Below are positions 1-20,000 of a DNA stretch of 20,000 nucleotides, piece by piece; position 1 is the first letter of the stretch; each line of letters begins with the position of its first letter. Both the position numbers and the translations under genes were made by a program. Source of the DNA: Chiloscyllium plagiosum (taxonomy: Eukaryota); the NCBI RefSeq assembly GCF_004010195.1, contig NC_057755.1, positions 12,448,127 through 12,468,126 of the forward strand. Reading direction: 5' to 3'. A model generated the notes under the pieces. It did not search any database and was not told the origin of the DNA. It saw only the letters and a list, made by a program, of their open reading frames with translations.

Positions 1-96
1 CACAGGAGAATGTGTAAACTCCACACAGGCAGTCAACCGAGGTTGGAATCGAACCTGGGACCCTGGTGCTATGAGGCACTGAGCCACCGTGCCGCC
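1..96 (-). mobile_element. HE1-type (V-SINE) tRNA-derived SINE, 5' part, runs off window start
   Basis: Reverse complement reads GGCGGCACGGTGGCTCAGTG...CAGGTTCGATTCCAACC...GACTGCCTGTGTGGAGTTTACACATTCTCC (A box partly deleted, B box present); homologous to the copies at 6310 and 10562. Confidence 0.85.
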
Positions 97-97
97 G

Positions 98-330
98 TGG
101 AAAGTTCTTTATGCAGCGGTGGTGGTTACCTAGAAAGCATTGCCAGCAGAGGTGGTAGAGGCGCACACGATAACGTCATTTAAGATGTATATAGACAGAT
201 ACGAGAAGGGACAGGGAGCAGAGGGGTACAGATCCTTAGAAAATGAGTGAAGGTTTAGATAGAGGCTTGGAGGGCTGACAGGCCTGTTCCTGTGCTATAA
301 TTTTCTCTGTTCTTCATTGTTCTTTGTTCT
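98..330 (+). mobile_element. CR1 LINE 3' end fragment
   Basis: Degenerate CR1 ORF2 C-terminus and 3' UTR ending GGCCTGTTCCTGTGCTATAA...TTGTTCTTTGTTCT microsatellite-like tail. Confidence 0.7.
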
Positions 331-333
331 AAC

Positions 334-1082
334 TTGAACAAAAAGTGTGATATTCTTGATAGTGTAGATGAGCAGAGAGATCTCGGTGTTCAGGTACACA
401 GATCCTTGAAAGTTGCCACCCAAGTTGACAGGGTTGTTAAGAAGGCATACAGTGTTTTAGCTTTTATTAATAGAGGGATTGAGTTCCAGAACCATGAGGT
501 TATGCTACAGCTGTACAAAGCTCTGGTGCGGTCGCACTTGGAGTATTGTGTACAGTTCTGGTCACCACATTGTAAGAAGGATGCGAAAGCTTTGGAAAGA
601 GTGCAGAGGAGATTTACTAGGATGTTGCCTGGCATGGAGGGAAGGTCTTATGAGGAAAGGCTGAGGAACTTGAGGCTGTTCTCGTTAGAGAGAAGAAGGT
701 TGAGAGGTAGAGAGACTTATAAGATAATCAGATATATAAGATAATAGAGACATATAAGATAATCAGAGGGTTAGATAGGGTGGAAAGGGAGAGCCTTTTT
801 CCAAGAATGGTGACAGCGAGCATGAGGGGGCATAGCTTTAAATTGAGGGGTGATAGACATACGACAGATGTCAGATGTAGTTTCTTTACTCAGAGAGTAG
901 TAAGGGTATGGAATGCTTTGCCTGCAACGGTAGTAGATTCGCCAACTTTAAGTCGTCATTGGACAAGCATATGGACATACATGGAATAGTGTAGGTTAGA
1001 TGGGCGTCAGATTGGTATGACAGGTCGGCGCAACATCGAGGGCCGAAGGGCCTGTACTGCACTGTAATGTTCTATGTTCTAT
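334..1082 (+). mobile_element. CR1 (HER1-like) LINE, 5'-truncated 3' portion
   Basis: ORFs 334-744 and 780-989 carry CR1 C-terminal motifs (RDLGV, LYKALVRSHLEYCVQFWSP, LERVQRRFTRM, FFTQRVVRVWNALP); tail GGGCCGAAGGGCCTGT...TGTTCTATGTTCTAT. Confidence 0.93.
711..767 (+). repeat. Short imperfect tandem triplication inside CR1
   Basis: ATAAGATAAT occurs three times in AGAGACTTATAAGATAATCAGA-TATATAAGATAAT-AGAGACATATAAGATAATCAGA and disrupts the ORF2 frame. Confidence 0.8.
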
Positions 1083-1084
1083 AC

Positions 1085-2775
1085 AGAAATGGCGGAATGT
1101 ATAATAGGGACAAAGAAATGGCTGAGCAACTGAATGCATATTTTGGCTCTGTCTTCATAAAAGATGACACAAATCAGATACCAGAAATGTTGGAGAATGC
1201 AAGATTTAGTGAGGGGGAAGGCCTGAGGTAAATTAATATTAGTAGGGAAAAGTTGCTAGGACAATTGAGGGGATTGAAGGTAGATAAATCCCCAGGGACT
1301 GATAATCTACATTCCAGAGTACTTAAGGAAGTGGCTCTAGAAATAGAGGATGCATTGCTGGTCATATTCCAGGATTCGATAGATAATGGAAGAGTCCCTG
1401 CAGATTGGAGAGTAGCTAATGTTACTCCAATATTCAACAGGGAAGTTGAGAGAAACCAGTGAATCATAGACCAGTAAGCCTAACATCGGCAATGGTACAA
1501 TTCTCAAATCCATTATCAAGGACTTTATAGTGGAGCATTTAGAAAAGGGTGGCAACATCAGACAGAGTCAGCATGGATTTATGAAGGGGAAATCATGCTT
1601 GACAAACCTGTTGGAATTCTATGAAAATGTAACTAGTAGAGTTGACAAGAGGGAGCCAGAGGGTGTGGTATATTTGGACTTTTAGAAAGCATTTGACAAA
1701 GTCCTGCATAAGATATTGTTGTGCAAGATTGGGGGAAGTGTATTGAGATGGATAGAAAACTGGTTGGCAAAGAGGAAATAAAGATTAGGAATTAATGGGT
1801 CTTTTTCAAATTGGCAGGCAAGCTATCCACAATATATATTAATGATTTAGATGAGGGGACAAAATGTAACATCTCAAAGTTTACAGATGATACCAAGTCG
1901 GGTGGGAGGGTGAACTGCGATGAGTATGCAGAGATCGTCCAGCATGAACTGGACAGGTTGGGCGAGTGGGCTAATCAATGGCAGATGCAGGATAATTTGG
2001 ATAAATTAGAGGTTATTCACTTTGAAAACAAAAACAAGGCAGATTATTACCTGAATGGCTGTAAGTTGGGAGAGGGCACCTGGGTGTCTTTATGCACCAG
2101 TCGCTTGAAGGCAGGTGCAACAGGTGGTAAAGAAGGCAAATGGTAGGCTGGCCTTCATTGCAAGACGTTTCGAGTACAGGAGCAGGGATGGGTTATTGCA
2201 GTTATACAGGGCCTTGGTGAGGCCACACCTACAATATTGTGTGCAGTTTTGGTCTCCTCTTCTAAGAAAGGATGCTCTTGCTCTTGAGGGAGTGCAGCTA
2301 GAGTTTACCAGGCTGATTCCAGCAATGGTGGGACTGACATACGAGGAGAGATTGACTAGGTTAGGATTGTTTTCACTGGAGTTCAGACGAATGACGGGGA
2401 TCTCATAGGGACTTATAAAATTGTAACGGGACTAGACAGGGAGGATGTTCCCAATGTTCCCGACGGTGGGTGCATCCAGGGGTCACAGTCTGAGGATTGC
2501 GATTGGACCATTTAGGATAGAGATGAGGAGACATTTCTTCACCCAAAGGACAGTGAGCCTGTGGAATTCATTGCCAGAGGAATTAGTTGATGCCAAAACA
2601 TGTATTCAAGGGGCAGCTAGATACAGCACTTAGGGTGAATGGGACCAAACGTTATGAAGAGAAAGCAGGATTAGGCTATTGAGTTGGACGATTAACCATG
2701 ATCGCAATGAATGGTGGAGCAGGTTCGAATGGCCGAATGGACCCCCTCCTGTTCCTATCTTCTATGTTTCTATGT
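1085..2775 (+). mobile_element. CR1 LINE ORF2 (tether-RT-C-terminus) plus 3' UTR, decayed
   Basis: KSPGTD, VPADWRVANVTPIF, KSCLTNLLEFY, YINDLD..SKFTDDTK, LYRALVRPHLQYCVQFWSP; multiple stops and frameshifts; PQG segment deleted near 1820; tail TTCTATGTTTCTATGT. Confidence 0.93.
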
Positions 2776-3898
2776 ATGGAAAGCTTTATGAAAGGGAAAT
2801 AAAGTTTAACACACCGACTGGAGTCTTTTGAGGATGTAACTAGCATAATAGAAAAAAAAGAGAAACAGTGGATGTATTTGAATTTTCAGAAAGCTTTTGA
2901 TAAAATCTTCGACAAGAGCTACATACACATGGAATTGGGAATAATGTACTGGAATGGATTGAGAATTGATTAGTAGACAGTGGTGATTAGTGTGTACTGC
3001 AGGGTTCAGTGCCTGGACTCCAGCTATTCACAATATATATATGAGTGTTTTGGATGAAAGAACCAAATGTAATATTTCCAAGTTTGCTGACGATGCAAAA
3101 GTAAGAGAAACTGTGACTAATAAGGAGTAAGTAAAGAGGCTTCCAGGTCATTTGGACAAGTTGTGAGTGCACAAATGCATGACAGATATAGTATAACATG
3201 GATCAATGTGAAGTTATCCAATTCAGTAGGTAACACAGAATAGCAGCATATTATTTAAACAGTGATAGATTGAAAAATGCACTGAAAGCAAACAAGCAAG
3301 TATATTAGCAAGACAAATGATATGTTGGCATTTAATCTTTCCTTTATTGATTTGAACACAGGAGCAAGGAAGTTAGCTTTGCTACACAGGACCTTAGTGA
3401 GATCACACCTGGATTACTATGTGCAGTTTTGGTCTCCACATCTAACAAAAGGTACACCAGGCCTGTACTTACTGGAATCTCAAAGAATGACAGGGGACCT
3501 CATTGAATTGTATAAAACTTTGACAGGGCTGGACAGACTGGATATAGGGATGATGTTCCACCTGTCTTGGGGGCAGGGATTGGTGGTAGTGATGAAGGTT
3601 TAGATCAAGAGGCTATGGTCTCAGGAAATGCATCAAACCATTTCAGTTTGAGATGAGGAGACGTTTCTTTTTAGAGGGTGGTGAACCTGTGACATCCTCT
3701 ACTATATAAGGCTGTGGATGCTTAAAGAAAATATGAACAAATTTCTAGACACCAAATGCATCAATGGATATCAGGAAAGAGTGGGAGTATGGTACTGAGA
3801 TACAGGATTAATCCTGATCATAATGAATGGCGCAGCAGGCAGAATGGGCTGAATGGCCTATTCTTATTCCTTTTTTCTGTCTTCCACATTTCCATGTT
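2776..3898 (+). mobile_element. Older, more diverged CR1 RT/3' fragment
   Basis: Degenerate xFQKAFDK, LQGSVPG, SKFADDAK, LVRSHLDYYVQFWSP and CR1 3' UTR (GAATGGCGCAGCAGGC...GAATGGCCTATTCTTATTCC). Confidence 0.85.
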
Positions 3899-3984
3899 TT
3901 AAACCTCAGCTTATCCAGCTACTTACAAATATTTGTTACATATCCCTAGATCTCTCCTGCGCTACCCTTTATTCGCACAATGAG

Positions 3985-4170
3985 TGGCTTAGGTCTTGAA
4001 TCCACTATCTGAAAGAATAGTAGAGGTAGGTTCAATTAAGGCATTCAAGAGAACATCAAGTGATTGTTTAAATAGAAGAAACTGTAAAGGGTATTGGGAT
4101 ATGGTAGTAATTTCTAATTTTCACTGGATAGCCACGTAGGCATTTGAAATGGCTTTTTTCCGTGATATAA
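3985..4170 (+). mobile_element. Very degenerate CR1 3' end
   Basis: GAATAGTAGAGGTAGGTTCAATTAAGGCATTCAAGAGA resembles the CR1 C-terminal VVEAxSxxxFKR segment. Confidence 0.45.
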
Positions 4171-4278
4171 TGCTTCCATCTCTCCTTAATCTTCCTTTCA
4201 AAATCAATCACTTCACTACTTCTGTGTTAGTTTTTTTTTCTATCATATTCTCTGTTCACTACATGGATGACTTTTATG

Positions 4279-4487
4279 ATTTGGAGATGCCGGTGTTGGA
4301 CTGGGGTGTACAAAGTTAAAAATCACACAACACCAAGTTATAGTTCAATATAGGTTTAATTCGGAGCACTGCTCCTTCATCAGGTGGTTGATAAAGGAGG
4401 ACCTGATGAAGGAGCGGCGCTCCGAAAGCTAGTGCTTCCAATTAAACCTGTTGGACTATAACCTGGTGTTGTGTGATTTTTAACTTT
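4279..4487. mobile_element. Non-coding Penelope-type pLTR fold-back mini-element carrying hammerhead motifs
   Basis: Inverted arms 4311-4385 and 4401-4488, plus a ~30-nt extension (4279-4310); flanked by the 13-bp direct repeat GATGACTTTTATG (4266-4278) / GATGAATTTTATG (4488-4500). Confidence 0.8.
4400..4435 (+). ncRNA. Minimal type-I hammerhead ribozyme motif (Penelope-associated)
   Basis: CUGAUGA (4403-4409), A, stem II GGAGC-GGC-GCUCC (4411-4423), GAAA (4424-4427), palindromic AGCU helix III, NUH = CUA with predicted cleavage after 4431; short stem I (AC/GU). Confidence 0.7.
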
Positions 4488-5004
4488 GATGAATTTTATG
4501 TCATTTACACCTATTGATACATATTAAAGGAGAAGAGATCCAACGCTAATCATTGGAGAAGCACCTATCTATGACACATTTCAATCTGAGAAACAACCAT
4601 CAATTACTGCACTCTGCTTTTTGCCCTTTCATACCCACACTGCCGTTGCCCCATTAATTTCAAGGAATTAACTCTGAACAAACTTTGAGGATACAAGGCG
4701 AAGTGAGAGAGAGAGAGTGCAGGACCTGGATCAGAACAGGACAAAGAGCAAGGACACCAGAAGGAGAGTCACCGTGGCCATCAGAGAGCCTGCAGATCGT
4801 GAGGTTGAAACTGATTAAAAGTTGGCATCAGCAAAAGGAGAGGAATTGATTGTCCATCAGCCTAATGCTGTGGGAGCAATGAGTCTTTGCTAATATCATG
4901 GGAGCTGATTGATGGTTAATACCTCTTGCTTTGATACCAGCCAACATGACTGAAGGCTCCTAGGATATGAGCTGTGTTGTGGATTAGGAGCAACAACATG
5001 TGTG

Positions 5005-5292
5005 TTTTTTTAAATATAAAATTCTGAAGATGTAGGCATTGTTGGCTAGCCCAATATTTATTGCCCATTTCTGTGGGTCTGCAGCCACGCATAGATTAAG
5101 CAAGGAGAGAGTTCCATCCTTAAATGATGTCAGTGATGGATTTTTGCAACAATCAACAGGGATCACCATTAAGTTATTAAATTCAAATGTCATCATTCGC
5201 CATGGTGGGATTTGAACGCATTTCCCCAGAGTATTGGCTGAGGGTTCTGGATTGTTGGTCCAATGACATTGCCACAACAACACTTCCTACCC
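5005..5292 (-). mobile_element. SacSINE1/DeuSINE-like tRNA-derived SINE, old copy
   Basis: Reverse complement has a tRNA-like head with B box GCGTTCAAATCCC, a Deu-like body (..GCAGACCCACAG..), then tail ATGGGCAATAAATATTGGGCTAGCCAACAATGCCTACATC and an A-rich end; head aligns by eye with 9106-9370. Confidence 0.75.
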
Positions 5293-6309
5293 ACAGAATA
5301 TATGAGAGTGTTATGTGTGTGTCACTCCCAGCTCATGCAGTGGTACCTGGTCTCCAATCGTCTGAGCATTGGACAAAGATCCTGCTGTGCAAGGACCGTG
5401 TGATAGTTGATGTGTAACGGCCTTCACTGCAGGAAGGGAAAGTGGATTTTGGATGCTTTTGGCCAAACCCCTTTTCAGCCTGCAGGAATTAGTTCCTGTT
5501 CTGCTTCAGCAGAAGAAGCTGTTTATTAGTGGTACCACCTTTCCAAGGGAAAAATTGGCATGGGGCAGATAAAGTCAAGGATGCAAATGCATGACTTGGT
5601 GTTGGAGAAATGTTTATGGTGCACTGGCACCTGGATTGGAATAGGTATGAGCTGTTATGGTAGGATGAACATCATTTGAACTATATTGGGAGCAGTGTCC
5701 TGACAAATCAAATACTGGAGCTACAGAGAGGCCTTTAAGATTCCATAAATTAAATAAAGTGAGGCATCTATTTAAGTAATGGTACTCTGGGACAGGAAGG
5801 GACAGCGTGTGCAAACATTAAAAGAAGTCAAATAGGGTTAAAGAGAAAAAAAAGTGGCAAAAAGGTAAATTTGATGGCTTTTTACTTAAATGTCCATCAT
5901 AGATGTAACAAAATAAATTAATCAGCTACACAGAAGTGGTATGATGGTGGTATGATTTTATGGCCATTATAATGGTATGATTACAAGGAGATAAAAACTG
6001 GAAACTAAATGTTCATGAGTGTGCGACATTTCCAAATGACAGACAGGAATCAAACGTTGGGGTGACTTTGTTAGTATAAGATGGAGTAAGTACAATAGTA
6101 AAAACTGAGCTTGGATCAGAAGAAGTAAAATCCATGTGGATAGAGGTAAAAAAAGAAATCACATGGGGAATCACTGGTGGAGTAGTTATAAACCTCTTGA
6201 CAGGAGCTATACTGTAGGACAGAGAAAAGCAATCTGGAGATAATTAATGGATGCAAAACAGTCAGTACATTAATTATGACCAAAAACAGAAATTGTTGGA
6301 AAAACTCGT

Positions 6310-6620
6310 GGGCGGCACGGTGGCACAGTGGTTAGCACTGCTGCCTCACAGCGCAGAGACCCGGGTTCAATTCCCGCCTCAGGCGACTGACTGTGTGGAG
6401 TTTACACATTCTCCCCGTGTCTGCGTGGGTTTCCTCCGGGTGCTCCGGTTTCCTCCCACAGTCCAAAGATGTGCAGGTCAGGTGAATTGGCCATGTTAAA
6501 TTGTCCGTAGTATTAGGTAAGGGGTAAATGTAGGGGTATGGGTGGGTTGCGCTTCAGTGGGTCGGTGTGGACTTGTTGGGCCGAAGGGCCTGTTTCCACA
6601 CTGTAATGTAATCTAATCTA
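6310..6620 (+). mobile_element. HE1-type V-SINE, full length
   Basis: A box TGGCACAGTGG (6321-6331), B box GGTTCAATTCC (6364-6374), V-domain GTGGAGTTT..TTCTCCCCGTGTCTGCGTGGGTTTCCTCCGGGTGCTCCGGTTTCCTCCCACA, CR1-like tail GGGCCGAAGGGCCTGT..(AATCT)n; TSD AAACTC (6302-6307 / 6620-6625). Confidence 0.93.
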
Positions 6621-6659
6621 AACTCAGCAGATCTGGCAGCATTTGTGTGGAGAATTCAG

Positions 6660-6697
6660 AGTTAACATTTCAGGTCAAGTGACCCATCCTCAGAAAT
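6660..6697 (-). ncRNA. Degenerate hammerhead motif in Penelope pLTR
   Basis: Reverse complement CUGAGGA-U-GGGUCA-CU-UGACCU-GAAA-UGUUA; the helix III palindrome (expected ACGU) is altered to AUGU. Confidence 0.5.
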
Positions 6698-7402
6698 GAT
6701 GGCAGCTGGGAATAGAGCCCAAAGGTAGAAAGAAGAGCAGTTTAACAGACAAAGAGTGGATAGGATCTGGCGAGGAGGGTGACTAGCTATTATTGGGGAC
6801 TGTTCATGGCTAACAAGGCCTGGTGTGTGGGAGTTCGAGCAATGACATGGGAGAGCTCAAGCCCTAAAATTATTGAACTCAATGTTGAGTCCAGAAGGCT
6901 GCAGGTCTCCAAGTGAAAAATGAGGTGCTGTTCTTCCAGGTGGCACTGAGCTTCACTGGAGCACTGAGGCAAGCCTGAGACAGAGATGTTGGCCAGGAAG
7001 CAGGGTGGTGTGAAGTGGCAGACAACTGAGAGCTTAGAGTTTTTTTTGTGGACATAACATAGGCGTTCTATGAAGCAGTCACCCAGTCTATATTTCAATT
7101 CTCTAATGTTAAGGAGACAACATTGTGACCAGTGAATGCAGTAAACATTAATTGTGAGTGCTTTTCAATTTTCTATAGATTGGGTGATATTTTATTGACA
7201 GGGAAGAATATGTGGGTGTGTAGGTAGCCACAGGGAAGATTATGTGGGTGTGTTGGCACAAATTCCTAGAGCAACATGTGTGGATCCAACCAAGGGTCTG
7301 GTATTTTTGGACCTGGTAACATGCAATGAGACAGGTTTAATAAATGGTCTCAGACTGAAATATCCTATTGGAAACAGTGAATATAACATCTAGCATTCAG
7401 TT

Positions 7403-8530
7403 GAATAAGAGAATGGTCAAAGAAAGAGTAGGGCCGATCAGGTATAGCATAAGGAACTTGTGTGTGGAGTCTGAGGAGATAGGGGAAGCCCTAAATGAGT
7501 TTTTTGCTTCTGTCTTTACGAAACAAACAAACTTTGTAGTGAATGAAAACTTTGAAGAGCAGGTGTGAATGCTGGAATGGATAGAGATAGAGGAAGCTGA
7601 TGTGCTGAACATGATGTGCTGGCCAGGCCCAGACCAGATTTGTCCTCGGCTGCTTTGGGAAACGAGAAATGCAATTGCTTCGCCACTTGTGAAGATTTTT
7701 GCATCCTTGCTCTCCACTGGAGTCATACCTGAGGACTGGAGCGAGGCAAATGTAATTCCTCTCTTCAAGAAAGGAAATAGGAAAATCCCCGGAAATTACA
7801 GACCAATAAGTCTCATGTCTGTCGTCTGCAAGATGTTAGAAAGGATTCTGAGGGATAGGATTTATGACCATCTGGAAGAGCATGGCTTGATTAAATGCAG
7901 TCAACACGGCTTTACGAGGGGCAGGTCATGCCTCACAAACCTTATCGAGTTCTTTGAGGATATGTCTAGAAAAGTTGATGAGGGTCGAGCTGTGGATGTG
8001 GTGTATATGGGGACTTCAGCAAAGCATTTGATAAGGTTCCCCATGGTAGGCTCATTCAGAAGGTCAGGAGGAATGGGATACAGGGGAACTTAGTTGTCTG
8101 GATACAGAATTGGCTGGCTAACAGAAGACAGCGAGTGGTAGTAGAAGGAAAATATTCTGCCTGGAAGCCAGTGGTGAGAGGTGTCCCACAGGGCTCTGTC
8201 CCTGGGCCTCTACTGTTTGTAATTTTTATTAATGACTTGGATGAGGGGATTGAAGGATGAGTCAGCAAGTTTGCAGATGACACAAAGGTTGGAGTGTCGT
8301 TGACAGTATAGAGGGCTGTTGTAGGCTGCAGCGGGACATTGACAGGATGCAGAGATGGGCTGAGAGGTGGCAGAAGCAGTTGTGGAAGCAAGGTCATTGG
8401 GGACATTTAAGAGACTACTGGATATGCATATGGTCACAGAAATTTGAGGGTGCGTACATGAGGATCAATGGTCGGCACAACATTGTGGGCTGAAGGGCCT
8501 GTTCTGTGCTGTACTGTTCTATGTTCTATG
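7403..8530 (+). mobile_element. CR1 LINE fragment nested in the older CR1, with a large internal deletion at ~8372
   Basis: [71 protein letters not shown]; jumps from RWQ to the 3' end; tail TGTTCTATGTTCTATGT. Confidence 0.93.
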
Positions 8531-8876
8531 TTTGTGAGAAACCTGAGTCAGAAATAACTGTGATAAACTTAAAGAATTACAATGGAATGAGAGAAGAGTT
8601 GGCTGAAGTGAACTGGGAAAGGAAATTGGCGGAAAAACCAATTGATGAACAGCGGCAGATGCTTAGGACAATTGTTGTGACTCAAAACAAAGATTTATCC
8701 CAGGGCGAGAAGGATCCTAGGATGGGGAGAAAAACCAACCATTGCAACATAGCAGAGAACAGAACTAATCCAGAGTCATAGCCACAGGGAAGAATACATG
8801 GGTGTGTTGGGAATGTTTTAAAAATCTAAATGAAAGAAAAAGAGTGTGTGGTGATCATAAACCATGAGGGTCATCA

Positions 8877-9100
8877 TGGAGTCACAGGTCATAGAGATAT
8901 ACAGCATGGAAACAGACCCTTCAGTCCAACTCGTCCATCCTGACCAGATATCCCAACCTAATCTAGCCCCATTTTCCAGCAGTTGGCCCGTATCCCAATA
9001 AATCCTTCCCATTCACATACCCATCCAGATGCATTTTAAATGTTGTAATTGTACCAGCCTCCACCATTTCCTCTGGTAGCTCATTCCATACACACACCAC
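8877..9100 (-). mobile_element. CR1 3' UTR fragment
   Basis: Reverse complement ..TGGAATGAGCTACCAGAGGAAATGGTGGAGGCTGGTACAATTACAACATTTAAA..GGACTGAAGGGTCTGTTTCCATGCTGTATATCTCTATGAC. Confidence 0.85.
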
Positions 9101-9114
9101 AAACAGGGAGGCGA

Positions 9115-9189
9115 TGGCCTAGTAGTATTTTTGCTCGACTATTAATCCAGAAATCCAGAATTATGTTCTGAGGACTTGGGTTCAAATCC
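9115..9189 (+). promoter_or_regulatory. Pol III type-2 internal promoter (A and B boxes) at the LINE 5' end
   Basis: A box TGGCCTAGTAG (9115-9125), B box GGTTCAAATCC (9179-9189). Confidence 0.65.
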
Positions 9190-10561
9190 TGCCACAGCAG
9201 ATGGTGGAATTTGAATTCAATAAAAAAAATCTGGAATTAAGAGTCGACTGATGATCATGAAATCATTGTCAATTGTCAGAAAACCCATCTGGTTCACTAA
9301 TGTCCTTTAGTGGAGGAAATCTGCCATCCTTACCTGGTCTGGCCTACATGCAACTCCAGAGCCACAGCAATGTGGTTGACTCCTAACTACCCTCTGAAAT
9401 GGCCTAGTAAGGCACTCAGTTGTATCAATCGATAGAAAGTCACAACAAAACAATGAAACCGGACAGACCACCTGGCATCAGCCTTGGAACTCGAAAAGAC
9501 AACGGCAAAAACACAAACAGCCCTGTTGCCCATGTAAAGTCCTCCTTACCAACATCGGGAGGCTAGTGCCAAAATTGGGAGAGCTGTCTCACAGACTAGT
9601 CAAGGAACAGCCTGCCATAGTCATTCTTACGGAATCGTACCTTACAGATAACACCCCAGACACCACCATTACCATCCCTGGATATGTCTTATCCTACCGA
9701 CAGGACAGACCCAGCAGAGGTGGTGGCACAGTGGTATGTAGTCGGGAGGGAGTTGCCCTGGGAGTCCTTGACATTGACTCTGGATCCTATGAAGTCTCAT
9801 GGCTTCAAGTTAAAAGTGGACAAGAAAACCTTACTGGTTACCACGTACTGTCCTCCTTTGGCAGATGAATCAGTCCTCCTCCGTGTTGAACAATTCTTGG
9901 AGGAAGGACTGAGGGTGGCAAGGGTGCAAAATGTCCTCTGGATGGGGATTTCAATGTCCCACCACCAAGAGGGGCTCGGCAGCAGGTCGATTCCTATAGG
10001 TTATAATTGCTAGATTGGGTCTGCAGCAGGTGGTGAAGGATCCAACAAGAGGATAAAAACATACTTGACCTCATCCTTACTAATCTGCCAGCTGCAGAAG
10101 CATCTGTCCATACAGTATAGGTAAAAGCGACCACTGCACTGTCCTTGTGGAGATGAAGTCCTGTCTTCACATTGAGAATAATCTCCATCGTGTTGTGTGG
10201 CACTATCACGGTGGTAAATGGGACAGACTTCAAACCGATCTAGCAGCTCAGGACTGGGTATCCATGAGGCACCGTGGGCCATCAACAGCAGCAGAACTGT
10301 ACTCCAGCACAATCTACAGCCTCATGGCCTGGCATATCCCCCACTCAACCATTACCATTAAGCCAGGGGATTAACCAGGAGCAACATCAGGCATACCTAA
10401 AAATGAGGTGTCAACCTGGTGAAGCTACCAAACAGGACTACTTGTGTAGTAAGCAGCATACACAGCAAGTGATAAACAAAGCTAAGCGATTCCACAATCA
10501 ATGGATCAGATCTAAGCTCTACAGTCCTTCCACATCCAGTTGTGAGTGTTGGTGGACAATT

Positions 10562-10878
10562 GGTGGCACGGTGGCTCAGTGGTTAGCACTGCTGCCTCAC
10601 AGCACCAGAGATGCGGGTTCAATTCCTGCCTCAGGTGACTGACTGTGTGGAGTTTGCATGTTCTCCCCGTGTCTGCGTGGGTTTCCTCCGGGTGCTCCGG
10701 TTTCCTCCCACAGTCCAAAGATGTGCAGGTCAGGTGAATTGGCCATGCTAAATTGCCCGTAGTGTTAGGTAAGGTGTAAATGTAGGGGCATGGGTGGGTT
10801 GCGCTTTGGCGGGGCGGTATGGACTTGTTGGGCTGGAAGGGCCTGTTTCCACACTGTAATGTAATCTAATCTAATCTA
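10562..10878 (+). mobile_element. HE1-type V-SINE, full length, nested in the LINE
   Basis: Highly similar to 6310-6620 (A box TGGCTCAGTGG, B box GGTTCAATTCC, (AATCT)n tail); the LINE reading WWTI|KQLTGGGG resumes on the far side. Confidence 0.93.
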
Positions 10879-13011
10879 AACAACTCACTGGAGGAGGAGG
10901 CTCCACAAATATTCCCCTCCTCAATGACGGAGGAGCCATCAGTGCAAAAGATAAGGCTGATGAATTTGCAACAACCTTCAGTCAGAAGTACTGAGTGGAT
11001 GATCCATCTCGGGCTCCTCCAGTGGTCCCCAGTTTCACAGATACCAGTCTCCATCCAATTCAATTCACTCCACATGATATCAAGAAGCGACTGTGGGCAC
11101 TGGATACTGCAAAGGCAATAGGCCCGAAGACGTGTGTGCCAGAACGTGCCCCTCCCTTAGCCAAGCTCTTCCAGTACAGTTACAGCACTGGCATCTACCC
11201 AACAATGTGGAAAACTACCCAGGCATGTCCTGTACACAAAAAGCAGGACCAATCCAACCGAGCCAATTACCGCCCAATCAGTCTACTCTTTACCATCAGT
11301 AAAGTAATATAAGGGGTCATCAACAATGATATCAAACAGCACCTGCTCAGCAATAACCTGCTCAGTGATGCCCAGTTTGGGTTTCACCAAGATCACTCAG
11401 CTCCTGATCTCATTACAGCCTTGGTTCAAACATGGACAAAACAGCTGAATTCCAGAGGGGAGGTGAGAGTGACAGCCCTTGACATCAAGGCCATAATCAA
11501 CTGAGTATGGCATCAGGGAGCCCTGGCAAAACTGGAATTAGTGGCTATCACGAGGCAAATACTTCACTGGTTAGAATTATACCTGGAACAAAGGAAGGTG
11601 GTTGTGGTTGTGGAGGGTCAGTCATCTCAGCTCCAGGACACCTCTGCAGGAGTCCCTCAGGGTAGAGTCCTAGACCCAACAATCTTCAGCTGCTTCATCA
11701 ACGACCTTCTCTCTGTCATAAGGCCAGAGGTCAGAATGTTCGCTGATGATTGCACCATTCGTGGTTTAGCACCATTTGTGGTTCTTCAGATACTGAAGCA
11801 GTCCGTGCTCAAATGTAACAAGATCTGGACAATATCCAGGCTTGGGCCACAAGTGGCAAGTAACATTCGTGCCACACAAATACCAGACAATGAAAAGCAC
11901 TCTAGCCACTGTCCCTTGACATTCAACTGTATTACCATCACTGAATCCCCCACTGTCAACATCCTTGGGGTTACCATTGACCAGAAACTCAACTGGACTC
12001 ACCACATAAACACAGTGACTACAAGAGCAAGTCAGAGACTAGGGATACTGTGGCGAGTAACTCACCTCCTGACACCCCAAAGTCTATCCACCATCTACAA
12101 AGCACAAGTCAAGAATGTGATGGAAACTCCCTACTTGCCTGGATGGGTGCAGCTCCAACAACACTCAAGAAACTTGAAACCATCCAGAACAAAGCAACCT
12201 CCTTGACTGGCACCATATCTACAAATATTCAATTCCTCCACCACCGGCGCTCAGTAGCAGCAGTAGATGCACTGCAGAAATTTACCAACGATCCTTAGAC
12301 AGCACCTTCCAAATGGCAGAGTTGATTACATACCTTGCGTCAGTTTTATGGTACAACACACTAATAGCATTCCAAAAATACGAAAGAGAGGAGGAGATAA
12401 ACAAAAACTTGCATAAGAGAAAACCTACTGGGAAACTGGTGGGGCTAAAGGCTGATTGGTCTCCTGGAAATGATAGGTTGCATCCTTGGACATTTAAGGA
12501 AGTAGGTACAGAGGTAATAAGTGCGCTGGTAGTAACATTCCAAGAATCATTAGATTCTGTGAAAGCCCCAGAGGATTGGAGAACAGCAAATTAAACTGCC
12601 TTCTTAAAAAAAGGAAAGAGGCAAAAACAAAATGTGTCATTATGGAATTCTTGGTCACAGATGGTTGTAAAGATTGTATTGTTAAGTATATTGAGGACTG
12701 AGATAAATAGATTTTTACTTAGTAAGGGAACCAAGGGTTATTGGAACAAGGCACAGAAGTGGAAATGATCAACTATGATCTCACTGAATGGCAGAGCAGA
12801 CTTGATAGACTCAAATACCTGCTTCTGTTCCTCTCTCTTATGAACTCATTAAAAGATCCCACATGTGCGTTTCCCACCTCCTGATGTGAAATTAGATTAA
12901 TGTATTGCTACATTCCAAATTGGTACAGCATTATTGTTATTTTACACAAACGTGTATTTTATTCCTATATATCCACAGACAGTTTGTGAAATGAATGTAT
13001 TGTGATTTTAG

Positions 13012-13107
13012 GGCATTCTTATTAGCTGGACCAAAGGCTTCACTGCCACTGGTGTGGAAGGACAGGAAGTTATTTCTCTGTTGAAAGAAGCTATTACAAG
13101 AAATGGA
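13012..13107 (+). CDS. Hexokinase-family gene, internal 96-bp exon (equivalent to exon 5 or 13 of HK1-3/HKDC1, exon 5 of GCK)
   Basis: ttttag|GGC...GGA|gtgagt; phase 0-0; translates [32 protein letters not shown] with the hexokinase WTKGF glucose-binding motif; 96-bp size matches the conserved HK exon. Confidence 0.96.
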
Positions 13108-13193
13108 GTGAGTATTATGGAAAACTGTTGTTCATGAACAGAAAATCTGCTGATTACTGAAACTTGTCATGATTTCTGTTTTGTTGCTTCTAG

Positions 13194-13293
13194 GAGTTGG
13201 ATTTAGACATTGTGGCACTTCTGAATGACACGGTGGGAACTATGATGTCTTGTGCTTATGAGCATCCTAACTGTGAGATTGGAATGATTGTAG
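13194..13293 (+). CDS. Hexokinase-family gene, internal 100-bp exon (equivalent to exon 6 or 14)
   Basis: ttgcttctag|GAG...GTA G|gtagga; phase 0-1; translates [33 protein letters not shown](G) with the catalytic NDT aspartate; 100-bp size matches the conserved HK exon; 86-bp intron at 13108-13193. Confidence 0.96.
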
Positions 13294-13408
13294 GTAGGAT
13301 TGTTCTAGATTGAAACTTTTCACTGTGTATGATTTTTTTCCATTTACACTGCTAAACTTTGGCTGTGACAGGTTTCTTTAAGTAATACTGGACCACAGTC
13401 GTCATCTC

Positions 13409-14231
13409 TTTTTATTCAGTCATGGTATGTGGGCATCGTTGCTTTGGCCAGCAATTTTTTTCTATGCCAAATTGCCTGTGAGAAAATGGAGGTGAGCTGC
13501 CTTCTTGCAATGCTGCAGTCCATATAGGTACATTTCAATAGTGCACAATCACTACAGATCTATTACAGAGAGAGTTCTCAGGTTTTGACCCAGGGATATT
13601 AAAGGAACAGTGGTGTATTTCCATGTCAGGATGGTGAGTGGCTTAGAAGGGAACTTGCAGAAGGTTATATTCCCATGTATCTGCTCCCCTTGTCCTTCTA
13701 GATGATGGTGGTCATGGGTTTGGAAAGCATTGTCTCAGGAGCTTTGATGAGCTGGTTTGTCCCAGGTGATGCAAAGCTTCGAGTGTTTTTGGAGCTGCAC
13801 TCATTCAGGTAGGTGGACAGTATTCCATCACACTCCTGATTTGTGCCTTGTAGATGGTCAACCCAAAGCCAGATATTGTACAAGCCTTGTTGGATTTGGA
13901 CATGGAAGGCTTCTGTACCTGAGGAATCACAAATGTCTAATAGTCTAATCATTAACAAGCATCCTCACTTCTGATTTTATGATGGGGGAAAGGTTATTGA
14001 TGAAACAGCAGGTTATGGTATTGTCTTGACACTACCCCAGGAGGTGTCCTGGAGCTGAGATGATTGACCTCTTATAATCACAACCATCTTCCTTTGTGCT
14101 AGGTATGATTCTAACCAATGAAGAGGTTTCCCCTGATTGCACTGAGTCTGGTTTTATTACAACTCCTTGATTCTACACTTGCATCAAATGTAACCTTAAT
14201 GTCAAGGACAGTCACCTCGCCTCTGGAATTG
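13409..14231 (-). mobile_element. 3' portion of the same CR1/L2-group LINE family as 9106-12312, with tail
   Basis: Reverse complement aligns with 11447-11850 and 12090-12312 (e.g. TCATCTCAGCTCCAGGACACCTC, CCATCTACAAxGCACAA); ends GCTGGCCAAAGCAACGATGCCCACATACCATGACTGAATAAAAA. Confidence 0.85.
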
Positions 14232-14320
14232 GGTGATCAGAAGAGTGCTGAGTCTTGGAGCAAGTGTGTTGTGAAATCTTTTAGTCTGAGACTGATCAGG
14301 AATGGGGGGGAATCAGTGAG

Positions 14321-14545
14321 TGGATTAGAGTGATGCTGGAAAAGCACAGCAGTTCAGGCAGCATCCGAAGACCAGGAAAATCGATGTTTCGGGCAAAAGC
14401 CCTTCATCAGGAATTGAGGCAGAGTGCCTGCAGGGTGGAGAGATAAATGAGAGGAGGATGGAGGTGGGGAGAAAGTAGCATAGAGTACAATAGGTGAATG
14501 GGGGTGGGATGGAGGTGATAGGTCAGAGAGGAGGGTGGGGGAGGG
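14321..14545 (-). mobile_element. Penelope-like pLTR fragment
   Basis: GCTGGAAAAGCACAGCAGTTCAGGCAGCATC parallels the terminus at 6280-6650 (GTTGGAAAAACTC/AGCAGATCTGGCAGCAT); includes a hammerhead-like core and a pyrimidine-rich tract on the minus strand. Confidence 0.75.
14378..14415 (-). ncRNA. Minimal hammerhead motif, probably damaged by CpG decay
   Basis: Reverse complement AAUUC-CUGAUGA-A-GGGC-UUUU-GCCC-GAAA-CAUC-GAUUU; core and stem II intact, helix III reads ACAU instead of palindromic ACGU. Confidence 0.6.
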
Positions 14546-14957
14546 TACCAAAGAGTACACTGGGGGTTACAGGGGTTTGAGTAGATTTTGCATTAAATGA
14601 TTTTGAATTGGACAAGTTTGGAGTGAGTGATTGAGGGATTGGATCTGTGTCAGAATGAGTCACTAGAAAATAATTTGTGTCTCCAAATAAGTGATTAGGG
14701 AATCAGACTTGTCCTAGAATTGGTGTCAGCTGATTCTTAGAATGAGTAATAAGGAAGTCATCTGATCCCAAACTCTGTGATCGGAGACCAGGTGTGATGG
14801 GGATTAAATGAGTCTCAGAGGAAGTGGTCAAGTGATTGCAGAAAAAGTTTAGGATACACTGAGTGAGTGGTCATGGGGGTGAGGGATTTGGTGAGTCAGG
14901 CAGTTGGCGATGGAGGAATTGGGTGAATTCCAGAGAAAATGATCAGTAGATTGGCTT

Positions 14958-15994
14958 AGTCATAGATTCATAGAATCCTACAGCATGGAGACAGGTCCTT
15001 TGGCCCAAATTGCTCCATGCCAACAAGATTCTTGTCCATCCACAGTAACCCCATTTCCCTGCACTTGGCCCATATCCTTTTACACCTTTCCTATCCATGT
15101 ATCTGTCCAAATGCCTTTTCAATGTTGTTAATGTACCTGCCCCAACCACTTCCACTGGCAGCTTATTACATATGCGTACCACCCTCTGTGTAAAATATTG
15201 CCCCTCAGTTCCCTTTTATTCCTTCCCCTCTAACTTTAAACTGATGCCTTCTAGTCCTTGATTCCCCAGCCATGGGAAAAAGCATTCACCCTGTCCATGC
15301 CTCTCATGATCTTATACACTTTGATAAAATCCCCCCTCAGTCTCCTATGGTCTAAAGAAAAAAAGAAGTCCTAGCTTGTCCAACCTCTCCCTGTAACTCA
15401 GACCATTGAGTCCAGTCCTTGTAAATTTCCTCTGCACTCTTACCAGTTTAATAACATCCTTACTATAACAAGGTGACCAAAACTGAATACAATATTCTAA
15501 CTGTGGCCTCCCTAATGTCCTACATAACTGCAACATAATTTCCCAACTTCTATACTCAATGGCCTGACTAGAGGCTAGTGTGCCAAAAGCCTTCTTTACT
15601 GCCCTGCCTACCTGTGACTTCACTTTCAGAGAACCGTGTACCTGAACTCCAAGGTCCCTCTGCTCCACTACACTCCTTAAGGCCCTACCATTCACCATGA
15701 AATCCCTACCTTGATTTGACTTTCCAAAATTCAAGACCTCACACTTATCTATATTAAGCTCCATTTGCCATTTCATGGCCCACTTCCCTAGCTGATCGAG
15801 ATCCTTGTGTAATTTCTGAAAACCTTCCTCACTGTCCATGATACTGCCTATTGTAGTGTCATCTGCAAACTTACTAATCATACCTTGTATATTCTCATCC
15901 AAATCATTGATTTCGATAACAAACAGTAATGGGCCCAGCACTGACCCCCGAGGCACTCCACTAGTCACAGACCTCCAGGCTGACAAGTGTCCTT
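14958..15994 (-). mobile_element. CR1 LINE 3' ~1 kb (left arm of inverted pair)
   Basis: ORF 15345-16031(-): [48 protein letters not shown]; 3' tail GGATTCTATGAATCTATGACT. Confidence 0.93.
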
Positions 15995-16015
15995 TCAATT
16001 TTACATGATCAATGA

Positions 16016-17205
16016 GTGTGAGGGAGATCATGACTCACAAATTTGTTAGAGTTCTTTCAGGAAGTGCCCAGGAAGGTTGACGAAGGCAGGGTGGTAGACA
16101 TAGTCTATATGGATTTCAGTAAGGCCTATGATAAAGTTCCAATTGGTAAATTGCTCCGGAAGGTTAGATTGCATGGAGTCCAGGGCGAGCTTGCAAATTG
16201 GATACAAAATTGGCTTGATGGCAGAAAGCAGAGGGTAATAGTGGAAGGATGCTTGTCGGACTGGAAGCCTGTGATTCGTGATGTGCCTCGGGGGTCAGTG
16301 CTGGGCCCTTTGCTGTTTGTTATCGAAATCAATGATAATGATGAGAATGTACAAGGCATGGTTAGTAAGTTTGCAGATGACGCTAAAATAAGCGGTATCA
16401 TGGGCAGTGAGAAAGGTTGTCAGAAATTTCAGCAGGATCTTGATCATTTGGGGAAGAGAGCTGAGAAATGGCAAATGGACTTTAATATAGATAAGTGTGA
16501 GGTCTTGCATTTTGGAAAGTCAAATCAAGGTAGGAGTTTCATGGTGAACGGTAAGGCTTAAGGAGCGTAGTGGAACAGAGGGACCTTGGAATTTAGGTAC
16601 ACGGTTCTCTGAAAGTGGAGTCACAGGTAGACAAGGCAGTGAAGAAGGCTTTTGGCATAGTGGCCTTCAGTCAGACCATTGAGTATAGAAGTTGGGAAAT
16701 TATGTTGCAGTTTTGTAGGGCAGTGGTGAGGCTACACTTGAAGTATTGTGTTCAGTTTTGGTCACAAGGATGTTATTAAACTGGAAAGAGTGCGGAAAGA
16801 AATTTACAAGGATATTGCCAGGACTCTATGATCTGATTTTTTTTAGGAGAGGTTGGACGAGTTAGGACATTTTTCTTTAGAGCACAGGAGACTAAGGGGA
16901 CAACTTAGAGAAGTGTATAAGACCGTGAGAGGCATGGATAGGATCAATGAATTCAGTCTTTTCCCAGGGGTGGGGAACCGAGGACTAGAGGGCATCAGTT
17001 TAAGGTGAGAGGGTGGTACGCATATGTAATGAGCTGCCAGTGGAAGTGGTTGAGGTGAATGTAGTAACAACATTTAAAAGGCATTTGGACAAACACATGG
17101 ATAGGAAAGGTGTAAAAAGATATGGGCCTAGTGCAAGAAAATAGGACGACATGGACCAGTTTGGACCAAAGGGCTTATCTCCGTTCTATAGGACTCTATG
17201 ACTTT
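16016..17205 (+). mobile_element. CR1 LINE 3' ~1.2 kb (right arm of inverted pair)
   Basis: ORF 16043-16561: [47 protein letters not shown]; tail TATAGGACTCTATGACT. Confidence 0.93.
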
Positions 17206-17480
17206 TTGGATTCATCCTAACCTTCTCCACTAAGGCTATCTCGTACTCCCTTTTTGCCCTCCTGATTTCCTTCTTCTGTAAACTCCTGTATCCTCTATAT
17301 ACCTCCTGGGATTCCCTTGATCCCAGCTATTTGTACCTGATCCTTGCCTCCTTCATTTTTCTGATCAAAGCCTCAATAGCTCTTGTCATCTAGGTATTCC
17401 TATTCCTGCCAACCTTGCCATTCACTCTCATAGGAATAGACATAGACATTGAACTATAGCTACCTCACTTTTAAAGGCCT
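17206..17480 (-). mobile_element. CR1 ORF2 endonuclease-RT linker fragment
   Basis: Reverse translation MTRAIEALIRKMKEARIRYK*LGS..KKEIRRAKREYEIALVEKVRMNPK, typical of the CR1 linker. Confidence 0.75.
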
Positions 17481-17559
17481 CTGTTGTTCAATCCCACCCT
17501 GTACGAGCGAGGTGACAACTACTTTATGTAGCCATGTAGGTTCCAAATTGGCTTTTGCT

Positions 17560-17900
17560 GAGGTCATTGAACATTTGTACCCTGAATGCATCTCAATTCT
17601 GGCAATGGTTTAGCAGTGTTGTTGGAATTAAATTTGGCTTTCACTCATGCCAATTACGACTTCAATCTTCAGCAGTTTTATCGCAATTGGAAGAGTGTTT
17701 TGTGCTTGGCATGACTTTGTCTTAGACTACTTCCCATGCCCTTCAGTACGAATGCCTCTCCACTCTAGGATTACCTTGTATATGTCAGTGCTGGGTTGGC
17801 TCAATTTCCTTATGATTCCTTTGACAGTTTTCACTGCTGCATCAACCTTTCCATTCTCTCTGCCCTTCGGACAGTGTTAGGGTGAATGTATTTTTACACA
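17560..17900 (-). mobile_element. Gypsy/Ty3 LTR-retrotransposon integrase relic
   Basis: Reverse translation NGKVDAAVKTVKGIIRKLSQPSTDIYKVILEWRGIRTEG, then after a frameshift AQNTLPIAIKLLKIEV; resembles the Gypsy IN core end (SNGxAExAVKxxK..DxYxALLEWRNTP..RTxLP). Confidence 0.6.
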
Positions 17901-17971
17901 ATCTCAACAGCGATTAAAATGTTGCAACTTGTTCTGGTTTGCTCACCAAGTCTGTTCCTATCACATAATTC

Positions 17972-18560
17972 TGATTTGATTTGATCTTGATTTGATTTTT
18001 TAATTTTAATTTTATTGTCATGTGTACTCAAGTACAAGAATACAGTTTAATGTCACCACACGGTGCTAGCTTTAATACAAGTATCCAGGTACAGAATCTT
18101 AAGAACAAATTAGAAAGAACAAAATGTTGAACATTGCAGTAATTACAATATTACATAAAACATATGAAATAAGGTTAAAAGTTACACATCGCTTAAGTGG
18201 AAAATAAAGAAATAAAGCTGTAAGTTCAAACATTACACTTTCTTAAGTGCTTAGCCATGGTGGGACTGCACATCAGGAAAAACCTCAAAATCAGAAGTCC
18301 GCACTGAGGCCATGCCATGCCAAGACACTGACACTGAGAGATTGCCAGGCCAAGAGACAACCATTCCAGACCGGGAGGCTGCCTTGCTAGGTCACAGCAT
18401 GGGGGGAGGCCGCTATACCAGACCAGGAGTTTGCCCTTCTAGGCTGGATCTGTGGCTGGGAGAAGAAAGAAGAGAGAAGAGAAAAAGAAACATAAAAGAG
18501 AAGAAAAAAGTGAGAGAAAAGGAAAAGGAAATGGACGGAGTGGATGAGCTCCTAGTTTCC
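17972..18560 (-). mobile_element. Unclassified non-coding retroposon-like element (possibly a Rex1/Babar-type tail)
   Basis: Minus-strand end GTACACATGACAATAAAA..(ATCAA)n microsatellite tail at 17972-18030; no recognisable protein; upstream boundary uncertain. Confidence 0.35.
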
Positions 18561-18649
18561 CAGTTTTTACCTCAGATTCCCAGTCATTTGAACAGGAATC
18601 GGTACGGGAAAAGCTGCAGTCTTTTTTACTTCAGTTGTGTTTTCATTAT

Positions 18650-19470
18650 GAACATAAACATAGGACTTAGAACATTACAGCACAATACAGGCCCTTTGGC
18701 CCTCAAAGTTGCACCAATCTGTGAAACTAATCTGATGCCTATCTATCCTACACCATTCTATTCTCATCCATATGCCTGTCTAAAGACTATTTAAATGCTC
18801 TTAAAGTTTGAGAGTCGACTGCTGTTGCAGGCAGTTCTTTCCACGCCCCTACAACTCTCTGAATAAAGAAACTACCTCTGACTCCTATCACCCCTCAATT
18901 TAAAGCCATGTCCCCTCGTGCTAGTCATTGCCATCTGAGGAAAAAGGCTCTCACTGTCCAACCTATCTAACTCTCTGATTATCTTACACCTGACACTTTT
19001 CTGCATTAAACTCCATTTGCCACCACTCAGCCCAGTTCTCCAGCTTATCTATGTCTCTCTGTACCTACAACATCCTTCGGCACTATGCACAACTCTACTG
19101 ACCCTTAGTGTCATCCACAAATTTACTAACCCAACCTTCTATGCCCTCATCCAGGTCATTTGTAAAAATGACAAACAACAGTGGACCCAAAACAGATCCT
19201 TGCAGTACCCCACTAGTAACTGAACTCCAGGATGAATATTTCCCATCAACAACCACCCTCTGTCTTCTTTCAGCTAGCCCAGTTCTGATCCAAACTGCTA
19301 GATCACCATCAATCCCACGCCTCTGTTCCTCTACACTGTCGAGGATCCTACCTTTAACCCTGTAATCTGCAATAAAATTCAACCTTCCAAAGTGAATCAT
19401 TTCACACTTTTCCAGGTTGAACTCCATCTGCAACTTTATCAGCCCAGTTCTGCTTCTTGTCAATGTCCCA
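18650..19470 (-). mobile_element. CR1 fragments (RT plus 3' UTR), internally deleted and out of order
   Basis: ORF 19095-19463(-) joins [19 protein letters not shown] directly to the normally upstream [30 protein letters not shown]1 tail GGGCCAAAGGGCCTGTATTGTGCTGTAATGTTCT at about 18665-18705. Confidence 0.85.
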
Positions 19471-19471
19471 T

Positions 19472-20000
19472 TTTTTTCAATTTCAAAAATATACTTTATT
19501 CATAAAATACTTTAATGGTCTGTACAGTTGGACATGCCATACATATGTAAACATTCCATTTGTTTGCATATTGAAACAGAGTTACCATTCCTATTTACAG
19601 GTCTGTACGATTACATTTTTAGCTGAGGCGTCAGCAGAGCCCAAATGACTCCTTGGGCCCCCTGTTCTTCTTTAGGCAGGCAGATGTTACAAGGTGGTTT
19701 TTCCCCACCGCGCCTTGGCGGCAGCTGCCCCAAGCTTCAGCGCGTCCCTCAAAACGTAGTCCTGGACCTTGGAATGTGCCAGTCTGCAACACTCAGTCGG
19801 GGTCAACTCCTTTAACTGGAAGATCAACAGGTTTCGGACCGCCCAGGGAGCGTCCTTCACCGAGTTGATGATCCTCCAGGCACAGTTGATGTTCGTCTCG
19901 GTGTGCGTCCCGGGGAACAGGCCGTAGAGCACGGAGTCCCGCGTCACGGCGCTGCTCGGGACGAACCTCGACAAACATCACTGCATTCCTCTCCAGACTT
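19472..20000 (-). mobile_element. Tx1/L1-clade LINE 3' end (ORF2 C-terminus, 3' UTR, poly-A), runs off window end
   Basis: ORF 19687-19974(-) VLYGLFPG..WRIINSVKDAPWAVRN..CCRLAHSKVQDYVLRD..KARWG* resembles the Tx1-type ORF2 end; AATAAA then A7 on the minus strand at 19472-19500; CpG-rich, so likely young. Confidence 0.8.

What the first reader, a model, noticed from the sequence alone, without database searches (positions are those of the whole stretch)
4266..4500. TSD-flanked ~210-bp non-coding fold-back element with a hammerhead ribozyme motif on each strand
Seen: two inverted arms (4311-4385 and 4401-4488, 15-nt spacer), a ~30-nt one-sided extension, and a 13-bp direct repeat with one mismatch on each side. 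The right arm has a complete minimal hammerhead on the + strand, the same sense as the hexokinase pre-mRNA (CUGAUGA-A-GGAGC/GCUCC-GAAA-GCUA, cleavage predicted after 4431). The left arm has the mirror copy on the minus strand, with the segment after GAA deleted. Known: Penelope-like element pLTRs carry minimal type-I hammerheads with a palindromic helix III that cleave efficiently as dimers, and inverted partial pLTRs with a short tail are typical of PLE insertions. Inference: this is either an extreme PLE truncation or a non-autonomous retrozyme/MITE-like family. In the transcript the long hairpin would compete with the ribozyme fold, giving a self-masking ribozyme in a host intron.
Basis: partly seen in the sequence, partly recalled or inferred. 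Interest (0 to 1): 0.75.

Follow-up and report, generated by a model that had tools for sequence, protein, structure and literature searches.

The report
Head-to-head Penelope leader stub, shark
This 213-base mirror-image sequence in a shark hexokinase intron is one of thousands of stub insertions of a Penelope-like jumping gene, a known kind of footprint, and its small size likely arises because both halves were copied from the short front end of the element's RNA and ran off at a predicted transcription start, which would make an open question about how these elements copy themselves testable.

Summary
In detail: two inverted arms, a one-sided 35-nt tail, a 13-bp target duplication, an intact minimal hammerhead on + and a broken one on - (15-nt deletion), inside a hexokinase intron. 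It is not a fixed MITE or retrozyme. It is a 5'-truncated, head-to-head insertion of a Neptune-type Penelope-like element (PLE): the arm runs on into GIY-YIG and RT sequence at other loci, and the tail ends in the ORF's start codon. Among 166 loci picked by the tail alone, 119 have an inverted arm and sizes run from about 80 nt to over 3 kb. Arm ends pile up 25-39 nt upstream of the hammerhead cut (102 of 179 arms at risk, then 7 of 77), 30 nt below a conserved TATA box, not at the cut. Family RNAs are polyadenylated about 30 nt after the cut, upstream of both copying starts; 0 genomic copies carry that poly(A) against 46,315 that read through. Likely mechanism: two run-off cDNAs from the RNA leader, joined head to head. 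The ribozyme here is predicted fully masked; no function is shown. The scan has noted this kind of insertion many times on other DNA.

The parts
4266..4278 (+). Left target-site duplication copy (last 3 nt shared with the element end)
   Evidence: 81 of 114 two-arm loci have such duplications, mostly 12-13 nt, against 1 of 114 shuffled pairs
4276..4310 (-). 35-nt tail: the last part of the PLE 5' leader, ending two bases into the ORF start codon
   Evidence: 27 of 30 ORF-start loci carry this sequence directly upstream of MTTIDTT-type starts; 5,990 exact matches to the 33-nt terminus
4311..4390 (-). Tail-bearing arm in the element's sense; hammerhead core at 4383-4377, broken by a 15-nt deletion near 4360 that removes helix III and the cut site; 5' end about 36 nt upstream of the cut
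4391..4400 (.). Junction filler, most simply a short (8 of 9) copy of the start of the right arm; an alternative parse extends the left arm about 7 nt further with a 5-nt replacement
   Evidence: sequence; similar fillers in L002, L003, L009, L026, L028
4401..4488 (+). Inverted arm without the tail
   Evidence: 111 of 119 inverted arms stop 31-45 nt short of the tail end
4401..4433 (+). Minimal type I hammerhead motif: core 4403-4409, helix II 4411-4423, palindromic AGCU 4427-4430, predicted cut after 4431, helix I only 2 bp from parental sequence
   Evidence: 98 of 105 core-intact motifs in 166 loci have the same GC-UA
4441..4461 (+). ATTAAA hexamer (4441-4446) and the positions (4458-4461) where family RNAs receive poly(A)
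   Evidence: 1,437 of 3,107 reads laid from run X21 have an A-tail behind 4458, 4460 or 4461; these reads come from family copies, not shown for this locus
4488..4500 (+). Right target-site duplication copy
13012..13116 (+). Host context: next hexokinase exon downstream; the element lies in a 25.5-kb intron of a two-domain hexokinase gene

Best explanation
This is a dead, 5'-truncated head-to-head insertion of a Neptune-type Penelope-like retrotransposon, and it was likely built from two separately primed cDNAs that each copied the short 5' leader of the element's RNA and ran off at its predicted transcription start. Shown: family identity, target duplication, two fixed 3' ends about 35 nt apart (one at the ORF start codon), a sharp upper edge of arm 5' ends at about +37 to +39 from the hammerhead cut, a conserved TATAAA 30-32 nt above that edge, and poly(A) addition about 30 nt below the cut in family RNAs. 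Inferred: the endonuclease cuts both target strands about 12 nt apart; one strand primes at the start codon, the other about 35 nt upstream; both cDNAs stop at the cap after about 129 and 94 nt; host end-joining trims and joins them, giving 170-260 nt fold-backs anew at each site. In this copy a later or concurrent 15-nt deletion broke the left hammerhead; the right one is predicted to be held in the long hairpin and is most likely inert.
For: Contiguity tail-hammerhead-UTR-EN-RT in L062, L084, L087, L095; RT piece matches shark ORFs at up to 86% and relatives carrying RT plus GIY-YIG; tail abuts the ORF start in 27 of 30 loci. 119 of 166 tail-selected loci have an inverted arm, 111 of 119 ending 31-45 nt short of the tail. 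Ends at +25..+39: 56 of 146 arms in the first 90 loci, 46 of 125 in 76 new loci; 102 of 179 at risk versus 7 of 77 in the next 15 nt, Fisher p 1e-13, and 32 of 211 in the 15 nt before. Loci without a scored inverted arm show the same edge (16 of 51 at +25..+39, 0 at +40..+54), as do 6 of 27 ORF-bearing copies. TATAAA lies 38 or 40 nt above the core in 30 of 34 long arms although the spacer sequence differs between subfamilies. In 51 of 100 loci the tail-less arm reaches more than 5 nt further upstream than the tail arm, so each arm holds sequence the other lacks. 11 of 78 arm pairs differ at a 2-nt subfamily marker. A purified PLE protein cuts and extends both strands and starts at two internal sites that bound the tail (PMC11167929).
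Against: The transcription start is predicted, not seen: no pile-up of RNA starts was reported, the library is 3'-end type, and the poly(A) reads run a median 23 nt upstream of 4401, past the predicted start. The edge also coincides with the 5' border of the hammerhead, so an RT stop at structure is not excluded. Most ends lie 3-12 nt short of +37 (modes +28, +32, +34), which needs trimming. Sister arms are usually alike: 67 of 78 concordant at the marker, 18 shared rare variants against 2.3 expected, and several long sister arms are nearest neighbours; this fits one source but also fits fold-back copying or later conversion. One discordant pair (L039) shares a rare variant, so slippage explains some discordance. 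77 of 271 arms do pass the predicted start. Long inverted arms are under-assembled (N gaps).
Confidence: 0.65

Rival explanations
1. Same PLE origin, but one cDNA folds back on itself (self-priming) to make the mirror arm, and later deletions at the unstable palindrome centre make the arms uneven.
For: Self-priming was proposed for head-to-head junctions in PMC3846280. Sister arms share rare variants more than chance (18 vs 2.3) and are mostly concordant. Centre deletion in long palindromes is known (recalled).
Against: The tail-less arm is the longer one in 51 of 100 loci and the tail arm in only 22; 11 of 78 pairs differ at the marker, two of them (L024, L027) also at the linked loop bases; junction fillers look like end-joining products; it does not explain the fixed 35-nt offset, which two RT start sites do.
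Confidence: 0.15
2. Two primings as in the best explanation, but the cDNAs stop because RT stalls or drops off just after the folded or protein-bound hammerhead on a long read-through RNA, not at an RNA end.
For: The pile-up lies on the 5' border of the hammerhead; PLE mRNA was proposed to be multimeric; 77 of 271 arms go beyond it.
Against: The edge falls 30 nt below a conserved TATAAA at an initiator-like sequence (spacing rule recalled); ends lie upstream of the structure rather than at its 3' foot, where RT would be expected to pause (inference); family RNAs are polyadenylated before the priming sites.
Confidence: 0.15
3. A non-autonomous retrozyme- or MITE-like element that is copied as a fixed fold-back unit.
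For: 63 of 114 two-arm loci are 170-260 nt long; the 40 best hits all cover nearly the whole query.
Against: Arm ends and junctions vary among loci and sizes run from about 80 nt to over 3 kb; the two ends are unequal (tail on one side); units are head-to-head, whereas non-LTR retrozymes are described as tandem repeats.
Confidence: 0.03
4. The copy acts on its host as a conditional ribozyme or a cryptic poly(A) site in the hexokinase pre-mRNA.
For: The intact motif and ATTAAA are in the host sense; family copies elsewhere are polyadenylated at this position; the site appears filled in two other organisms.
Against: Predicted fully masked; minimal hammerheads are inactive as monomers and weak as dimers (PMC4209133) or need the PLE protein; no partner copy in the window; no reads on this locus's flanks in about 2% of one run (weak).
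Confidence: 0.04

Closest known systems
EN+ Penelope-like element insertions with inverted pLTR, one-sided 30-40 bp tail and TSD (Pen2a_Av, PMC3846280; Fig. 2 legend of PMC8557442)
   Same: Inverted 5'-truncated copy, tail at one end, short target duplication, tail overlapping the ORF start region, TATA and initiator-like motifs in the pLTR.
   Different: Here most insertions hold no ORF at all and are only two leader stubs; end statistics over 166 loci show a sharp upstream edge, and family RNAs are polyadenylated inside the pLTR.
Neptune/Nematis clades of EN+ PLEs (CX2-5CxxC linker; PMC8557442)
   Same: [quoted passage not shown]
   Different: Not placed on a tree here, so Neptune versus Nematis is not tested; no microsatellite target bias was evident in the flanks read (not quantified).
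Minimal hammerheads of metazoan PLE pLTRs (PMC4209133)
   Same: Core boxes, extra base before helix II, G-C closing pair, palindromic positions 15.2-16.2 with no loop 3, short helix I; dual motifs on opposite strands 100-700 bp apart were already reported.
   Different: Helix II is 5 bp and helix I 2-3 bp; one of the two motifs is deleted in this copy.
Poseidon of Anolis (PAc), in vitro (PMC11167929)
   Same: Both target strands cut and extended; two internal RT start sites that bound the tail; hammerhead cleavage not needed, and no ends at the cut.
   Different: In PAc the starts lie over 100 nt inside the ORF and the ORF begins in the hammerhead; here the tail ends at the start codon, about 93 nt below the cut.
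Non-LTR retrozymes of animals (bioRxiv 10.64898/2026.07.22.740005)
   Same: Short, non-coding, hammerhead-bearing, related to pLTRs.
   Different: Those are tandem repeats with a family unit; this is head-to-head with variable junctions.
Minus-strand strong-stop DNA and U3-R-U5 LTRs of retroviruses and LTR retrotransposons (recalled)
   Same: Works like it in layout: promoter, then start, then poly(A) site, then priming near the start of the coding region; short run-off cDNA.
   Different: Priming is from cut target DNA, not tRNA; GIY-YIG endonuclease, not integrase; no strand transfer has been shown.

Membership tests
EN+ Penelope-like element | Single ORF with PLE-type RT and C-terminal GIY-YIG endonuclease linked to the repeat | tested here: met
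   Contiguous in L062, L084, L087, L095; weak RVT_1 hit E 0.007; 281 relatives, several with RT and PF01541. The EN pieces themselves gave no Pfam hit and are named from motif and relatives.
EN+ Penelope-like element | pLTR repeated before and after the ORF (partial tandem) | tested here: met
   Same sequence follows the EN and precedes the ORF start in 27 of 30 loci; L158 has EN, pLTR, then ORF start.
EN+ Penelope-like element | Inverted 5'-truncated copy, one-sided 30-40 bp tail, TSD | tested here: met
   119 of 166 loci with inverted arm; 111 of 119 lack 31-45 nt; 81 of 114 with TSD vs 1 of 114 null.
Neptune clade | CX2-5CxxC linker between RT and EN | tested here: met
   C-x4-C-x2-C in L110 and P0004, P0006, P0007; definition from PMC8557442. 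Shared with Nematis.
Neptune clade | RT phylogenetic placement | not tested
   No named reference set was at hand.
Minimal type I hammerhead | CUGANGA and GAAA boxes, helix II, palindromic helix III, UH at the cut | tested here: met
   Right arm; no Rfam model matched.
Minimal type I hammerhead | Self-cleavage as dimer or with protein | not testable with these tools
   Only 13 of 271 arm ends fall at -5..+4 of the cut; no RNA end pile-up listed.
Non-LTR retrozyme | Tandem head-to-tail units delimited by hammerheads | tested here: not met
   Head-to-head arms; no tandem repeat at the locus.
MITE / fixed fold-back family | Constant length and centre, symmetric termini | tested here: not met
   Variable ends, sizes about 80 nt to over 3 kb, tail on one side.

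The most novel reading that the evidence does not exclude
The PLE pseudo-LTR is organised like a true LTR: U3 with TATA, a 67-nt R holding the whole hammerhead between start and poly(A) site, and U5 running to the start codon. Both priming sites lie in U5, which a polyadenylated mRNA carries only at its 5' end, so every insertion begins as target-primed strong-stop DNA; long copies need a jump to the 3' R (retrovirus-like strand transfer), which regenerates pLTRs and partial tandems, and the tens of thousands of ~210-bp fold-backs are double failed transfers.
Probability: 0.3. Interest if true: 0.75.

Novelty: new member of a known kind. Interest (0 to 1): 0.45.

Why it matters
As a locus it is ordinary: one of at least tens of thousands of arms of this family (46,315 exact 24-mer matches). 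Its value is as a member of a very large natural record of PLE insertion events. [quoted passage not shown] The record here gives exact, testable coordinates: a predicted start 8 nt above the hammerhead core, a poly(A) site 30 nt below the cut, and two priming sites below that. If confirmed, the short fold-backs are run-off products and PLEs would combine target-primed RT with an LTR-like template jump. It also warns that such palindromes will be mis-annotated as MITEs or miRNA hairpins.

Tried and rejected
Rfam at E<=5 gave no ribozyme hit. PF26215 is not in the library held; PF01541 found one unrelated-looking hit in the genome, so the parent was found by walking from the tail. Pfam did not recognise the two EN pieces. 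Hammerhead cleavage as the cause of truncation: rejected, 13 of 271 ends at -5..+4 and 1 exactly at 0. Priming from the poly(A) end as in LINEs: 0 matches for the main site followed by five more A's against 46,315 read-through matches (one exact pattern, the 4458 site and the AATAAA subfamily's other variants not searched separately, and homopolymer patterns may be handled less well). 'Two different RNA templates in most insertions': not supported; 11 of 78 pairs discordant, far below independence (9 of 54 observed vs about 23 expected); the first marker count had one mis-call and was replaced. First arm-length readout used one ruler with mutations near +31 and was replaced by six rulers. One search failed on an offset error, rerun. 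The count of 63 distinct centres is not used as evidence, since point mutations alone would make them distinct. Marker cross-table U3/R/U5 for strand-transfer mosaics was uninformative (32 arms). No RNA holder on record was listed; run X22 laid 0 reads; RNA starts could not be mapped. No empty orthologous site was seen: contigs of organisms C and D enter the element for 22-25 nt from the flanks, below the tool's 31-nt bar. Paper searches for the mechanism: 2 papers, listing only; 1 paper, discussion read; 15 of 17 listed; 0; 1, listing only; 8, listing only; none of the listings or passages seen describes strong-stop DNA or strand transfer in PLEs, but the 2005-2006 PLE reviews and all supplements were not seen.

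Full report
Observation. The sequence matches the description. Inverted blocks span 4311-4385 and 4401-4488 and fold far better than shuffles (z -15.5, 0 of 200). The 13-bp direct repeat has one mismatch, the + strand hammerhead starts at 4403 with a predicted cut after 4431, and the left arm lacks 15 nt and has 2 extra. Rfam gave no ribozyme hit. Hexokinase profile hits on + at contig 12435475-12435612 and window 13012-13116 put the site in a 25.5-kb intron. The nearest named relatives of the parent protein are from sharks.

A family, but not a fixed unit. The whole element has 1,394 candidates in the genome, 40 scored. The 30 best share both ends but each has its own target duplication and centre. 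The 33-nt left terminus has 5,990 exact matches and a 24-mer in the arm 46,315. To avoid selecting on structure I took loci by the tail alone: 90 of the first 92 places listed (two facing tails 1.9 kb apart were skipped) and 90 of the first 91, of which 12 were duplicates and 2 were missed by the script, leaving 76. Of these 166, 119 have an inverted arm (64 of 90, 55 of 76) and 111 of the 119 stop 31-45 nt short of the tail end (only arms reaching within 60 nt were scored). Of 114 two-arm loci, 81 have a target duplication, mostly 12-13 nt, against 1 of 114 shuffled pairs; sizes run from about 80 nt to over 3 kb, with 63 at 170-260 nt.

The parent. Long tail arms continue through about 600 nt of non-coding sequence into GIY-YIG-type and RT coding sequence on the minus strand (L062, L084, L087, L095). 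The RT piece has 281 relatives, the best at 86% in shark ORFs, several annotated with RT and PF01541. A C-x4-C-x2-C linker marks the Neptune/Nematis type by the definition in PMC8557442 (passages); no tree was made. Using the N-terminus of relative P0119, 27 of 30 ORF-start loci have the arm and tail directly upstream of the start codon. So the window element is two copies of the PLE 5' leader, and the tail ends two bases into the start codon. Inverted copy, one-sided tail and duplication are the published PLE pattern (PMC3846280 passages and Discussion; PMC8557442 passages), as are minimal hammerheads in pLTRs, including opposite-strand pairs (PMC4209133, parts 1-2 of 4).

Why so many are about 210 bp. 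I mapped arm 5' ends against six real copies, counting from the hammerhead cut. Of 279 arms, 8 with gaps were dropped, 50 run beyond +144 and 221 end earlier. 102 end at +25..+39, 7 at +40..+54 and 13 at -5..+4; the pattern holds in both sets (56 of 146, 46 of 125). As a share of arms at risk: 32 of 211 at +10..+24, 102 of 179 at +25..+39, 7 of 77 at +40..+54. A TATAAA box sits 38 or 40 nt above the core in 30 of 34 long arms, with subfamily-variable spacer; in L158 it is at 1342 and an initiator-like A at 1372, the usual 30-nt spacing (recalled). That predicted start is +37. Run-off from the two 3' ends gives about 129 + 94 nt, close to this copy once its 15-nt deletion is counted. The hammerhead cut is not where arms end.

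RNA. One poly(A) single-cell sample (X21, organism B, whose DNA run matches the window flanks at 1 difference in 199) shows A-tails behind window-equivalent 4458-4461 in 1,437 of 3,107 reads laid and at the same sites on L158 in 804 of 2,929, 12-15 nt after ATTAAA. These reads come from an unknown number of family copies and may be host transcripts ending in them; none touches this locus's flanks; X22 from the same sample laid none. They extend past the predicted start, so they are 3' ends of longer RNAs, and no RNA start was mapped. Both priming positions lie downstream of this poly(A) site, and no genomic copy has the main site followed by an A-run (0 vs 46,315). A polyadenylated mRNA therefore has the priming sites only in its 5' leader (inference), unless read-through RNA is the template as proposed in PMC11167929 (parts 1-2 of 4).

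One template or two. In 51 of 100 loci the tail-less arm reaches further upstream, in 22 the tail arm, in 27 they are within 5 nt, so simple fold-back of the tail arm needs later trimming in half the loci. Against frequent use of unrelated templates: 67 of 78 pairs agree at a 2-nt marker (discordant 6 of 25 in best-hit loci, 5 of 53 in tail-selected loci), rare variants are shared 18 times against 2.3 expected over 88 loci, and many long sister arms group together, though L062 does not. The simplest reading is two primings on the same or sister RNAs.

This copy. Helix II has probability 0.0 in the whole fold-back and 0.98 in the right arm alone; no second copy lies in the window. Minimal hammerheads were inactive as monomers and weak as dimers or needed protein. 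Contigs from two other organisms enter the element for 22-25 nt from flanks, which suggests an older shared insertion but is under the tool's bar; no empty site was seen. No host function is indicated.

Novelty. The structure is a new member of a known kind. The run-off and LTR-like reading was not found in the searches, nor in the passages read; PMC2377424 (passages) says pLTR regeneration has no obvious mechanism and reports a TATA-less internal promoter for Drosophila Penelope, which differs from the TATA predicted here. The retrozyme preprint was read as abstract and first part of Results. Supplements and older reviews were not seen and may bear on this. Earlier notes of this scan, looked up after these tests (499 findings hold the words), reach similar readings on other DNA; they are not independent support.

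Verdict. Identity as a truncated PLE insertion about 0.95; two-priming run-off mechanism 0.65; LTR-like strand transfer 0.3; interest 0.45.

Noticed in passing
window 14410-14385, minus strand: A second, different hammerhead-like motif (core, 5-bp helix II, GAAA) from another abundant repeat; similar sequence sits inside L062 and near other loci. Probably the end of another PLE family.
   Followed up: no
L163, L164, L169, L172, L177, L178 (upstream of the ORF start): 6 of 27 ORF-bearing copies begin at -30 to -37 from the hammerhead cut, right at or just below the poly(A) cleavage site, as if the downstream cleavage product had been the template. Short arms show no such cluster (7 of 257 at -35..-21).
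   Followed up: no
L158:1372 and 1568-1589: Joints from early ORF positions to exactly 1372, the predicted start, appear in three runs (X1, X3, X21) at low depth; the kind of joint was not shown.
   Followed up: no
window 15050-17145: Long inverted duplication (blocks of 85-88% complementarity, over 900 nt in all) of a CR1-like LINE fragment (family name from recalled motifs).
   Followed up: no
G000:C46:12346573-12504710 and 12592113-12700928: Two two-domain hexokinase genes in tandem on the same strand; the window lies in the first. Which paralogue was not settled; the downstream exon scores best against hexokinase-2 among solved structures.
   Followed up: partly
L062 (tail arm): Another palindromic repeat has inserted into the U5 part of this element, and its two arms fall in different subfamily groups 2.8 kb apart.
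   Followed up: partly
window 4442 equivalent across the family: The poly(A) hexamer is ATTAAA in some subfamilies and AATAAA in others.
   Followed up: partly

Follow-up and report, generated by a model that had tools for sequence, protein, structure and literature searches.

A tRNA-type head at the 5′ end of elasmobranch Zenon LINEs and a SINE made of the two ends of the LINE

The received view is that Pol II transcribes LINEs and Pol III transcribes SINEs (PMC10886601, PMC5786205). The closest described elements are the Zenon LINEs of elasmobranchs (CarCar, HypSab, RhiTyp, ScyCan, and SquAca), which share the 5′ sequence studied here, measure about 3.3 kb, encode APE and RT without an ORF1, and end in an A-rich tail (PMC13343379). 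Since all Zenon elements lack an ORF1 and carry a poly-A tail according to the same source, the missing ORF1 is nothing special. The available parts of PMC13343379 leave the A/B-box head, the SINE derivative, the T-run deficit, and the out-of-frame AUG unremarked, and the string "tRNA" has no occurrence in its text and supplement.

Several other systems resemble parts of this architecture. The Persaeus SIDE of Lepidoptera is likewise made up of its Zenon partner's 5′ and 3′ ends, joined by internal deletion, but it is described as having neither tRNA likeness nor a Pol III promoter (PMC6740152), whereas here the boxes stand on the LINE's own 5′ end and the derivative is therefore indistinguishable from a SINE2. 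In the SINE bodies derived from bipartite LINEs (Kojima 2018, PMC5786205), the SINE's central portion is shared with a LINE 5′ UTR, as here; in the cases given, however, the tRNA head was added after the deletion and the only donors found are RTE and Vingi, unlike the present head and body, which sit on an autonomous CR1-group LINE. The same source notes in passing that RTE-1_DAn has a sequence resembling a tRNA. Cassandra, Helenus, and Ajax (TRIMp3; PMC10886601) are retroelements other than classic SINEs with a Pol III promoter taken from a small RNA gene, but they are short, non-coding LTR elements, whereas the Zenon considered here is 3.3 kb long and encodes its enzymes. Finally, the DeuSINEs (SacSINE1, LmeSINE1, and AmnSINE1) have in common with our element a tRNA-type head, a conserved body, a LINE-derived tail, and an occurrence in sharks; they differ from it in that here the body appears to lack a canonical Deu domain, the tail is that of Zenon and not L2-2_CM/CR1-4_DR-like, and the element is near-absent from chimaera.

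Anatomy of the LINE and its 5′ junction

The window, that is, the whole stretch of 20,000 nucleotides of Chiloscyllium plagiosum DNA that was analyzed, is repeat-rich DNA of elasmobranch type, full of nested insertions, with one head-to-LINE junction within it. It is probably intronic to a hexokinase gene, and LINE copy 1, which is located upstream of hexokinase exons, has the sense orientation. Copy 1 is a decayed copy of an elasmobranch Zenon LINE (CR1 group) of about 3.3 kb with one APE-RT frame (Table 1). It is colinear with single proteins of 891–1112 aa, 21 of 24 of which are found on contigs of 3.1–4.4 kb, and no ORF1 is present; its own frame is broken at several places and its 3′ end is gone at about 12312. 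The older copy 2 (823 nt) is 68–77% identical to copy 1 and ends in AATAAA and a short A run, that is, a poly-A tail as in Zenon; such an end is also seen in Pol II LINEs. In an RT tree (FastTree; 65 RT pieces, no named Zenon among them), neither the window's CR1 nor fish L2/Rex-like proteins grouped with copy 1, which fell instead among unnamed single-ORF proteins (support 0.89–0.97). Among the published consensi compared, that of the whale shark looks closest. An LTR-like terminal repeat formed by the head and copy 2 was rejected, as 223 of 500 shuffles were as good.

Table 1. Features of the window
Feature	Position	Strand	Remarks
3′ fragment of CR1 LINE	8889..9100	-	Host of the Zenon insertion; presumably HER1-type
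5′ module common to LINE and SINE	9106..9396	+	tRNA-type head and conserved body; probably not a canonical Deu domain
A box	9115..9125	+	Pol III type 2 consensus pattern
B box	9179..9188	+	Pattern match; published family consensi nearer to consensus (by eye)
LINE-only linker	9397..9452	+	3′ end A-rich; multi-copy in related DNA runs
37-codon AUG frame	9453..9566	+	Overlaps the first part of the endonuclease frame but in a different phase
APE endonuclease region	9536..10371	+	Frameshifted; in-frame Arg/Lys-rich leader upstream without AUG
V-type tRNA SINE, 316 nt	10562..10877	+	Later insertion; 92% like the copy at 6311-6629; taken by us to be HE1
RT region and part of C-terminal region	10878..12312	+	RT itself 10878-12137; 3′ end and tail of copy 1 lost
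Old free SINE	5005..5292	-	Head and body as in the LINE, followed by LINE tail (5070-5030) and an A-rich end; further internal deletions
LINE copy 2, older, 5′-truncated	13409..14231	-	Tail (13473-13427), AATAAA/A-rich end

The search patterns for the A and B boxes were those of the Pol III type 2 consensus. The pair claimed for the head in an earlier note on this DNA was recovered with one mismatch in all and, leaving the three V-type SINE copies aside, ranks first in the window. ARAGORN and Rfam did not recognize the head as a tRNA; the term tRNA-type refers here to the two boxes. As the note had also stated, no SINE tail follows the body: the APE domain begins (K-V-L-L-T-N) only 140 nt past 9396, the end of the part shared with the SINE, which leaves no ORF1 between them. 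Nor is there another 5′ UTR, as 56 nt separate the SINE-shared part from the AUG.

Three DNA runs from three related organisms were aligned to the window at 80% likeness (100,338–121,731 contigs per run). In each run, 560–696 contigs switch to CR1 sequence at 9100, so the 5′ end of the element is fixed at 9101–9106. Among the 24 pieces listed, three diverged contigs from two organisms bridge the body, the linker, and the start of APE; they cover 9321–9580 (42 differences, no gap), 9343–9645, and 9355–9655, with 42–47 differences each. Linker positions carry other letters in common in 33–128 contigs per run, and the positions 9408, 9432, 9450, and 9451 do so in 68–128. No other 5′ sequence joined at 9400–9560 appeared among the 24 loose-end rows listed, beside which there were 6,513 further rows. 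In the whale shark, the gene models P0002, P0004, and P0016 read body or linker into APE.

The supplement of PMC13343379 lists 10 Zenon consensi, the first 400 letters of each of which were compared by eye with 9106–9550. The head stands at the start of all seven elasmobranch consensi (five species, sharks and a ray; 2,886–3,314 characters) and at the start of none of the three hagfish and coelacanth consensi. Long Zenon copies number hundreds to thousands with few intact (3/612, 0/2313, and 1/1419; Table S3 of PMC13343379). Taken together, the multi-species consensi and the bridging contigs identify the element as an elasmobranch Zenon with the head as its normal 5′ end, and we regard this architecture, a Zenon LINE with a tRNA-type head as standard, as practically certain. 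The note's reading of a single-ORF LINE with a SINE-type tRNA head as its regular 5′ end thus stands. A one-off junction of a 5′-truncated LINE and a SINE, for which the solitary junction amid nested insertions might speak, has a negligible probability in view of the bridging contigs and the whale-shark gene models, and is refuted by the consensi, in which there is likewise neither an ordinary ORF1 nor a different 5′ UTR.

Wider searches gave no further head-bearing relatives. Viral contigs yielded no matches, and a metagenome scan with a shark APE alignment gave 66 pattern matches, none of which was confirmed. Related LINE loci (the best 80 of 498 confirmed in a metagenome scan; 24–37% identical in RT) contained neither head nor SINE (best blastn E 0.23), and ARAGORN found no tRNA in the 42 of these 80 that were tested. 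Loose A/B pairs were present in 10 of the 54 related loci with upstream DNA; the two that were inspected (L017 and L026) look like chance.

Composition and identity of the SINE

The head and the free SINE of the window agree in 140 of 190 alignment columns, a score that none of 2000 shuffles reached; the tail of this SINE matches that of copy 2 in 31 of 41, a score that 8 of 2000 reached. One unrelated stretch scores equally in a whole-window scan, so the tail match is weak from the window alone; the contig data make it strong. In the three DNA runs, 720, 568, and 607 contigs exit the head at 9396, and the consensus of the exiting sequence (30 letters) agrees with the copy 2 tail at 23 of 30 positions, with nothing between (counted by eye). 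The contigs pass from 9396 directly into the LINE tail, and the note's equation of the SINE with the head and tail of the LINE therefore holds: the abundant SINE is the first 291 and the last ~65 letters of the LINE, joined directly. The window's free SINE lacks a further stretch across the head-tail seam, and contig depth on the SINE side is far greater than in the linker. Consisting solely of a LINE's 5′ and 3′ ends, the short element is like a SIDE or bipartite non-autonomous LINE, but it carries A and B boxes, unlike a SIDE as defined for Persaeus, which has no Pol III promoter.

We consider it probable that the SINE is an internal-deletion derivative of the LINE and was not its donor. The reverse order, in which a SINE with head, body, and tail existed first and the LINE took head and body by recombination, would fit either polymerase. 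It finds some agreement in the derived state of the head (hagfish and coelacanth Zenons are headless, and no head was found in the 80 related loci), in the excess of SINE-side over linker depth, and in the frequency of module exchange among such elements (PMC5499810 and PMC5786205). In the SINE, however, body and tail adjoin with no private sequence between them, so that a switch would need an exact hit; furthermore, no SINE with the Zenon-head body was seen outside elasmobranchs, and Zenon-matching DNA amounts to only 179 kb in chimaera. We therefore think this order unlikely. Neither an ancestral SINE nor an intermediate form turned up, and the order of events is inferred.

The note had further described the body as Deu-domain- or SacSINE1-like and had suggested that the LINE might shed light on where the Deu domain came from. 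Three conserved Deu motifs were drawn from the Deu alignment in the supplement of PMC7245038, and with up to 3 mismatches none of the three had a match in the window (chance expectation 0.04–0.28). A decayed true Deu copy could miss each motif, and their absence alone is no proof. By eye, nothing in the body corresponds to the 5′ half of Deu, and 9280–9350 is weakly similar, with gaps, to the 3′ half of the alignment published for it. The tail of SacSINE1 is L2-type (L2-2_CM, CR1-4_DR-like), and this description sets it apart from the SINE here, whose tail is that of the Zenon LINE. SacSINE1-CM is present in 218,294 copies in chimaera (Callorhinchus milii), where Zenon consensi with the head match only 179,008 bases, as against 162–195 Mb in dogfish and whale shark; this comparison of abundance is an indirect one. 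A canonical Deu domain in the body and an identity of the SINE with SacSINE1 are thus not supported by motif, tail, or abundance. That the body is nevertheless the Deu domain of SacSINE1, with the LINE as its possible source, would be in keeping with the likeness at 9280–9350 and with the mobilization of Deu SINEs by CR1-Zenon in bivalves (PMC11481361), but it appears very improbable given the missing motifs and 5′ half, the L2-type tail, and the disparity in chimaera. Of the note's proposal that the LINE is the parent of the SINE, the composition from head and tail holds, whereas the bearing on Deu falls with the Deu identity; the head-bearing Zenon says nothing on Deu origin.

T runs, transcription, and translation

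Vertebrate Pol III terminates at four or more T. The coding strand of copy 1, of which T makes up 22%, contains no TTTT in 2,540 nt, against 15 such runs of A, 7 of C, and 6 of G. The expected number of TTTT was 4.5 under base shuffling (P = 0.008), 4.2 under uniform codon use (P = 0.007), and 2.8 under synonymous-codon shuffling (P = 0.04); under dinucleotide-preserving shuffling it was 2.5, and the deficit was not significant (P = 0.055). Across seven CR1 stretches of the window, TTTT occurs 37 times in 7,753 nt. All of the best 80 of the 498 related LINE loci have at least two (1.5–18 per kb), three related loci with 21–22% T have 4.1–6.0 per kb, and among the 68 of these 80 with a long open frame the lowest ratio of observed to expected TTTT is 0.36. 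Copy 2 has one TTTT run, which is not a significant deficit (P = 0.27–0.44). The sole T run in the head (9128) is private to copy 1, as 88–90% of contig depth has A at 9130, and by eye the first 400 letters of the seven elasmobranch Zenon consensi contain no TTTT. The T-run deficit is real against these controls, the comparison being of one decayed copy with distant controls.

The start of translation differs from that implied by the earlier note. The ATG at 9453, which it had placed before the APE+RT region, opens a frame of 37 codons that is closed by a stop at 9564–9566 and is out of phase with the endonuclease. Contigs of the related DNA runs show no indel at a level of at least 30% between 9222 and 9941. 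The AUG is present in six of the seven published elasmobranch consensi and, by eye, has the same phase in that of the stingray. The gene models P0007 and P0029 begin at this AUG and reach APE via frameshifts at differing places. The Arg/Lys-rich leader in the APE frame resembles the leaders of relatives and contains no AUG. Our guess is that translation of the enzyme starts through the short AUG frame, by a shift or by coupling.

What explains the observations best as a whole, in our view, is a Pol III-driven Zenon with a captured head from which the SINE arose by deletion, a reading that we hold with about even confidence; the same balance applies to its core, that the captured Pol III-promoter module may drive a 3.3-kb coding RNA; Pol III is not known to produce coding messages of that length. 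An ancestral Zenon would have gained the tRNA-type module in the shark/ray lineage, by template switch onto a SINE or a tRNA-derived RNA. The module would then serve as an internal promoter from which RNA polymerase III makes the full-length RNA, such use would select against TTTT terminators along the body, and the RNA would end, like that of SINEs, at a T run further downstream. Translation would be unconventional: the short AUG frame would give access to the enzyme frame by frameshift or coupling, or the start would be at a non-AUG codon; the protein would bind the tail stem-loop, and LINE and SINE would both be copied by target-primed reverse transcription. The SINE, born by internal deletion, would have been transcription-ready at birth. 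That all of this applies together, with the LINE transcribed by Pol III since before the shark/ray split, TTTT purged from 3 kb, an uncapped RNA, no in-frame AUG, and a SINE produced by a single deletion, is a tentative proposal from sequence that falls a little short of an even chance.

Among 1,852 RNA reads (some 2% of one single-cell poly-A run), there was no site of many molecule starts; 91% of the reads continue into other sequence, and transcripts of the element are not separable from intronic read-through. Pol III RNAs are uncapped and are thought to be short (PMC10886601), which speaks against the Pol III reading, as does the AATAAA-plus-A end that the tail shares with Pol II LINEs. 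In folding, the 355-nt leader surpassed every one of 100 shuffles (z = -3.0), whereas the head by itself did not exceed chance (z = -0.64) and forms no cloverleaf; tail folding in two decayed copies is no better than in shuffles.

Two other readings of the module have to be weighed. The LINE could be transcribed by Pol II as usual, the module being a 5′ UTR or a Pol II promoter with boxes kept because the SINE derivative and recombination with it need them, and the scarcity of T runs being a matter of base and dinucleotide composition. We find this doubtful, though it deserves serious consideration: the dinucleotide shuffle (P = 0.055) and the low T content of the strand would allow it, an AATAAA/poly-A end and the need of a coding RNA for translation agree with it, and Pol II transcription is what PMC10886601 states for non-LTR elements. 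Composition, however, leaves the related loci of the same T fraction with 4.1–6.0 TTTT per kb, the boxes are near-perfect in the LINE consensi of five species, and a conserved AUG out of frame is ill explained by capped scanning. Alternatively, the module could act as an RNA element in transcripts begun at host genes, its tRNA-like fold being cut to give the 5′ end or recruiting ribosomes without a cap. The stable folding of the leader, the lack of an in-frame AUG, the sense orientation of copy 1 upstream of the hexokinase exons, and the ribozyme-defined 5′ ends of other LINE clades (PMC5786205) would be compatible with such a role, but the head by itself is neither a cloverleaf nor better folded than chance, and the avoidance of T runs is left unexplained; we rate this as improbable.

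A LINE with a SINE-type 5′ end

Zenon masks 6.75% of the whale-shark genome and 4.37% of the dogfish genome, a share that we infer takes in the SINE copies. The annotation of this SINE is corrected in that it is not SacSINE1. A tRNA head on shark Zenon and a Pol III-transcribed coding LINE are both undescribed in the full texts searched, a body of literature that stops short of subscription papers, Repbase Reports, and Dfam. The tRNA-headed Zenon blurs the line between LINEs and SINEs and supplies a tangible path by which a LINE may become a SINE in one step, as judged from those texts the first for a CR1-group element with a tRNA head of its own. If transcription by Pol III is true, the element would be an instance from nature of a coding RNA several kilobases long made by Pol III, with cap-independent or frameshift translation.

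Length variation in the Zenon LINE and its SINE

Contigs of public DNA runs from related organisms, aligned to the window at 80% likeness, differ in length from copy 1, the decayed Zenon LINE of the CR1 group. At 10371-10376, copy 1 is without approximately 30-37 letters that these contigs have, and at 9153-9327 many of them skip 58-126 letters between the head end and the body. The skipping contigs would represent subfamilies of the SINE that joins the Zenon head and body to the Zenon tail, with a different or shorter spacer.

Other repeats in the window

The two full copies of the V-type SINE, a separate tRNA SINE, are 92% alike, and TTTT is absent from both.

Copies of the V-type tRNA SINE (CR1-type tail) in the window
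Position	Strand	Note
1-99	-	one of three window copies
6311-6629	+	full copy
10562-10877	+	full copy

Two CR1 copies (15050-16004 and 16235-17145) lie in opposite orientations, 81-88% complementary across ~0.9 kb around a 230-nt centre; the arrangement resembles that of an insertion made by twin priming or fold-back. A short, possibly Penelope-like element has 38-nt inverted arms (4311-4348 and 4451-4488; 95% complementary, spaced 102 nt apart), and related sequence was seen by eye near 14330-14420. The 3′ end of another LINE-like element, possibly L1/Tx1-like, occupies 19470-20000 (-); its tail is A-rich, and its open frame of 96 codons had no Pfam match.

Genic setting of the repeats

Two successive hexokinase exons were identified at 13012-13107 and 13194-13292 (+) (Pfam Hexokinase_1, E 3e-8 and 9e-6, respectively). 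The repeats flanking them are probably located within introns of a hexokinase gene.
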